Shown: in pieces, positions 1 to 37,959 of the stretch
Position numbering within the stretch: position 1 is the first letter of the stretch
Layout of the letters: each line of letters opens with the position of its first letter
IMG/VR virus record: IMGVR_UViG_3300046692_000110
DNA from: a virus
Direction: 5' to 3' (one strand)
Length of the DNA: 37,959 nucleotides
Made by a program: the position numbers and the translations under genes
Notes under the pieces: generated by a model
The model's database searches: none
What the model saw: the letters and a program-made list of their open reading frames with translations, nothing else
Told to the model about the DNA's origin: nothing

Positions 1-127
1 ATTTTCGGATAAGAAAAAACCACTGCGCGGCGCCGCCTTGGGTGCAGCGGCTGGCGCTACCGGTGGCGGGTTGCTGGGCGTTGGTGCGGGAGCGGCGGGA
101 GCAGGTGCTGCTGGAGCAGCAGGTGCT
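1..127. repeat. Terminal overlap, exact copy of 37833..37959 (circular or permuted genome, unique length 37,832 bp)
   Basis: The first and last 127 bases are identical by direct comparison. A coding frame runs across the junction without interruption. Confidence 0.95.
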
Positions 128-502
128 GGTGCTGGTGCTGCTGGGGCCGGTGCCGCATCCGCAGGGGCCGCTGGCGCAGGAGCTGCCGGAGCGGGCGCGG
201 GAACAGCCGCAACGACGGCCGGCGCCGCACAATCAGGGGGCCTGCTCAGTACCATGGCTGGCTATGGCGCTCAGGCCGGGCAGTACATGAAAGCTGCACA
301 GCCTTATTTGTCTGCCGCGAATACCGGCATGCAGACGGCTGGCCTGCTGACGCAAGGCCAAGGCGAACAAAGCCCTCCGCCATTGGCGCCGATGCCGCAA
401 GGCGGTGCTCAAACTTTGGGTCAGATCGCCCAAGGTGCTCAAGATCCACTTGTCGCTCGCCGTCAGCAAATGATGGCTCAACGTCGGACCATGTGGGGCT
501 GA
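2..502 (+). CDS. C-terminal part of the same Ala/Gly-rich virion protein (5' end cut by linearisation)
   Basis: It is in frame with 37783..37959. It has a roughly 60-aa poly(Gly/Ala) tract followed by a Gln-rich tail, and its stop lies next to the start of the following gene. Confidence 0.7.
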   Translation, partial: FSDKKKPLRGAALGAAAGATGGGLLGVGAGAAGAGAAGAAGAGAGAAGAGAASAGAAGAGAAGAGAGTAATTAGAAQSGGLLSTMAGYGAQAGQYMKAAQPYLSAANTGMQTAGLLTQGQGEQSPPPLAPMPQGGAQTLGQIAQGAQDPLVARRQQMMAQRRTMWG

Positions 503-503
503 T

Positions 504-1712
504 ATGGACGGACTACTCGATTTCGTGAAGACCCCAGAAGGTCAGGGCCTGTTGGCTGCCGCATTTGGCGCTGCCGCCACTGCGGGCCGCAATGGCCCAA
601 TCAACACGCTGGGCGCTGCCGGCCTGTCCGGTATTGCTGGATATTCGGCTGCCAGCTCCAACGCCATCAAGAACCAGAAAGCTCAACTGCTCCAGCAGCA
701 GCGCCAAACCATCCCGACCCTGTACGGCAAGGATGCAGACGGCAACACCACGTTCGACTGGCAGCAAGCCGCAGCACTCGGGCTTCAGCCGGACGACATC
801 GCCAAGTACGCCCAACTGCCAAATGCCACGAAGAGCAAGGTGGCGCGCACCGTTGAAGTTCCAAGCGCCGATGGCGGCAAGCAGACCATGCAGTACGACG
901 AATACGGCCGGCCAGTTGGCAACGCGATCGACTCCTATGTCGCGCCGCAACTAATTGACACGGGCGCCGCCAAACAGTTTGCCATTCCGAAAGCCGGGCA
1001 AAGCTTTGCCATGGGTATGTCACCAGCAGAGCAGGCGGCTAATGCACGAGGCTGGGCTGGCGTTAACAATCAGAGGCAGCAGAACAGCATTCTGCAGGAC
1101 GCCAACAACATCCAGCGTATGGGCCAGCGCACGCAGGTGGTGCAGGGCGGCGACGGCACCTACATGCTGATCGATAAAGGGACGGGCGAGGCGCGCCCGG
1201 CAATCACCCAATCTGGTGGGCAAATTCAGGGTGGAGCTCTGGCCGAAGCTGCGGCGAAAAATCAGAAGAACATGGGCAAGCTCGGAGAGTTGATTTTTCA
1301 GGCGCGCCAATCATTGCCGAATGCGACAGCAAGCGGTCTTGGAACAAAGGTAGATGAAGCAAACCGGTTCTTCGGGCGCACCACTACCGGCGCCAAAGAG
1401 GCCGCCAAGCTCGGCGCGATCGGCGGGAACATGCTGATGCTGATGCCGCGCATGGAGGGGCCTCAATCTAACGTCGATGTCGAAAACTACAAAACAATGG
1501 CGGGTCGAGTGGGTGACTCCACCATCCCTGCAGAAGAGCGAGCGGCCGCGATGGATGCGCTCGAGGAGATCATCGGCAGGTACAGCGGCCAACCGCAGCA
1601 AGCTCCGAAGCAGCCAGAGGCGGAAAAAGCCAGCATCGTCCGCACCGGCAAGGACGCGAACGGCCGTAAGGTGATCCAGTATTCGGACGGGAGAATCGAG
1701 TATGGCAATTGA
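504..1712 (+). CDS. Virion or internal (ejection-type) protein, 402 aa
   Basis: Long ORF tightly packed in the late operon between other structural genes. No enzymatic motif recognised. Confidence 0.6.
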   Translation: MDGLLDFVKTPEGQGLLAAAFGAAATAGRNGPINTLGAAGLSGIAGYSAASSNAIKNQKAQLLQQQRQTIPTLYGKDADGNTTFDWQQAAALGLQPDDIAKYAQLPNATKSKVARTVEVPSADGGKQTMQYDEYGRPVGNAIDSYVAPQLIDTGAAKQFAIPKAGQSFAMGMSPAEQAANARGWAGVNNQRQQNSILQDANNIQRMGQRTQVVQGGDGTYMLIDKGTGEARPAITQSGGQIQGGALAEAAAKNQKNMGKLGELIFQARQSLPNATASGLGTKVDEANRFFGRTTTGAKEAAKLGAIGGNMLMLMPRMEGPQSNVDVENYKTMAGRVGDSTIPAEERAAAMDALEEIIGRYSGQPQQAPKQPEAEKASIVRTGKDANGRKVIQYSDGRIEYGN

Positions 1713-3441
1713 TCCTAGCTCGATTCAGTGGGATGACGCGCCACAGGCTCCGCAGATCGATCCTTCCGGCATCACGTGGGATGACGCGCAGCCAGCAGCA
1801 GCGATGATGCCGGCTGCCGCTGATCCAGTTCCACCAATGGCTGTCCAGATGCCGGCGCACCAAGCTGGCCGCATGGGTACTTTACTTGATCGGCTGCCTG
1901 CCAATGCCGGAAAAGAGCTCATGGGCGATCTTGGGAACTTGGTGGCCGGTGCGGGGCGCGGGGCCAGTTCAATTGGCGCAACGCTCATGGCTCCCTACGA
2001 TATCGTCAAGGATGCCATGGCCGGCAAGGGCATGACGTTGGAGTCGAACCGTCAGCGCCGAGCGGCTGTAGACGAGATGATGTTTGCACTGGGTGCCAAT
2101 CCAGAATCGACGGCCTATAAAGGCGGCAAGCTCGGGACTGAAATCCTCGGTACGGCCGGCATGGGTGGTGCATTGGCCAACACCGCGCGCGCACTGCCTG
2201 GGGCGGCCAAGATAGAGCCATTGATTGAATCAATTGGCTCTGGTGGCTTCCGTGTAGGAGGCCTGATGGGGCTTCCAGCTTTGGCGACTCGAGGTGTTGG
2301 CGGCGCCATCACTGGCGGCGCATCGGCTGGCATTGTTAACCCGGAAGACGCGGGGCTTGGTGCAATGGTCGGCGGCGCTATCCCTGGCGCCATGTCCATC
2401 GCTGGCAACTCGGCTCGGGGTATCGGTCGGGCGCTGCGCGGCGGCGAGATCTCCCCGGAAGTCGGCATGCTGGCGAAAAAGGCACAGGATCTCGGCATTA
2501 GCGTTCCTGCCGATCGCCTCGTCAACAGCAAGCCCATGAACGCTTTGGCCGCCTCGCTTGAATACATGCCTTTCAGTGGCCGGACCGCCACCGTCGACAA
2601 GATGCAGAGCCAGCTCAATCGCGCTGTGTCACGCACCTTCGGCCAAGACTCTGACAATGTCACCATGGCCTTACGCAAGGCTCAAGGCGACCTCGGCAGC
2701 AAGTTCGACACCGTATTGCAAAACAACACGGTCAAGGTAGACCCGACATTTACTCAGGAGTTGGCAGATCACGCCCAGCGCGCCACAAGTGAGCTGGAAA
2801 GCGGGCAGGCCAACATTATCCTGAAACAGATCGAAGAGATCGCCGCTAAGGCCCCAAACGGCCAGATCGATGGGCAAGCCGCGTACAACATAAAGAAGAC
2901 CCTCGATCGTATCGGCCAGCGCAACAGTCCTGAAGCCTGGTATGCCGGCGACCTGAAAAAGTCATTAATGGGGGCACTCAATCGGTCACTTAAACCAGAG
3001 GATGCCGCCGAGTTCGCGAAGGTCCGTCAGCAGTACGGGACCATGCTCGATCTGAAAAAGATGGCGCAGAACGGCGCCGATGGGGATATCTCCATCGCCC
3101 GTCTGGCCAACATGAAGAACATCGGCAACCCAGAGTTGCAGGATCTGGCCGACATTAGTGCGCAGTTCCTGAAATCACGCGAAAGCCCGCATGGTGCCAT
3201 GCAGAGGCTTGTTCTTGGCGGGCTTGGTGCTGCTGGCGCAGGGACTGGCGCTGTGTCTCCACTGCTGTTTGGTGGTGCCGTGGCGGCAGGGCGAGGGGCG
3301 AATGCGGCCCTCAATAGCAATGCGCTACGAGACGTGCTCCTACGGGCTCCAAGTCAGGGCGGCGGCTTGCTGTCCATTGGCGCGGAAAAAGCCAACAAAG
3401 TGCTTCCTTTATTGGCGCCGCAGCTACTCAACGGCCAGTGA
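1702..3441 (+). CDS. Large virion or internal protein, 579 aa
   Basis: It overlaps the upstream stop and is Gly/Ala-rich with hydrophobic stretches. It is the last gene before a strong terminator and the fibre gene. Confidence 0.6.
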   Translation: MAIDPSSIQWDDAPQAPQIDPSGITWDDAQPAAAMMPAAADPVPPMAVQMPAHQAGRMGTLLDRLPANAGKELMGDLGNLVAGAGRGASSIGATLMAPYDIVKDAMAGKGMTLESNRQRRAAVDEMMFALGANPESTAYKGGKLGTEILGTAGMGGALANTARALPGAAKIEPLIESIGSGGFRVGGLMGLPALATRGVGGAITGGASAGIVNPEDAGLGAMVGGAIPGAMSIAGNSARGIGRALRGGEISPEVGMLAKKAQDLGISVPADRLVNSKPMNALAASLEYMPFSGRTATVDKMQSQLNRAVSRTFGQDSDNVTMALRKAQGDLGSKFDTVLQNNTVKVDPTFTQELADHAQRATSELESGQANIILKQIEEIAAKAPNGQIDGQAAYNIKKTLDRIGQRNSPEAWYAGDLKKSLMGALNRSLKPEDAAEFAKVRQQYGTMLDLKKMAQNGADGDISIARLANMKNIGNPELQDLADISAQFLKSRESPHGAMQRLVLGGLGAAGAGTGAVSPLLFGGAVAAGRGANAALNSNALRDVLLRAPSQGGGLLSIGAEKANKVLPLLAPQLLNGQ

Positions 3442-3526
3442 TGCCCTGCCAGAACCCGTAAATAACAGCCAAAACGACTAGGATGATCCCTTTCCAGATC
3501 ATGAAGTCGGTAAACGCAAAGTCCAT
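3428..3526 (-). CDS. Possible 32-aa single-pass membrane peptide (MDFAFTDFMIWKGIILVVLAVIYGFWQGITGR)
   Basis: GGAGGT lies 5 nt upstream of the ATG. The gene is convergent with the late operon. It is too short for the ORF track. Confidence 0.3.
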   Translation of the reverse strand: MDFAFTDFMIWKGIILVVLAVIYGFWQGITGR

Positions 3527-3560
3527 TAAGACCTCCGGGGCGTAACGCCCTCACTCAACT

Positions 3561-3586
3561 AAAGCCCGCCTTGTGCGGGCTTTTTT
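3561..3586 (+). terminator. Rho-independent terminator (partly bidirectional)
   Basis: GCCCGC-CTTGT-GCGGGC followed by T6, with an A-run upstream. Confidence 0.8.
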
Positions 3587-3602
3587 ATTGGGATGAAAAA
3601 AC

Positions 3603-4400
3603 ATGCCTATCCCTTCTTCGATCAATGACCTTTCGACCACTGCGGGCAGTAACAGCCCTGCAGGGTCGGAATCGCCATCGCTCATCGATGACTACCTGCG
3701 CACATATGCATCTTACATCGCCCAGTTGCGTGATGCTCCAGCTGGTATAGCACGCTATACCGCAAGCGGAAGCTTCACTGTGCCGGTGGGCATCACGACC
3801 ATCTATGTATCTGGTTGCGGCGGCGGCGGTGGCGGTGGCGCCACCTTGGCGACGAACGCCATTTCATTCGTCACGGGAGGCGGCGGCGGCGGGGCAGGTC
3901 AGCCAGCGATTCGAATTCCGATTTCCGTAACCCCTGGCCAAGTCATCCCGGTAACAATCGGTGCGGGCGGTACTGGCGGCACGGCGACGGTCAACAACGC
4001 CACCGTTGGCACCGTGACCCAGCTCGGGGCGGCCGGTTCGTTGCTGATCTTGAACGCAGGGGCAGGCGGCCTGCTGGGTGGCGGCGGCTCAACTGTCCCG
4101 AACAACTACGGCGGAGCGGCTGGCGGCGCTGGATTCCCTGGTGGCAGCCCGGCTTCAGATACCAACGCTTTCGCCGCTAACCAAGCCACAGGGGGCAACG
4201 GTGGGCAAGGTGCAAGCGGGCCATTCGGCGCAGCTGGGCCAGTATCACGCGGTTCAAGCGGCAGCAGCCTTGCTGGATCTACCGGTCACGGTTATGGGGC
4301 TGGCGGCGGCGGGGCAGGCGGTGCATATGTGTCAGCAGCTCCAGCCCCTGGCGCAAACGGCGGCAACGGTCTTCCTGGCATTCTTATTATTGAGTGGTGA
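3603..4400 (+). CDS. Tail fibre protein with a glycine-rich C-terminal domain
   Basis: The N-terminus MPIPSSINDLSTTAGSNSPAGSESPSLIDDYLRTYASYIAQLRD matches a common fibre N-terminal signature. Poly-Gly blocks follow, and the protein ends in GILIIEW. Confidence 0.75.
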   Translation: MPIPSSINDLSTTAGSNSPAGSESPSLIDDYLRTYASYIAQLRDAPAGIARYTASGSFTVPVGITTIYVSGCGGGGGGGATLATNAISFVTGGGGGGAGQPAIRIPISVTPGQVIPVTIGAGGTGGTATVNNATVGTVTQLGAAGSLLILNAGAGGLLGGGGSTVPNNYGGAAGGAGFPGGSPASDTNAFAANQATGGNGGQGASGPFGAAGPVSRGSSGSSLAGSTGHGYGAGGGGAGGAYVSAAPAPGANGGNGLPGILIIEW

Positions 4401-4405
4401 GTGAT

Positions 4406-4942
4406 ATGGGCAGGTATGCATTGATCGAAGAAGCCACGCACCTAGTTACAGGGGTGGTCATGTGGGACGGAACCGTCGAATCTGGTTGGGCTCCGCCTGA
4501 GGGGTTCCTTGCAATTGAATTACCAGAAGACAGTACCGTTGGCTTTGGCTGGTCGTACGTAAACGGTGTGTTTGTTGCGCCTCCAGAGCCAGAAGTACCA
4601 CCGCCAACCTATGCCGAAATTCTCGCCGCTCAAAGCTCAAAGCTAGTCGGGTTCAAACAGCTCGCCGAGGCCCAGAAGGCTGCACTCACCAAGCGCATCG
4701 CCATCCTTCAGGACTCCATGGACTATGTCGGCGTCGAGGGTATGGAAGAGTTTGCGGCAACACCCGAAGAACAGGCGGAGTTCGTCCTGCGCAAAGCCCA
4801 ATACACCAGGTGGAAGAACTACGCAATCTTACTGGGGAGGGTGACTACCCAAGCAGGCTGGCCAACCACAGTGACATGGCCAGTCCAGCCAAGTGACGGC
4901 ATGGATCTCACCGTGTCCTCGCTGGCACCGCCAACTGCATAG
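4406..4942 (+). CDS. Hypothetical protein, possible tail fibre assembly or chaperone protein
   Basis: The ATG at 4406 follows the fibre stop. The functional suggestion rests on position only. Confidence 0.5.
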   Translation: MGRYALIEEATHLVTGVVMWDGTVESGWAPPEGFLAIELPEDSTVGFGWSYVNGVFVAPPEPEVPPPTYAEILAAQSSKLVGFKQLAEAQKAALTKRIAILQDSMDYVGVEGMEEFAATPEEQAEFVLRKAQYTRWKNYAILLGRVTTQAGWPTTVTWPVQPSDGMDLTVSSLAPPTA

Positions 4943-4972
4943 TTGATCGGCCATAGCTGCATATTGATCTGT

Positions 4973-4994
4973 CCGGCGAATTGCCGGTTTTTTT
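4973..4994 (+). terminator. Rho-independent terminator
   Basis: CCGGC-GAATT-GCCGG followed by T7. Confidence 0.7.
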
Positions 4995-5010
4995 ATGCCT
5001 GGAGAAAGAC

Positions 5011-5592
5011 ATGCTCGATATCTGCAAGGCGCTCGCTCAGTGGGTCTTCCTGCTGGTGTCGAACGTGGTTCTCGACCTGTTGGGGCTGTTCGTTGTAGCG
5101 GCAGCCATTCCTTTCCGTGTTCCAGACGTCAGCGGCAGCGATGGTCGCCCGATCGTTAATTTGCCGCGCTGGGTGTGGCTGTTCGGCAACGACTATGACG
5201 GCTTGCTCGGAGATAAACGTGGGTGGTGGGCGGCCAATACGCCATTTGGATGGCCGGTCGATTCGTTCTGGGCGATGTGGTGGTGGGCCGCGATCCGTAA
5301 TCCAGTCAACAACATGCGTTTCGTCAAGCTTTGGCAGGCGCCCGTGGCAGGCAGCACGATCACTTATCGCGGGGACTACACCGTCGAAGATCATCCCGGC
5401 CAAGCCGGCTGGCAATTCGTGATTGTCGAGAACGGCGGAAAGCACTGGTATGGCTTCTATTGGGTTCACCAGTGGAGCGAGACCCGGGCATTCGTCGTTC
5501 GCATCGGCTTCAAGGTCAAGCCCAGTCACGCCGGAACCACCGAAGAAACGAAGGGCATGACGACCAAAATCAATCCGTACAAGGCGATTTGA
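5011..5592 (+). CDS. Membrane-anchored Trp-rich protein of unknown function
   Basis: GGAGAAAGAC precedes the ATG. The N-terminal segment VFLLVSNVVLDLLGLFVVAAAIPF is hydrophobic. It lies directly upstream of the endolysin. Confidence 0.65.
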   Translation: MLDICKALAQWVFLLVSNVVLDLLGLFVVAAAIPFRVPDVSGSDGRPIVNLPRWVWLFGNDYDGLLGDKRGWWAANTPFGWPVDSFWAMWWWAAIRNPVNNMRFVKLWQAPVAGSTITYRGDYTVEDHPGQAGWQFVIVENGGKHWYGFYWVHQWSETRAFVVRIGFKVKPSHAGTTEETKGMTTKINPYKAI

Positions 5593-5593
5593 C

Positions 5594-6145
5594 GTGCCGA
5601 TAACCGCCCAGCAGTTACTGCAAATCCTCCCGAGCGCCGGCAAACAAGCCGGCGTTTTTGCGTCTGCACTGAATTTGGCTATGGATCGGTTCCAAATCAA
5701 CACGCGTCTGAGGATGGCGGCGTTCATCGCGCAGGTCGGCCATGAGTCTGGGCAATTCCGATATGTGAAGGAACTAGGTGGCGACCAGTACCTGAGCAAG
5801 TACGACACAGGAACGCTGGCAAAGCGGCTTGGAAACACGCTGGAGGCTGATGGGGACGGGCAGAAATATCGCGGGCGTGGCCTGATTCAGGTCACTGGGC
5901 GCGACAACTACTTGGCATGCAGCAAGGCGCTGTTCGGTGACGATCGTTTGTTGCGGACGCCGGAACTGCTCGAGCAGGCCGAGTGGGCCTGCAAATCGGC
6001 GGCGTGGTTCTGGAATTCAAGAAATCTGAACGCCTTGGCCGATTCTCAAGATTTTGTAGGAGTAACGAAGCGCATCAACGGCGGGGTCAATGGCTTGACC
6101 GAACGGCAAGCCTTTTACAGTGCAGCACTGAAAGTGCTGGCTTAG
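5594..6145 (+). CDS. Endolysin, glycoside hydrolase family 19 (chitinase class I-like)
   Basis: Motifs AAFIAQVGHESG, YRGRGLIQVTGRDNY and INGGVNGLTER are present. Confidence 0.9.
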   Translation: MPITAQQLLQILPSAGKQAGVFASALNLAMDRFQINTRLRMAAFIAQVGHESGQFRYVKELGGDQYLSKYDTGTLAKRLGNTLEADGDGQKYRGRGLIQVTGRDNYLACSKALFGDDRLLRTPELLEQAEWACKSAAWFWNSRNLNALADSQDFVGVTKRINGGVNGLTERQAFYSAALKVLA

Positions 6146-6276
6146 AAATTATGCGGCAGTGAAATGGTTCTGCGGTCTTGGCTTTGCGATTGATCAGATC
6201 GATCCGCCAAGATGCTGCCCATCACTAGTAGCACAAACCCCGCGCCGCCCCGGGGCCTCACTTATGAGTATACAAC

Positions 6277-6792
6277 ATGCCTCAAATCTGGATACGCCTC
6301 CTTCCTTATATAGCTGCGGTGCTGTTGGTGGCCGCCGCGCTGTTCGGCGTCTACCACCACGGCGTGAGTGTCACAAACGCAACATGGCAGGCGCAATGGA
6401 ACGCTCGAGACACCAGGGACGGCCTGGCCAAGGCCGAAAACGAGGCCTCCGCCCGGGCACAGGAGCAGGCCTATCAGCAATCAATCAACAAGGCGGTGCA
6501 AGATGGCCAACGACTCATCGATCAAGCAACTACTGACGCTGTTGCCGCTCGCAATTCTGCTGACAGCCTGCGCGGAGCAGCCGACAGCCTTACCGCTCGC
6601 CTCGCAGCCAGTCAAGCAAGCGGCAATTCCTGCACTGCCGCCGCAAGCAAGGCAGCTACCAGCGCCGCAATGGTGCTTGCCGACGTGCTTAAGCGCGCTG
6701 ACCAGCGAGCGGGCGACCTGGCTGAAGTTGCTGACCAAGCCAGAGCCCGCGGAGTGACATGCGAGCAGGCTTACGACGGGTTGGGGAAATAG
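6277..6792 (+). CDS. Rz: i-spanin (Rz-like)
   Basis: N-terminal transmembrane segment followed by an Ala/Gln-rich coiled coil. It follows the endolysin and contains an embedded lipoprotein ORF. Confidence 0.8.
   Translation: MPQIWIRLLPYIAAVLLVAAALFGVYHHGVSVTNATWQAQWNARDTRDGLAKAENEASARAQEQAYQQSINKAVQDGQRLIDQATTDAVAARNSADSLRGAADSLTARLAASQASGNSCTAAASKAATSAAMVLADVLKRADQRAGDLAEVADQARARGVTCEQAYDGLGK
6503..6757 (+). CDS. Rz1: o-spanin (Rz1-like lipoprotein) embedded in the +1 frame of Rz
   Basis: MANDSSIKQLLTLLPLAILLTAC carries a lipobox, followed by a Pro-rich mature part. The ORF lies entirely inside Rz. Confidence 0.75.
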   Translation: MANDSSIKQLLTLLPLAILLTACAEQPTALPLASQPVKQAAIPALPPQARQLPAPQWCLPTCLSALTSERATWLKLLTKPEPAE

Positions 6793-6907
6793 TGAATCCA
6801 CCAGAATTATTGGTTTACTCGGCGCAACGACAAATGTTACCGAAATGCCTCGGCGGTTAGCGGTTTATAGCTCGATGAGGCAGACCGACTCCCGGCAAAT
6901 TGATTGG

Positions 6908-6938
6908 TGGGGGAAATTTGGTGCAATCATTCCCCCAA
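6908..6938. promoter_or_regulatory. Putative integrase arm-type sites, left arm (TGGGGGAAAT and inverted ATTCCCCCAA)
   Basis: The same 9-10-mers recur at 7141-7183 on the other side of the tRNA-like core. Confidence 0.45.
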
Positions 6939-7021
6939 ATCATGTGGAAAGGTATTGTGTCGGTATGCGTCGAAAGTTAGGCCCTGAAGGGGGTCGCTGG
7001 AATTTCGCCCAATGATCATTT

Positions 7022-7093
7022 GGGCTGAAAACGGATTCGAAATCCGTTGTACCTTCACCGGTACCTAGGGTTCGAATCCCTATCTCTCCGCCA
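7022..7093 (+). other. attP core: 3' portion of tRNA-Ser(CGA), from the D-loop to CCA, not a complete tRNA
   Basis: Anticodon arm ACGGA-TTCGAAA-TCCGT, long variable arm GTACC/GGTAC, T-arm TAGGG-TTCGAAT-CCCTA, and 3' acceptor TCTCTCCGCCA are present. No GGAGAGA 5' acceptor lies upstream. Confidence 0.8.
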
Positions 7094-7101
7094 TATTTAA
7101 A

Positions 7102-7135
7102 GGCCCCGAGTGCTTAACCGCCCCGGGGCTTTTTT
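7102..7135 (+). terminator. Hairpin plus T-run after the tRNA-like segment
   Basis: GGCCCCG...CGGGGCT followed by T5. Confidence 0.6.
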
Positions 7136-7140
7136 GTATT

Positions 7141-7183
7141 TGGGGGAAATCTGGGGGAATGGCTTCTCTTGCGATTCCCCCAA
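7141..7183. promoter_or_regulatory. Putative integrase arm-type sites, right arm (TGGGGGAAAT, TGGGGGAAT, inverted ATTCCCCCAA)
   Basis: The repeats match those at 6908-6938. Confidence 0.45.
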
Positions 7184-7203
7184 GCACCCGCCAATATCCG
7201 CCA

Positions 7204-8181
7204 ATGGCCTATTACGAGAAACGCGGTGACGCCTGGCGAGCCCAGATCCGTCGCAAAGGATACCCGACACTTTCAGCCACCTTCGACACCAAGGCAGAAG
7301 CCCAGCGATGGGCCGCCGAGATCGAGGGTGACATGTCACGCTCGAGATTCGTCGACACGCGCGAGGCAGAGAGCACTACGCTCGATGAGGCCTTAACGCG
7401 GTACGTTAACGAGGTCAGTGAATCGAAGAAAGGTTCGGCGCAGGAGAAGGTCAGGGCCAAGAAGTGGCAGAAGTCGGAATGGGCTTCGACGTCACTGGCC
7501 GCGATCCGCTCCAGCGACATGGCCGCATACCGCGACGCCGAGCTCAAGGCCGGCAAGTCCACAGCAACAGTCCGGCTCAATCTGGCGCTGATCAGCCACC
7601 TTTATACGGTTGCCGCAAAGGACTGGGGGATTCAAGGACTGAAAAACCCGTGCACCGCTATTCGGATGCCGAAGGGCAGCAAGCAGCGGGAGCGACGGCC
7701 GAGCACTGCGGAGCTGAAGTCGCTTTACAAGCATGCCGGCGAAGTGAACGCCGAGATGCCTGTGATTATTGAGCTGGCAGTTGAGACGGCCATGCGCCGG
7801 TCAGAACTGGTGATGCTCAGGAAAGATCAAATCAGGGGGAGAGTTGCATTCCTCGAAGACACGAAGAACGGCGAGCGCCGGTCCGTCCCGCTATCGAAGC
7901 GAGCGGTGGAGCTCCTGGAGGGATTGCCGACGCCAATTGACGGCGGTAGGTTCTTTCACTTGAAGCTGGACAGCGTGAGCAACTATTTCGCGCTGGCATG
8001 CGAGGCGGCGAAGATCAAAGACCTCCGCCTTCACGATATGCGCCATGAGGCGACGAGCCGCCTGTTCGAGCGGGGGCTTTCGGTAATGGAGATTGCGTCC
8101 ATCACTGGCCACAAAACCCTGTCCCAGTTGAAGCGGTACACGCATTTGTGCCCGAACGACCTCGCCGAGAAGCTGGGGTAG
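7204..8181 (+). CDS. int: Tyrosine recombinase, phage integrase
   Basis: The C-terminus HDMRHEATSRLFERGLSVMEIASITGHKTLSQLKRYTH contains the R-H-R-Y catalytic set. The gene is adjacent to the tRNA-derived attP. The ATG at 7204 (MAYYEKRGDAW) is preferred over the ORF-track start. Confidence 0.92.
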   Translation: MAYYEKRGDAWRAQIRRKGYPTLSATFDTKAEAQRWAAEIEGDMSRSRFVDTREAESTTLDEALTRYVNEVSESKKGSAQEKVRAKKWQKSEWASTSLAAIRSSDMAAYRDAELKAGKSTATVRLNLALISHLYTVAAKDWGIQGLKNPCTAIRMPKGSKQRERRPSTAELKSLYKHAGEVNAEMPVIIELAVETAMRRSELVMLRKDQIRGRVAFLEDTKNGERRSVPLSKRAVELLEGLPTPIDGGRFFHLKLDSVSNYFALACEAAKIKDLRLHDMRHEATSRLFERGLSVMEIASITGHKTLSQLKRYTHLCPNDLAEKLG

Positions 8182-8183
8182 CA

Positions 8184-8435
8184 TCAAACCACCCCGCGCA
8201 GTGTCGGCGGCGGCAACCGCTTCCGCCCAACCTTCACCGCTTTGTTCTCACCATCCCGACAGGCCAGTAGAAAGGCCAGCACGTCCCGCCTCAGCCAGCA
8301 GTGCCTGGTTCCCATCTTGAAGCTCTTGGGCAGCCAGTCCACGCCCCGGCGCATTCCCTCTCTGACCGACGCCTCAGTTCGGCCAAGCATCTTGCCCAGC
8401 CCCTCTACGTAAATGATTTCGGATTCGTCGGTCAT
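8184..8435 (-). CDS. xis: Excisionase or AlpA-like small DNA-binding protein
   Basis: 83 aa, with an HTH-like LGKMLGRTEASVREGMRRG segment and a conserved Trp. It lies next to int at the end of the leftward operon. Confidence 0.6.
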   Translation of the reverse strand: MTDESEIIYVEGLGKMLGRTEASVREGMRRGVDWLPKSFKMGTRHCWLRRDVLAFLLACRDGENKAVKVGRKRLPPPTLRGVV

Positions 8436-8824
8436 TCCTTCACGCTCCCGCCAGCACGGATGATGGCTTTTTTAGCGATCCCCATGGCGTAGTTGAACCC
8501 GTCAGCATACTTGTCCACGGATCGGTCAATCATCCTCGGTGGAAGGATCACAGCTACGCTCGCCGCCCCATCCCTGAACCCTTGCGCCGCAGCGGTGGTC
8601 ATGTCGGCGGCGGTGTATGCCGGAGTGAGCCCGCCGCGCAGGTGCTCGATCATCTTGGCCTGCTGGGCGACCGTGGCTTTCAGGCCGATGATTTCCCAGT
8701 CCTGTTTGGTCATGCCGTCCATCGCTTCTTTTGCGCTTGGGGCGGCCTGACAACCGCCGTGCGGTGAGCACATGCCGGATGTGTCGCAGCGGCGCATTGT
8801 TCTCCTGCAAATCAAGTCACTCAT
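8432..8824 (-). CDS. Hypothetical protein with the N-terminal motif CRRTMRRCDTSGMCSPHGGC
   Basis: GGAGGAAGGC precedes the ATG. The Cys motif is shared with 9830..10204. Confidence 0.7.
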   Translation of the reverse strand: MSDLICRRTMRRCDTSGMCSPHGGCQAAPSAKEAMDGMTKQDWEIIGLKATVAQQAKMIEHLRGGLTPAYTAADMTTAAAQGFRDGAASVAVILPPRMIDRSVDKYADGFNYAMGIAKKAIIRAGGSVKE

Positions 8825-9033
8825 GCCTTCCTCCAGCTAGCAGCCGACACCCGCGCCCAGCGCTCTTGGGTGACGATGATGAAGTTACGGATACCGGTCA
8901 TGACCTTGTGCATCTCGCCGTCGAACTCGACGAACTGGCCGGCCTTGCGTTGTTCTGGCTGGCGGTCGATCACGTCGAGCAGCTTGCCGACCGCGCCGTC
9001 TGGGCGTCTTTCGTGTACGTCAAACGTTGCCAT
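8821..9033 (-). CDS. Hypothetical protein, 70 aa (MATFDVHE...)
   Basis: An internal ATG was chosen because the upstream part overlaps the better-looking ORF at 9020..9214. Confidence 0.5.
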   Translation of the reverse strand: MATFDVHERRPDGAVGKLLDVIDRQPEQRKAGQFVEFDGEMHKVMTGIRNFIIVTQERWARVSAASWRKA

Positions 9034-9214
9034 GGCGTTCCACCTCGATACGTTTCTGGATGCCAGCCCGGTAGCCTTCTGGCCTGAGCGAGGCGGTCTT
9101 TTCGATATTGGCGATGACGCGCTCGACGCCGCCGAATCGTTCATCTACTTGGCGCCCGGCCGCGATCAACTGATCAGCCAGGTTCCAGCCTTCTCTTTCT
9201 TCAATGCGAGACAT
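9020..9214 (-). CDS. Hypothetical protein, 64 aa
   Basis: ORF with normal amino-acid composition in the leftward operon. Confidence 0.55.
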   Translation of the reverse strand: MSRIEEREGWNLADQLIAAGRQVDERFGGVERVIANIEKTASLRPEGYRAGIQKRIEVERHGNV

Positions 9215-9381
9215 TGGATGCTCCGGCCGCGCGGGGCGGCAAGCTTGGGAATGGGGTTTCGTTAATTAAAATTGAGGGAAAGCGCCGAAAATTAAGATTT
9301 TCGTGGCGGAGTTAAGATTTTATGGGGGATACAACTGAAGGGATCAGCGGACGTAGATGAAGTAGAACCAGGCGAGGGCGA

Positions 9382-9840
9382 TCATTGATTCAGCTCCTTG
9401 ACCTTGTCGAGGCAGGCGTTCCAGCCGTGGGCCTGATACCACTCCGCATTGGTATCGGGGTAGTTATCTCGGCGCTCAGGTAGCACAACCGCTACCGACG
9501 CCTTCCCGTTTTCTACACCGCCCATCCATGCCTCATGGCGATCTTGAATCGCTTGCAGTTCGTCAGCCGCTACCGGCGCGGGCGGCGAGGTGTAGAGCTT
9601 CGTACCATCAGGCAGCCTTGGGCTTTCAAGTTGACCCCATGCAGTCCATTTCAGATAGCCTTGATAAAGACGATCAACTTCGGCCACCGGCTCTTGGCGC
9701 TCGACGACTGGGGCGGCGAGAAGGGACGCAAGTTCTGCTCTCGCCTGAAACCGGTCAGGTAGAAGTTTTTCACCATCAATCACGGGTAGCGCCAGTTTTT
9801 CCGCCAGCTCCCGCGACATGGTTACGGTTTTATTGGTCAT
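9382..9840 (-). CDS. Hypothetical protein, 152 aa
   Basis: Its start overlaps the upstream gene's stop. No motif recognised. Confidence 0.7.
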   Translation of the reverse strand: MTNKTVTMSRELAEKLALPVIDGEKLLPDRFQARAELASLLAAPVVERQEPVAEVDRLYQGYLKWTAWGQLESPRLPDGTKLYTSPPAPVAADELQAIQDRHEAWMGGVENGKASVAVVLPERRDNYPDTNAEWYQAHGWNACLDKVKELNQ

Positions 9841-10204
9841 GGTCGCTTGCTCCCGATTCGGTGGGTTTTAGGGCGGCGCACGCCTGCCAGTCATCCGACG
9901 TTATGTCAAACAACCCTTTAGATGTGCGCACGCTGAAAGTCGGTAACCAACCCGCGTTTGCCGCATAGTTGGCAAAAGGCGACAACACTTTCTCAAGCTC
10001 CGCATTCCGCCGCTCGGCGTCCGCAAGGCGCTGCTCGAAAATCTCCGATGGTCGCTGATTGCGAATGATGTCATTACTTCGCTTGCAGTCTGCCAGCTCT
10101 TCCCGCAAAGCAGCGAGTTCGGATTGGGCGGCGTCTCGGCATCCACCGTGAGGCGAACACATCCCTGGCGTCATGCAGTCAGACATCGATTTTCTACATA
10201 TCAT
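9830..10204 (-). CDS. Hypothetical protein with the motif CRKSMSDCMTPGMCSPHGGC plus a coiled coil
   Basis: AAGGAG lies 8 nt upstream of the ATG at 10204. It is an N-terminal paralogue of 8432..8824. Confidence 0.7.
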   Translation of the reverse strand: MICRKSMSDCMTPGMCSPHGGCRDAAQSELAALREELADCKRSNDIIRNQRPSEIFEQRLADAERRNAELEKVLSPFANYAANAGWLPTFSVRTSKGLFDITSDDWQACAALKPTESGASDHDQ

Positions 10205-10238
10205 TTCCAAAGCTCCTTGCCGTTTATGGGTGGCGCCC

Positions 10239-10334
10239 TCAGCTATCCGATAACCCGTTGTGGAACAGGCAGCACGCGGCAATGACTGCCAACACCGACA
10301 GCAACGCCCAGGCAGTGATGAAGTTCGTCAGCAT
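10239..10334 (-). CDS. Possible 31-aa membrane peptide (MLTNFITAWALLSVLAVIAACCLFHNGLSDS)
   Basis: Its start lies next to the stop of the upstream gene, and the core is hydrophobic. Confidence 0.35.
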   Translation of the reverse strand: MLTNFITAWALLSVLAVIAACCLFHNGLSDS

Positions 10335-10633
10335 GATTGAGCCCTCGTAGCCCTGATCCACGTTTGGAACGTCTGCCGGCAAAAGCCGATGTGCGCCTCG
10401 ATGTCGTCCCACTTCGTGCCATTGGCGCGCATATCCAATGCCATGTTCAGGTATTCGTCGGTGCATTCACGGCGCCGGCCTTTGTTGCCCAGCACGATCC
10501 CGGCGTTGTTCAGGTAGCGCACGACGGAGGCGTAGGAGCATCCGGCAGCGTCCATGATTTGATCTACTGAGTGTCCCGCCGCGTGCATTGTGAAAATAAG
10601 CCCGATCGAGTCAGGGGATAGTTTGGCTGTCAT
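10328..10633 (-). CDS. Small HTH DNA-binding protein
   Basis: HAAGHSVDQIMDAAGCSYASVVRYL is HTH-like. Confidence 0.6.
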   Translation of the reverse strand: MTAKLSPDSIGLIFTMHAAGHSVDQIMDAAGCSYASVVRYLNNAGIVLGNKGRRRECTDEYLNMALDMRANGTKWDDIEAHIGFCRQTFQTWIRATRAQSC

Positions 10634-10773
10634 GGCTCATTCCTCTGTGCATGAGCCCGTTGCCGGGCTTTTGAGCACTTGTCGTGGTTGCCTTTGCTGC
10701 GAGGTCGCTTGCAGATCTCGCAAGCGAAATGCAGTTCCATGTAGCCCGCAGCGAGCTTTCCTGTGGATGGCAT
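10630..10773 (-). CDS. Possible 47-aa Cys-containing basic protein
   Basis: Translated by hand as MPSTGKLAAGYMELHFACEICKRPRSKGNHDKCSKARQRAHAQRNEP. It has an ATGA overlap with the next gene. Confidence 0.35.
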   Translation of the reverse strand: MPSTGKLAAGYMELHFACEICKRPRSKGNHDKCSKARQRAHAQRNEP

Positions 10774-10812
10774 AGGGCCTCCCGGGAGTGGGTGAGGGTG
10801 AAGTTGGTGGGG

Positions 10813-11532
10813 TTATGCGGCGTCAGTCGTCATCGATCGAGAGGATGGTGAATGCTGTTGCTGCCACTCTTGGGTCTTGCCCGTTGCCAATGGCGCGGTT
10901 CCGGTCCATCCGATCGGCCATCCCATGAGGTTTTCCCAAAAATCCGGGTTCACATACAGCTTCCCGATTGGCGTTCCGCGCAATTTGTTCTGACTGCCGC
11001 CGACCTCCTGGAAAGTCCCCCCCCATCTGCTTGAGCCATGGCATGGAGTCGGCCACGATCCAGCAACGGGAGCGGGTGTGGGCGGCGCCAACATGGTTTG
11101 ATCCCAGCACTCCCCATCGTGCAGAGAACCCCATGTCGGCCAGGTCTCCGAGGACTGTTCCGAGCCCTCGATGAGTGAGAGCTGACGAGTTTTCCACGAA
11201 CGCGAATCGCGGTCGTACTTCGCCAATGATCCTTGCCATTTCCCGCCATAGTCCGCTCGACTCACCCTCGATGCCGGCCTTTTGTCCTGCCTGGGAAATG
11301 TCGGTGCAGGGGAAGCCGCCAGAAACAACGTCAACAGTTCCGCTCCAGGGGCGTCCGTCAAAGGTACAAACATCATCCCAAATGGGGAATGGTGGAAGGT
11401 GTCCTTCATTTTGGCGCTGCATGAGTCTCCTGGAGCAGAAGGAATTGATTTCCACTGCGCAGACTGTTCGCCATCCAAGGAGCTTTCCAGCAAGTATCCC
11501 GCCACCAGCGCCTGCGAAAAGTGCCAGCTCAT
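10813..11532 (-). CDS. Full-length overlapping ORF in the +1 frame of the methyltransferase (frame B, 239 aa), coding status unresolved
   Basis: No stop for 239 codons. It contains SWKTRQLSL, ETWPTWGSLHDGECW, WPTP and NPDFWENLMGWPIGWT. Confidence 0.35.
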   Translation of the reverse strand: MSWHFSQALVAGYLLESSLDGEQSAQWKSIPSAPGDSCSAKMKDTFHHSPFGMMFVPLTDAPGAELLTLFLAASPAPTFPRQDKRPASRVSRADYGGKWQGSLAKYDRDSRSWKTRQLSLIEGSEQSSETWPTWGSLHDGECWDQTMLAPPTPAPVAGSWPTPCHGSSRWGGTFQEVGGSQNKLRGTPIGKLYVNPDFWENLMGWPIGWTGTAPLATGKTQEWQQQHSPSSRSMTTDAA

Positions 11533-11536
11533 TCAT
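10823..11536 (-). CDS. DNA (cytosine-5)-methyltransferase, compact phage type (frame A)
   Basis: Ordered motifs are FAGAGGG (I), GFPCTDIS (IV), FVENS (VI), AAHTRSRCWIVA (VIII) and EPGFLGKPHGMADRMDRNRAIGNGQDP (IX/X). Confidence 0.85.
   Translation of the reverse strand: MNELALFAGAGGGILAGKLLGWRTVCAVEINSFCSRRLMQRQNEGHLPPFPIWDDVCTFDGRPWSGTVDVVSGGFPCTDISQAGQKAGIEGESSGLWREMARIIGEVRPRFAFVENSSALTHRGLGTVLGDLADMGFSARWGVLGSNHVGAAHTRSRCWIVADSMPWLKQMGGDFPGGRRQSEQIARNANREAVCEPGFLGKPHGMADRMDRNRAIGNGQDPRVAATAFTILSIDDD
11017..11024 (-). repeat. G8 homopolymer (C8 on the + strand) inside the methyltransferase locus
   Basis: Counted directly: gtCCCCCCCCatc. It lies between motif VIII and the C-terminal motifs of both frames. 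Confidence 0.9.
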
Positions 11537-11667
11537 TGGAACTCCTGCGTTGGTAAGTTTTGGTCATCGCGCCGTTGACCGTGTTGCCGCGCTTCAGCAC
11601 GACATTGGCCAGCTTCTCGCGGTCTTTCTCGCTGTGGCTGGCCTGACTGAGCAGGCCGAAGTAGCTG

Positions 11668-12114
11668 TTAGGCAGCCTTCTTCGGCTTTGGGCTGGCTTT
11701 GAGCGGAGTGGTCAACGCCTTCTCGACGCTCCAGCCAAGCCGCAGGCGCATGCTCAGTGCGTTGGCGGTCATGCCCACCTCTGCCGCCCAGTCCGCTACG
11801 TTTTTCGTGATGCCGCCATGCTCAAGCATCACGCAGTGTGTACGGTTCTTGTTCTGCGCGGCCTGGGTAACCCATCGGCAATTGCCGGGCTCGTAGCCTT
11901 TGGCGTTCTCGATGCGGTCCAGGGTCATAGCGCGATCAGGGCATTCCCCCATGTCGTCCCGGAAGTTTGCGAAGTAATGCCAGCGCTCACAGACCTTTAC
12001 GCCGAGCGCGCCGTAATACTTGTAGTTGCCGCAGGTGGGCGTATTGCAGCGCTGCATCATCGACTTCCAGCGGGCATAAGTCAGCGTGCCGCAGCCGCCA
12101 TGTTTGATTCGCAT
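11668..12114 (-). CDS. HNH/AP2-like homing-endonuclease-type protein
   Basis: YARWKSMMQRC...YYGALGVKVCERW..F.NF..DMG..P....TLDRIENAKGYEPGNCRWVTQAAQNKN is the typical stand-alone phage HNH pattern. GGAGAA precedes the ATG at 12114. Confidence 0.7.
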   Translation of the reverse strand: MRIKHGGCGTLTYARWKSMMQRCNTPTCGNYKYYGALGVKVCERWHYFANFRDDMGECPDRAMTLDRIENAKGYEPGNCRWVTQAAQNKNRTHCVMLEHGGITKNVADWAAEVGMTANALSMRLRLGWSVEKALTTPLKASPKPKKAA

Positions 12115-12326
12115 GTCGTTCTCCAATGCAGCAAGATCAGGTGTGGGCTCTTGTCCCGAGTCGAGTTAGCCCGGGCAATCAACATCAGCACGTCGATGCA
12201 CTCATCAATAACGCGCTTCCCGAGAGACTGCTTGAGATCTCGGGGAATGTTGCGGGTGAGATTCGTGGCCATCTGTAGCAGGCCGAGCGAACTTTTGTAG
12301 ATACTCAAATCCGTGTGCATTGACAT
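12081..12326 (-). pseudogene. Avd-like four-helix-bundle protein (DGR accessory type), apparently truncated after about 65 aa
   Basis: DLSIYKSSLGLLQMATNLTRNIPRDLKQSLGKRVIDECIDVLMLIARANSTRDKS fits the Avd / 23S-IVS four-helix-bundle pattern (IY.k...l, iPk..k..LG.ri, l.li..AN). The tail runs into the HNH gene and loses the pattern. Confidence 0.55.
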
Positions 12327-12347
12327 CGGCTTGCTCTCCAAGAGCAA

Positions 12348-12365
12348 CCGGCCGCAAGCGGCCGG
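12348..12365 (-). other. GC-rich hairpin with a 4-nt loop between the first variable gene and the avd-like gene
   Basis: CCGGCCG-CAAG-CGGCCGG is a perfect 7-bp stem. Confidence 0.7.
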
Positions 12366-12379
12366 ATTGAATAAATGAA

Positions 12380-13000
12380 TTAATCAATAAGCGTGCTGCG
12401 GACGGGGCGGACGCGGAGCTCGAGGTCCTTGCCGCTGAGGCTCTGACTGCCATCATCGAAGTTCATGTAGAATGCGCTGTAGGCGGAGCGCTGCGTTGAA
12501 GACCAGTAGGCGCGCGGCTTGAAGGCTTCGGGCCCGCCAGTTTGGAAGGCGGGCAGCGTGGTTTGAGCCGGTGAATCTTCGGTGTGCAGCAGGCCGACAG
12601 GCTCGCTGTTCGGGTTGTCACCACTGCGGGCGTACTGCCAGTTTTCATCGGTGGTCGGTTTAAAATGCCGATACTGCAGCTCCTGCACATCACGCGCCGG
12701 GATCGCCCAGTCAGTGAATCCGCCAATGTCCAGGTCCAGCACCTGCTGCGCCAGTTCGCTACCCGCTGCCGCCATCGCTTCAGTGTTCGCCCGACTGTTG
12801 GTGAAGCTGTCGGCGCCTTCGATCTTATCGCCGTACTCGCCCCAGGCACCGACCAGTTCATGCGCGGCACCTGCAGTGATGTTCAAGTAGCGCTTGCCGG
12901 TTTCCGGATCACGGGTGATACCGCTGAAGAACCCGCCGCCGAATGGTTGGCCGATTTCCGGAATGGTCATTGCGGGAGTTACTTGGGCTGTTGCGGTCAT
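12380..13000 (-). CDS. DUF1566 / Lcl C-terminal (C-type-lectin-fold)-like protein, paralogue 1, with a DGR-type variable C-terminus
   Basis: AGGAAAG precedes the ATG at 13000. The C-terminus is YWSSTQRSAYSAFYMNFDDGSQSLSGKDLELRVRPVR. Confidence 0.8.
   Translation of the reverse strand: MTATAQVTPAMTIPEIGQPFGGGFFSGITRDPETGKRYLNITAGAAHELVGAWGEYGDKIEGADSFTNSRANTEAMAAAGSELAQQVLDLDIGGFTDWAIPARDVQELQYRHFKPTTDENWQYARSGDNPNSEPVGLLHTEDSPAQTTLPAFQTGGPEAFKPRAYWSSTQRSAYSAFYMNFDDGSQSLSGKDLELRVRPVRSTLID
12396..12495 (-). repeat. Variable-region-like 100-bp block, copy 1
   Basis: It aligns without gaps with 13091..13190 and 16967..17066. 79 of 100 columns are invariant. Confidence 0.85.
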
Positions 13001-13024
13001 GGTCTTTCCTCTTTCCGAAGGCAG

Positions 13025-13046
13025 CAAAAAAGGCGCTGATGCGCCC
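13025..13046 (-). terminator. Hairpin with a 4-nt loop plus a T-run between paralogues 2 and 1
   Basis: On the minus strand: GGCGC-ATCA-GCGCC followed by T6. Confidence 0.55.
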
Positions 13047-13077
13047 GGTGCCAGATCAACAACGAATGAATGAAGGA

Positions 13078-13680
13078 TTAAATAAAGAATCTGCGGACGG
13101 GGCGGACGCGGAGCTCGTGGTGCTTGCCGTAGTCGCCCTGACGGCCACCACCGAAGCCCACGTAGAATGCGCCGTAGGCGGAGCGCTGCGAGCTCGACCA
13201 GTACCAGGTGTCTTTCGCGAATAACTCCGGCGCATTCACCCAGCAGAGGTACAGCTCGGCGCAGGCAGGCAGGTAGAAATCAGCGTGGCCATCGGCGGAA
13301 TACGCCGATGCAGCCTTGGCCGCAGGGTGATCCCCCTCGGTCTTCAGGGCTTCAGTGTTCGCCACCCCGTCAGTTTTGCTGACGGCCGCTGACGCCTTAT
13401 CGCGTCCGCCCCATTTGTGATCACCGACGTCTTCCTTGGCGATGATCAGGTAGTGCGCTGGGACAGCGCCGCGCGCTGCTACCAGCCCGCCGTTGAAACC
13501 CCCTTGTCCAGGCCATTCAGCGCCGAGTTCGGGTATATCCGTAGGCCCTACCGGTTGGACGTTGGCGGCGGGCGGAAGCACATGGGCAAACACACTGGCC
13601 ATTGCCAGCTTGGCCAACGATGAGGCTGGCATCTTGATCGTGGTTTCGCCATGTTTAAGAGTGATCATTTCGGCTTTCAT
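13078..13680 (-). CDS. DUF1566-like protein, paralogue 2, with a DGR-type variable C-terminus
   Basis: The C-terminus is WYWSSSQRSAYGAFYVGFGGGRQGDYGKHHELRVRPVR. The internal DGHADFYLPA motif is shared with paralogue 3. Confidence 0.8.
   Translation of the reverse strand: MKAEMITLKHGETTIKMPASSLAKLAMASVFAHVLPPAANVQPVGPTDIPELGAEWPGQGGFNGGLVAARGAVPAHYLIIAKEDVGDHKWGGRDKASAAVSKTDGVANTEALKTEGDHPAAKAASAYSADGHADFYLPACAELYLCWVNAPELFAKDTWYWSSSQRSAYGAFYVGFGGGRQGDYGKHHELRVRPVRRFFI
13091..13190 (-). repeat. Variable-region-like 100-bp block, copy 2
   Basis: See copy 1 (12396..12495). Confidence 0.85.
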
Positions 13681-14336
13681 TGAGATGCTTCCTTGTTTTT
13701 GGGGAAGAAGGCCGGATGAGGCCCTGCCTTACGTTTCGGATAGTCGATGCTGAATTTATCCAGGAGTCTGGCGAAAGTTTTGAACGATACGCCGAGCTTG
13801 ACCATGGCCTGATTGCGAGAAAGACCGATCTCCATGAACGCCTTGATTCTTTCTGCGTCCTTGGCATCCTTGGCGTCATCCGGCAGATAACGCTTCAAGT
13901 TTTGGCTGTTGTTATGGACGGCCGGCTGGAACCTGAATCCTGCATCGACTGCGATCTTTTGAAGGCTGCGCAAGCATATGCCGGTGGATTCAACTGCCTG
14001 GGCATATGTCATCGTTTCAGCCAACTTGCGGATTCTGTCGACCAGCTCAACTCGTTCTCTGGCTCGGGCTACGGCACGTTCCTCGCGCTCAAGTTCGCGC
14101 TGGGTGAGCTTGTCGACTTTGCGCGGCACAGGCTCATTCACAACCTTTGCCTTGATCGGCGATCTCTTGCGCCGTGGCGGCTCATTTCTCGTCGGTGGTG
14201 GCACAAAGCTTGGCCCCCGCAAGACCTCAATAGTCCCTCCGTGACTCAAAAACTCTTCCATCTTCAGGGCCAGTTCATGGCGTTGAGGGTCTAGCTCCTT
14301 GACCATGTTCAGATCGTTGCTGATGTAGGCGTTCAT
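13677..14336 (-). CDS. Hypothetical protein, 219 aa, probably DNA-binding
   Basis: A basic Pro/Arg-rich linker, a coiled coil and C-terminal HTH-like segments are present. No family recognised. Confidence 0.6.
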   Translation of the reverse strand: MNAYISNDLNMVKELDPQRHELALKMEEFLSHGGTIEVLRGPSFVPPPTRNEPPRRKRSPIKAKVVNEPVPRKVDKLTQRELEREERAVARARERVELVDRIRKLAETMTYAQAVESTGICLRSLQKIAVDAGFRFQPAVHNNSQNLKRYLPDDAKDAKDAERIKAFMEIGLSRNQAMVKLGVSFKTFARLLDKFSIDYPKRKAGPHPAFFPKNKEASQ

Positions 14337-14342
14337 GGATGA

Positions 14343-14966
14343 TCACCGTGGGATGCTTGCCAGTGTGGTTTGAACCAGCTCAAGGAATTTTGTGCGACGG
14401 TCTTCGAGGCGTTTCAGTTCGTCTTTGAAATCGTCGCGGGTTGACCGGTAGACGATGAGCTGGCTTGCCTCGGGAAATTCAGAGCAGAAGCTGACGAAGT
14501 CGACCCAGTCGCGGCCGGTGCAGTCGAGGTGTCCGACGAGTTGCCAGCGATAAGCCGGGTCGAACGATCCGCGCTTGAGAGTTGCGTAATGCACCGCGGC
14601 GGTGACGGATTTGATCTCAATTACGCCGTCGTGCTGGATCAATCCGTCCGGGCTGTCACCGTGATCGCCGCAGTCAAAGAACCCGCCATTCGTGACGTCA
14701 ACGAACTCGGCATCCTCGTAGAGCATGCGGGCAACGGGCTCCTGCTCGTGTCCGCGCTCCATGTGGTCGGTCGAGAAACTGAACTCGGCTTTGCGCCCGG
14801 TCGCCAGTTCCAGGGCGAGTTGCAGTGCGTATTTCTTTGCCGGTTCGCCGAACGCGTTGCCGTCGTTGGCCATGATGCAACCGAAGTTCGACGCGGTGGC
14901 CTTGCCCAAACGCAGAGCCTGCCATGCCTCGGTATTCTGAGGAACGTCATGCCACTTGCGATTCAT
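14343..14966 (-). CDS. YqaJ-type viral recombinase exonuclease (lambda Exo-like PD-(D/E)XK fold)
   Basis: QNTEAWQALRLGKATASNFG at the N-terminus, followed by ...GDSPDGL...VIEIKS... Confidence 0.8.
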   Translation of the reverse strand: MNRKWHDVPQNTEAWQALRLGKATASNFGCIMANDGNAFGEPAKKYALQLALELATGRKAEFSFSTDHMERGHEQEPVARMLYEDAEFVDVTNGGFFDCGDHGDSPDGLIQHDGVIEIKSVTAAVHYATLKRGSFDPAYRWQLVGHLDCTGRDWVDFVSFCSEFPEASQLIVYRSTRDDFKDELKRLEDRRTKFLELVQTTLASIPR

Positions 14967-15486
14967 TGGCGCATTCCTCCATGAGCTGCTGCTGGTGGGC
15001 GTCGGTGATGGATACGCGGGCCAGTACGGCGTCGAGGTTGCCGTCGCGCTTATACGCGGCCTTGGCGTTGTTCCAGCCCTTCTGGTTCTCTGGAGTCAGC
15101 CAGGCAATGACCGGTGCTTTCGGGCTGATCCGTAAGCCTTCCATGGTCTCCTTGCCGAACTTCACGTTGCTGTCCACGTAGACGGTCACCTTGAATCCGG
15201 CCCAGTCCTCAATGAACGGAGAACCCGTCAGCGAGCGCATCGTCTTGCTGTTGGTCGCGTTGAGGATCATTGGCTTCAATTTCTCGCCCGGGCGCAACTC
15301 ACGCTCGGCGAAGTGCGCGGTGTTGAACACGTCCTTCGTCTTCTTGGTCTTGTCAGGCTCAAGCGATACGCGGGCAATGGTGAGGATCGTCGGTTCGACG
15401 ATATCGGCGCTGCTCAGGTAGGGCGAGTCGAACGCCTTTCTGAAGTGGGTTTTCGATTCGTTGGACACGATTGTTCTCCCCGCCAT
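14947..15486 (-). CDS. Hypothetical protein, 179 aa, possible recombination partner of the exonuclease
   Basis: It overlaps the exonuclease start. The functional suggestion rests on position only. Confidence 0.55.
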   Translation of the reverse strand: MAGRTIVSNESKTHFRKAFDSPYLSSADIVEPTILTIARVSLEPDKTKKTKDVFNTAHFAERELRPGEKLKPMILNATNSKTMRSLTGSPFIEDWAGFKVTVYVDSNVKFGKETMEGLRISPKAPVIAWLTPENQKGWNNAKAAYKRDGNLDAVLARVSITDAHQQQLMEECANESQVA

Positions 15487-15508
15487 GCAGGCGGCGTATG
15501 AGTTCGAG

Positions 15509-15631
15509 TTATTGGGTAATTGTTGCGATTGGAGCAGGAAGGCTGCGAGGCTCGCCGTTCTCCTTGAACAGGCTGTACTGAAGCATGACCACGGTCAGGC
15601 CGAAGGCGAGAATCCAGAAGAGTGGCTTCAT
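15509..15631 (-). CDS. 40-aa membrane peptide (MKPLFWILAFGLTVVMLQYSLF...)
   Basis: GGAGGTGATTG precedes the ATG, and there is a TGATG overlap with the upstream ORF. Confidence 0.5.
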   Translation of the reverse strand: MKPLFWILAFGLTVVMLQYSLFKENGEPRSLPAPIATITQ

Positions 15632-15765
15632 CAATCACCTCCCCAATATTGAAGTGGGACGAACGTGTACTGCTCTTTCCCGTGGTGACGCACTCGCCAG
15701 TATTCGAGGTCGATCCGGTTGAGCAGTTCTTGAAAGGTGTAGGAGCGGGTGGCGAGGCGTTTCAT
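15631..15765 (-). CDS. 44-aa hypothetical protein (MKRLATRSYTFQELLNRIDLEYW...)
   Basis: ATGA overlap with the upstream ORF. Translated by hand. Confidence 0.45.
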   Translation of the reverse strand: MKRLATRSYTFQELLNRIDLEYWRVRHHGKEQYTFVPLQYWGGD

Positions 15766-15896
15766 GACAACCTCACAACCAGCATGCCGCGCCGGATCTG
15801 AACCTTGATGCGCTTTGGCAAATCAGCGACCAGAAAAAAGCCCTGACGATTCAGGGCTTCAGTCATTGCTTTGGCGTTTCTCGCGATGATGGTCAT
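15762..15896 (-). CDS. 44-aa hypothetical protein (MTIIARNAKAMTEALNRQGFF...)
   Basis: This is the C-terminal part of the 132-aa track ORF. It has an ATGA overlap with the 66-aa ORF. Confidence 0.45.
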   Translation of the reverse strand: MTIIARNAKAMTEALNRQGFFLVADLPKRIKVQIRRGMLVVRLS

Positions 15897-16093
15897 GCTG
15901 CACTCCCGGGCCGTTGCGCGAGAGCGCTGTTCAGCCGTTTGCAGTAGTGGTGAAACTCTTCGGCCGTGATTTTCTCGGCAGTGAAGAAGCCGGTGATGTT
16001 GCGCTGAACCAGAACTTCGTAAAGGGGAGGGCAGGAGGCGTGGCAGAGCTCGTCGAGGTCTTCGTCGATCGCAATGTGCGGACTGAAGGTCAT
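15893..16093 (-). CDS. 66-aa hypothetical protein
   Basis: Balanced composition, and its start overlaps the stop of the upstream gene. Confidence 0.6.
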   Translation of the reverse strand: MTFSPHIAIDEDLDELCHASCPPLYEVLVQRNITGFFTAEKITAEEFHHYCKRLNSALAQRPGSAA

Positions 16094-16518
16094 AGCTCGT
16101 CATCCTCTGCCTGAGCCTTGAGCGCGTCGTCAGCCAACGGCTCAAGGAGGGATTCGGCAATCTCGCCGAGTTTGCCCAGCGGGTGGTCGCTGCTGCCCAG
16201 AAGTTCTTTTGCGGAGACGGAGCACGAACCGCCTTGTGTTGCCGCGATCACAAGCGCCCCAAGAGCTGGAGTGCCGACCTCGCAGTCTGCAAGCCGGCCG
16301 TTCACATGTTCATCTACGGCTGCCTGGAACTGGCGCATCGAAACGCCCTGCACCTTGCACATCCGGCGCCGGAAGGAAATTCCGCAACTGAACACCACCA
16401 ATTGTTCAGCGGCGTTGTACAACCACTCGGCCCGCGCAACCTCTTGCGTGGTATCGCTCACTGGAGGCGGCAGCTTCGCGTCGTACACGGCCTGACAGAT
16501 ATTCAGTCTTGCGTTCAT
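16090..16518 (-). CDS. Hypothetical protein, 142 aa
   Basis: ORF with an acidic C-terminus in the early operon. Confidence 0.65.
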   Translation of the reverse strand: MNARLNICQAVYDAKLPPPVSDTTQEVARAEWLYNAAEQLVVFSCGISFRRRMCKVQGVSMRQFQAAVDEHVNGRLADCEVGTPALGALVIAATQGGSCSVSAKELLGSSDHPLGKLGEIAESLLEPLADDALKAQAEDDEL

Positions 16519-16539
16519 TTTCGCCTCCTAAGTGGCGTG

Positions 16540-16662
16540 TTAGGCGATGTATCCGCCCGGCATAGTGGTGATGACCTTCCTCGGCGCGTCATGCATACGG
16601 CCTTTGGCGCAGTCGTGGACGTCGGGGCGGGGCTTGCGTGGTGCAGGGGCAGTGCGTTTCAT
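16540..16662 (-). CDS. Possible 40-aa basic peptide
   Basis: Hand translation: MKRTAPAPRKPRPDVHDCAKGRMHDAPRKVITTMPGGYIA. The ribosome-binding site is weak. Confidence 0.25.
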   Translation of the reverse strand: MKRTAPAPRKPRPDVHDCAKGRMHDAPRKVITTMPGGYIA

Positions 16663-16685
16663 GGCGGCTTACTCGATTGCGCAAT

Positions 16686-16710
16686 AAAAAGCCCGACCTA
16701 AGCCGGGCTT
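16686..16710 (-). terminator. Rho-independent terminator downstream of paralogue 3
   Basis: On the minus strand: GCCCGGC-TTAG-GTCGGGC followed by T5. Confidence 0.7.
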
Positions 16711-16953
16711 TACCTTCCCTACATAACGAGCGGACGCATGAGGCGTCGGATCGTGGCTATCTGTTACATGGCTGCAAATCCTCCGCGTTAAGTTGAACCT
16801 GCATTGGGGTGGACGCTGAAGCACTCCGCTTTGCAATCACGGCGCTGGCATTGTCACAACGTCCACCCCGATACACTCTCCATCACCATGGAGAAATCGG
16901 GCCGTTTTTCGTCCGGCTGACGTGCACGGAGATCAAAAGCAATAAACGAATAA

Positions 16954-17544
16954 TCAAATAGGCAATCTGCGGACGGGGCGGACGCGGCGCTCGCTGAGCT
17001 TGCCGAAGTTGCCCTGATTGCCACCATCGAAGACCATGAAGAACGCGAAGTAGGCGGAGCGCTGCGTGCTGCTCCAGTGCCATTCCTTCGCAAACAACTC
17101 AGACACATTCGCCTCGGCCAGTTGCAGCTCTCGCCGGGCTGGCAGGTAGAAGTCGGCGTGACCGTCAGCCTCGTACTCAGCGCAGGCCGTGGCGGCCGGG
17201 TGATCTTCGTCTTCGATCAGTGCGCGAGTGTTTGCAGCGCCATCAGAAGCGCTACCAGCGCCTTTCACCTCAGTCCCGTAGCTGCCCCACTCGAATTTTC
17301 CGAGGTCCTCAGTAGCCACGATCAGGTAGTAATCAGACTGGCCGTCCACGCCGCGCATCACTCCGGCATTCACACCGCCTTGGCCTTCCCAGTAAGAGCC
17401 GATCGCAGGGATGCCCGCGTTCGCCGCAGGTGCCTTCACTTGGTTGGCGCCGAGCACGAAGTTCGCAAACTGAAGAACCAGCGCCTTGTCCGGGCTGCTG
17501 ATCGTTGATTCGCCGCAGGTGAGGGTGGTCAGTTGATTCGTCAT
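16954..17544 (-). CDS. DUF1566-like protein, paralogue 3, with a DGR-type variable C-terminus
   Basis: AAGGACA precedes the ATG at 17544. The C-terminus is WHWSSTQRSAYFAFFMVFDGGNQGNFGKLSERRVRPVR. Confidence 0.8.
   Translation of the reverse strand: MTNQLTTLTCGESTISSPDKALVLQFANFVLGANQVKAPAANAGIPAIGSYWEGQGGVNAGVMRGVDGQSDYYLIVATEDLGKFEWGSYGTEVKGAGSASDGAANTRALIEDEDHPAATACAEYEADGHADFYLPARRELQLAEANVSELFAKEWHWSSTQRSAYFAFFMVFDGGNQGNFGKLSERRVRPVRRLPI
16967..17066 (-). repeat. Variable-region-like 100-bp block, copy 3
   Basis: See copy 1 (12396..12495). Confidence 0.85.
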
Positions 17545-17789
17545 GTTGGTGTCCTTGTCGGGGTTGTTCGTGGCTTTCGAATGCCTCCCGGGGCTTGAGA
17601 GGCATTTGTAAAGCCAGATGGCCAGCCTGAAACAGCAGGAAGCCATCTGATATCCGGTCGCTCTCTACTGGAGGCAGCGACTGGGTGTTGCGTTAGCGGT
17701 GAGGTGATGCAGGGGGCCGCGTTGCGCGGTGTGGACTCATCCGCATCCCGCTGCGCACTCGGTGAATGCGCAGAAGCGATACTTGCTGA

Positions 17790-17939
17790 TCAGAAGTTGT
17801 GTGGCTCGGCACCGTTCTGCTTTGCAATCTTGCGCGCCTCAGCCTTCCCGCTAACGGCCACCTCAGTGCCGACCGGCTCAAAGCCGGAGCTGAGGATTAC
17901 GACCTTTTTATTTTTGCTGGCGAAGTAGTGAGCTTTCAT
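17790..17939 (-). CDS. 49-aa hypothetical protein (MKAHYFASKNKKVVILSSGFEPVG...)
   Basis: Internal ATG of the 63-aa track ORF. It is the first ORF after the leftward promoter. Confidence 0.5.
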   Translation of the reverse strand: MKAHYFASKNKKVVILSSGFEPVGTEVAVSGKAEARKIAKQNGAEPHNF

Positions 17940-18218
17940 GTTGTGACCCTCGGTTGATTTCCCGTCTGGCCCTGTCCCCAAGGCCAGCCAGTGAAATCTT
18001 TTCTCCGTGACCCGCTACTGGCGGCAGTCACCGGCTTGAATCTCTATGTCAAAGAACTTACTTCCCGTTTCTCTCCCCGTTTGTTACCAGGCAATTTCTA
18101 AGGCCTGACCCGCGGGGCGGGGATGACCATTTCGCTGGTCACCTGGCTAGACGGCGTATCCGACTTGTGGCGAACCTTTTCAGGCCCTGGCGCCTCGTTG
18201 TTCTGTGGCGTTGAACAA

Positions 18219-18247
18219 ACTATACGAATGCTCATAGGTGTCGTCAA
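18219..18247 (-). promoter_or_regulatory. Leftward early promoter (pL-like)
   Basis: On the minus strand: TTGACG, 17-nt spacer, TATAGT. It is overlapped by a 17-mer that recurs at the cro promoter. Confidence 0.65.
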
Positions 18248-18278
18248 TACGTTTTTGCATAATATTTTGAGCGGGCAT

Positions 18279-18302
18279 AAAAAAGCCCGCTCAGTGGCGG
18301 GC
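18279..18302 (-). terminator. Rho-independent terminator ending the cI-moron transcript
   Basis: On the minus strand: GCCCGC-CACTGA-GCGGGC followed by T6. Confidence 0.8.
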
Positions 18303-18327
18303 CGACGATTCATGAAACTGCTGGTGT

Positions 18328-18654
18328 CTACTTCTTACATGGGAATGCTGTTTTCAGAGATGCCAGCACCAAATTGGATGCGGGCTCGGCCCAGCGCTCG
18401 GGGTTTGCCTTCAGCCACTTCCAGACTATGGCTGCTGCCTGGCTATCGGTGAAGTTTTCTGGAGGGCAATATTCTGTTTCGAAAAAAACCTCTGCCAGGG
18501 ATGATACGTATCCCTTGAAGAAGCCACCGTCGAAGGAGGCGCCATTACCATTGAAGGCGCGCCCGGTGCCGTGCAGTTGCGTGCCCGTGATAGCGATGGC
18601 ATTAAATGAAGCAAGGAGCATTGGCGCGGCAATCAGTAACCTGAATTTATTCAC
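18328..18654 (-). CDS. Secreted small protein, lysogenic-conversion moron (Rap1a-type T6SS-immunity-like pattern, tentative)
   Basis: Signal peptide MNKFRLLIAAPMLLASFNAIA; two Cys residues (EYCPPENFT and the C-terminal FPCKK); WKWLKANPERW. It lies directly downstream of cI and before a terminator. Confidence 0.5.
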   Translation of the reverse strand: MNKFRLLIAAPMLLASFNAIAITGTQLHGTGRAFNGNGASFDGGFFKGYVSSLAEVFFETEYCPPENFTDSQAAAIVWKWLKANPERWAEPASNLVLASLKTAFPCKK

Positions 18655-18677
18655 ATCGCCTCCATGAGAAAGAAAAA

Positions 18678-19340
18678 TTACATCTCACCACCACGCCAAA
18701 TAACACGCCCGAGGATCGGTACTTCGTGTAGCGCATCTTCTGAGACCTGTTCGTCCGGGTACTTGGACTTGTCAGTATTGTCACTTCTGATCAGCCAACT
18801 TCCAGTGATCTGTTGAATCAACCTCTTAATGCTAATCCCGCCGTCCGGACGCCGCACAACATAGGCTTGCCGGTCTTTAGGCTCCACTTTCGAGCTGTCA
18901 AACAGAACCACGTCACCCTCAAACACATAGGGCTCCATGCTGTCGCCCTCAGCATAGATGACGTGAAGGTTTTCAGGCTTGGATTTCATGCGCGCGAGCC
19001 AATCCCGCTTGAAGACCAGGCCTTCTGTAACCTCGACATGGTCATTCAGGTATCCGTCGCCGCAAGACCCGTGCGCCTTAAATTGAGGTATCAAAGCGTA
19101 ATCCCTTTCGCTCGGTGAGTGGTGGCTTCTGGATTCATCACCGCCGAACAGTAGCCAATCCGGCGCGACCTTGAGCGCCCTGGATATTGGCTCAACGGTG
19201 TTCTTTCGTGGGCTGCTGCTCTCGCCCGACAGGATTCGATTAATCGTCGGCTGTGGAACGCCAGAGCGCCTAGACAGCTCGCTCTCGCTTAACTCCAGCT
19301 CAGTCATCTTTGCGCGAAGGCGCCCAGCAATATCCATCAT
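18678..19340 (-). CDS. cI: CI-type repressor (XRE HTH plus S24 LexA-like peptidase domain)
   Basis: The N-terminus has LSESELSRRSGVPQPTINRILSG. The C-terminus has GDSMEP and ...ISIKRL. Confidence 0.9.
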   Translation of the reverse strand: MMDIAGRLRAKMTELELSESELSRRSGVPQPTINRILSGESSSPRKNTVEPISRALKVAPDWLLFGGDESRSHHSPSERDYALIPQFKAHGSCGDGYLNDHVEVTEGLVFKRDWLARMKSKPENLHVIYAEGDSMEPYVFEGDVVLFDSSKVEPKDRQAYVVRRPDGGISIKRLIQQITGSWLIRSDNTDKSKYPDEQVSEDALHEVPILGRVIWRGGEM

Positions 19341-19376
19341 TCACCAAATATACGTAGACGCATTATGCGAATTCTA

Positions 19377-19405
19377 TTGCATCCAGTCATACATATTCGT
19401 ATGAT
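19377..19405 (+). promoter_or_regulatory. Rightward early promoter (pR-like)
   Basis: TTGCAT, 17-nt spacer, TATGAT. Operator-like motifs lie at 19365, 19395 (inverted) and 19411. Confidence 0.6.
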
Positions 19406-19436
19406 TTGTCATGCGAAGACTCATAGGATTCCAGTC

Positions 19437-19640
19437 ATGACAGTTCAAGAGATGTTGAATCGCCTTTTCCAGCTCGGGCTGTCGCAGACAGAAGTAGCTG
19501 AATTTTGCGGAACCACGCAGCCGACGATTTCCCGCGCCGTGAACGGCTCGATGGTCAGCTACAAGATCGGCAAGGCCATCGAGAGCCTGCTGAGCAAGCG
19601 TGAGCGGGCCGCCAAACGCTCTGACAACCAAGCCGCTTAA
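19437..19640 (+). CDS. cro: Cro-like HTH regulator
   Basis: LSQTEVAEFCGTTQPTISRAVNG. The gene is divergent from cI. Confidence 0.75.
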   Translation: MTVQEMLNRLFQLGLSQTEVAEFCGTTQPTISRAVNGSMVSYKIGKAIESLLSKRERAAKRSDNQAA

Positions 19641-19671
19641 CCACCTCATCAGCCACATAGGAAAAACCAGC

Positions 19672-19872
19672 ATGTACCAGGACCCAAACCAGAAACGGGA
19701 CATCCCAGTGAAGGTTCGCTTCGAGCCGGTGCTGGATCGAATCCTGCGCAAGGCCGCCAATAAATCCAGACGTCAGCACGCGACGTACCTCTACGAGGTC
19801 ATCGAGTGGGCTGTCGCCAACGGTGCCATTGAAGAGCTGATGCAGGACCAAGAACAAGATATCGCGGGCTGA
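19672..19872 (+). CDS. Small protein, possible ribbon-helix-helix regulator
   Basis: IPVKVRFEPVLDRILRKAA followed by a second helix. Pattern only. Confidence 0.45.
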   Translation: MYQDPNQKRDIPVKVRFEPVLDRILRKAANKSRRQHATYLYEVIEWAVANGAIEELMQDQEQDIAG

Positions 19873-19891
19873 AGCCCCTCTGGAGGGCCGA

Positions 19892-20101
19892 ATGCTTTTT
19901 GAAAGAACGCGACTGTCAGCAGAGGCCAACCGAAAGATTGATCTGCTGATGCGAGTGAACGGCTGGAGCCTGGAAAAGGCCCTGAACGAACTCGGAATTG
20001 TTGGTGTAGCGAGTGGTGCGACTTCTGCCGTTGGCAGGAGCAAGGCGAAAGTTCTGCAACTTGTAAAAAAGAGGGCCTCAGAGAGGGCCTCAGAAGGGTA
20101 G
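19892..20101 (+). CDS. Small hypothetical protein, 69 aa
   Basis: ORF between cro and the replication genes. Its 3' end carries GAGGGCCTC repeats. Confidence 0.5.
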   Translation: MLFERTRLSAEANRKIDLLMRVNGWSLEKALNELGIVGVASGATSAVGRSKAKVLQLVKKRASERASEG

Positions 20102-20174
20102 GCAGAGACCCTCTTGAAAGAGTCCCTCATTGAGGGCCTCTGGAGGGGCTGAAGAGCCCTCGAATGGAAGGCAC

Positions 20175-20219
20175 AAAAAAGCCACCGGGCATGGTGGCTG
20201 ATTCGTTGAAGCAATTTGC
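20175..20219 (-). ncRNA. Candidate oop-like antisense RNA (about 45 nt), opposite the ribosome-binding region of the O-like gene
   Basis: A minus-strand promoter (TTGTCA, 17-nt spacer, CATAGT) lies at 20226-20254. A minus-strand terminator (AGCCACC-ATGCCC-GGTGGCT plus T6) lies at 20174-20199. Confidence 0.35.
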
Positions 20220-20228
20220 GAGGCAACT

Positions 20229-21077
20229 ATGACAAACATCGTTCACATTGACAAGTCCAGGGGGTTCACCCGGATGGACAACAAGCTGATGGAGTCTTTG
20301 GCTACGGTTGACCTGCCTGCGCGTGACCTGCGCGTTCTGATGGCCATTGCTCGTCAGACCATAGGCTTCCAACTGGACACCAAACGTCTCACCGCCGACG
20401 AGATCGGCAAACTCACCAACATGCGCCGCGACGTTACCTCCAAGTCGATCAGTCATCTGCTTGAGCGCCGGATCATTTACAGGGTGGGCGGAAGCCGCGG
20501 CGATATCGGTATTGCACCGGTGTCGGAGTGGTCTTACTACGAGGAAAAGCCAGAGTGTCTCACTGAGACCAAATCGTCTCACTCAGCACAAATCGTCTCA
20601 CTGAGAAATGATGTGAGTGAGACCAAAACAGCAACTTGCCTTCTTTATACAAAGAAAGAACCCCTATTAACTCTTCCTTCGGAAGAGATTAATCCCCCCC
20701 CTGTAAAGCCGAGTCGTGCACCTCGCAAGCCGAAAGAGGAAAGCGCCACTGATTTCGGCAAAACGCAAATGCTCGCCAACAACCCACACTTGCTCACCGA
20801 GCAGCTGATCGTTGACTGGCTAAAAGTCCGCAAGGGCAAGCGCGCAGCTATGAGCCAGACCGTGTGGGACTCGCTCAATGCCGAACTTGACCGCTGCGTT
20901 GAAGCCGGAATCTCTGCCGACATCGCTATGAAACAGGCTGTTCTGCAAGGCTGGCAGGGGTTCCGCATGGAGTGGGTAGCCAAACGCCTGGCCGAGGAAA
21001 GCAGGCAGTCCGGCTCGTCGAGCGGCCCTGATTTCTACGCCACCGACTGGCGCCGCGATACGAGCGATGACCTATGA
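20229..21077 (+). CDS. Replication initiator, lambda O-like
   Basis: GFTRMDNKLMESLATVDLPARDLRVLMAIARQTIGF resembles the O N-terminal domain. Iterons lie inside the gene. Confidence 0.8.
   Translation: MTNIVHIDKSRGFTRMDNKLMESLATVDLPARDLRVLMAIARQTIGFQLDTKRLTADEIGKLTNMRRDVTSKSISHLLERRIIYRVGGSRGDIGIAPVSEWSYYEEKPECLTETKSSHSAQIVSLRNDVSETKTATCLLYTKKEPLLTLPSEEINPPPVKPSRAPRKPKEESATDFGKTQMLANNPHLLTEQLIVDWLKVRKGKRAAMSQTVWDSLNAELDRCVEAGISADIAMKQAVLQGWQGFRMEWVAKRLAEESRQSGSSSGPDFYATDWRRDTSDDL
20557..20623. repeat. Origin iterons: GTCTCACT(G/C)AG three times direct at 19-bp spacing, plus one inverted copy, followed by an AT-rich stretch
   Basis: Copies lie at 20557, 20576 and 20595, with the inverted copy at 20613. 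AT-rich sequence follows to about 20700. Confidence 0.7.
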
Positions 21078-21814
21078 AGCCGGTCAATCAGGTCGTGCCG
21101 GGCGCGGCACGTGCACTGCGCACCAACAGCCCACAAATGCCAGTCGCTCTGCCGCTTGGAGTCGTTGACGACCAGACCGGCACCATCGTCGAAAAGATCT
21201 TCCGCCAGCTGCAGGCGATTTTCCCGGCATGGAAACAGGCATGGCCCGATAAAAAGGCTCTTGAATCGGCCCAGCGCAGCTGGACGAAGGGTTTCATCGA
21301 CGCAGGTATCAACGACCTGGATCAGGTTCGCTACGGGATCGAGGAGTGCCGTCGTAGTGGATCGCCATTCGCGCCAAGCATTGGGCAGTTCATTGGCTGG
21401 TGCACACCAGGACCTGAGCGTTTCGGCATGCCTACTGCCGCGGCTGCGTGGGTCGAGGCCTTGATGGGGGTGTATAGCCATGAGGCAGTGCGTCTTGCAG
21501 CTCAGTCCACCGGAATCTTCGATCTGCGCGCAGCCAAACAGAGCGACAAAGGGCTGAATGAGCGATTTTACCGCAATTACGAGATCGTTTTGCGCCGCGC
21601 CCAGGCTGGTCAGCCACTCGACGGCAAGATCCTGACTGGCATCGGACACGACAGCCAGAAGACCGCGTTTGAACTGGCCAATGAGCTGGCCGACCAACAA
21701 ACCCAGGCACGAATCCTTCAGCAAGGCATCCCGGCCGACGGCAAGTCAGCTCGTGCACTGCTGCTCGCAAAATTCGGCAAGAACAAGGATCAGGAGCTTT
21801 CCAATGGCCGATGA
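21074..21814 (+). CDS. Replication protein, lambda P-like (helicase loader)
   Basis: IFRQLQAIFPAWKQAW...W.KGFIDAGI pattern. It overlaps the O stop. Confidence 0.7.
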   Translation: MKPVNQVVPGAARALRTNSPQMPVALPLGVVDDQTGTIVEKIFRQLQAIFPAWKQAWPDKKALESAQRSWTKGFIDAGINDLDQVRYGIEECRRSGSPFAPSIGQFIGWCTPGPERFGMPTAAAAWVEALMGVYSHEAVRLAAQSTGIFDLRAAKQSDKGLNERFYRNYEIVLRRAQAGQPLDGKILTGIGHDSQKTAFELANELADQQTQARILQQGIPADGKSARALLLAKFGKNKDQELSNGR

Positions 21815-22019
21815 AATCGATATCGCCCAAGACCGCATTGAGGCGGACATGGCTCACCGCATCGCCACGCGCACCGTATACACCGGCATCAGCGCCACTG
21901 AATGCGAGTGCGGCGAAGACATCCCGGAAGGCCGTCGTCTGGCTATTCCGGGGGTGCAGCTGTGCGTGGGTTGTGCTGAGCGGGTTGCGCTGAAAGTGTC
22001 GGGGGTGAAACGTGGCTGA
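21804..22019 (+). CDS. TraR/DksA-family C4 zinc-finger protein
   Basis: MADEIDIAQDRIE...CECGEDIPEGRR...CVGC. Confidence 0.75.
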   Translation: MADEIDIAQDRIEADMAHRIATRTVYTGISATECECGEDIPEGRRLAIPGVQLCVGCAERVALKVSGVKRG

Positions 22020-22470
22020 CAAACTTCGCCTCAACTCAATCGACGAGCTGTCGCTGCTCCAGGCTGCCATCCGTAAGAGGGGCTTCCCCTGCAATGTGGC
22101 GATTACCGGTGCAGGCCGGAGCCTTCCGCAGAATGCCTTGTTCCACAAGTGGTGCGAGTGCGCTGCTCAGTTCTTCGTGTCGATGGGCAAGACCACCTTT
22201 GCCACCGGCGCCGCGATGAACATGGAAAACATGAAGAGAAATCTGAAGCTGACCTTCCTTGGCGAGGAGGTTGTGCGCGACATCAATCTGAAAACCGGCG
22301 AGGTAACAGAGCGTTACGAGCTGCGCCACACCAGCGACCTTGCGAAGGGAGATATGCAGGCCTTCATGACCTGCATCGACGTCTGGGCATCCGAGCACGG
22401 GATCTACCTCCCGCATCCCGAAGACAGCGAGTACATGAAGATGCGCTGCAACATGGGGGAGGCGGCATGA
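22012..22470 (+). CDS. ninB: NinB/Orf-like recombination protein
   Basis: RSLPQNALFHKWC motif, plus position in a nin-like region. Confidence 0.6.
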   Translation: MADKLRLNSIDELSLLQAAIRKRGFPCNVAITGAGRSLPQNALFHKWCECAAQFFVSMGKTTFATGAAMNMENMKRNLKLTFLGEEVVRDINLKTGEVTERYELRHTSDLAKGDMQAFMTCIDVWASEHGIYLPHPEDSEYMKMRCNMGEAA

Positions 22471-23051
22471 GCATCGAGCCAAAGCCGCGCAAGCCCAAGA
22501 CCTGCGCCAACGAAACGTGCAGGGCCTCATTCGTACCCCAGCGCCTCGGTCAGAAGGTGTGCAGCCCAGCCTGTGGCCTGGCGACCAAGGACGTGAACGC
22601 CGAGAGGGCACGAACAGCACTCGCTCATCTCGGGCGTCAGGAGCTGCTCGCCGCCAGGGAATCGAGCCGGTTGAGGAATCGGAGCTACCACACCGAGAAA
22701 GCACAACAGGCATTCAATGCCTGGATACGCCTGCGAGACGCTGCGCTGCCGTGTGTGAGCTGCGGGCGCTTCCATGAAGGCCAATATCACGCCGGGCACT
22801 ACCGCACCGTAGGCGCAAACCCAGCGCTTCGCTTCGAACCGCTCAACTGCCACAAGCAGTGTGCGCCCTGCAACAACCACAAGTCCGGCGACATCGTGAA
22901 TTACCGCATTGAGCTTGTGAAGCGGATCGGCGCCGAGCTCGTTGAATGGTTGGAAGGTCCTCATGAGGCCCAGCGCTACACCATCGAAGACCTCAAGGCC
23001 ATCACCTCCGAATACCGCGCCAAAACCCGTGAACTCAGGAGAGCAGCATGA
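22467..23051 (+). CDS. ninG: NinG/Rap-like recombination endonuclease
   Basis: CANETC...C..C, then CVSCGR...YHAGHY...NCHKQCAPCNNHKSGD. Confidence 0.75.
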   Translation: MSIEPKPRKPKTCANETCRASFVPQRLGQKVCSPACGLATKDVNAERARTALAHLGRQELLAARESSRLRNRSYHTEKAQQAFNAWIRLRDAALPCVSCGRFHEGQYHAGHYRTVGANPALRFEPLNCHKQCAPCNNHKSGDIVNYRIELVKRIGAELVEWLEGPHEAQRYTIEDLKAITSEYRAKTRELRRAA

Positions 23052-23158
23052 TCATCCATCTCTATTCAGGCTTCATCTTGTTGCTCGGCGTCGGTCTGCT
23101 GGAGGGGATTCGTCACTTGCTGCGCCGGGATCGGATCGCGCGGGGGATTCGGCCATGA
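23048..23158 (+). CDS. 36-aa membrane peptide
   Basis: Hand translation: MIIHLYSGFILLLGVGLLEGIRHLLRRDRIARGIRP. It is start/stop coupled on both sides. Confidence 0.4.
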   Translation: MIIHLYSGFILLLGVGLLEGIRHLLRRDRIARGIRP

Positions 23159-23352
23159 ACTGGAAAGCCATCAGCAAGCACTGCATGTCGAGCGAAGAGG
23201 GCTATCTGCTGAGCAAATACGCAATGCAGGACGGCTCGGCCTACGTGGCTCGGGCGCCTGCCGGGAAAATCCTGCACTCGGGGAAGGATCTGGCCAAGGC
23301 CAAGGCGGCATGCATCGACCATTTTGAATCGACACAGGGGAAAGCAGCATGA
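23155..23352 (+). CDS. 65-aa hypothetical protein
   Basis: Internal ATG of a longer track ORF. It is coupled to its neighbours. Confidence 0.5.
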   Translation: MNWKAISKHCMSSEEGYLLSKYAMQDGSAYVARAPAGKILHSGKDLAKAKAACIDHFESTQGKAA

Positions 23353-23624
23353 AAGCGCACGATTTTCTCGGAAAGGCCCAAACGCTCATGCTGGAGCGTG
23401 GTGAGCAGTACGACAAGCCGGAAGGTGAGCGCAGCATGGGGGCTGCTGTGTCTGCCTTCAACACCATAACAGGCCAATTGATCAGTGAGGCAGAGGGCTG
23501 GTTGCTCCTGCAGATCCTGAAGGACGTGCGCCAATGGCAGAACCCTGAGTACCACGCCGACTCCGCTGAAGATTGTGTGGCCTATGCCGCCCTGAAGGCT
23601 GAAGCACTCTCGGGAGCTAAGTAA
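23349..23624 (+). CDS. 91-aa hypothetical protein (common phage nin-region family)
   Basis: ERGEQYDKPEGERSM...ILKDVRQ...HADSAEDCVAYAAL. Confidence 0.6.
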   Translation: MKAHDFLGKAQTLMLERGEQYDKPEGERSMGAAVSAFNTITGQLISEAEGWLLLQILKDVRQWQNPEYHADSAEDCVAYAALKAEALSGAK

Positions 23625-24763
23625 TGGCCGATCGCAAAGTCACGGACGAGCAGATCATCGAGGCGCTGAGCACCATGAGCGTGGCGGAAACAGCCAGGCA
23701 CTTCGAGATGAACGTGCGCAGCATTGAGCGGCGCAAGGCGAAACTGGCTCTGCGCGGTCACATCCCGGAGATGCATATCGAGTCGAAGCTGCCGGCGTTC
23801 CTGAAGATCAGGGGAACGTCGCAGCTCATGCGGCGCGGCGAGGCGGAACCATTACTTTCCTGGGTGAAGACGAATACTGACACGGAAGCATTACAGGCCC
23901 TCATTGAGGCCTCATGCGAGGCAGCGGTTAAAGATCTGCCGCATGTGCCGGCTCGGCCATTCGCCGGTAACTACCTACCTGACCTGATGACCGCCTACCC
24001 CATCGGCGATCCACACTTCGGGGAGTACATCTGGGCTGCCGAGTGTGGAGAGGACTGGGACCTGAGCATCGCCGAGCGCGTGCACTGCGCCGCCATGGCT
24101 TCACTGGTCGAATCAGCGCCACCAACCGAGACGGCGATCATCGTCAACCTTGGGGACGCTGCGCACTACGATTCCATGGCCGCCATCACTCCGCGCAGTG
24201 GCCACCACCTGGACGCAGACAGTCGCTACGCCAAGATGGTAGACATCCTCATCCTCGCCATGCGCCAGTGCGTGGAGTCAGCCTTGACCAAGCACAAGTT
24301 CGTGCATGTGGTGCACGTCATTGGTAACCATGACGAAACCGGCGCCGTTTGGCTGAGCCGTCTGTTCGCTCACCTGTACGCCAATGAGCCACGTGTCACC
24401 GTCGAAACTTCGCCGAGCGTCTTCAGCTACTACCGCTGGGGCAAGAACCTCATCGGCATGCACCACGGGCACACCAGCAAGGCCGACAAGCTGCCGGGCG
24501 TCATGGCGACCGACCGCGCCAAGGACTGGGGCGAAACCCTGCACCGCTACTGGTGGACCGGCCACATCCATCACGAAAGCAAGAAGGAATACCCGGGCTG
24601 CACCGTCGAGTCATTCAACACCTTGGCCCCGAACGACAGCTATGCCACCGCCGGCGGCTGGAGATCGCGCCAGAACATGAAGGCAATCGTCCTGCACCGT
24701 GAGCACGGCGAGGTAGCCCGTCACACCGTACATCCTTCGATGCTCAAGGAGGTGGCAGCATGA
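23624..24763 (+). CDS. Metallophosphoesterase with an N-terminal HTH-like domain
   Basis: GDPHFGE, NLGDAAHYD, GNHDETG, MHHGH and GHIHHES motifs are present. Confidence 0.75.
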   Translation: MADRKVTDEQIIEALSTMSVAETARHFEMNVRSIERRKAKLALRGHIPEMHIESKLPAFLKIRGTSQLMRRGEAEPLLSWVKTNTDTEALQALIEASCEAAVKDLPHVPARPFAGNYLPDLMTAYPIGDPHFGEYIWAAECGEDWDLSIAERVHCAAMASLVESAPPTETAIIVNLGDAAHYDSMAAITPRSGHHLDADSRYAKMVDILILAMRQCVESALTKHKFVHVVHVIGNHDETGAVWLSRLFAHLYANEPRVTVETSPSVFSYYRWGKNLIGMHHGHTSKADKLPGVMATDRAKDWGETLHRYWWTGHIHHESKKEYPGCTVESFNTLAPNDSYATAGGWRSRQNMKAIVLHREHGEVARHTVHPSMLKEVAA

Positions 24764-25122
24764 AGCAACTCGACACGCACTACCTGCTCACCCAATGGGG
24801 TATCTGGCTGCGCTACGGATCGGGCATCCCACGCTACGTGTCGCCTCACTTCGCGCTGATTCGCGACAACATCGAGCAGCACTCATCGGCGCCGGTGGCC
24901 TGCATCAGTGATGATCTCTGCATGCTGATTGATGGGATAGCCGCACGCCTGCGGCACCGTAACGAGGACATGGGCAAGGCTCTGATTTATTACTACGGGC
25001 GCGACATCAGCTACGCAACGCTGGCGCGTCTGATGGGTATTTCAAAGACCCGCGCGGAGTCGCTGGTGAAGTCAGCAGAACAATGGGTTGACGGTGCGCT
25101 TGACGAAAAAATTGCAGCGTAG
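24760..25122 (+). CDS. Q: Late-gene antiterminator, Q-like
   Basis: The size is right, and YLLTQWGIWLR...ISDDLCMLIDGIAARL...YYYGRDISYATLARLMGIS is present. It is followed by a promoter plus terminator. Confidence 0.7.
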   Translation: MKQLDTHYLLTQWGIWLRYGSGIPRYVSPHFALIRDNIEQHSSAPVACISDDLCMLIDGIAARLRHRNEDMGKALIYYYGRDISYATLARLMGISKTRAESLVKSAEQWVDGALDEKIAA

Positions 25123-25144
25123 TGTGTTTTGGTGCAAATCTTGC

Positions 25145-25174
25145 TTGAGACGTCCGGACGCTTTGGGGTATATT
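25145..25174 (+). promoter_or_regulatory. Late promoter (PR'-like)
   Basis: TTGAGA, 18-nt spacer, TATATT, directly after Q. Confidence 0.55.
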
Positions 25175-25208
25175 GCTTTCCAGTATGCGGTTTTACCGCT
25201 CCAAACAA

Positions 25209-25234
25209 GCCTCGCCACAGTGCGGGGCTTTTTT
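25209..25234 (+). terminator. Terminator tR'-like, presumed target of Q antitermination
   Basis: GCCTCGC-CACAGT-GCGGGGC followed by T6. Confidence 0.7.
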
Positions 25235-25257
25235 ATGCCTGCGATATGGAGTCAGCA

Positions 25258-25428
25258 ATGACCATCACTGTCGACGAAAAGCTGCTTGAGCTGTCGCGCT
25301 GCCTGGCGGACACCGCAGCCCAGTTGCAAGGCGGCTGCCTTGAAGACCTGGCCAAGAAATTCGCCAGCGCAGCAGAGACCCTGCTGGCTCAAGCTGTGAA
25401 GAACTCAGAGATCGTCCGCCTCGTCTGA
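25258..25428 (+). CDS. 56-aa hypothetical protein
   Basis: ATG at 25258, helical composition. Confidence 0.45.
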   Translation: MTITVDEKLLELSRCLADTAAQLQGGCLEDLAKKFASAAETLLAQAVKNSEIVRLV

Positions 25429-25458
25429 TTTCCCCTGATACCGCTCCCAAGCGGTCTT

Positions 25459-25481
25459 GGCGCCCATTGTGGCGCCTTTTT
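25459..25481 (+). terminator. Second hairpin plus T-run in the late leader
   Basis: GGCGCC-CATTGT-GGCGCC followed by T5. Confidence 0.6.
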
Positions 25482-25512
25482 ATTCCCCAACGCCGAGACC
25501 AACGAGGCGCCT

Positions 25513-25914
25513 ATGAGATCGCAAGCCATGTCAGAACCCGGACCGTTTACCGCTTTGGGTGGCATCGCGCTCTACAAGCTCGGCGCCTTTGGTTTCGTGG
25601 CTGTACTGGCAGCCATTGTCGTGATGGCGATGACGTTGCCCAAGACAGTCCGTGAGTTCGTTGTCGCGATGATCAGCACCACGGTCTCCAGCATATGCGG
25701 CGGAGCCTTCGTGGTGCGCTGGTTCGATCTTGGAGTGTGGGCCCATGACGACATTGGCTTGATTGCCATTGGCGGCATCATCTTCGTCTGTGGCCTGCCT
25801 GCTTGGGTATTGGTCCGGGCCTGGTTCAAATGGGCCGAGAAACGCAAGGACAAGGACCTGGCAGAGCTTGCCACGGAACTTACGGACCTCAAGAAGACCA
25901 TCACCCACCAGTAA
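25513..25914 (+). CDS. Multi-pass membrane protein, holin candidate
   Basis: Three or four hydrophobic segments and a charged C-terminal tail (KWAEKRKDKDLAE). It is the first gene of the late operon. Confidence 0.55.
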   Translation: MRSQAMSEPGPFTALGGIALYKLGAFGFVAVLAAIVVMAMTLPKTVREFVVAMISTTVSSICGGAFVVRWFDLGVWAHDDIGLIAIGGIIFVCGLPAWVLVRAWFKWAEKRKDKDLAELATELTDLKKTITHQ

Positions 25915-25927
25915 GCCGGAGTACGCC

Positions 25928-26098
25928 ATGAACCTCATTCCCCAGTGGACACAGCTTTGGAAGATGTACAGCGTTCAGTTGGCTGCCGTGCTGGTAGTGC
26001 TCAACACCGCTGCGTACATGTGGCCATCATTCCAGGCGCTATTCAGCCCTGAAGTCTTCGCCGCCGTAAATGGCTTCCTGGTGCAGCCGTCGCTGTAG
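25928..26098 (+). CDS. 56-aa membrane protein (MNLIPQWTQLWKMYSVQLAAVLVVL...)
   Basis: Internal ATG of the track ORF, hydrophobic core. Possible holin or antiholin partner. Confidence 0.45.
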   Translation: MNLIPQWTQLWKMYSVQLAAVLVVLNTAAYMWPSFQALFSPEVFAAVNGFLVQPSL

Positions 26099-26222
26099 TC
26101 CGAGCAATCCAGCAGCCTGCGCTGACAGCTTCAATAGCGCCTTAACCGGCAATATATTTCCTGTTAAGGCCGAATTCGTACGGAATAACGGCATTACGTT
26201 ACCGATTACCACGGTGAACAAC

Positions 26223-26381
26223 ATGGCCAAGACCATCAAGGTGACTCCATACCTGCCCTGGTGGTTTCGCCTATACGTCCGCGCCGTCGAGACTTTTGCC
26301 TATCTGTCCGGTCTCGAAGTCGATCACGACGTCATCAGCAAGCAAGCCAAGAGCGCCACTCGCTACCGCGAGATCGAATAA
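26223..26381 (+). CDS. 52-aa hypothetical protein
   Basis: ATG at 26223 (MAKTIKVTPYLPWWFRLYV...). Confidence 0.4.
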   Translation: MAKTIKVTPYLPWWFRLYVRAVETFAYLSGLEVDHDVISKQAKSATRYREIE

Positions 26382-26396
26382 CTGAAGGAAGCCCAC

Positions 26397-26912
26397 ATGA
26401 CAGCCAAGCCTGACTGGGAGGCGATCGAAGCCGCCTATAGGGTTGGGTTTCCTTCGGTTCGCGCCATAGCCGAGCAATACGGTATCAGCGACACCGCAAT
26501 CCGTAAGCAGGCCAAGAAGCTTGGATGGAGCCGCGATCTTACCGAGCAAGTTCGGACGGCCGCAAAAGCCAAGGTAGTTCGCACCGAGGTTCGCACTAAT
26601 GGTTCGCAGTCTACGCCGCGAACCGATGAACAGATTATTGATGATGCTTCGGACAAAGTGGCGCAGGTTCTCCTTGCTCACCGCGCAGGCTTGGCTCAAT
26701 GGCGAAGCATCGCTGACAAACTCGGCGCATTCCTAGCTGAAGCGGATGTGAATGAGGAAACGCACGGGGACTTCGCCCGTTCGCTGAATGCGGGTGTTGA
26801 TGCTCAGCTCAAGGTCATTAAGGGCGAGCGCCAGGCTTACAACCTTGGCGACGACAATGGCGAGGGTGACAAGGGCGACACCGTAACGAGAATTGAACTG
26901 GTCGCGATGTAA
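26397..26912 (+). CDS. terS: Terminase small subunit
   Basis: N-terminal HTH (SVRAIAEQYGISDTAIRKQAKKLGW). It lies directly upstream of TerL. Confidence 0.8.
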   Translation: MTAKPDWEAIEAAYRVGFPSVRAIAEQYGISDTAIRKQAKKLGWSRDLTEQVRTAAKAKVVRTEVRTNGSQSTPRTDEQIIDDASDKVAQVLLAHRAGLAQWRSIADKLGAFLAEADVNEETHGDFARSLNAGVDAQLKVIKGERQAYNLGDDNGEGDKGDTVTRIELVAM

Positions 26913-28219
26913 TGGCGGTCGCTCAACTCAAGATCCCTGAGAAGCTGATCCCAGTGTTCCAGGGGCCTGCTGACGTGCGTGGCGCCTATGGTGGCCGCGG
27001 CTCTGCAAAGACGCGCAGCTTTGCCACGATGATCGCAGTCCGGGGCTACATGTACGGCAAGCAGGGCGTATCAGGAATTCTGCTCTGTGGCCGCCAGTTC
27101 ATGAACTCACTGGCTGACTCATCCTTTGAGGAATGCAAGCGGGCGATCGAGGACCAGCCATTCCTCAATGCTTACTACGAGATCGGCGAGACGTTTATCC
27201 GGAGTCGCGACAAGCGCATCTGGTTTGCGTTCGCCGGCCTTGATCGCAACATTGCATCCATCAAGTCCAAGGGTCGCATCCTGATCTGCTGGGTTGATGA
27301 GGCCGAGCCGGTCACTGACGATGCCTGGGTCACGCTGATCCCCACCTTGCGTGAAGAGGGTGAAGGCTGGAACGCCGAGCTTTGGATCACCTGGAACCCG
27401 AAGCGCAAGAAGGCGCCGGTCGAGAGTCGGTTCCGCACCATCAAGGACGACCTGATCAAGGTTGTTCAGCTCAACTGGCGCGACAACCCAAAGTTCCCAG
27501 GCAAGCTCGAACGAGAACGCCAGCGCGATCTTGAAGAGCGTCCTGAGCAATACCCGCACATTTGGGAAGGTGACTTCGTGACAGCTCTCGCCGGCGCCTA
27601 CTTCGTCAAGCATTTGACCAAGGCTAAGGAAGAGGGCCGCATCGGCTTCTTCCCGGCTGATCCGCTGATGACCATCAGGCTCATCTGCGACATCGGCGGT
27701 ACAGGCGCCAAGGCTGACGCATTCGTCATCTGGGCCGTTCAGTTCATCGGCCGCGAGATACGCGCCGTCAACTACTACGAAGTCGTGGGCCAGCCGATCG
27801 ATGCGCACCTCGCATGGTGCCGCTCTCAGGGCTACTCGCCTGATCGGGCTCAGTTCTGGCTACCTCACGACGGCTCTACTCAGGACAAGGTCTACGACGT
27901 GTCCTACGAATCGGCCCTTGAGCGCGCTGGGTACTCGGTAACGGTTGTGCCGAACCAAGGTAAGGGTGCAGCAATGGCGCGCGTTGAACGCGTCCGTGAG
28001 CTGTTCCCGCAGATCCGATTCCACGAAGAAACCACTGAAGACGGCAGGGCTGCGCTGGGCTGGTACCACGAGAAATGGGACAGCATCCGCGACATCGGCC
28101 TTGGGCCTGAACACGACTGGGCCAGCCATGGCTCTGATGCGTTCGGCCTGGCCTGCGTCATCTGGGAAGAGCCGAAAGAATCCCTGCCTCTGAATTATCC
28201 AAAGCTCAACAACGCATAA
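26912..28219 (+). CDS. terL: Terminase large subunit
   Basis: Walker A-like GGRGSAKT and Walker B-like ILICWVDEAE, plus a C-terminal nuclease-size domain. Confidence 0.9.
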   Translation: MAVAQLKIPEKLIPVFQGPADVRGAYGGRGSAKTRSFATMIAVRGYMYGKQGVSGILLCGRQFMNSLADSSFEECKRAIEDQPFLNAYYEIGETFIRSRDKRIWFAFAGLDRNIASIKSKGRILICWVDEAEPVTDDAWVTLIPTLREEGEGWNAELWITWNPKRKKAPVESRFRTIKDDLIKVVQLNWRDNPKFPGKLERERQRDLEERPEQYPHIWEGDFVTALAGAYFVKHLTKAKEEGRIGFFPADPLMTIRLICDIGGTGAKADAFVIWAVQFIGREIRAVNYYEVVGQPIDAHLAWCRSQGYSPDRAQFWLPHDGSTQDKVYDVSYESALERAGYSVTVVPNQGKGAAMARVERVRELFPQIRFHEETTEDGRAALGWYHEKWDSIRDIGLGPEHDWASHGSDAFGLACVIWEEPKESLPLNYPKLNNA

Positions 28220-28228
28220 GGGCACGAA

Positions 28229-30514
28229 ATGACGAAGGGTCTGACACAGGACGAACTCAAAGCCCTGGTCGGGGCCGAGATGCGCCAGTCGCTTGGGTAT
28301 TCGTCGTCGAAACTGAGCAATGCTCGGCAGAAGTCGATGTATTACTACCTCGGCATGCCTGTCGGTGACTTGTCGCCGCCTGAAGTGGAAGGGCGGTCGT
28401 CTGTCGTTTCCACCGACGTGCGCGACACCATTGAATCGATGCTGCCGCAGCTCATGGTCACGTTCGTGGGCTCCGACACGGTGGCAGAGTTCGAAGCGAC
28501 CAAGCCCGGCGACGAGCAGAAGGCCGAGCAGGCGACCGAATACGTCAACTACCTGTTCTACAAGAAGAACAGCGGGCACCGCATCGCTTACACCTGGATG
28601 AAGGATGCGCTGCTGCAGAAGAACGGCATCGTCAAAGTCTGGTGGGACACTCGCAACGAAGAGACGCGCGAGGAATACCGCGGCCTTTCCGAGGTTGAGC
28701 TGACCCAGTTGCTGGAAGACGACGAGGTCGAAGTCGCTGAGCAGTCCACGTCTGTAGACGAGGAAGACCAGGAACAGCGTCAGCAGGCGATCGAGCAACT
28801 GATGCAGCAGGCCCAGGCTCAACCGCAGTCCGCTCCTCAAGTGATGCAGCAGATCCAGCAGATCGAATCCCAGCCACCCAAGCTGGTCTACGACGTCGTC
28901 TGCAAGCGCACCAAGACCGATGGAAAGGTTTGCATCGAGAACGTGCCGCCTGAAGAGTTCCTGATTGCCCGCAACGCCAAGGACATCGAAACAGCCAGTT
29001 TCGTAGCCCACAGGGTGCAGCGCTCGCGTTCCGAGCTGAAATCCATGGGTTACAAGAATGTAGATCAGCTCACCTCGCAAGATGCCGATTCTGCGGTGAA
29101 CTCCGAACGCATCCAGCGCCTAAGCTGGAACGACGAGAACGCCTCTTCTGGCGATGACGGTGCTGGCGACAAGAGTCAGGACTTGATCTGGGTGCTGGAA
29201 GCCTACATGCGCTGTGACTACGACGGCGACGGCATTGCCGAGCTGCGCAAGGTCACCATGGCAGGCAACGAACTGCTCGACAACGAGCCGGTCGACGCCA
29301 TTCCGTTCGTATCGATCACGCCAGTACCGCTGTCGCATGAGTTCTTCGGTCTGTCCATTGCCGATCTTGCGATGGAAAGTCAGAAGACCAAGACCAGCAT
29401 TCTTCGTTCTCAGCTCGACAACATGTACCTGGCCGTCAATGGCCGGTACTTCGCGGTGGAAGGGCAGGTCAACCTTGACGACCTGCTGACCTCGCGCCCG
29501 GGTGGCGTCGTGAGGGTCAAGCAGCCTGGGATGGCTGGCCGTCTCGACCAGGGCGCACCAGACATTGGCAACTCCATGCAGATGATGGAGTACATGCAGC
29601 AGGATCTGGAGAACAAGACCGGTTGGACACGCTACAGCCAGGGGAATGACGGTGCGGCGCTGAACGACACTGCAACCGGTGTCAACGTGCTGACCAACCG
29701 TGCTGACATGCGCCTCGACCTGATCGCCCGGAACTTCTCAGAGGGCTACGTCGACCTGTTCAAGCTGATCCTGAAGCTTGTCTGCCAGTACCAGCAGAAA
29801 GAGCAGATTGTGAAGCTCACTGGCGGCTGGGTGCCGATCGACCCGCGCGAGTGGAGCAACCAGTTCGACGTTTGCATCAACGTCGGCATCGGCATGGGCA
29901 ACAAGGATCAGAAGATCCAGCACCTGACCATGCTCGGGCAGGCTCAGGCCCAAGGCCTGCAAATCGGCATCGCGACACCAGACAACATCTATCACTCGGC
30001 CACCGAGCTCACCAAGCAGCTTGGCTTCAAGAACGCCGACAAGTTCTTCACCGATCCTTCCAAACAGCCGCCACAGAACAAGCCTGACCCTGAGCAGATG
30101 AAGGCCCAGGCGCAGATGCAGGTCGAGCAGGCCAAGATCCAGTCGAGCATGCAGCTCAAGCAAATGGAGCTTCAGCACAACGCTCAGCTCGACGAAGCCA
30201 AGCGCAACCATGAGCTCCAGCTTGAGCAGGCGCGGATGAACATGCAGGCCCAGGTCGACGCCAACCGTCAGCAGGTCGAAGCAGACCAGAAGACGCTGCA
30301 GAGCCAGCAGCAGGCTCAACTGGACGCGCTGAAGGACGAGCAGAAGACCCAGCAGCTTGCCATGCAGCTCGACTTCGACCGCTGGAAGGCCGAGCTCGAC
30401 GCCGAGACCAAGATCGCTGTAGCGCAGATCGCCCAGCAAACCACGCTGAGCGCCGCACAGATGCGCGCTGCCGAATCATTCGAAAAGCCAGGGGCAACTG
30501 ATGGCAACGCTTGA
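28229..30514 (+). CDS. Portal protein with a long Gln-rich coiled-coil C-terminal extension
   Basis: 761 aa directly after TerL. The C-terminal region of about 150 aa is Q/A/K/E-rich. Confidence 0.85.
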   Translation: MTKGLTQDELKALVGAEMRQSLGYSSSKLSNARQKSMYYYLGMPVGDLSPPEVEGRSSVVSTDVRDTIESMLPQLMVTFVGSDTVAEFEATKPGDEQKAEQATEYVNYLFYKKNSGHRIAYTWMKDALLQKNGIVKVWWDTRNEETREEYRGLSEVELTQLLEDDEVEVAEQSTSVDEEDQEQRQQAIEQLMQQAQAQPQSAPQVMQQIQQIESQPPKLVYDVVCKRTKTDGKVCIENVPPEEFLIARNAKDIETASFVAHRVQRSRSELKSMGYKNVDQLTSQDADSAVNSERIQRLSWNDENASSGDDGAGDKSQDLIWVLEAYMRCDYDGDGIAELRKVTMAGNELLDNEPVDAIPFVSITPVPLSHEFFGLSIADLAMESQKTKTSILRSQLDNMYLAVNGRYFAVEGQVNLDDLLTSRPGGVVRVKQPGMAGRLDQGAPDIGNSMQMMEYMQQDLENKTGWTRYSQGNDGAALNDTATGVNVLTNRADMRLDLIARNFSEGYVDLFKLILKLVCQYQQKEQIVKLTGGWVPIDPREWSNQFDVCINVGIGMGNKDQKIQHLTMLGQAQAQGLQIGIATPDNIYHSATELTKQLGFKNADKFFTDPSKQPPQNKPDPEQMKAQAQMQVEQAKIQSSMQLKQMELQHNAQLDEAKRNHELQLEQARMNMQAQVDANRQQVEADQKTLQSQQQAQLDALKDEQKTQQLAMQLDFDRWKAELDAETKIAVAQIAQQTTLSAAQMRAAESFEKPGATDGNA

Positions 30515-30791
30515 AGAGCGGATCTACGACGGTAACAGAGCCCGTGAATGTCTCGAAAACGAGCAGTTCATCCGGGCATTCGAAAGCATTGAGCAGGAGT
30601 TGACCAACGCATGGCGAACCTCACCGGCAAGAGACGCGGAGGCGCGGGAAAAGATCTACCTGACACTCCAGCTCCTGACCAAGTTGAAGGCAACGCTCAC
30701 GTCGAGCCTGGAGACGGGCAAGTTGGCGGAAGCGGATCGGATCTACCAGCAGTCGCTACTGGACCGCGCCAAAGGGATCTGGCCGCTCTGA
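30501..30791 (+). CDS. 96-aa hypothetical head-morphogenesis-region protein
   Basis: It overlaps the portal stop. Confidence 0.6.
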   Translation: MATLEERIYDGNRARECLENEQFIRAFESIEQELTNAWRTSPARDAEAREKIYLTLQLLTKLKATLTSSLETGKLAEADRIYQQSLLDRAKGIWPL

Positions 30792-30851
30792 GGGCCGTTC
30801 TCACGGGCCAGTCCGTAATAATTCGCAAATGAATCCCATAGGGGACAATCA

Positions 30852-31844
30852 ATGAGCTTGTTTATTCACCGCGCGCTAGGCCATTTCCTCATGAACGAAG
30901 CCGGCGCCGATGGTGGCGATGGTGGTGGTTCGCTTGACGTGAATGGTGGCGCTGCCGCCTTCGCCGCACTGCTGGACCCGCCCAAAGCAGATCCTTCTGA
31001 AGGCTCGGAAGATCACCCAGAATTACCTAATGAGCCTGAAGCCGAGCTTGAGGCTGAGCAAGAGGAAGAACCCAGCGAGCAAGAGGAAGAACCCCAGACC
31101 TTCACCGTCAAGATTGATGGCAAGGAGGTTCAGGTTCCGCTCAGCGAGCTGTTGAATGGCTACCAACGTCAGTCTGACTACACCAAGAAGACGATGGAGG
31201 CGGCCGAGCAACGCAAAGCAGCAGACGCCGAGACCCAGAAGGCCCAGCAGGAGCGGCAGCAGTACGCCGGCGAACTCCAGCGCATGGCCGTCCAGCTCGA
31301 AGGCGTGTTGGAGCAACAAGGTCAAATCGACTGGGGCGCACTGCTTGAAGAAAGTCCGGTGGAGTACCTGAAACAGCAGCAACTCTTTCAACAGAGACAA
31401 GCGCTGTATCAGCAAAACATGGCGGAGCAGCAAAAACTCAATCAGCAGTTCCAGAACGAACAGGCACAAGCCCACCAGAGTTACCTAGCCCAGCAGCGGG
31501 ATGACCTTCTCGCCAAGCTTCCGGACTGGAAAGACGATGCCAAGGCTGCAGCCGAAAAAACCGCCATCTCCAAGTTCCTGCAAGACCAGGGCTTCGGGGA
31601 TGAGGACATTTCGTCCATTGCCGACCACCGCCACGTGCTCATTGCGCGCAAGGCGATGCTCTACGACCAACTGATGGCCAAAGCCAACGTGCAAGCCAAG
31701 AAGGTCCAGGAAGCGCCCCAGCGGGTGGTCAAGCCGGGCGTCACGTCAAATGGCACTCCTGATGGTCGCACCACTGCCGCGAAACGGCATGAGCGCAACG
31801 GGACGGTCGAGACGGGCGCCGAAGTATTTCGCCAACTCCTTTGA
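30852..31844 (+). CDS. Scaffolding protein
   Basis: Acidic N-terminal region and a Q/E/K-rich coiled coil. It lies between the portal and capsid genes. Confidence 0.75.
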   Translation: MSLFIHRALGHFLMNEAGADGGDGGGSLDVNGGAAAFAALLDPPKADPSEGSEDHPELPNEPEAELEAEQEEEPSEQEEEPQTFTVKIDGKEVQVPLSELLNGYQRQSDYTKKTMEAAEQRKAADAETQKAQQERQQYAGELQRMAVQLEGVLEQQGQIDWGALLEESPVEYLKQQQLFQQRQALYQQNMAEQQKLNQQFQNEQAQAHQSYLAQQRDDLLAKLPDWKDDAKAAAEKTAISKFLQDQGFGDEDISSIADHRHVLIARKAMLYDQLMAKANVQAKKVQEAPQRVVKPGVTSNGTPDGRTTAAKRHERNGTVETGAEVFRQLL

Positions 31845-31859
31845 TTCAGGAGCTACATC

Positions 31860-32783
31860 ATGACTGCCCCTACTGGCACATTCCTCACCACGGCCGCCAT
31901 CGGTAACCGTGAAGACCTCACCGAAACCATCTACCGCATTTCCCCAACTGCCACGCCGTTCATCTCGCTGGCCGCCAAGGGTAAAGCGTCCAACACCCTG
32001 CACGAATGGCAGACCCAGGATCTGGCGGCTGCCGTGGCGAACAACGCCCAGGCTGAAGGCGATGACGCTACCGCCAAGACCGTAACCCCGACTGTGCGCC
32101 TGAACAACCGCACCCAGATCTCGACCAAAACCGTGATCGTGTCCGGCACCCAGCAAGGCATGAACCCGGCTGGCCGCAAGGATGAACTGGCTTACCAGCT
32201 CAGCCTGGCCTCGCTGGAACTGCGCCGCGACATGGAGAGCTCGGCTACCCAGCTGGATGTCTCGGCTACCGCGCCGCGTCAGTCTCGCGGCCTGGTTGGT
32301 TGGGTCGTGGACAACGTGAACCGCAACGGCGGCACCCTGGCTTCGTACACCGGCAACACTGGTCGTACCAAGGGCACTGCAATCGCGTTCACCGAGGCTC
32401 GCCTGAAGGACGTGCTTCAGAAGTGCTTCACCGCTGGCGGCGATCCGGATTCGATCCTGTTGCCGCCTGGCGCCAAGCAAACCTTCTCCACCTTCACCGG
32501 TAACGCCACCCGCTTCGACAAGAGCGAAGACGCCAAGCTGTTCGCCTCGGTCGACGTGTACGTGTCGGACTTCGGCGAATTGAAGGCCATCCCTTCGCGC
32601 TTCCAAGATGCGAACGACGTGTTCGTGCTCCAGGCGGACAAGTGGGCCATCAGCTACCTGCGCCCATTCAGCACCGACGAACTGGCCAAAACCGGCGACT
32701 CCGAGAAGCGCATGCTGAAAGTGGAGTGGTGTGTGGAAGCCCGTGCGCCTAAGGCTAACGGCGCGATCTACGACGTCCTCTGA
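31860..32783 (+). CDS. Major capsid protein
   Basis: 307 aa after the scaffold gene and followed by a strong terminator. The N-terminus AIGNREDLTETIYRISPTATPF is typical of one HK97-fold capsid family. Confidence 0.85.
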   Translation: MTAPTGTFLTTAAIGNREDLTETIYRISPTATPFISLAAKGKASNTLHEWQTQDLAAAVANNAQAEGDDATAKTVTPTVRLNNRTQISTKTVIVSGTQQGMNPAGRKDELAYQLSLASLELRRDMESSATQLDVSATAPRQSRGLVGWVVDNVNRNGGTLASYTGNTGRTKGTAIAFTEARLKDVLQKCFTAGGDPDSILLPPGAKQTFSTFTGNATRFDKSEDAKLFASVDVYVSDFGELKAIPSRFQDANDVFVLQADKWAISYLRPFSTDELAKTGDSEKRMLKVEWCVEARAPKANGAIYDVL

Positions 32784-32802
32784 TCCTGAGGCAATCACCC
32801 AA

Positions 32803-32825
32803 GGGGAGCTTCGGCTCCCCTTTTT
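32803..32825 (+). terminator. Terminator or attenuator after the capsid gene
   Basis: GGGGAGC-TTCG-GCTCCCC followed by T5. Confidence 0.8.
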
Positions 32826-32842
32826 CTTTTAGGAGAAATCAC

Positions 32843-33265
32843 ATGCCCATGATCAAACAGAATGCCGACAGTTCGCTCGGCATCGAGGGTACGGCCGGCG
32901 GCGATGGCGGCTTCATTCCGCTGACGCTGAACTACACCGCGTCCATCGTTGACTGCACGATGTTCACTGCCGATCGCCCATACACCGTCAAGGCCATTCG
33001 TGGCCGGGTCGATGTGGCTGGCACCGGTGGCGCCTGCACTGCGGTGATCCGCAAAGCGGCCAGCGGTACGGCAATCACTTCCGGCACTGCGCTGCATTCC
33101 GCCAGCTTCAACCTGGTCGGTACTGCCAACGCCCAGCAAGCACTGACGTTGTCGACTACCGCGAGCGACCTACTGTTGGCCGCTGGCGACTCCATCGTCT
33201 TCGACCTCACCGGCACCGCAACGTCTGCCGTCGGCGCGATCAGCGTGTTCCTGAACCCGGCCTGA
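32843..33265 (+). CDS. 140-aa beta-rich virion protein (possible decoration protein)
   Basis: AGGAGAAATCAC precedes the ATG. It is bracketed by two terminator-like hairpins. Confidence 0.6.
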   Translation: MPMIKQNADSSLGIEGTAGGDGGFIPLTLNYTASIVDCTMFTADRPYTVKAIRGRVDVAGTGGACTAVIRKAASGTAITSGTALHSASFNLVGTANAQQALTLSTTASDLLLAAGDSIVFDLTGTATSAVGAISVFLNPA

Positions 33266-33268
33266 TGT

Positions 33269-33289
33269 AACGCCCTTCGGGGCGTTTTT
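33269..33289 (+). terminator. Terminator or attenuator
   Basis: AACGCCC-TTCG-GGGCGTT followed by T5. Confidence 0.75.
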
Positions 33290-33304
33290 CTTTGGAGTTC
33301 ACCC

Positions 33305-33613
33305 ATGAGTAACACCCTCGATTTCGCCATCACTGTGACGGTGACTGGCATCGCCATGGCCACGTCCGGCACATCTGCCAACGCCACCATCCCGCTTGAT
33401 TCGAGCGGCAACGTGCCGAAGTACATCCGTATTTCCGCGACTGCTGCCGCGACTGTGCGTATCGGCTCTGGCACGCCTGTCGCGCTCACCACCGACCTTC
33501 TGGTGCAGCCAGGGGATGCGGTCGTGCTTGCAACCAGCGGCTGCACCAAGGTTGCTGCGATTCAGGTCACCGCGCCTGGCGTCGTACAGGTCTCCCCGAT
33601 GGAGAACGCGTGA
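33305..33613 (+). CDS. 102-aa virion-region protein
   Basis: GGAG precedes the ATG. Thr/Ala/Val-rich. Confidence 0.6.
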   Translation: MSNTLDFAITVTVTGIAMATSGTSANATIPLDSSGNVPKYIRISATAAATVRIGSGTPVALTTDLLVQPGDAVVLATSGCTKVAAIQVTAPGVVQVSPMENA

Positions 33614-33900
33614 TGCTCGACCTCGAGACGAAGTTCCATTTCCACGATGGCAGCATGACAGTCGAGCGTACGCAGGATTGCACGCCCATCGTCGAGCACG
33701 CCAAGGCCCTGCACAACGCCGGGATGCATGGCGGGTCGGAAATGAAATACGCGGCCAAAATCCCGTTCGTGATCATCGAGGACTACTGCAACAAGCACGA
33801 CATCACCTTTCATGAGTGCATCTCCAACAAGGAGCACATGCGCCGGATGCTCAACGACCCTGATCTGTCCGCATTTCGAATCTGGAAGGGCAAGGTATGA
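33610..33900 (+). CDS. 96-aa hypothetical protein
   Basis: Start/stop coupled to its neighbours. Confidence 0.6.
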   Translation: MMLDLETKFHFHDGSMTVERTQDCTPIVEHAKALHNAGMHGGSEMKYAAKIPFVIIEDYCNKHDITFHECISNKEHMRRMLNDPDLSAFRIWKGKV

Positions 33901-34502
33901 GCATCACCAACTACTCCGAATTGCAAGCTTCTGTGGCGTCTTGGCTCAACCGTGGCGACTTGTCGGCAAGCATCACCGACTTCATCACCCTGGCAGAGTC
34001 GCAACTGAACAGAGACTTGCAGGCGCGCTTCATGGACACGAAAACCACGCTGCCTACAGTGGTTGGTGTGAAAACCGTAGTGTTGCCGACTGACATGCTG
34101 GAGATACGCCGTCTCCAGGTGGCGGGCACCTATAATCAGCCGCTGTCCTATCGCTCCCCTGATGAGTTGAGCGTCGATTTTTCGGACAATTCGTCTGGCC
34201 AGCCCGTTGTATTCACGGTAGTAGGCGCAAATGCTGAACTGGCTCCGATCCCCGATGCGATTTATTCGCTGGAACTGACCTATCGGCAGCGCATTCCAGC
34301 ACTTTCGGTGTCGAACACCACCAACTGGCTGTTGACCAATTGGCCAGACGCCTACCTGTGGGCGTCCCTGCTCGCGGCCACGCCGTTCATCATGAACGAT
34401 GAGCGCCTGGCTACCTGGGGGCAGCTATATGCCCAGGCCGTCGAAGGTATAAACGGCGTCGACTGGTACAGCGGGTCCACCATGAAGGTGCGCGCGCGAT
34501 GA
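33897..34502 (+). CDS. Virion protein, possible head-tail adaptor
   Basis: The N-terminus MSITNYSELQASVASWLNRGDLSASITDFITLAESQLNRDL is a recurring phage head-completion signature. Confidence 0.55.
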   Translation: MSITNYSELQASVASWLNRGDLSASITDFITLAESQLNRDLQARFMDTKTTLPTVVGVKTVVLPTDMLEIRRLQVAGTYNQPLSYRSPDELSVDFSDNSSGQPVVFTVVGANAELAPIPDAIYSLELTYRQRIPALSVSNTTNWLLTNWPDAYLWASLLAATPFIMNDERLATWGQLYAQAVEGINGVDWYSGSTMKVRAR

Positions 34503-35944
34503 TCCCTCTGCTCGGATTTGCGCCGGATGCCGACGTTACGACGCCTGGCGTTATCTCAAATTGCGCGAACCTGATTCCCTACCAGAACGGTATGGAAGGT
34601 GCACCGGAGCCGGCCACGCCTGCCTCAACGCCTGTTCTGGCTGCAGCCTGCATTGGTGCCGCCGTAGTGTCAAAGCTCGACGACACGCGCCGGATCATTG
34701 CGGGCACGACCACCAAGCTCTACGAACTGGTATCTGGGGCATGGTCCGATGTTTCCCGGGTGGCGGTGTACACAGGTGGTGTTGATACCCGGTGGGCGAT
34801 TACCCAATTCGGTGATGCCACGCTGTGTGCAAACCGCGCAGACGTGATCCAGCGCTCAACAGGTGCGGCATTCTCCGACATTTCCGGATCTCCGAAGGCT
34901 GAAATCATTTTCACGGTAGGCGCCTTTGTCATGGCGCTGAACCTTAATGACGGCTCAGAAAAGCCTGATGGGTGGCAGTGCTGCGCCGCGTTCGACGACA
35001 CGCTGTGGACGCCGAGCCTTGCGACTCAGGCTACGGCAGGGCGCCTTGTGGCCACTGCTGGTCGACTCACTGCGGGCATGCGCCTTGGCGAGTACGCAAT
35101 CGCCTACAAGACGCGCTCCATCTACCTGGGTCAGTACGTCGGTGCTCCCACCGTGTGGAACTGGATTCAGGTGCCTGGCGGTGACGCGGGTTGTGTCGGC
35201 AAGGAGGCTATCTGTGACATCGGCGGCGCGCACTTCTTCGTCGGTGATGACAATCTGTGGATCTTCGACGGCACCCGGCCAATTCCGGTCGCTGACGGCT
35301 TTGTTCGGCAGTTTTTCTACGACAACTCGAACCCGGCCTATCGCTACAAAACCATTTGCACCTTCGATCGGCAGAAGAATCTGGTGTGGGTGTTCTACCC
35401 GTCGCTCGGCTCGACAGTCCCGAATGCGGCGATTGTTTATCACATCACCGCAAAGAAATGGGGCGTTGCAAACCGGACCATTGAGGCCGCCCTCAACTAC
35501 GTGTCGAACGGCGTGACCATTGATGGACTTTCGGCCATTTCCGCCACCATTGACGGCTTGTCGTCCTACTCGTTCGACTCGCAATTCTGGCTGGCTGGTG
35601 GCAAGTCGATGTCCATCTTCAACGCTTCGCACCAACTCCAATCGATGACCGGCGCCTCCGTCGCCAGTTCGATGACGACAGGCGAGGTGGGTGATGACGA
35701 TGCTGTCTCGGCCCTGAACCGAATCCGCATCCGCTATGCCGTCGCTCCTACTTCCGCATCCGTGCAGACCTTCATCCAGCAGAACTCGGGTGTTGGCTTC
35801 ACTGCGGAGACGTCCGGAGCCGTGCTGGATGGCAAGTTTGACCTGAGACAATCCGCTCGCTGGCACAAGGCGACGTTCAGTTTTACTGGCCCCGTGAGAC
35901 TCACGCATATGGATGCGAGCCTCACTAAGGCCGGGATGCGGTGA
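34499..35944 (+). CDS. 481-aa tail or virion structural protein
   Basis: Large coupled ORF in the tail region. No motif recognised. Confidence 0.65.
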   Translation: MIPLLGFAPDADVTTPGVISNCANLIPYQNGMEGAPEPATPASTPVLAAACIGAAVVSKLDDTRRIIAGTTTKLYELVSGAWSDVSRVAVYTGGVDTRWAITQFGDATLCANRADVIQRSTGAAFSDISGSPKAEIIFTVGAFVMALNLNDGSEKPDGWQCCAAFDDTLWTPSLATQATAGRLVATAGRLTAGMRLGEYAIAYKTRSIYLGQYVGAPTVWNWIQVPGGDAGCVGKEAICDIGGAHFFVGDDNLWIFDGTRPIPVADGFVRQFFYDNSNPAYRYKTICTFDRQKNLVWVFYPSLGSTVPNAAIVYHITAKKWGVANRTIEAALNYVSNGVTIDGLSAISATIDGLSSYSFDSQFWLAGGKSMSIFNASHQLQSMTGASVASSMTTGEVGDDDAVSALNRIRIRYAVAPTSASVQTFIQQNSGVGFTAETSGAVLDGKFDLRQSARWHKATFSFTGPVRLTHMDASLTKAGMR

Positions 35945-36246
35945 CAGGAATGTCCAAGCTCAACACGACACCGCGAGTGGGCACAAACGACCCGGTAATG
36001 CAGCGCGAGCTTCGTGAGCATGCAACCCAGGTCAACCTTCTTTCCGAGGGGCGCATCGTCGCGTCTTACAACGCGCTCACGTCGACACCAACGGCCGGCA
36101 CCAACATGCAGGGCGACTTTGTAAAGAACTCGGCCCCTTCCGAGTTGGGAACGGCCGGCTCCAAATACGTCGTCGAGGGATGGGTCTGTGTCGTCTCCGG
36201 CAGTCCGGGCACCTGGGTGCAAAAGCGCTTCCTGACGGGTAACTGA
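35941..36246 (+). CDS. About 100-aa virion-region protein
   Basis: Coupled ORF. The start is either GTG at 35941 or ATG at 35950. Confidence 0.55.
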   Translation: MTGMSKLNTTPRVGTNDPVMQRELREHATQVNLLSEGRIVASYNALTSTPTAGTNMQGDFVKNSAPSELGTAGSKYVVEGWVCVVSGSPGTWVQKRFLTGN

Positions 36247-36656
36247 TGAATAAATTGATTGTGGTGCCTTCGACGCATATCGACGTGGCCTGGAAAGAGG
36301 GTGCGCATCGCCTGGGCCTTGCATGCGCCACTTCAGGCGGCGAGATCAGCGGCGATCAACTGAAGATGATGCTCAGCCGCGGAGAGCGGACCCTGCTCAG
36401 AATGGATCTTGACGAAAAGATCGTTGGGTGGGCGGTGATCGGTGTGGAGCAACTGCCCAACTTCCGCGTCTTGTACGTCTACGAGCTGTACGCACCACAC
36501 GGCAGCTTTGAAAGCTTCTTTGATGAACTGAAAGCAATGGCGCATGCCTTTGGCTGTCTGCGCATGCGCTGCGCTGCCAAACCAGCGCAGGAGCGTCTCT
36601 ATCGGCAGCGCTGTGGATTCGCGCCGGTCTACCAAGTCCTGGAGGTTGAACTGTGA
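36246..36656 (+). CDS. 136-aa protein with a possible GNAT-like fold
   Basis: IVGWAVIGVE...RVLYVYELY...AHAFGCLRMRC...ERLYRQRCGF.. follows the strand/helix order of acetyltransferases but lacks a clear CoA-binding motif. Confidence 0.4.
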   Translation: MNKLIVVPSTHIDVAWKEGAHRLGLACATSGGEISGDQLKMMLSRGERTLLRMDLDEKIVGWAVIGVEQLPNFRVLYVYELYAPHGSFESFFDELKAMAHAFGCLRMRCAAKPAQERLYRQRCGFAPVYQVLEVEL

Positions 36657-37783
36657 ATATTGATGCCCTGCATGAACAGCTCAGTGCAGAATTTGGTGGT
36701 CCTGCTATTGGTGCGTTGCCCGCTTTCCGTGGTGACGTGGTGCGTCCGCATAAGGGCGGAGGTGGGGGCTCAAGCACCACCGTTCAGACCATCCCTGACG
36801 AACTGAAGCCACTTGCGTCGGCTTACAGCAAACGGGCAATGGGGCTTGCCAATCAGCCCTATCAGCCCTATGGCGGTCAGCAAGTCGCTGGGCTGAATGA
36901 CTTCCAAAACGCCTCGGCGAATATGATTGCCTACCGTACGCTCCATGGCGATCCATTGATGGACCAAGCCAGAACCACGGTGCATACCGGGATCGCTACT
37001 GGTAACGCGGCGACGGCAAACCCTTACGGTTATTCGGCAGGCGTTGGCGGTGCCGCGCCATCTGCAGGCGTTGGCGCTGCTTCGTCGGCGGACAACGGCG
37101 GCACCAACCAGTACGCTGGAGCAAACCCGTATTTGCAGCAGAACATTAACGCGGCGTTGGGCGACATCACACGCAACTACAACGATGCGGTGGCTCCAGG
37201 GCTGACCACTCAAATGGTTAACTCTGGATCGTTCGGCAATACCGGGGCTCAGGCATCCACGGCGAACGCGCTCAACGACCTGACCAAGAATCTGGCCAAC
37301 ACGTCTTCCGGCATGCGCATGCAGGACTACCAGACGCAGCAGCAACTGGCCGAAAGCCAGATCAACCGCAATCTGCAAAACAATCAATTCAACGCCGGTA
37401 TGTACGACACGGCGCTCGGGCGCAATCTCCAGAACAACCAGTTCAATGCGGGCCTCGCCGATACGGCATTGGGTCGCTCGCAGCAGAACAACCAGTTCAA
37501 CTCAAGCATGGGCAGCGACTACGCAGGGCGCAATGACCAGATGATGGGCAACATGCTCAACCTGGCACCTACCTTCGGCAACCAGGCCTACACGGATGCT
37601 TCCCAGCTGATGAAGGTAGGTCAGGAGTATCAGGACAACAGCCAACAGGGCCTTGATGCTCAGTATCAGAGCTATCTGGATCAGCAAAACCTTCCTTATA
37701 AGCAGCTCGCCGCCATGTCCGGGGTATTCGATTCAGGCCTTGGCCAGACGCAATCAACGAAATCTTCTGGAGGCGGTAAATAA
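36653..37783 (+). CDS. 376-aa Asn/Gln-rich internal virion (ejection-type) protein
   Basis: GTG start overlapping the upstream stop. It contains three tandem 18-aa repeats. Confidence 0.65.
   Translation: MNIDALHEQLSAEFGGPAIGALPAFRGDVVRPHKGGGGGSSTTVQTIPDELKPLASAYSKRAMGLANQPYQPYGGQQVAGLNDFQNASANMIAYRTLHGDPLMDQARTTVHTGIATGNAATANPYGYSAGVGGAAPSAGVGAASSADNGGTNQYAGANPYLQQNINAALGDITRNYNDAVAPGLTTQMVNSGSFGNTGAQASTANALNDLTKNLANTSSGMRMQDYQTQQQLAESQINRNLQNNQFNAGMYDTALGRNLQNNQFNAGLADTALGRSQQNNQFNSSMGSDYAGRNDQMMGNMLNLAPTFGNQAYTDASQLMKVGQEYQDNSQQGLDAQYQSYLDQQNLPYKQLAAMSGVFDSGLGQTQSTKSSGGGK
37367..37528 (+). repeat. Three tandem 54-bp repeats encoding RNLQNNQFNAG..DTALG
   Basis: Units lie at 37367-37420, 37421-37474 and 37475-37528. 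The third unit is more diverged. Confidence 0.8.
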
Positions 37784-37959
37784 TGCTCCCACTATTAGCT
37801 ATCCCGATTGTTGCTGGTGCCGTCATTGGTGCATTTTCGGATAAGAAAAAACCACTGCGCGGCGCCGCCTTGGGTGCAGCGGCTGGCGCTACCGGTGGCG
37901 GGTTGCTGGGCGTTGGTGCGGGAGCGGCGGGAGCAGGTGCTGCTGGAGCAGCAGGTGCT
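37783..37959 (+). CDS. N-terminal part of an Ala/Gly-rich membrane-anchored virion protein (continues at base 128 after circularisation, 183 aa in total)
   Basis: The ATG overlaps the stop of the upstream gene (TAATG). The N-terminus MLPLLAIPIVAGAVIGAF is hydrophobic. The frame continues into 2..502. Confidence 0.7.
   Translation, partial: MLPLLAIPIVAGAVIGAFSDKKKPLRGAALGAAAGATGGGLLGVGAGAAGAGAAGAAGA
37833..37959. repeat. Terminal overlap, exact copy of 1..127
   Basis: Same as the 1..127 repeat feature. Confidence 0.95.

What the first reader, a model, noticed from the sequence alone, without database searches (positions are those of the whole stretch)
10813..11536. Two full-length same-strand overlapping frames in the methyltransferase locus, both with recognisable protein motifs
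Frame A (237 aa) is a complete compact C5-MTase with motifs I, IV, VI, VIII and IX/X in order.

Frame B is offset by one base. It is open for 239 codons over the same nucleotides and does not look like noise. It contains MSWHFSQAL, SPAPTFP, SWKTRQLSL, ETWPTWGSLHDGECW, WPTP and NPDFWENLMGWPIGWT...LATGKTQEWQQQHS. I recognise these strings from phage MTase-associated proteins with WPTP repeats.

The frame-B string NPDFWENLMGWPIGWT is encoded by exactly the bases that encode frame A's EPGFLGKPHGMADRMD (checked by hand translation of 10921-10960).

Third-position G+C is not clearly higher in frame A than in frame B over the first 40 codons.

There are two readings. This may be a genuinely dual-coding (overprinted) gene. 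Alternatively, the frame-B family in my memory may itself consist of alternative-frame translations of MTase genes. Either outcome would be worth knowing.
Basis: partly seen in the sequence, partly recalled or inferred. Interest (0 to 1): 0.8.

Follow-up and report, generated by a model that had tools for sequence, protein, structure and literature searches.

The report
Two-frame phage cytosine methyltransferase gene
One 0.7-kb phage gene is read in two overlapping frames that each carry different essential pieces of a single DNA cytosine methyltransferase; this split has a 1995 precedent but is far more widespread than annotation shows, because only one frame is usually annotated.

Summary
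On the minus strand, frame A (10823-11536, 237 aa) and frame B (10813-11532, 239 aa, +1) overlap completely.

Frame B is not noise. In 76 homologues found through frame A alone (G+C 46-64%), the +1 frame has about 0 internal stops. Synonymous shuffles give 5.2, and the +2 frame has 14. B's ATG, 4 nt after A's start, is present in 150 of 153 loci.

Codon-position variability shows which frame is selected where:
- A over motifs I-VIII (codons 1-160).
- B over the variable WPTP region and NPxFWExLMGWPxGWT (codons 161-210).
- A again over motif X.
- Both frames over A codons ~106-160.

AlphaFold gives frame A a confident catalytic domain and motif-X helix, joined by an unconfident 169-215 linker. 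Frame A is therefore not a complete enzyme.

Best explanation: a two-subunit C5-methyltransferase, with alpha as the catalytic core and beta as the recognition region plus a motif-IX-like segment. M.EcoHK31I is the precedent, because its beta chain lies in another frame of the alpha gene. New here are the end-to-end overlap, the twin starts, the variable region lying in beta, and the scale (over 5,000 protein clusters).

Translation and assembly are inferred. B's motif-IX identity rests on pattern only.

The parts
10823..11536 (-). Frame A ORF (alpha): 237 aa. It holds the C5-methyltransferase catalytic core and the motif X helix.
   Evidence: ORF. PF00145 E=3.5e-25 over residues 4-162. Matches M.HaeIII and M.HhaI by sequence and by fold (Foldseek E=1e-14). 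AlphaFold pLDDT is above 90 for residues 1-160 and 221-233.
10813..11532 (-). Frame B ORF (beta): 239 aa, +1 relative to A.
   Evidence: ORF. 955 full-length homologues without a Pfam domain. Kept open in 76 A-ascertained loci: 0.74 stops observed against 5.2 expected.
11530..11536 (-). Twin start ATGAATG. A's ATG is 11534-11536 and B's ATG is 11530-11532.
   Evidence: Across 153 loci, B's start is ATG in 150, GTG in 2 and ATA in 1. A's start is ATG in 103, GTG in 28, TTG in 15 and lies upstream in 7. The AAT Asn codon is invariant.
11542..11546 (-). Shine-Dalgarno-like AGGAG, 5 nt before A's ATG and 9 nt before B's ATG.
   Evidence: Sequence. In 124 of 153 loci an SD-like core lies mostly 4-5 nt before the A start, which is 8-9 nt before the B start.
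11057..11536 (-). A codons 1-160, where selection acts on frame A. Motif I LFAGAGGG 11498-11521; IV GGFPCTDIS 11294-11320; VI FVENS 11186-11200; VIII HTRSRCWIV 11054-11080.
   Evidence: The most variable codon position is A's third position.
11224..11532 (-). Frame B leader (B residues 1-103). It is kept stop-free but is otherwise weakly constrained, apart from the N-terminus MSW[HL][FY]SQAL.
   Evidence: B identity is 0.33-0.39 against 0.30-0.34 expected as a by-product of A. pLDDT is 39-63. In Stenotrophomonas phage S72, Mycobacterium phage Hades and Bacteroides phage BS162P3 the frame-B ORF is shorter and starts inside the frame-A ORF.
11057..11221 (-). Doubly constrained zone. A motifs VI-VIII overlap B's SWKTRQLSL...ETWPTWGSLHDGECW.
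   Evidence: Invariant fourfold-degenerate sites in A: V114 GTG 66/66 (B Trp), A133 GCC 69/69 (B Pro), G136 GGG 75/76, and also codons 118, 142 and 143. B identity is 0.47 against 0.34 expected.
10903..11055 (-). B residues 160-210, where selection acts on frame B. This is the WPTP variable (target-recognition-like) region plus the motif-IX-like NPDFWENLMGWPIGWT (10903-10950). In frame A the same bases are an unconstrained linker.
   Evidence: In 16 close relatives the entropy at B position 3 / B1 / B2 per 10-codon block is 0.75/0.10/0.20, 1.07/0.05/0.00, 0.85/0.30/0.28 and 0.44/0.13/0.00. B pLDDT is 75-85 for residues 171-210. A pLDDT is 29-49 there. A is still kept open across this region: 1 stop observed against 82 expected in 45 loci.
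10838..10906 (-). A codons 211-233, where selection returns to frame A. Motif X is AIGNGQDPRVAATAF (10850-10894). B's tail PLxTxKxxxW overlaps it.
   Evidence: A's third position is again the most variable, and G217, N218 and Q220 are invariant. pLDDT is about 90 for 221-233. The B tail shows excess conservation, 0.46 against 0.35.

Best explanation
The locus is a genuinely dual-coding gene for a two-subunit DNA cytosine-5 methyltransferase.

Ribosomes start at either of two start codons 4 nt apart, behind one Shine-Dalgarno site.
- Frame A gives alpha: the AdoMet-binding and catalytic large domain (motifs I, IV, VI, VIII), then a passenger linker, then the motif X helix.
- Frame B gives beta: a ~100-residue passenger leader, then a ~105-130-residue C-terminal domain. 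That domain holds the variable recognition region (SWKT...WPxWG...GECW, WPTP repeats) and a motif-IX-like NPxFWExLMGWPxGWT.

Alpha and beta assemble into the active enzyme, as shown experimentally for M.EcoHK31I. Exchange or expansion of the frame-B variable region would change sequence specificity without touching the catalytic core.

Shown here: conservation of both ORFs, the map of which frame is selected where, conservation of both start codons, and the fold of alpha.

Inferred: translation of beta, heterodimer formation, equivalence of B's motif to motif IX, and the role in target recognition.
For: 1. In 80 viral loci found through frame A only (48-90% identity, G+C 0.46-0.64), the +1 frame is open from ATGAATGAG to within a few codons of A's stop. 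The +2 frame has 6-26 stops. In the 76 of these loci that begin with the [ATG]T[GA]AATGA[AG] twin-start pattern, 0.74 stops are observed, against 5.2 after synonymous shuffling and 8.0 after codon-order shuffling.
2. The reverse also holds. Frame A is kept open across the B-coded variable region, including inserts of about 100 codons: 1 stop observed against 82 expected.
3. The selected frame switches A, then B, then A, at codons ~160 and ~211. This is the canonical order I-VIII, variable region, IX, X.
4. Invariant synonymous sites in A preserve B's Trp, Pro and Gly.
5. B's ATG is present in 150 of 153 loci, with the better SD spacing. A's start is often GTG or TTG. The twin start is retained even where the N-terminus is extended.
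6. AlphaFold of A gives a confident core and motif X helix, and an unconfident 169-215. The core matches M.HaeIII and M.HhaI.
7. A's linker in long homologues is low-complexity R/G/E/Q sequence.
8. The B C-terminal domain has 5,170 cluster representatives at E<=1e-3; in most of the 150 best hits listed it starts at residue 104. It occurs in phages of Pseudomonas, Salmonella, Vibrio, Microcystis, Mycobacterium and Bacteroides and in genomes of many phyla.
9. Precedent: M.EcoHK31I needs alpha (I-VIII, X) plus beta (motif IX), with beta encoded entirely in another frame of the alpha gene (PMC2836561, PMC3404938).
Against: - No direct evidence that beta is translated or binds alpha.
- B's motif-IX identity is pattern-level only (P-x5-L-M-G-W-P against the canonical P-x5-L-Q-G-F-P of phage 5093's enzyme).
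- Artificial A-B-A hybrids do not extend the PF00145 or TIGR00675 match.
- The B profile finds no C5-MTase in the PDB. hhalign against one canonical enzyme is null. None of 55 B members hits any Pfam family.
- AlphaFold of B alone is poor (mean pLDDT 56) and Foldseek finds nothing.
- Why a ~100-residue leader is tolerated is unexplained.
- A canonical single-chain streptococcal phage enzyme also keeps a 144-codon +1 ORF, which this model does not explain.
Confidence: 0.7

Rival explanations
1. A single polypeptide is made by two programmed ribosomal frameshifts: +1 near codon 160 and -1 near codon 211. The result is a canonical A-B-A methyltransferase.
For: The selection map A-B-A reproduces the canonical motif order in one chain.
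Against: - Frameshifting would not require frame B to be open over codons 1-160, nor frame A to be open across the variable region. Both are kept open.
- B has its own near-universal ATG.
- No conserved slippery site: nucleotides around codons 160-166 are highly variable.
- No X_XXY_YYZ heptamer near 10900-10915.
- No Rfam element.
- In three phages the frame-B ORF is shorter and opens inside the frame-A ORF, with a methionine near its start, well upstream of the frame-switch junction.
Confidence: 0.07
2. Frame B is translated, but it encodes a protein with a function of its own (for example a regulator or an anti-restriction factor). Frame A alone is the working methyltransferase, using a minimal linker in place of a recognition domain.
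For: - B has no detectable homology to any Pfam or PDB family.
- A canonical single-chain enzyme in phage 5093 also keeps a long +1 ORF.
- B's N-terminal MSWxxSxAL is conserved even where A's N-terminus differs.
Against: - A's region between motifs VIII and X is unconstrained, low-complexity and has pLDDT below 50. Alpha therefore has no conserved DNA-recognition element and no motif IX.
- B's most conserved segment has the motif IX spacing and sits exactly where motif IX belongs, just before A's motif X.
- M.EcoHK31I is a precedent for the complementing arrangement.
Confidence: 0.15
3. Frame B is a non-functional shadow ORF: a by-product of frame A's composition and G+C content, or of sequencing frameshifts. 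The database 'family' is then a gene-calling artefact.
For: - B's leader is conserved about as much as expected from A alone.
- Every B family member lies inside a methyltransferase gene.
- Chimeric A-to-B proteins from indels exist.
Against: - Shuffles that keep A's protein and codon usage give 5.2 stops against about 0 internal stops observed, down to 46% G+C.
- The wobble position switches to frame B for 50 codons.
- Fourfold-degenerate sites in A are invariant.
- The B ATG is invariant.
- The pattern recurs on hundreds of independent contigs and in cultured phages.
Confidence: 0.03

Closest known systems
M.EcoHK31I (and its isoschizomer M.EaeI, from my own knowledge): a heterodimeric C5-methyltransferase (Lee, Kam & Shaw 1995; described in PMC2836561 and PMC3404938)
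   Same: The alpha chain carries motifs I-VIII and X. The beta chain carries motif IX and is encoded entirely within another reading frame of the alpha gene. Both are needed for activity. The N-terminal part of beta is dispensable, which parallels the weakly constrained B leader here.
   Different: - In M.EcoHK31I, beta (176 aa) is embedded in alpha (309 aa), and the predicted recognition domain was assigned to alpha.
- Here beta spans the whole gene (239 against 237 aa) and starts 4 nt after alpha behind the same SD.
- Here the constrained variable region lies in the beta frame.
- This one is a phage or prophage gene; no restriction-enzyme partner was identified among the four neighbouring ORFs I examined.
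- Sequence homology to M.EcoHK31I could not be tested, because the sequence is not held.
M.AquI alpha/beta (Karreman & de Waard 1990; described in PMC3404938)
   Same: A natural two-polypeptide C5-methyltransferase, split within the variable region.
   Different: M.AquI beta carries motifs IX and X. Here motif X is in the alpha frame and the overlap is complete.
'Totally overlapping' C5-MTase ORFs noted in Streptococcus thermophilus 5093-group phages, S. pneumoniae phage MM1 and Tn5252 (PMC5601072, Methyltransferases section)
   Same: Two ORFs in different frames over the same methyltransferase DNA in phages. In phage 5093 the +1 ORF reads SLKTSKDSL...RWMNSGMMWNGKC, the same pattern as B's SWKTRQLSL...TWPTWGSLHDGECW.
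   Different: - The 5093 enzyme is only 27% identical to frame A.
- It is canonical, with motifs IX and X in frame.
- Its +1 ORF is 141 aa and embedded.
- Similarity to frame B is not significant.
- That paper gives no mechanism.
Classical phage overprinted genes (lambda Rz/Rz1; phiX174 D/E) - own knowledge
   Same: A same-strand gene lying wholly within another gene in a different frame.
   Different: Those pairs encode distinct proteins, with the second gene usually short. Here the two frames encode complementary parts of one enzyme over about 720 nt.

Membership tests
DNA cytosine-5 methyltransferase (PF00145), frame A | Motif I (FxGxG, AdoMet binding) | tested here: met
   LFAGAGGG, residues 6-13. 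Aligned to M.HaeIII and M.HhaI. PF00145 E=3.5e-25.
DNA cytosine-5 methyltransferase (PF00145), frame A | Motif IV (catalytic PC), motif VI (ENV), motif VIII (QxRxR) | tested here: met
   GGFPCTDIS 73-81, FVENS 113-117 and HTRSRCWIV 153-161, in register with M.HaeIII. F75, P76, C77, E115, N116, R155 and R157 are invariant in 63 homologues.
DNA cytosine-5 methyltransferase (PF00145), frame A | Target recognition domain and motif IX in the same chain, between motifs VIII and X | tested here: not met
   Pfam, TIGR and PDB matches end at ~162-179. A residues 163-210 are hypervariable, or selected in the other frame. pLDDT is below 50 for 169-215.
DNA cytosine-5 methyltransferase (PF00145), frame A | Motif X (GNxxxP helix packing on the large domain) | tested here: met
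   AIGNGQDPRVAATAF, residues 215-229. G219 and Q220 are invariant in 63 homologues; G217 and N218 are also invariant in the 76-locus codon alignment. Selected in frame A. Helix 222-233 has pLDDT ~90. Not matched by the Pfam profile.
M.EcoHK31I-type two-polypeptide C5-MTase | Beta chain encoded in an alternative reading frame inside the alpha gene | tested here: met
   Frame B is +1 and conserved family-wide. It is full-length here. In phages S72, Hades and BS162P3 it is shorter and starts inside the frame-A ORF.
M.EcoHK31I-type two-polypeptide C5-MTase | Alpha has motifs I-VIII and X; beta supplies motif IX | tested here: inconclusive
   The alpha part is met (see above). B's NPxFWExLMGWPxGWT has the motif IX spacing, lies just before A's motif X and is selected in frame B. 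Profile tests are null.
M.EcoHK31I-type two-polypeptide C5-MTase | Recognition domain resides in alpha | tested here: not met
   The constrained variable region is in frame B. A's counterpart is low-complexity sequence.
M.EcoHK31I-type two-polypeptide C5-MTase | Both polypeptides are required for methylation, and they associate | not testable with these tools
   Needs expression and methylation assays, or a multimer structure prediction.
M.EcoHK31I-type two-polypeptide C5-MTase | Sequence homology to M.EcoHK31I alpha and beta | not tested
Lee 1995 is not held and there is no supplement.
Programmed ribosomal frameshift gene | Conserved slippery site at the frame junction; second frame lacks its own start and need not be open upstream | tested here: not met
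   The junction nucleotides are variable. B has its own ATG in 150 of 153 loci. Both frames are open end to end. No Rfam hit.

The most novel reading that the evidence does not exclude
Fully overprinted alpha/beta genes may be the predominant form of the compact 'Dcm-like' methyltransferases of phages and prophages.
- Beta would act as an exchangeable specificity subunit, analogous to HsdS of Type I restriction-modification systems. It would be translated from a twin start codon that fixes the alpha:beta ratio.
- Thousands of annotated 230-350-aa phage C5-methyltransferases would then be incomplete without an unannotated partner.
- The +1 ORF over motifs IV-VIII that persists even in a canonical streptococcal phage enzyme hints that the overlap is ancient. 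It may also carry a further function beyond supplying the variable region and motif IX.
Probability: 0.4. Interest if true: 0.8.

Novelty: new variant of a known kind. Interest (0 to 1): 0.66.

Why it matters
Overlapping genes. This would be one of the longest and best-supported same-strand complete gene overlaps in prokaryotic viruses: about 720 nt, with both frames kept open across hundreds of divergent loci. The map of which frame is under selection where is clean, which makes it a natural test case for models of how overlapping genes evolve.

Annotation. Gene callers pick one frame or the other. Frame B is then filed as a 'hypothetical protein', with over 5,000 clusters at 50% identity. 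Alternatively, the methyltransferase is missed altogether, as in Pseudomonas phage VB_PaD_phPA-G.

Enzymology. Expressing only the annotated frame-A ORF of such enzymes is predicted to give inactive or non-specific protein. This matters for methylome interpretation, for REBASE-style specificity assignment and for phage engineering.

Engineering. A natural catalytic-plus-specificity split for C5-methyltransferases is also of interest for building targeted methyltransferases, which is the use M.EcoHK31I was put to.

Tried and rejected
- Artificial A-B-A hybrids against Pfam and NCBIfam. The match did not extend into motifs IX and X.
- Frame B, and a 55-sequence B profile, against PDB sequences. 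No methyltransferase was found.
- hhalign of the B profile against the canonical phage 5093 enzyme. Null.
- Pfam scan of all 55 B members. Nothing.
- AlphaFold of B alone gave mean pLDDT 56. Foldseek on that model was meaningless.
- Search for natural single-frame fusions of the B domain with an A core. The 10 unusually long or short proteins among the 150 listed hits that I checked have no PF00145. A hybrid query to the large database scored only 3 candidates, none of them a fusion. The A-to-B chimeras P0071, P0072 and P0241 switch frame at different points and lose catalytic motifs, so I treat them as indel products.
- The antisense ORF at 11175..11702 is not conserved.
- The Lee 1995 paper and the supplement of PMC2836561 are not held, so the M.EcoHK31I sequence could not be compared.
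- Literature searches found no description of this family's architecture beyond the streptococcal remark in PMC5601072. The library holds only open-access papers.
Full report
**Observation**

On the minus strand of the window there are two ORFs over the same DNA. Frame A is 10823..11536 (237 aa). Frame B is 10813..11532 (239 aa).

B is shifted +1. The gene begins ATGAATGAG, with A's ATG at 11534-11536 and B's ATG at 11530-11532. An AGGAG lies 5 nt before A's start and 9 nt before B's.

The remark on third-position G+C is correct: over A codons 1-110, G+C is 0.53 at A's third position and 0.62 at B's.

The window is a 37,959-bp JGI contig. JGI called frame A on it (P0128). Logan called frame B on an identical sequence (P0001).

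**What each frame matches**

Frame A:
- It matches PF00145 only over residues 4-162.
- It aligns with M.HaeIII and M.HhaI over motifs I-VIII.
- It has at least 8,000 full-length homologues, and those that carry a source name are annotated as cytosine methyltransferases.

Frame B:
- It has no Pfam, NCBIfam or PDB match.
- It has 955 homologues. Most of the 120 best listed are full length (230-360 aa) with no Pfam domain. The ones I read begin MSWHFSQAL and end LNPxWxEWLMGWPxGWT...PLETxKF.
- Its C-terminal 136 residues find 5,170 representatives of 50%-identity clusters. In most of the 150 best hits listed the match starts at residue 104, which means full-length B-type ORFs.

**Is frame B maintained?**

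I fetched 80 viral loci using frame A only, so there was no selection for frame B. They are 48-90% identical to A and range from 0.46 to 0.64 G+C.
- In essentially all of them the +1 frame runs from an ATG at +4 to within a few codons of A's stop. The +2 frame has 6-26 stops.
- In the 76 of these loci that begin with the [ATG]T[GA]AATGA[AG] twin-start pattern, stops in the +1 frame inside A average 0.74, and most of these are B's own terminator. Shuffling synonymous codons within each gene (same protein, same codon usage) gives 5.2. Shuffling codon order gives 8.0.
- Antisense frames carry 4-8 stops.

The reverse also holds. Across the B-coded variable region, which reaches 113 codons in some homologues, frame A has 1 stop in 45 loci. 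B-synonymous shuffles give 82.

In 80 bacterial-genome loci found through frame B, from many phyla, 64 have A and B ORFs within 15 codons of each other, spanning 224-385 codons. 63 show all five frame-A motif patterns I searched for (motifs I, IV, VI, VIII and X).

**Which frame is selected where**

I built a codon alignment of the 76 loci and measured entropy at each codon position.
- A codons 1-162: A's third position is the most variable, which is ordinary frame-A coding.
- Codons 163-195: all positions are hypervariable.
- Codons 196-211: the most variable position is A's first, which is B's third. B's first and second positions are near-invariant. Examples are codon 201 (1.47/0.10/0.10) and codon 204 (1.55/0/0).
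- Codons 217-232: A's third position is again the most variable.

I repeated this on 16 close relatives that share the window's type of variable region, aligned without gaps. Blocks 161-200 give 0.75/0.10/0.20, 1.07/0.05/0.00, 0.85/0.30/0.28 and 0.44/0.13/0.00 (order: B3/B1/B2). This is clean frame-B coding for WPTPCHGSSRWGGTFQEVGGSQNKLRGTPIGKLYVNPDFW.

Fourfold-degenerate sites in A are frozen wherever B has a conserved residue:
- V114 is GTG in 66 of 66 (B's Trp in SWKT).
- A133 is GCC in 69 of 69 (B's Pro in TWP).
- G136 is GGG in 75 of 76.
- Codons 118, 142 and 143 are also strongly biased.

A codons ~106-160 (motifs VI-VIII) are therefore constrained in both frames. B identity between distant pairs there is 0.47, against 0.34 expected as a by-product of A. 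In the B leader (A codons 16-105) it is 0.33-0.39 against 0.30-0.34.

**Starts**

Across 153 loci, B's start is ATG in 150, GTG in 2 and ATA in 1. A's start is ATG in 103, GTG in 28, TTG in 15 and lies further upstream in 7. An SD-like core usually sits 4-5 nt before A's start, which is 8-9 nt before B's. Loci with an N-terminal extension carry the twin start on the extension.

**Structure**

AlphaFold of A, with 63 homologues, gives pLDDT above 90 for residues 1-160 and about 90 for helix 222-233, but 29-49 for 169-215. The core matches M.HaeIII and M.HhaI (Foldseek E=1e-14).

A's linker in longer homologues is low-complexity R/G/E/Q sequence.

AlphaFold of B alone is poor (mean pLDDT 56). 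Only residues 171-210 reach 75-85, and the leader scores 39-63. This fits a subunit that needs a partner, but it proves nothing.

**Interpretation**

The selected sequence reads as follows: A motifs I-VIII; then B's variable region and NPxFWExLMGWPxGWT; then A's motif X. This is the canonical order of a C5-methyltransferase, distributed over two frames.

Both frames are kept open from end to end, and B has its own near-universal ATG. The simplest mechanism is therefore two polypeptides that assemble.

This has an experimental precedent. [quoted passage not shown] The N-terminal 42 residues of beta are dispensable in vitro (PMC2836561; PMC3404938). M.AquI, and fragment complementation of monomeric enzymes, show that the fold tolerates splitting (PMC3404938).

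Shorter frame-B ORFs that start inside the frame-A ORF occur in Stenotrophomonas phage S72, Mycobacterium phage Hades gp69 and Bacteroides phage BS162P3. The window's full-length overlap is therefore one variant within a broad alpha/beta family.

**Limits**

- B's equivalence to motif IX rests on pattern and position only. B reads P-x5-L-M-G-W-P-x2-W; phage 5093's in-frame motif reads P-x5-L-Q-G-F-P-x-W.
- All profile tests were null: hybrids against Pfam and NCBIfam, the B profile against the PDB, hhalign, and a Pfam scan of B members.
- Translation of B and its association with alpha are inferred.
- No natural single-frame fusion was found.

**Rivals**

- Double programmed frameshifting fits the A-B-A map. 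It does not explain why both frames are open end to end, nor B's own start, and there is no conserved slippery site or Rfam element.
- A shadow ORF is excluded.
- An independent function for B cannot be excluded.
- One oddity points that way. The canonical single-chain methyltransferase of Streptococcus phage 5093 is 27% identical to A, has 40% G+C and has motifs IX and X in frame. It still keeps a 144-codon +1 ORF over motifs IV-VIII. Only 0.05% of synonymous shuffles reach that length.
- McDonnell et al. (PMC5601072) remarked on 'total overlap' of C5-MTase ORFs in these phages, in phage MM1 and in Tn5252, without giving a mechanism.

**Context and annotation**

An HNH endonuclease gene lies directly upstream, at 11668..12126. 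No restriction-enzyme partner was identified among the four neighbouring ORFs I examined.

Cultured phages carry the same architecture, with only one frame annotated. Salmonella phage S9-5 annotates A only. Pseudomonas phage VB_PaD_phPA-G annotates B only, as 'hypothetical protein'.

**Verdict**

The dual-coding reading is strongly supported by comparative evidence. The most likely mechanism is an M.EcoHK31I-like alpha/beta enzyme. This is a new variant of a known kind, marked by complete overlap, twin starts and a variable region encoded in beta. It is widespread and systematically mis-annotated.

Noticed in passing
L247 (Streptococcus phage 5093, NC_012753) 6067-7026 and 6218-6643: A canonical single-chain C5-methyltransferase (motifs IX and X in frame, 40% G+C) keeps a 144-codon +1 ORF over motifs IV-VIII. 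Only 0.05% of synonymous shuffles reach that length. The ORF reads SLKTSKDSL...RWMNSGMMWNGKC...LLDILEENVDEKFFLS. The 'beta supplies the variable region and motif IX' model does not explain it. PMC5601072 mentions 'total overlap' of such ORFs in 5093-group phages, phage MM1 and Tn5252.
   Followed up: partly
window 10813-11536; L164 1501-2229; L161 1488-2222: Gene callers disagree on which frame to report. On the window's own sequence, JGI called A (199 aa) and Logan called B. Pseudomonas phage VB_PaD_phPA-G annotates only B, as 'hypothetical protein', and so misses the methyltransferase. Salmonella phage S9-5 annotates only A.
   Followed up: yes
L162 (Stenotrophomonas phage S72), L163 (Mycobacterium phage Hades gp69), L165 (Bacteroides phage BS162P3): In these phages the beta-like +1 ORF is shorter (177-205 open codons) and begins inside the alpha ORF, as described for M.EcoHK31I, rather than spanning the whole gene. 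The Bacteroides one ends before alpha's motif X.
   Followed up: partly
P0071, P0072, P0241 (database proteins): These are natural chimeras that start in frame A and continue in frame B, switching at three different points and losing catalytic motifs. Because both frames are open, any indel produces a long hybrid ORF that looks like a gene.
   Followed up: partly
L089 and L168 (Pseudomonas nitroreducens TX1 chromosome): The start region reads ATGAATAAG, so beta's ATG is replaced by ATA. Frame B nevertheless stays open for 241 codons. This may be a recent loss, a non-canonical start or a sequencing error.
   Followed up: no
window 11175-11702 (+): A 175-aa antisense ORF lies opposite the methyltransferase gene. 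Antisense frames carry 4-8 stops on average in 76 homologues, so this ORF is not conserved.
   Followed up: yes
window 11668-12126 (-): An HNH endonuclease gene (phrog_3377, E=1.6e-47) sits directly upstream of the methyltransferase. A similar HNH-methylase neighbourhood is seen in Mycobacterium phage Hades (gp66 and gp69).
   Followed up: no
P0242 (RefSeq 'MULTISPECIES: hypothetical protein [unclassified Pseudomonas]', 124 aa): Its C-terminal 60 residues are the B-frame motif region (WGGTFQEVGGSKNKLRGTPIGKLYVNPDFWESLMGWPIGWT...), fused to an unrelated N-terminus. This suggests a recombined or truncated copy of the locus in Pseudomonas genomes.
   Followed up: no

Follow-up and report, generated by a model that had tools for sequence, protein, structure and literature searches.

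A viral C5 cytosine methyltransferase gene with a second, conserved open reading frame along its whole length

In the monomeric C5 cytosine methyltransferases M.HhaI, M.HaeIII, and Dcm, a large domain with motifs I, IV, VI, VIII, and X is in the same chain as the target-recognition domain and motif IX. In other enzymes of this class, the work is divided between two polypeptides. M.AquI is described as having two polypeptides that must associate (PMC3404938). As described, it is split serially: its alpha subunit has motifs I–VIII and half of the variable region, its beta subunit has the rest of that region and motifs IX–X, and there is no long dual-coding stretch. In M.EcoHK31I (YGGCCR), according to the published descriptions, beta is encoded wholly within another frame of the alpha gene; alpha has motifs I–VIII and X, beta has motif IX, and both are required for activity (PMC2836561; PMC3404938). 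The N-terminal ~42 residues of that beta are described as dispensable (same sources).

A second frame could also be reached by slippage. Phase-variable methyltransferases (phasevarions and contingency loci) have a G/C homopolymer within the ORF, and a change of +/-1 alters the product. And in frameshifted genes for M.HaeIII, homonucleotide runs are sites where slippage, whether transcriptional or translational, can bring two frames together (Rockah-Shmuel et al. 2013, PMC3812077).

We studied a methyltransferase locus in a stretch of viral DNA of 37,959 nucleotides (IMG/VR record IMGVR_UViG_3300046692_000110), which we will call the window. A preliminary description of the sequence reported two methyltransferase-related frames that meet at a run of eight Gs, and suggested that the run might switch or mix methyltransferase isoforms, or that a sequencing or assembly error might have produced the frames. 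The two frames and the slip products stand, but the isoform switching is not supported, and the origin by error is refuted. In our analysis, the locus is probably a single dual-coding gene for an orphan C5 cytosine methyltransferase of a phage or prophage, whose alpha and beta polypeptides assemble as in M.EcoHK31I. The features of the locus are:

10823..11536, minus strand: frame A (alpha), 237 amino acids; the large (catalytic) domain of a C5 cytosine DNA methyltransferase, containing motifs I, IV, VI, VIII, and X
10813..11532, minus strand: frame B (beta), an ORF of 239 amino acids that is +1 relative to alpha and coextensive with it
11530..11546, minus strand: Shine-Dalgarno sequence and twin starts (AGGAG-TTCCA-ATGAATG), common to alpha and beta
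11534-11536, minus strand: ATG of alpha, from the sequence
11530-11532, minus strand: ATG of beta, 4 nt downstream, from the sequence
11060..11518, minus strand: alpha motifs I (FAGAGGG), IV (GGFPC), VI (FVENS), and VIII (HTRSRCW, at 11060-11080); the constraint on frame A is dominant, and frame B is open and partly conserved
10904..11056, minus strand: the B-selected segment (alpha codons 161-211), an unconserved linker in frame A
11044..11055, minus strand: WPTP of beta, which is the +1 reading of V-A-D-S of alpha (GTG GCC GAC TCC)
11017..11024, minus strand: the G8 tract, read as M-G-G-D in alpha and as W-G-G-T in beta
10903..10950, minus strand: NPDFWENLMGWPIGWT of beta, motif-IX-like (family consensus LNPxWVEWLMGWPxGWT)
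10850..10903, minus strand: motif X of alpha (RNRAIGNGQDPRVAATAF), where frame A is selected again

The AGGAG is 5 nt before the ATG of alpha and 9 nt before the ATG of beta. The +1 frame of alpha has no stop codons, while each of the remaining 33 ORFs in the window with 150 codons or more has 3–30 stops in its +1 frame. The full-length overlapping pair of ORFs exceeds chance, unlike the G8 tract: the window has two G8 runs where 1.58 would be expected, and when we shuffled its dinucleotides 100 times, 43 of the shuffles had at least two. (The collection's own gene call for the window starts alpha at Met39, giving a protein of 199 amino acids, P0008, that has lost motif I; beta is not called.)

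To judge from its sequence, frame A is a genuine, full-length, and intact gene. Residues 4–162 of alpha match positions 4–160 of the 324 positions in PF00145 from Pfam (E = 3.5e-25). The AF2 model of alpha (pTM 0.71) is a C5 methyltransferase large domain, and Foldseek aligned it to M.HaeIII and M.HhaI at E ~1e-12 across ~170–190 columns. Alpha has the large-domain fold of the monomeric enzymes and the same motifs, with motifs I, IV, VI, and VIII all in one chain. The match to PF00145 stops short of the motif X region; the expected GNxVxP at the C-terminus is present as AIGNGQDPRVAA. There are over 8,000 homologues of alpha in the database. The best-scoring ones mostly have 98% coverage, at identities down to ~52%, and these matches take in the C-terminal ...RxDRxxAIGNGQ(V/D)P..., which is motif X. 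Within it, G217, N218, G219, Q220, and P222 are near-invariant while their third codon positions are free. AF2 predicts a C-terminal helix at residues 222–233, with a mean pLDDT of 86 for the block 221–230.

Unlike the monomeric enzymes, alpha has neither motif IX nor a target-recognition domain in the interval from motif VIII to motif X, as judged from Pfam, the codon columns, and the AF2 model. The gap between motifs VIII and X is just 49 residues, which are unconserved and mostly predicted to be disordered (pLDDT is under 50 for residues 169–217), so there is no room in alpha for either element.

Frame B is not open by chance. From collections of viruses and genomes, we retrieved 160 homologous loci, and we counted stop codons in 132 of them (122 unique). 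In 108 of the 132, the beta frame has no internal stop. The mean number of internal stops in the +1 frame is 0.23 per gene, versus 4.0 expected from synonymous-codon shuffles of alpha and 12.9 in the +2 frame. Among 36 representatives with under 65% identity and with GC contents of 46–69%, we found 11 stops in the +1 frame, versus 148 expected (Poisson P ~1e-48). Immediately beyond the ends of the gene, stops in frame B are frequent. As a control, the +1 frame of monomeric enzymes is not open: E. coli dcm has 14 stops.

The start of beta is conserved as well. The 5' end of the gene is NTGAATGAGYTGGC in most homologues. The ATG of beta is present at +4 in 100 of the 122 unique homologues, and NTGAATG in 100 of all 132. 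The start codon of alpha itself varies (ATG, GTG, or TTG), but the codon for Asn2 is AAT in all 105 Asn columns, so the ATG of beta 4 nt downstream is preserved. In most genes, the stop codon of beta is within ~17 nt of that of alpha.

The consensus of beta is MSW...SRFGM...SSWKT...TWPxWG...WPTP...(a variable part in which WPTP is often repeated)...LNPxWVEWLMGWPxGWTDLKPL... In the motif-IX-like segment, E, M, W, P, W, and T are near-invariant, and AF2 places a helix at beta residues 196–203. Compared by eye only, LNPxWVEWLMGWPxGWT shares with the canonical ..TPRECARxQGFPDxY a P, an L/M, a G, an aromatic residue, another P, and another aromatic residue. Profile searches of Pfam and PDB gave no significant match for motif IX in beta. 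Searches of frame B and of A/B chimeras against Pfam and NCBIfam found nothing beyond the N-terminal domain of alpha, and neither did searches of PDB with the beta profile, a profile of the 21-residue motif, or an A-B-A mosaic. The AF2 model of beta alone is poor (pLDDT 53).

The frame that is under selection switches from A to B and back to A along the gene. According to per-column codon counts, the third positions of frame A vary the most across codons 1–160, so frame A is selected there. Across codons ~161–211, the residues of frame A change non-conservatively while those of frame B are fixed. For instance, at column 204, alpha has D, H, N, or Y (xAT) and beta has Met in 120 of 123 sequences. 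At columns 206 and 210, alpha has V, M, or L (xTG) and beta has Trp (in 114 and 117 sequences); at column 207, alpha has A, P, or S and beta has Pro (118 sequences); and at column 163, alpha has N, Y, D, or H and beta has Thr. From codon ~212 onwards, it is again frame A that is kept, with R, G, N, G, Q, and P having free third positions.

We also classified the substitutions among the window and its seven closest relatives, which are the window's subfamily:

Alpha codons 2-158: 1533 synonymous in A and non-synonymous in B; 546 non-synonymous in A and synonymous in B
Alpha codons 159-211: 100 synonymous in A and non-synonymous in B; 375 non-synonymous in A and synonymous in B
Alpha codons 212-232: 199 synonymous in A and non-synonymous in B; 59 non-synonymous in A and synonymous in B

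Furthermore, the conservation of beta was higher than in synonymous resampling of alpha, at 0.42 versus 0.30 in the N-terminal part and 0.60 versus 0.25 in the middle, although shared ancestry inflates these values somewhat. Judging from these substitutions, purifying selection across the linker of alpha (WPTP ... NPxWxEWLMGWPxGWT) acts on frame B and not on frame A. In alpha, the linker looks like passenger sequence.

The locus is most likely a methyltransferase gene of the M.EcoHK31I kind that is dual-coding over its full length. We compared it to the published description of that enzyme's layout, in which the second frame is also inside the alpha gene. Here too, alpha has motifs I–VIII as well as X, and another frame within its gene contains an ORF that is conserved, open, and selected. 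Because the layout is the same as reported for M.EcoHK31I, we favor two polypeptides from the twin starts. Also, the N-terminal half of beta is weakly constrained, which parallels the dispensable N-terminus described for M.EcoHK31I beta. There are differences, however. The overlap here is complete (239 versus 237 codons), with starts that are 4 nt apart. The variable region of alpha is short, unconserved, and predicted to be disordered, so the target-recognition part appears to sit in beta and not in alpha. And we saw no adjoining restriction gene; since the surrounding genes are phage genes, the locus seems to be an orphan and not a component of a restriction-modification system. M.AquI, as described, resembles our model in being a C5 methyltransferase of two polypeptides, with the serial split as the difference. 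We also considered the out-of-frame HNH insertion in methylases of actinophages (PMC11855218), but this is a different phenomenon.

We propose that one mRNA, with one Shine-Dalgarno sequence, would serve both of the starts that are 4 nt apart (ATGAATG). Initiation at the first start would give alpha, with the catalytic large domain (motifs I–VIII), a passenger linker that needs only to remain open, and motif X. Initiation at the second start would give beta, in the +1 frame. The first ~150 residues of beta would overlap the catalytic coding region and be under weak constraint. The selected part would be the C-terminal third of beta, made up of WPTP, a stretch that varies, and LNPxWVEWLMGWPxGWT, and this third would supply the small domain that alpha is missing, with motif IX and target recognition. 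The active enzyme would be an assembly of alpha and beta, as experiments have shown for M.EcoHK31I. The G8 tract would simply be Trp-Gly-Gly of beta in GGG codons (TGG GGG GGG), a choice that is synonymous in beta and neutral in the linker of alpha. We infer that beta is translated from its own ATG, that it forms a heterodimer with alpha, and that it has a role in target recognition. From this analysis, alpha and beta are most likely two polypeptides of one enzyme, and neither an error nor alternative isoforms. Our proposal would explain why alpha alone seems to be without a DNA-recognition domain. It is also directly testable: changing Asn2 from AAT to AAC is silent in alpha but removes beta.

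The main rival to this two-polypeptide model is a single mosaic polypeptide, with which the A-B-A pattern of selection is equally compatible. The ribosome would shift by +1 into frame B near codon 160, read WPTP...GWT, and shift by -1 back to frame A near codon 211. This would rebuild the canonical order of motif VIII, target-recognition domain, motif IX, and motif X in one chain, and selection falls exactly on A (1–160), B (161–211), and A (212–232). Also, three homologous loci (L087, L100, and L151) have a stop codon in the alpha linker while beta is open, which is harder to reconcile with two polypeptides, except if the three loci are pseudogenes or errors or have a split alpha. However, a mosaic does not require frame B to be open, or to have a conserved ATG, at the very 5' end of the gene, and thousands of called proteins read through the linker in frame A without a stop. 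At the junctions (columns 158–165 and 209–214), there is no conserved slippery sequence and no zero-frame stop, and there was no match in Rfam. In alignments, the spacing between motifs IX and X of the mosaic would be ~7 residues shorter than in solved enzymes. We consider the mosaic unlikely. We also considered that frame B might be an untranslated shadow ORF, which would result from alpha's amino-acid conservation together with codon bias, or from a constraint on the nucleic acid. The composition of alpha does lower the expected number of +1 stops to ~4 per gene, and beta alone has no confident fold. But this idea seems very improbable given that alpha varies (D/H/N/Y, V/M/L, or A/P/S) at positions where beta keeps Met, Trp, or Pro; that codons 159–211 are dominated by substitutions that are non-synonymous in A but synonymous in B; and that Asn2 is invariantly AAT. 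The stops are depleted from 46% to 69% GC, and we rejected a GC-rich shadow ORF in particular because the signal persists at 46% GC.

The G8 tract is at 11017–11024, as the preliminary description said: the plus strand reads CCCCCCCC, or C8, and the minus strand, which is the coding one, has G8. The tract is read as ATG GGG GGG GAC (M171-G-G-D) in frame A and as TGG GGG GGG ACT (W170-G-G-T) in frame B. The tract is 3' of motif VIII in frame A and of WPTP in frame B. By translating edited sequences, we confirmed the two products that had been predicted for single slips. Removing one G (G7) joins the N-terminus of alpha to the tail of beta (...LKQMGG-TFQEVGG...NPDFWENLMGWPIGWT..., 240 amino acids), and adding one (G9) joins the N-terminus of beta to the tail of alpha, with GNGQDP (236 amino acids). 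What had been missed is that in both alleles, translation from the other start enters the third frame and reaches a stop 21–22 codons on (193 or 195 amino acids).

The relatives do not preserve the tract. In the ten closest homologues, the tract codons contain G7 or G4-N-G2, and both frames are intact in all ten. P0001 (93% identical, and present on two contigs) and P0016 have ATG GGG GGG CAC, or G7 and then C, and the seven other close relatives have xTG GGG C/TGG xAC, or G4-C/T-G2. The difference between G8 and G7 is a substitution (GAC versus CAC), without a change in length. Among these close relatives, synonymous changes keep W-G-G constant in beta, while alpha drifts among G, R, and W. 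The changes that separate these relatives are synonymous in the selected frame, and G8 therefore arose by substitution and not by slippage.

If the locus were a contingency locus, then slippage by DNA or RNA polymerase at G8 would act as an on/off switch or would yield functional chimeras of alpha and beta. A simple-sequence tract within the ORF, as in phase-variable methyltransferases, is indeed present, and the products of +/-1 slips are open for at least 193 codons. Also, slippage and bypass at homonucleotides are documented for a methyltransferase gene (PMC3812077), although that report describes sporadic rescue in laboratory mutants, while both frames are intact here and there is no frameshift to rescue. 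Against this idea, the tract is within chance expectation, and all ten close homologues either lack it or have a shorter run, with substitutions that keep both frames. Among these we found no out-of-frame length variants and no ON/OFF polymorphism of either frame, unlike what is seen in phase-variable methyltransferases. A run of eight Gs is also short for high-frequency slippage. There is no RNA structure downstream of the tract (fold z = -0.58) and no Rfam match around it, and it does not resemble a site of programmed frameshifting or transcriptional slippage, as the slippery motif is not conserved and the zero frame stays open. Furthermore, a slip leaves no product with motif X (G7) or no product with motif IX (G9), so loss of function, rather than a new isoform, is expected. 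We therefore find isoform switching or mixing to be unsupported, and a contingency locus to be quite improbable. As for a sequencing or assembly indel at the homopolymer, homopolymers are error-prone, but with G8 both ORFs are full length and are colinear with homologues from independent assemblies, some of which have no homopolymer at the site. This refutes the suggested artefact, to which we give a negligible chance. The G8 tract looks like an incidental by-product of the dual coding, and at most a site of low-frequency OFF mutations that hit both chains. Counting it among phase-variation loci would call for evidence at the level of reads.

G runs are not confined to the window. Ten of the 122 other homologues have runs of 8–11 Gs at Gly-Gly sites (11 of 123 genes if the window's is counted), which can be set in favor of a contingency locus. 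Because such runs recur, some selective use of hypermutable tracts within the family is possible. In-frame runs of G8–G11 where both frames encode Gly-Gly(-Gly) are found in L005, L033, L055, L057, L065, L079, L080, L086, and L113. The runs in homologues are at codons ~84, ~123, and ~170–200 of the gene, with hot spots after motif IV and just after the WPTP of beta. These runs could be hypermutable and could hit both subunits, but the best interpretation is that they are by-products of the dual coding.

The beta family is large. By a profile search, it has at least 6,462 clusters at 90% identity, nearly all of which are annotated as "hypothetical protein" and have no Pfam domain. An exhaustive search at 50% identity found 7,064 representatives, and in most of these the alignment begins with residue 1. 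Beta matches phrog_1008 (E = 2.5e-16). Using tblastn, we found homologues of beta in the +1 frame of annotated methyltransferases from Salmonella phage S9-5 and Mycobacterium phage Hades (gp69), while in Pseudomonas phage phPA-G, the annotated CDS is frame B itself. In RefSeq genomes of E. coli, alpha alone is annotated. (A megablast search of the locus against phages gave one short match, which was uninformative.) The dual-frame layout is conserved in thousands of relatives but has so far been documented only for M.EcoHK31I. In the searchable literature, we did not find a description of this phage methyltransferase family, or of this variant of the layout or its scale.

Gene callers and RefSeq record just one of the two frames, and the other is missing or is a "hypothetical protein" in thousands of records; once the pair is recognized, a methyltransferase that is common in phages would be annotated correctly. 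More broadly, we can suggest, at somewhat less than an even chance, that this is a huge and essentially unannotated family from phages and prophages in which the whole gene (~230–350 codons) is translated in two frames, with starts 4 nt from each other, to give a catalytic alpha and a target-recognition beta that have to assemble. If so, then the beta frame alone would account for over 7,000 clusters at 50% identity, these would rank, in length and in spread, with the foremost same-strand overlapping gene pairs known from viruses of prokaryotes, and thousands of "hypothetical proteins" would be the missing half of a methyltransferase. Having Gly-Gly in both frames would push the DNA towards a run of Gs, as with G8–G11 in ~9% of members, and a single slip at such a run would knock out both subunits. 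The locus is a natural and deeply sampled case of two long proteins on the same DNA, and should be useful for studying the evolution and design of overlapping genes.

Some homologous loci depart from the usual layout. In the three loci with a stop in the alpha linker, beta runs without interruption to where it usually ends, and downstream of the stop, frame A goes on to encode motif X; in L087, the stop is immediately followed by an ATG. These could be split alphas, pseudogenes, or assembly errors. A distant relative, gp69 of Mycobacterium phage Hades (L161, locus 1083–1796), has early stops in the +1 frame, which is open only after codon ~35. The beta-like ORF that remains is ~180 amino acids and has SSWKT, W(R)TP, and NPTWLAWLMGFPVEW motifs. 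The beta of M.EcoHK31I is close to this in size, at 176 amino acids.

Directly upstream of the methyltransferase, the window has an ORF of 152 amino acids (11668–12126, minus strand; ...CGNYKYYGALGVKVCERW...NCRWVT...) that by eye is like an HNH/AP2-type homing endonuclease. In the contig of the closest relative, P0001, the methyltransferase adjoins genes for NinX (PF10765) and DUF551. This context is like the nin region of lambdoid phages, which suggests that the window is from a lambdoid phage or prophage. The second C8 of the window is on the plus strand at 20694–20701, within an ORF (20229–21077, plus strand) that by eye is of the replication-protein-O type, and there it encodes Pro-Pro-Pro (..EEINPPPVKPSR..).

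Follow-up and report, generated by a model that had tools for sequence, protein, structure and literature searches.

Gene order at the locus

Why does a phage genome carry three genes ending in variable regions (VRs) of the kind made by diversity-generating retroelements (DGRs), with half an avd gene and an HNH-type gene standing where a template repeat (TR) and a reverse transcriptase (RT) are expected? The window, as the whole analysed stretch of 37,959 nucleotides is called here (IMG/VR virus record IMGVR_UViG_3300046692_000110), comes from a temperate Pseudomonas-type phage. Its locus is the wreck of a DGR, the core of which has been replaced by an HNH-like gene cassette, and the three VRs are relics that have kept the signature of adenine mutagenesis in a genome with no template or enzyme for it.

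All genes of the locus were found on the minus strand and where the original prediction had placed them, with a short reading frame (here avd') directly after paralogue 1, then the HNH-type gene at 12114 and then a methyltransferase gene (Table 1). The HNH-like reading frame overlaps the tail of avd'. In the Lcl_C/DUF1566 targets no lipoprotein or signal sequence was seen by eye, and the gene of paralogue 3 is absent from one relative, L018 (compared loci carry L numbers).

Table 1. Features of the DGR locus, in window coordinates
Feature	Coordinates	Strand	Remarks and evidence
Lcl_C/DUF1566 paralogue 3, 230 aa	16954..17646	-	C-terminal VR3 core ~16967-17066; Pfam Lcl_C E=2e-4; phrog_4245 E=8e-36
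Lcl_C/DUF1566 paralogue 2, 200 aa	13078..13680	-	VR2 core ~13091-13190; Pfam Lcl_C E=3e-5
Lcl_C/DUF1566 paralogue 1, 215 aa	12380..13027	-	DGR-proximal target; VR1 core 12396-12495; Pfam Lcl_C E=6e-8
Candidate target-recognition hairpin/cruciform	12348..12365	.	CCGGCCG-CTTG-CGGCCGG; read from sequence and DNA fold
Truncated avd (avd'), 81 aa	12081..12326	-	ATG 12326, 53 nt past the end of paralogue 1 (12380); stop 12081; ribosome-binding site (RBS) GGAGAG; profile matches, tblastn, junction alignments
Inserted 459-bp cassette	11670..12128	-	RBS GGAGAA and HNH-like gene 'HNH-A' (CDS 12114..11668, 148 aa)
DGR RT 3' remnant, 118 bp	11552..11669	-	RT codons 345-386; blastn, translation, alignments
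C5 DNA methyltransferase, 237 aa	10823..11536	-	Pfam DNA_methylase E=3.5e-25; phrog_363 E=8.6e-54

Intact DGRs in related phages

The comparison with related phages proposed together with the original prediction revealed that avd, TR and RT are intact at exactly this position in 59 of 69 IMG/VR loci. The normal order consists of two tandem Lcl_C/DUF1566 targets ending in VRs, avd (118 aa), an Rfam RT-15 RNA, the TR and the RT gene (386 aa). The closest relatives, L005 and L018, keep the intact cassette, and the order target-target-avd-TR-RT is also intact in the isolated phages Cruim01 and Haboob and in the deposited phage record SC_8_H2H8_2017, where TR and VR differ at 9–17 TR adenines and at 0–1 non-A positions. 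Intact DGRs of the same family are widespread in Pseudomonas genomes, and temperate Pseudomonas phages and prophages often carry a DGR of this type.

The truncated avd gene

The original prediction had seen an Avd-like pattern in the first ~65 residues of avd' and proposed a profile search of the short reading frame (81 aa) against Avd models, which it does match: PHROG 3206, 'Avd protein of DGR' (E=5e-14, residues 6–70, profile positions 8–74 of 154), NCBIfam DivGenRetAVD, NF033474 (E=6e-5, residues 16–70, profile positions 3–57 of 104, 23.3 bits against a cut-off of 80) and Pfam bAvd, PF22296 (E=0.029, profile positions 10–58 of 107, 15.3 bits against a cut-off of 40). The two latter scores lie under the curated thresholds, as those of half a protein would, and all matches cover the first half of each profile only. 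When the full-length 118-aa Avd of an intact relative (L002) was used in tblastn, its residues 1–66 aligned to 12326–12129 with 79% identity (E=7e-34). This stretch corresponds to residues 1–66 of the 118-aa Avd that related Pseudomonas phages with intact DGRs encode, the 5' part of the gene being 97.4% identical in nucleotides to L005/L018, and the nearest database homologues of the product are 118-aa PF22296 proteins. The last 15 codons (12128–12084) are out-of-frame cassette sequence. The Avd-like character is far above chance and avd' is orthologous to the Avd of intact DGRs; since homology stops at residue 66 the complete four-helix bundle (~118 aa) is not present, and the half avd is non-functional. 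Two outcomes named beforehand as speaking against a DGR origin, no Avd match for this reading frame, and relatives sharing the gene order but with an unrelated full-length protein and no RT in any lineage, were both looked for and neither was found.

Junctions and the lost core

Junction alignments with relatives allowed the boundaries of the HNH insertion, whose definition had likewise been proposed, to be fixed to within a few bases. Homology to the intact relatives runs from 13680 to 12129 and, after a gap, from 11669 to 11552, so that ~1402 bp of L005 are replaced by 459 bp. The lost ~1.4 kb comprise avd codons 67–118, the RT-15 RNA, the TR and RT codons 1–344. Compared with L005/L018, the left flank has 1 mismatch in ~325 nt up to ~35–37 nt from the junction, while the last 37 nt before it contain ~8 mismatches; this divergent tract, a single observation, is suggestive of co-conversion. 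The right flank has 2 mismatches over the first 84 nt past the junction.

Between the stop codon of the HNH-like gene and the start of the methyltransferase gene lies an RT remnant which the original prediction had overlooked. It has 42 codons, begins with NSYFGLL, lacks a start codon and ends in a stop codon that overlaps the ATG of the methyltransferase gene (ATGAATGA), and blastn gave 85% identity to L002 and 89% to L005. The motif AGCTACTTCGGCCTGCT lies near RT codon 345. When the 386-aa RT of a relative was searched against the window it matched only at 11702–11544. Open frames of 150 codons or more contain three [YF]xDD motifs, none of them in an RT context, and the window thus has no RT beyond the 3' remnant. 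The RT-15 RNA was not found in the window, and the TR of a relative matched the three gene-terminal VRs and no TR copy, which bears out that no copy of the VR blocks exists outside the three genes. With TR, RT and half of avd gone, the locus is not a functional DGR.

The original prediction had also treated the HNH-type gene and the methyltransferase gene as one mobile module. This part did not hold, since the methyltransferase gene lies beyond the 118-bp RT remnant, which matches the intact relatives. The methyltransferase is instead part of a separate indel of ~770 bp (roughly 10783–11551), which is absent from L005 (3041 to 3061) and has unrelated DNA in its place in L018.

Variable regions and target signals

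To compare the VRs, the TR of the closest intact relatives L005/L018 was used as a proxy for the phage's own. Against this TR, VR1 differs at 12 of 31 A positions and none of 69 non-A positions, VR2 at 18 of 31 and 0 of 69, and VR3 at 17 of 31 and 1 of 69. Among the three VRs themselves, 20 of 32 TR-A columns vary compared with 0 of 55 C/G columns and 2 of 14 T columns. The VRs are located at the 3' ends of the targets and show the adenine-specific pattern that a DGR leaves in its targets.

The target signals are also present, as an IMH-like block with a hairpin downstream. VR1 ends in the GC-rich block CGTCCGCCCCGTCCGCAG, which is conserved in all VRs of the window and identical in the TRs and VRs of the relatives. 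The hairpin after VR1, retained 29 nt downstream of it, has a GC-rich 7-bp stem and a 4-nt loop that differs from the GRNA consensus; those after VR2 and VR3 are weaker. A DGR target needs a hairpin 4–34 bp after the VR (Guo et al. 2011, PMC3240598), and the VR1 hairpin is the one expected for target recognition, as a hairpin or cruciform.

The inserted cassette and its protein

The cassette (12128..11670) has no homology to the intact relatives and carries its own ribosome-binding site. Its protein strongly matches families that PHROG calls 'HNH endonuclease' (phrog_3377, E=1.5e-47). Pfam HNH models gave no match for HNH-A or 36 homologues, and neither single-sequence nor profile searches of solved-structure sequences gave a significant one. 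An AlphaFold2 model built with database-protein homologues was confident (mean pLDDT 86.8) and consists of a beta-beta-alpha core (strands 63–67 and 79–83, then helix 84–90) and a C-terminal helical domain; when run through Foldseek it retrieved nothing significant, the top match being the PacI HNH (E=0.5, probability 0.33). These searches placed HNH-A in no curated HNH family, and the label HNH, as used here for a putative nuclease, derives from PHROG family names and the predicted core. In the family D66, R67, N78 and Q87 are invariant and N90 nearly so. The invariant R67 occupies the position where the first catalytic His is expected, and HNH-A may thus not cleave DNA canonically. A search of GTDB genomes and JGI metagenomes with the pattern ATGCGAATCAARCAYGGCGG from the 5' end of HNH-A returned four chance matches only, without protein similarity.

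HNH-A in other broken DGRs

The same cassette was found in the same place in L024, L074, L161-165, a Pseudomonas capeferrum prophage (L160) and Pseudomonas sp. UMC65 (L171). In these other HNH-A loci the flanks are far more diverged, with avd 5' parts 67–86% identical compared with 78–90% for the cassette. All examined HNH-A homologues of 55–93% identity are located in broken DGRs, and in nearly all cases an RT 3' remnant follows closely downstream. Those 55–75% identical come from much more distant phages (L075, L076, L077, L172-175, L176-180), where all stand directly upstream of an RT C-terminal remnant and most are also preceded by Avd, whole or as a fragment, and by Lcl_C genes with VRs. 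None of the 59 intact loci has a close HNH-A homologue within 6 kb; L018 has a 45%-identical relative upstream. Among close relatives the cassette is present or absent at one site with recombinant flanks, the pattern known from free-standing homing genes. A single, ancient and purely vertical insertion was ruled out, since the window flanks are closest to DGR-intact genomes.

In L048 and L013 the DGR core is replaced by a gene of another kind, a bona fide Pfam HNH_3/His-Me homing-endonuclease gene, and the right junction of L048 is within ~10 nt of that in the window. Across lineages the RT remnants start at codon 288, 292, 321, 325, 329, ~343 or 345, and avd is whole, half or absent. Junctions so unlike each other require several events or progressive erosion.

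Explanations for the replaced core

Of the two explanations offered in the original prediction, the one in which a mobile HNH gene decapitated the cassette and left three frozen VRs became the best-supported reading through the Avd matches, the relatives intact at the same position and the defined boundaries. Taken as a whole, replacement of the DGR core by HNH-A together with homing-type selfish spread is a highly probable explanation, and the cassette is most likely a homing-type selfish element, with a putative nuclease, that destroys DGR cores. As a free-standing gene of this type it would probably cut intact DGR cores first and then pass between related phages by homologous recombination, with the retained avd 5' and RT 3' flanks as homology arms, and each acquisition would inactivate a working DGR. 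The window lineage probably gained the cassette recently from a diverged donor, because the flanking sequence has so far remained almost the same as in relatives with an intact DGR, and the three VRs would be frozen snapshots unless another DGR acts in trans. The alleles could also have moved by general phage mosaic recombination, without nuclease-driven homing. If no active endonuclease was involved at all, the locus would be a case of ordinary decay, a one-off illegitimate deletion/insertion that brought an unrelated small gene into a dispensable DGR and was then inherited and shuffled by lambdoid mosaic recombination. More than half of the candidate DGRs in a large survey are inactivated by stops or truncations (PMC5758913), in L166-170 the core was lost to an unrelated, non-HNH 208-aa gene, and the replaced catalytic His and the lack of a significant Pfam, solved-structure or Foldseek HNH match fit an inactive protein. 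Against this, every examined HNH-A homologue of at least 55% identity is in a DGR wreck, which covers ~13 loci or locus groups with an Avd no more than 36–50% identical to that of the window's relatives, the HNH_3 family has done likewise, the cassette is more conserved than its flanks and the window flanks match intact relatives almost perfectly; we consider decay distinctly improbable. The regular company of the RT remnant suggests yet another reading, in which HNH-A and the RT C-terminal fragment are a selected module, either a weapon against competitor DGRs or a unit exapted from the RT thumb domain. The remnant is indeed kept beside HNH-A in nearly all lineages, and in L172, L178 and L077 it is a reading frame of 69–101 aa with an ATG overlapping the stop codon of the HNH-like gene (ATGA). 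Its length in the window and close relatives, however, is only 42 codons, with no start codon, it is absent from L024, L110 and L089, and its retention is more simply that of a downstream homology arm and, in the window, of a carrier of the RBS and the start-codon overlap of the next gene, which makes a module very improbable. An assembly or chimera artefact, conceivable for a metagenome-type assembly with a 127-nt terminal overlap, is effectively refuted: an independent Logan assembly covers both junctions over 2362 bp with 100% identity, and two isolate genomes (P. capeferrum, GCA_013523055.1, and Pseudomonas sp. UMC65, GCA_014170415.1) and several other metagenome contigs share the architecture.

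The other explanation in the original prediction, supply in trans, would have the DGR decapitated in cis and its VRs still diversified by the DGR of a co-resident prophage or co-infecting phage, an intact member of the same family giving Avd, RT and TR-RNA and the cDNA homing to the window VRs. The identity of the CGTCCGCCCCGTCCGCAG block with that in the TRs and VRs of relatives and the retained VR1 hairpin are consistent with this, as are the many Pseudomonas genomes with intact same-family DGRs; in addition, the Bordetella phage avd-TR-brt works from a plasmid (PMC5758913) and IMH and hairpin suffice as a target (PMC3240598). The decapitated loci L161-163 and L164 are, outside the VR differences, 100% identical over ~2 kb including avd' and HNH-A, but differ at 12 of 32 (VR1) and 19 of 32 (VR2) TR-adenine positions, with one non-A change and one 3-nt insertion. 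The same pattern would equally arise if clonal siblings, alike except in their VRs, had received the HNH allele by homing or recombination. Beyond the right-hand end of the HNH gene, at its stop codon, L164 differs wholly from L161, so the cassette edge has been a site of recombination. The exact-protein look-up with the window's own genes gave one identical 2.4-kb contig only (L004), and in this sole other copy of the locus VR1 is identical too; a look-up with the neighbouring 219-aa protein gave no match. The VRs are also identical in L166-168 from three samples, and a TR acting in trans would have overwritten the non-A change in VR3. Rewriting in trans is on balance unlikely, and the broader proposal that the HNH-A clade is a DGR-specialised selfish nuclease family deleting the TR-RT core, with the orphaned VRs rewritten in trans by co-resident prophages, appears doubtful.

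Implications

DGRs are usually seen as beneficial diversifiers, and when they are inactivated, as often happens, this has been put down to background decay. This locus represents a concrete and recurrent route of inactivation, in which the TR-RT core is replaced by endonuclease-family genes; two unrelated HNH-type families do so, one of them beside DGR wreckage in every examined case of at least 55% identity. Should the cassette prove to be a genuine homing element, it would be a selfish gene parasitising a retroelement, and this would account for intact and dead DGR alleles segregating in one phage population. The study also exposes a little-described class of DGRs, common in Pseudomonas prophages, which diversifies Lcl_C/DUF1566 proteins of the early operon rather than tail fibres. 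The natural 'recipient-only' VRs with intact target signals offer a substrate for the question of DGR action in trans between prophages, and if such rewriting were true DGR activity would be a community-level function shared across replicons and acting on phage early proteins.

Comparison with known systems

The intact relatives resemble the prototype, the DGR of Bordetella phage BPP-1 (mtd-avd-TR-brt), in the order of target with VR, avd, TR and RT, in TR-VR differences at adenines only, and in the AAC-rich TR, the GC-rich 3' block of the VR and the downstream hairpin (PMC3240598). They differ in that the targets are small Lcl_C/DUF1566 proteins in an early/recombination operon instead of the tail-fibre Mtd, in having two to three targets and in the Rfam RT-15 RNA before the TR, while the window itself is without TR, RT and half of avd. 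With the cellular DGRs that have DUF1566-class (category 'd') targets and non-adjacent or remote ones (Legionella, Treponema; PMC5758913) the locus shares a VR in the DUF1566/Lcl_C C-type-lectin-like C-terminus and an arrangement of several VRs for a single TR, one VR being 3.9 kb distant. The DGR studied here is, in contrast, phage-borne and in an early operon, and the window holds no TR for its VRs.

As for the cassette, the closest parallels are the free-standing HNH homing genes of phages such as T4 mobE (PMC2790892), which are likewise small nuclease-family genes with their own RBS, carried at a given site by some close relatives and missing there from others, with recombinant, co-conversion-like flanks and a sporadic distribution. 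Their usual targets are conserved genes of replication and nucleotide metabolism and the host gene normally survives, whereas the cassette described here replaces 1.4 kb and kills a retroelement, its putative nuclease having Arg for the first His. The term 'HNH endonuclease' was not found in the DGR literature searched. The inactivated DGRs known from surveys (Wu et al. 2018, PMC5758913) are similar in having been made non-functional by truncation, but in the present locus the cause is defined, an endonuclease-family gene having precisely taken the place of the core, and the same clade recurs in the wrecks of many lineages.

Organisation of the locus

Every gene of the locus is encoded on the minus strand (table below), and since the first and last 127 nt of the window are identical (direct repeat 1-127 = 37833-37959, 100% identity) the sequence is a circular or terminally redundant assembly of ~37.8 kb (unit 37,832 bp). 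The targets of the diversity-generating retroelement (DGR) are small Lcl_C/DUF1566 proteins of ~200 aa that lack an obvious signal peptide (window 12380-13680 and 16954-17646; relatives L001-L073), and their genes are located in an early/recombination operon beside YqaJ, ERF/RecT and a SutA-RBD-like gene, not in the tail module. This class of DGR is common in Pseudomonas prophages and no description of it was found in the literature searched.

Features of the DGR locus in the window
Feature	Position	Strand	Length	Remark
Lcl_C paralogue 3	17646..16954	minus		3.9 kb distant
Lcl_C/DUF1566 paralogue 2	13680..13078	minus	200 aa	
Lcl_C/DUF1566 paralogue 1	13027..12380	minus	215 aa	
GC-rich hairpin	12365-12348			3' of VR1
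Truncated avd ORF	12326..12081	minus	81 aa	
HNH-like ORF	12114..11668	minus	148 aa	overlaps tail of avd ORF
Spacer between HNH-like ORF and methyltransferase			131 nt	holds RT remnant
C5 methyltransferase	11536..10823	minus	237 aa	

The original prediction of half an Avd-like gene 3' of paralogue 1, with the comparison to Avd models that it proposed, was confirmed: the 81-aa ORF matches the Pfam model bAvd (E=0.029), the NCBIfam model DivGenRetAVD (E=6e-5) and PHROG family 3206, 'Avd protein of DGR' (E=5e-14), in each case with the first half of the profile only. Judged from these matches the half avd is real, and the closest database homologues of its product, 118 aa long and belonging to PF22296 ('four helix bundle'), come from many Pseudomonas species.

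Intact DGRs in relatives

Among deposited phage records, a distant blastn search revealed the Pseudomonas phages Cruim01, SC_8_H2H8_2017 and Haboob as relatives, in which annotation and ORFs give the order target, target, avd (118 aa), RT-15 RNA/template repeat (TR) and reverse transcriptase (RT, 370-386 aa). In all three, TR and variable regions (VRs) differ at 9-17 TR adenines and 0-1 other positions, and the DGRs are typical and apparently active; the Cruim01 paper does not mention a DGR. An IMG/VR scan with paralogue 1 as query yielded 69 loci, 59 with full-length avd and RT, six cut by contig ends, one with a shortened RT match and three without the core, so that relatives with an intact avd-TR-RT at the same position do exist, as proposed. 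In intact relatives the structured RNA RT-15 (Rfam RF03018) extends from the 3' end of avd to the start of the TR (L001 5186-5378; L005 1664-1854) with a score of 178-188 bits; it is deleted in the window.

Boundaries of the exchanged segment

The window is homologous to intact relatives from 13680 down to 12129 (avd codon 66) and again from 11669 to 11552, an RT remnant (codons 345-386, reading NSYFGLLSQASHSEKDR...), which places the borders of the HNH insertion, to a precision of a few bases, at 12129/12128 and 11670/11669. The 459 bp in between (12128-11670) have no counterpart in intact relatives and consist of the HNH-like gene, whose TAA stop abuts the RT remnant, preceded by its ribosome-binding site, GGAGAA; exchanged for them are ~1402 bp of L005, one of the two closest DGR-intact relatives, containing the avd 3' half, RT-15 RNA, TR and RT codons 1-344. 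No other RT, TR or RT-15 RNA was found in the window by tblastn with full RT, blastn with TR, Rfam scan and motif scan, which bears out the predicted absence of TR and RT apart from the remaining RT codons. The main interpretation, a decapitated DGR, holds together with the observation behind it.

An HNH/methyltransferase module had been suggested to displace the core. This is correct for the HNH gene and not for the methyltransferase, as the RT-remnant DNA between them matches L005 and its fellow relative L018 (2 mismatches/84 nt). From the RT stop codon these two run nearly straight to sequence matching window 10782, and the ~770-bp methyltransferase block (~10783-11551), absent at that point, is therefore a second indel. 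The last ~35 nt of the RT remnant, adjoining this block, are diverged and resemble a second co-conversion-like tract. The methyltransferase region (10813-11536, minus) is covered by two ORFs that share the strand but not the frame: one, of 237 aa, is a C5 methyltransferase of nearly full length (Pfam E=3.5e-25; phrog_363 E=8.6e-54), and the other, of 239 aa and the choice of an external gene caller, has matches to phrog_1008 'DNA methyltransferase' (E=2.5e-16) and to small unknown PHROGs, with no match in a Pfam search.

The HNH-like protein and its recurrence

The 148-aa protein, HNH-A, strongly matches PHROG families named 'HNH endonuclease', while nothing significant came from Pfam, from searches of solved-structure sequences with a single sequence and with a profile, or from Foldseek on a structure model. 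In this confident model (pLDDT 86.8) residues 63-90 form a beta-beta-alpha unit, and the C-terminal domain is helical and HTH-like. Members of the family share the motif (S/T)(I/L)DRIDNxGxYEPGNCRWATxxEQxxN, in which an invariant Arg stands at the place of the first catalytic His of HNH enzymes; because of this Arg and the lack of a significant Pfam or structure match we use the name HNH-like, and nuclease activity is an assumption.

The order truncated avd (81 aa)-HNH-A is shared with IMG/VR contigs L024 and L074, ENA and Logan contigs L161-165, a Pseudomonas capeferrum prophage (L160) and Pseudomonas sp. UMC65 (L171), in all except L024 with an RT remnant on the 3' side, and the window junctions are reproduced exactly in an independent assembly, L004. 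The L160 and L171 prophages share the same chromosomal neighbourhood of integration, the integrase adjoining MerR, a Bac_DNA_binding-family (HU/IHF-type) gene and the phenylalanyl-tRNA synthetase beta-subunit gene. Homologues of 55-75% identity from much more remote phages (L075, L076, L077, L172-175, L176-180) are located directly upstream of an RT C-terminal remnant beginning at codon 288, 292, 321, 325, 328, 329 or 345. At most of these loci an Avd of only ~36-50% identity, complete or truncated, lies upstream, and there are Lcl_C genes with VR pairs and no TR. Three lineages (L176-L180) were selected on sequence length alone, and the association with an RT remnant was seen in 3/3. Below ~50% identity DGR parts are absent near most homologues, with exceptions at 48% (L089, L110), and L079 (52%) lacks them. 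In L172 (5447-5749), L178 (4447-4752) and L077 (~4432-4641) the RT remnant forms an ORF of its own (69-101 aa) that starts with an ATG overlapping the stop codon of HNH-A (ATGA), and a thumb-domain fragment may be expressed there.

The core has also been lost by other routes. In L048 and L013 it is replaced by a different, bona fide HNH_3/His-Me homing-endonuclease gene, the right junction in L048 lying <= ~10 nt from that of the window, at an RT motif of very high conservation, AGCTACTTCGGCCTGCT (RT NSYFGLL, codon 345). Cassettes of two unrelated HNH families hence end <= ~10 nt apart (window 11655-11669; L048 7189-7200; L074, L076), and the AGCTACTTCGGCCTGCT site is a possible hot spot of recombination or cleavage. 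In L166-170 an unrelated gene for a 208-aa Cys-rich protein (phrog_13737, function unknown) takes the place of the core, with avd cut at ~residue 60.

Origin of the allele and state of the variable regions

Compared with L005/L018, the window shows 1 mismatch/~325 nt from the VR1 end into avd, ~8 mismatches in the final 37 nt left of the left junction, and on the right identity beginning at the junction itself; other cassette carriers are 67-86% identical to the window in the avd 5' part and 78-90% in the cassette. The simplest reading of these flanks is that the HNH allele recently entered an L005/L018-like genome by homologous recombination, which would have carried a short stretch of donor DNA along on one side.

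Using the TR of L005/L018 (identical in both) as proxy for the lost TR, VR1, VR2 and VR3 of the three paralogues differ at 12/31, 18/31 and 17/31 adenines and at 0/69, 0/69 and 1/69 other positions, and since the differences are nearly all at adenines the VRs are products of such a TR with almost no drift since. The GC-rich 3' block is kept in all three and the nearby hairpin at VR1; in the Bordetella phage these elements suffice for targeting (PMC3240598), and action of avd-TR-brt in trans is established in the model system (PMC5758913, PMC3240598). One further contig of the window phage is identical to the window locus, and VRs are identical among L166-168 (three samples). The decapitated contigs L161-163 and L164 are 100% identical over ~2 kb, truncated avd and HNH-A included, apart from VR sites, where 12/32 (VR1) and 19/32 (VR2) TR-adenine positions differ together with one non-A change and one 3-nt insertion. 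Either DGR mutagenesis acted in trans after decapitation, or the HNH allele entered clonal siblings, distinct from each other only in their VRs, by recombination or homing. Everything right of the HNH stop codon differs between L161-163 and L164, and this breakpoint at the right edge of the cassette shows that recombination of the HNH allele does happen.

Homing or trans-diversification, if demonstrated, would raise the importance of the locus. No paper linking HNH endonuclease genes with DGR loss was found in the literature searched. As a dead DGR the locus itself belongs to a known category, and DGR inactivation is common (PMC5758913); new are a defined, recurrent mechanism by which DGRs are lost and one clade of endonuclease-like genes that is apparently specialised on DGR cores.

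Follow-up and report, generated by a model that had tools for sequence, protein, structure and literature searches.

The analysed window, a stretch of 37,959 nucleotides, is the genome of a temperate Pseudomonas phage and carries three 100-nt blocks at the 3' ends of three DUF1566 genes, which are very probably the variable repeats (VRs) of a diversity-generating retroelement (DGR) whose core, consisting of avd, the template repeat (TR) and the reverse transcriptase (RT) gene, was replaced by an HNH-bearing module, leaving the target genes orphaned. The genome is circular and complete, with a length of about 37.8 kb (positions 1-127 are the same as 37833-37959), and is a decayed copy of a DGR system already catalogued in related Pseudomonas phages; the intact cassette is available in GenBank, e.g., in phage Cruim01. 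The VRs and the target genes are represented by the following features:

12396..12495, minus strand: VR-A, the 3' end of target gene A (nhmmer with a VR profile, E = 6e-28)
13091..13190, minus strand: VR-B, the 3' end of target gene B
16967..17066, minus strand: VR-C, the 3' end of target gene C, a remote gene whose VR precedes VR-B by about 3.9 kb in the coding direction
12380..13000, minus strand: target gene A, 206 aa, DUF1566/Lcl_C (PF07603, E = 5.3e-8; phrog_4245, E = 9e-30), adjoining the avd remnant
13078..13680, minus strand: target gene B, 200 aa, DUF1566/Lcl_C (PF07603, E = 3e-5; phrog_4245, E = 3e-30)
16954..17544, minus strand: target gene C, 196 aa, DUF1566/Lcl_C (PF07603, E = 2.6e-4; phrog_4245, E = 6e-36)

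The ungapped alignment of the three minus-strand blocks, from which the preliminary description of this DNA had proposed adenine mutagenesis, was reproduced in all its counts: 21 columns are variable, 20 of them at codon position 1 or 2 and one at position 3 (GCA/GCA/GCG), and 18 of the 21 contain A in at least one copy. Two conserved blocks of 17 and 21 nt are each found exactly three times in the 37,959-nt sequence, even with three mismatches allowed, while shuffled sequence gave on average 0.24 and 0.00 matches, respectively. The described contrast with the remaining parts of the genes is also present, pairwise identity at third positions being 97-100% inside the block and 36-44% in the gene bodies. 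Conserved third positions might be regarded as an uninformative by-product of the strong G+C codon bias, with NNC codons, of a Pseudomonas phage; most variable codons do end in C, and C is the preferred codon ending for many amino acids in Pseudomonas. The probability of this explanation is negligible, and the comparison of third positions inside and outside the block refutes it: GC3 of the three target genes is only 0.70-0.73 and cannot explain such a contrast within the same genes, and the non-preferred endings GAT, AAT/AGT and GCA are kept inside the block as well.

The template itself was found in relatives. A search proposed earlier was performed with the pattern AATCAGAACAACAACGNCAAGAACAAC, in which A is written into every variable column, and gave exact matches in 85 IMG/VR loci and 28 contigs of Pseudomonas genomes, where the matched sequence adjoins a bAvd gene and an RVT_1 reverse transcriptase. 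The TR reads CGCAGCGCTCCGCCAACAACGCATTCAACATGAAC.... In the relatives it follows the last target gene at a distance of about 650-750 nt, the cassette running avd, RT-15 RNA (Rfam RF03018), TR and RT, with RT-15 directly 5' of the TR in this DGR family. The cassette of the related locus L003 encodes bAvd (PF22296, E = 2e-11) and RVT_1 (E = 6e-17); that of L085 comprises avd (5944-6294), RT-15 (6284-6474), TR (6473-6572) and RT (6587-7666); RT-15 scores in L003, L043, L085 and L148 are 157-188 bits. Thus, the claim of DGR adenine mutagenesis from an AAC-rich template is supported by the TR in relatives and by the specificity for A sites.

The template reconstructed in the preliminary description agrees with the consensus TR at 80 of 84 bases and is wrong at columns 15, 27, 64 and 79. 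The adenines of columns 15, 27 and 64 could not be inferred, since all three VRs of this genome carry the same non-A base there; column 79 is T in the TR and is mutated in gene C alone. At column 55 all three VRs have G, and the A nonetheless written there corresponds to the TR. N-masked patterns with T fixed at column 27 (in the first of them also at column 15) retrieved 88 VR copies and no TR. A template-less mechanism was ruled out once the all-A pattern had retrieved the TR, which has A at column 27, where the VRs of this genome have T. The DGR signature is, accordingly, readable from the VRs alone, and the predicted template was good enough to retrieve the TR from public data.

The consensus TR used as the reference for the VR counts is that of L085, the closest intact relative, which shares 91% identity with this genome over 2.2 kb. 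Relative to it, 12 of 31 A sites are changed in VR-A, 18 of 31 in VR-B and 17 of 31 in VR-C; the 69 non-A sites are unchanged in VR-A and VR-B, and the single non-A change in VR-C is T>G at column 79. Pooled over the three VRs, changes affect 47 of 93 A-site cells but a single one of the 207 non-A cells (Fisher p = 1.4e-27). The changed TR-A columns number 24, and the amino acid changes in 14 codons. Comparison of the VRs of L085 with those of this genome gave the same picture: VR-A differs in 17 columns, all 17 being A sites of the TR, and VR-B in 22, including 21 such sites.

The fetched related loci contain 257 VR and 116 TR copies, with a bimodal distribution of the A count. The TR is identical to the consensus in 44 of 109 copies; where a local TR departs from it at non-A positions, the VRs of the same locus carry the variant in 239 of 241 cells, and across the fetched loci 31 of 14,111 non-A cells distinguish a VR from the TR of its own locus. 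Conservation climbs to about 1.0 exactly at column 1 and drops after column 100, so that the limits of the VR block are those of the TR. The TR adenines at columns 4, 16, 52, 66, 67, 76 and 99 are near-invariant in all VRs, which is tentatively attributed to selection on the Q, K and E scaffold residues.

A sharply bounded block in three copies of one genome would also be left by ordinary gene conversion that homogenised the 3' ends of the paralogues, followed by diversifying selection at codon positions 1 and 2 with no retroelement, and conversion tracts can be short. Yet the changed sites are exactly the adenines of the TR known in relatives, all four bases are present at them across the 257 VRs, the block limits coincide with those of the TR, and remnants of avd and the RT gene lie beside gene A. 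Plain gene conversion is refuted by the existence of the TR, the A-site specificity and the cassette remnants, and its probability is close to nil.

The GC-rich end of the VRs, previously described as IMH-like, is indeed invariant, but it has no role in distinguishing VR from TR: the block is identical in both, and they diverge only past column 100-104. This identity points to a shared 3' homology where mutagenesis stops; changes halt before the invariant 24-nt end. Downstream of two VRs, hairpins were detected:

12348..12365, minus strand: GC-rich hairpin about 30 nt after VR-A, with a 7-bp stem and a 4-nt loop (CTTG)
13031..13046, minus strand: weaker GC hairpin about 45 nt after VR-B, with a T-run behind it

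The first of them may act as a target-site element, as a terminator, or as both. The search downstream of VR-C revealed no hairpin comparable to these two. Hairpins of BPP-1-type DGRs lie 4-34 bp after the VR (PMC3240598).

Of the cassette, the region following gene A contains only remnants, listed here with the neighbouring genes:

12129..12326, minus strand: avd remnant, codons 1-66 of the 118 in intact relatives (tblastn with L003 Avd, match to residues 1-66, 83% identity, E = 9e-35)
11668..12126, minus strand: HNH endonuclease gene, likely ATG at 12114, 148 aa (phrog_3377, E = 1.6e-47; phrog_374, E = 5.5e-41)
11544..11696, minus strand: RT remnant, the last 51 codons (tblastn with L003 RT, match to residues 334-384, 65% identity, E = 2e-16)
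10823..11536, minus strand: C5 DNA methyltransferase gene (Pfam DNA_methylase, E = 3.5e-25)

The avd remnant matches phrog_3206, 'Avd protein of DGR' (E = 5e-14, profile positions 8-74 of 154), and gave no match to Pfam bAvd; its ORF (12081-12347) continues out of frame into the HNH gene. The latter stands where intact relatives have the 3' half of avd, the RT-15 RNA, the TR and most of the RT gene, in an interval of about 460 bp versus about 1400 bp in those relatives; homology to more than 100 related loci ends at 12129-12138 and restarts at 11669. In the complete circular genome, no fourth copy of the repeat was found with the pattern at up to three mismatches, nhmmer or blastn; tblastn with L003 RT gave nothing significant beyond residues 334-384; RVT_1 was absent from the larger ORFs subjected to Pfam scans (23 ORFs in all), and the Rfam scan at gathering thresholds revealed no family at all, hence no RT-15. 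A hidden TR or RT in this genome is excluded by these searches. With the TR and RT absent and only remnants present, the DGR is defunct in cis and its three targets are orphaned, although all three target genes retain intact ORFs.

The C5 methyltransferase gene is missing at the matching place in L085 and is located beside the HNH gene in L043; it is probably part of the replacing module, together with the HNH gene and the RT remnant. The avd remnant shares 97-98% identity with its intact counterparts in L085 and L103, and the non-A mismatch of the VRs, 1/207, is to be compared with 0.2% in intact loci. Most likely, the core was lost by recent recombination, possibly homing, into an L085-like phage. 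The HNH gene may represent a homing endonuclease that cleaves the HNH-less allele and spreads through recombinational repair, for which the junctions of related HNH genes are circumstantial support.

HNH genes of related loci are located in the same place, with a common right junction and three different left junctions.

In terms of the mechanism established for DGRs, the cassette of intact relatives, situated just downstream of gene A, would operate through an RT-Avd complex that reverse-transcribes the TR RNA, inserting random bases opposite template adenines, and the resulting cDNA would replace the homologous 100 nt at the 3' ends of two or three DUF1566 genes. The codons predicted to vary are nine AAY and six single-A codons, and the computed repertoire is about 3x10^13 possible protein sequences per target. 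Here, replacement of the 3' half of avd, RT-15, the TR and RT codons 1-333 by the HNH module, probably with the C5 methyltransferase gene, would mean that the element itself can no longer diversify the targets and that the VRs preserve the outcome of the latest retrohoming events, provided that no co-resident DGR having this TR acts on them.

Consequently, the orphan VRs are either frozen or diversifiable only in trans. Rewriting of the VRs in trans, the donor being a co-resident or co-infecting phage whose DGR belongs to this family and is intact, would be compatible with the loss of the cassette and concerns present activity only; we regard it as rather unlikely. It is consistent with the TR being near-invariant across more than 100 phages, the VRs of this genome matching its commonest variant at all non-A sites but one, and with the apparently intact target-site features of the VRs. 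Two such prophages may be present in one isolate genome, for instance in IMG 2639763197 (contigs _000004 and _000006) and 2687453636 (_000003 and _000005). For BPP-1, a plasmid donor with DGR functions acts on a separate recipient, IMH plus hairpin being a sufficient target (PMC3240598), and remote targets are on record (PMC5758913). However, no TR-bearing viral contig of the same genome was found among the matches for the TR-less prophage L043 (isolate 2802429405), and VR-C is not followed by a hairpin. Moreover, the recent loss suggested by the identity of the avd remnant explains pristine VRs without action in trans.

Locus L004 bears on both sides of this question. It has the avd/HNH junction of this genome while its gene bodies are 28-31% diverged, yet the VRs of both genomes match a TR variant at all non-A sites but one, and column 83 shows a concerted difference, with C in all three VRs here and T in both VRs of L004. 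A junction common to two genomes despite about 30% divergence implies that the deletion allele was spread by recombination or, alternatively, that the loss is old and the VRs were maintained afterwards. A single ancient deletion common to both conflicts with the 97-98% identity of avd; recombinational or homing spread of the deletion allele fits better and can account for the shared junction.

The products of the target genes were assigned to the DUF1566 family. Gene A has the RBS GAGGAAAGACC ahead of its ATG; gene C starts from the ATG at 17544 in an ORF open up to 17646 and is 46% identical to gene B in the gene body. The DUF1566/C-type-lectin assignment of the preliminary description holds insofar as Pfam Lcl_C/DUF1566 matches were obtained for all three proteins (E = 5e-8 to 3e-4), all of them below the gathering score; in each protein they reach the C-terminus, which is the VR end of the domain. 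The C-type lectin (CLec) assignment of DUF1566 is taken from the literature (PMC5758913, PMC6642488). For the gene A protein 1147 homologues were found, and the named ones among the matches listed are all Pseudomonas 'DUF1566 domain-containing protein'; most target homologues among the matches listed have a precomputed PF07603 match. A protein identical to that of gene A is also encoded in sequencing run SRR26076607, on Logan contig SRR26076607_583971.

The AF2 model of the gene B protein has a mean pLDDT of 71, with 84-91 in the core and 38-46 in the VR segment (residues 157-189). Among BFVD models it matched DUF1566 phage proteins (E = 6e-7 to 1e-3), whereas Foldseek against PDB gave nothing below E = 1, and the weak VapB-like matches to its N-terminal hairpin-helix (E > 1) represent noise. 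The sole match of a sequence profile search of PDB was 8q4e 'HbP1' (E = 0.012), uninterpretable as a relative of gene B, since the literature gave only the unrelated human HBP1. The model of the gene A protein, built with 56 close orthologues aligned, had a mean pLDDT of 53, with values below 50 in the C-terminal half, and was discarded.

The preliminary description considered these targets unusual. Its novelty was overrated, because DUF1566 is a standard class of DGR targets and Pseudomonas ranks with the most DGR-rich genera (PMC5758913, PMC6642488); the location in the early leftward operon, by contrast, was correctly identified. The reported absence of a signal peptide holds at the level of a crude hydropathy scan, the sole test, in which neither a signal peptide nor a lipobox could be recognised. 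In phages, tail proteins make up most DGR targets (PMC8144416), whereas the targets here are early, non-structural and apparently cytoplasmic. This phage family may diversify two or three small DUF1566 binding proteins of the early operon and not tail fibres, with a putative intracellular role, e.g., binding variable proteins of host defence or proteins of competing phages, while the shared near-invariant TR may let core-less phages keep their targets diversified via co-resident relatives. We offer this reading as a speculative one with a low probability; if true, the DGR core would be a shared good repeatedly knocked out by HNH and other cassettes.

Among known systems, the DUF1566-type DGR of Legionella pneumophila LdtA (CLec2, category 'd'; PMC5758913) is similar in the C-terminal VR of a short DUF1566 protein, the AAC-rich TR codons, the A-to-N changes stopping before a GC-rich 3' block and the Avd accessory protein; in the relatives of the present phage there are also several targets, one of them non-adjacent. 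LdtA is a surface lipoprotein, whereas the targets here belong to a phage early operon and have no signal peptide or lipobox recognisable by the crude test, and this copy, unlike the LdtA DGR, has lost the TR, the RT and half of avd. Bordetella phage BPP-1 (mtd-avd-TR-brt) shares with the intact relatives the order target, avd, TR, RT and adenine-specific mutagenesis, and with this genome the GC-rich VR end and a GC hairpin with a 4-nt loop, found here downstream of VR-A (PMC3240598). In BPP-1, diversification acts on Mtd, the receptor-binding protein of the tail fibre, while a phage of the present family has two or three targets, which are non-structural early genes; in addition, unlike in BPP-1, the hairpin loops after VR-A and VR-B (CTTG and ATCA) are outside the GRNA consensus, and TR and VR are the same through the GC-rich block.

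The same DGR family, with orthologous targets, is present in Pseudomonas phages Cruim01 (PP179333.1), SC_8_H2H8_2017 (MT121966.1), Haboob and VB_PaD_phPA-G; these GenBank members share 80% nucleotide identity with L085 across the whole cassette. In the Cruim01 record, the RT and RT-15 RNA are annotated, and where its TR has non-A variants, both of its VRs have them too; this genome, unlike Cruim01 and its kin, contains no RT-15, TR or RT. The immediate importance of the genome is modest, as it adds one decayed example to a DGR family already in databases; what still deserves interest is that the targets are non-structural and lie in the early operon, that the cassette has been lost repeatedly and that servicing in trans may occur. 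Cruim01, with its intact cassette, and the TR-less Aurca01, both infecting Pseudomonas syringae CC1557, are a cultured pair that makes target function and diversification in trans testable.

VR-bearing targets without a TR, as in this genome, were also found in Aurca01, Medea1 and the IMG/VR loci L004, L022, L043, L055 and L066; in all of these but Medea1, the VRs were checked, and their non-A sites continue to agree with a known TR variant. Replacement of the core was seen in Aurca01 at the level of the locus and in L043 from the ORFs; for the other TR-less loci, the absence of the TR alone was established. The avd-TR-RT core appears as a replacement hot spot, with HNH genes in this genome, L004, L022 and L043 and a RecB-like gene in Aurca01 at the place of the HNH gene. 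Since such replacement leaves orphan targets, automated DGR finders that search for the RT first will miss them. The arrangement of L022 is related to that of this genome, but L022 retains TR columns 1-43; L043, also unlike this genome, has kept RT-15 and a complete avd, and its HNH gene is longer.

The window carries the remnant of a DGR (diversity-generating retroelement): three target genes with intact ORFs, without a template, a polymerase or a functional Avd (accessory variability determinant). The targets and their terminal variable repeats (VRs) are as follows.

Target genes and variable repeats of the window
12380-13000, minus strand: gene A, DUF1566/Lcl_C paralogue, 206 aa
13078-13680, minus strand: gene B, DUF1566/Lcl_C paralogue, 200 aa
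16954-17544, minus strand: gene C, DUF1566/Lcl_C paralogue, 196 aa
12396-12495, minus strand: VR-A, terminal 100 nt block of gene A
13091-13190, minus strand: VR-B, terminal 100 nt block of gene B
16967-17066, minus strand: VR-C, terminal 100 nt block of gene C

The three blocks align without gaps, and every detail given for them in the preliminary description was reproduced: 21 columns vary, 20 at codon position 1 or 2 and one at position 3, and 18 contain A in at least one copy. The invariant 17-nt and 21-nt blocks occur in the window at these three sites only, with up to three mismatches tolerated. Third-codon-position identity of the paralogues is 97-100% in the block versus 36-44% in the gene bodies; since GC3 of genes A-C is only 0.70-0.73, codon bias is ruled out as the cause of block conservation. 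Membership in DUF1566, also proposed earlier, agrees with the HMM search, in which all three genes matched Pfam Lcl_C/DUF1566 (PF07603) with E = 5e-8 to 3e-4, under the gathering score; phrog_4245 was matched by all three proteins alike.

The ends of the window form a perfect direct repeat (1-127 = 37833-37959, 100% identity), so that it represents a complete circular assembly of ~37.8 kb, or a circularly permuted one. This repeat falls within a Gly/Ala-rich repetitive coding region (82-188). No fourth block copy was detected in the complete window with a pattern search, nhmmer or blastn. When the variable columns were set to N, patterns detected 88 more copies in ~73 IMG/VR contigs, with all four bases at these columns and the remaining columns practically invariant. 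None of the 88 was template-like; the template repeat (TR) escaped these patterns because its columns 15 and 27, T in every window copy, are A. The pattern with A at each variable column, AATCAGAACAACAACGNCAAGAACAAC, matched 85 viral loci, many of them already known to hold VRs, and 28 genome contigs (25 Pseudomonas, one Ectopseudomonas, one Phytopseudomonas and one Pseudomonadaceae MAG). The consensus TR, CGCAGCGCTCCGCCAACAACGCATTCAACATGAACTTCGATGATGGCAATCAGAACAACAACGACAAGAACAACGAGCTCCGCGTCCGCCCCGTCCGCAG, contains 31 adenines and is identical in 44 of 109 copies. The template previously reconstructed from the window agrees with it at 80 of 84 bases and departs from it at four.

The TR located in this way lies next to a reverse transcriptase (RT) gene in related phages, as had been anticipated. 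Locus L003 contains a gene B-like gene, a gene A-like gene, bAvd (PF22296, E = 2e-11), TR and RT (RVT_1, E = 6e-17, YVDD present), in this order. Among relatives that have an intact cassette, L085 (IMGVR_UViG_3300046515_000280; 91% identity over 2.2 kb) is the closest; its RT-15 RNA (Rfam RF03018) abuts the TR.

Intact cassette of L085
5944-6294: avd
6284-6474: RT-15 RNA (RF03018)
6473-6572: TR
6587-7666: RT

Of the 119 loci with sufficient flanking sequence, 105 contain both VR and TR, and in 101 of these 105 the distance from the last VR to the TR start is 650-750 nt. The number of VRs in TR-bearing loci is one (13 loci), two (81) or three (11). The cassette is also present in GenBank phages, including SC_8_H2H8_2017, Cruim01 (RT and RT-15 annotated), Haboob and VB_PaD_phPA-G.

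Comparison with the consensus TR showed changes in 47 of 93 A-site cells of the three window VRs versus one of 207 non-A cells (Fisher p = 1.4e-27), the latter being T>G at column 79 in gene C. In a profile search of all fetched loci, 257 VR and 116 TR copies were obtained; their adenine counts are bimodal, with 10-24 of 31 kept in VRs and 29-31 in TRs. Relative to the TR of the same phage, 31 of 14,111 non-A cells differ in VRs across these loci, and non-A variants of a phage's own TR recur in its VRs (239 of 241 cells). Column conservation among 220 unique VRs is ~0.4-0.8 upstream, reaches ~1.0 from column 1 (non-A columns) and drops past column 100, so that its limits coincide exactly with the TR boundaries. 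Between the window and L085, 21 of the 22 differing columns of VR-B and all 17 of VR-A are TR-A sites, and the sequence outside the VRs differs by 7.9%. The A-site-specific differences, together with the TR in relatives, support the adenine mutagenesis proposed from the window sequence.

Over all loci, TR adenines at columns 4, 16, 52, 66, 67, 76 and 99 are unchanged in 92-100% of VRs, while at the other 24 adenine columns the commonest base accounts for only 28-77%. The seven stable adenines belong to CAG, AAG and GAG codons or form the second base of the initial AAC codon. They probably reflect selection for scaffold residues; a context effect on misincorporation is the alternative explanation. 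Locus L023 (IMGVR_UViG_3300025621_001498) contains block copies at 7751, 8453 and 9153. The copy at 9153 is at the TR locus, being followed by the usual TR-downstream sequence, yet it is VR-like and not A-rich (A at 12 of 23 columns scored as variable); the two VRs differ from it at very few positions, mostly at its remaining adenines. It is either a TR overwritten by a VR or a drifted TR still in use.

Homology of the window to more than 100 related loci extends over genes B and A into avd, ends at 12129-12138 and restarts at 11669. The ~1400 bp of the relatives (3' half of avd, RT-15, TR and RT) correspond to a filler of ~460 bp.

Core remnants and filler in the window
12326-12129, minus strand: avd remnant (tblastn, Avd residues 1-66 of 118)
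12081-12347: 88-aa ORF, phrog_3206 'Avd protein of DGR', profile positions 8-74 of 154
11668-12126: HNH endonuclease gene, the filler (phrog_3377, E = 1.6e-47)
11696-11544, minus strand: RT remnant (tblastn, RT residues 334-384)

No further significant tblastn match to RT was detected in the window, and RT-15 was not found there by Rfam scan. The RT remnant is followed by a C5 methyltransferase gene, which is missing at this site in L085 and lies beside the HNH gene in locus L043; on this comparison, the replacement module probably comprises the HNH gene, the RT remnant and the methyltransferase gene. Two long ORFs on the minus strand of the window, 10813-11532 and 10823-11536, overlap almost wholly in different frames. 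One encodes the C5 DNA methyltransferase (phrog_363, E = 9e-54); the other, with WPTP motifs and the C-terminal end NPDFWENLMGWPIGWT, matches a different 'DNA methyltransferase' family (phrog_1008, E = 2.5e-16), as well as small families without an assigned function. L043 has conserved the pair (6673-7701 and 6677-7711); genuine dual coding, a frameshifted methylase or PHROG families built from wrong-frame gene calls could account for it.

The avd/HNH junction of the window is also present in L004. In L022, the same kind of HNH gene is joined at TR column 43. The window, L004 and L022 share their right junction, which lies in the RT tail. The HNH gene of L043 (5912-6532) is longer, belongs to the same PHROG families and follows complete avd and RT-15 near the TR start; L055 and L066 align to the window as L043 does (alignment only). 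In the cultured phage Aurca01, the core site is occupied by a RecB-like gene (5934-6425); the VRs of this phage nevertheless carry 29T, 31A and 80T, which are the three non-A variants found in the TR of Cruim01, its sister phage. The varied HNH junctions and the RecB-like gene indicate that the core was replaced repeatedly, which suggests that homing-type cassettes prefer it as a landing site. A single ancient deletion behind the junction of the window and L004 fits less well, since the avd remnant of the window is 97-98% identical to intact avd of L085 and L103 and only 66% to that of L004. Judging from these sequences, recent import of a deletion-plus-HNH allele by recombination into an L085-like phage would fit, possibly by HNH homing. 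Recent loss would also explain the undecayed VRs, with 1/207 non-A sites changed versus 0.2% in intact loci.

Nothing within the window is able to mutate the VRs. That a co-resident DGR having the same TR still diversifies them in trans seems rather unlikely, although it is mechanistically possible: in BPP-1, a plasmid donor with DGR functions serves a separate recipient target, and the IMH (GC-rich VR-end target-site element) plus a hairpin is enough to make a target (PMC3240598). Remote DGR targets are known (PMC5758913), and some isolates contain two prophages of the window's phage family. At column 83, the window and L004 differ concertedly although they have a common junction, which hints at re-templating after loss; recombination is an equally good explanation. 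VR-A is followed after 30 nt by a GC hairpin (7-bp stem, 4-nt loop) and VR-B by a weaker one; none was found downstream of VR-C.

Genes A-C are located in the leftward early operon, as described earlier, below a CI-like repressor gene (18678-19340) and among a YqaJ-type exonuclease and other early genes, with an integrase gene further on. The reported lack of a signal peptide is matched by a hydropathy scan, a crude test, in which no N-terminal hydrophobic segment of signal-peptide or lipoprotein type was found. Most DGR targets of phages are tail proteins (PMC8144416), which makes this early and apparently intracellular location unusual. For gene B, the AF2 model shows high confidence in the core and low confidence in the VR loop. 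In BFVD it matches DUF1566 proteins of phages, among them an uncharacterised protein from Pseudomonas phage D3 and distal domains of proteins resembling tail fibres. No PDB match was found for this model, so the C-type-lectin fold follows the literature assignment of DUF1566 (PMC5758913, PMC6642488). Residues 1-35 of the model form a β-hairpin plus helix, with weak, non-significant Foldseek matches (E about 1.6) to the VapB antitoxin (VapBC1, Caulobacter); this module is present in genes B and C and absent from gene A. The variable TR codons are nine AAY (15 amino acids each), one in which just the first base varies (4), one ATG (3) and three GAY (4 each), from which we calculate ~3×10^13 possible protein variants. 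By analogy, the targets may bind a variable ligand.

DUF1566 VRs form class CLec2, category 'd', of a DGR survey, in which short DUF1566-only proteins represent about half of category 'd' targets (PMC5758913); Pseudomonas is among the genera in which DGRs are found most often (PMC6642488). Since this class, the curated Rfam RNA RT-15 at the 5' side and GenBank phage records annotating RT and Avd already exist, the window represents a degenerate case of a known DGR type. What remains of note is that the targets are non-structural, that endonuclease cassettes have knocked out the core recurrently, and that servicing of orphan targets in trans is a testable possibility. Elsewhere in the window, ORF 36653-37783, for which no Pfam match was found, contains two tandem 54-nt copies, 70% identical (37367-37474).
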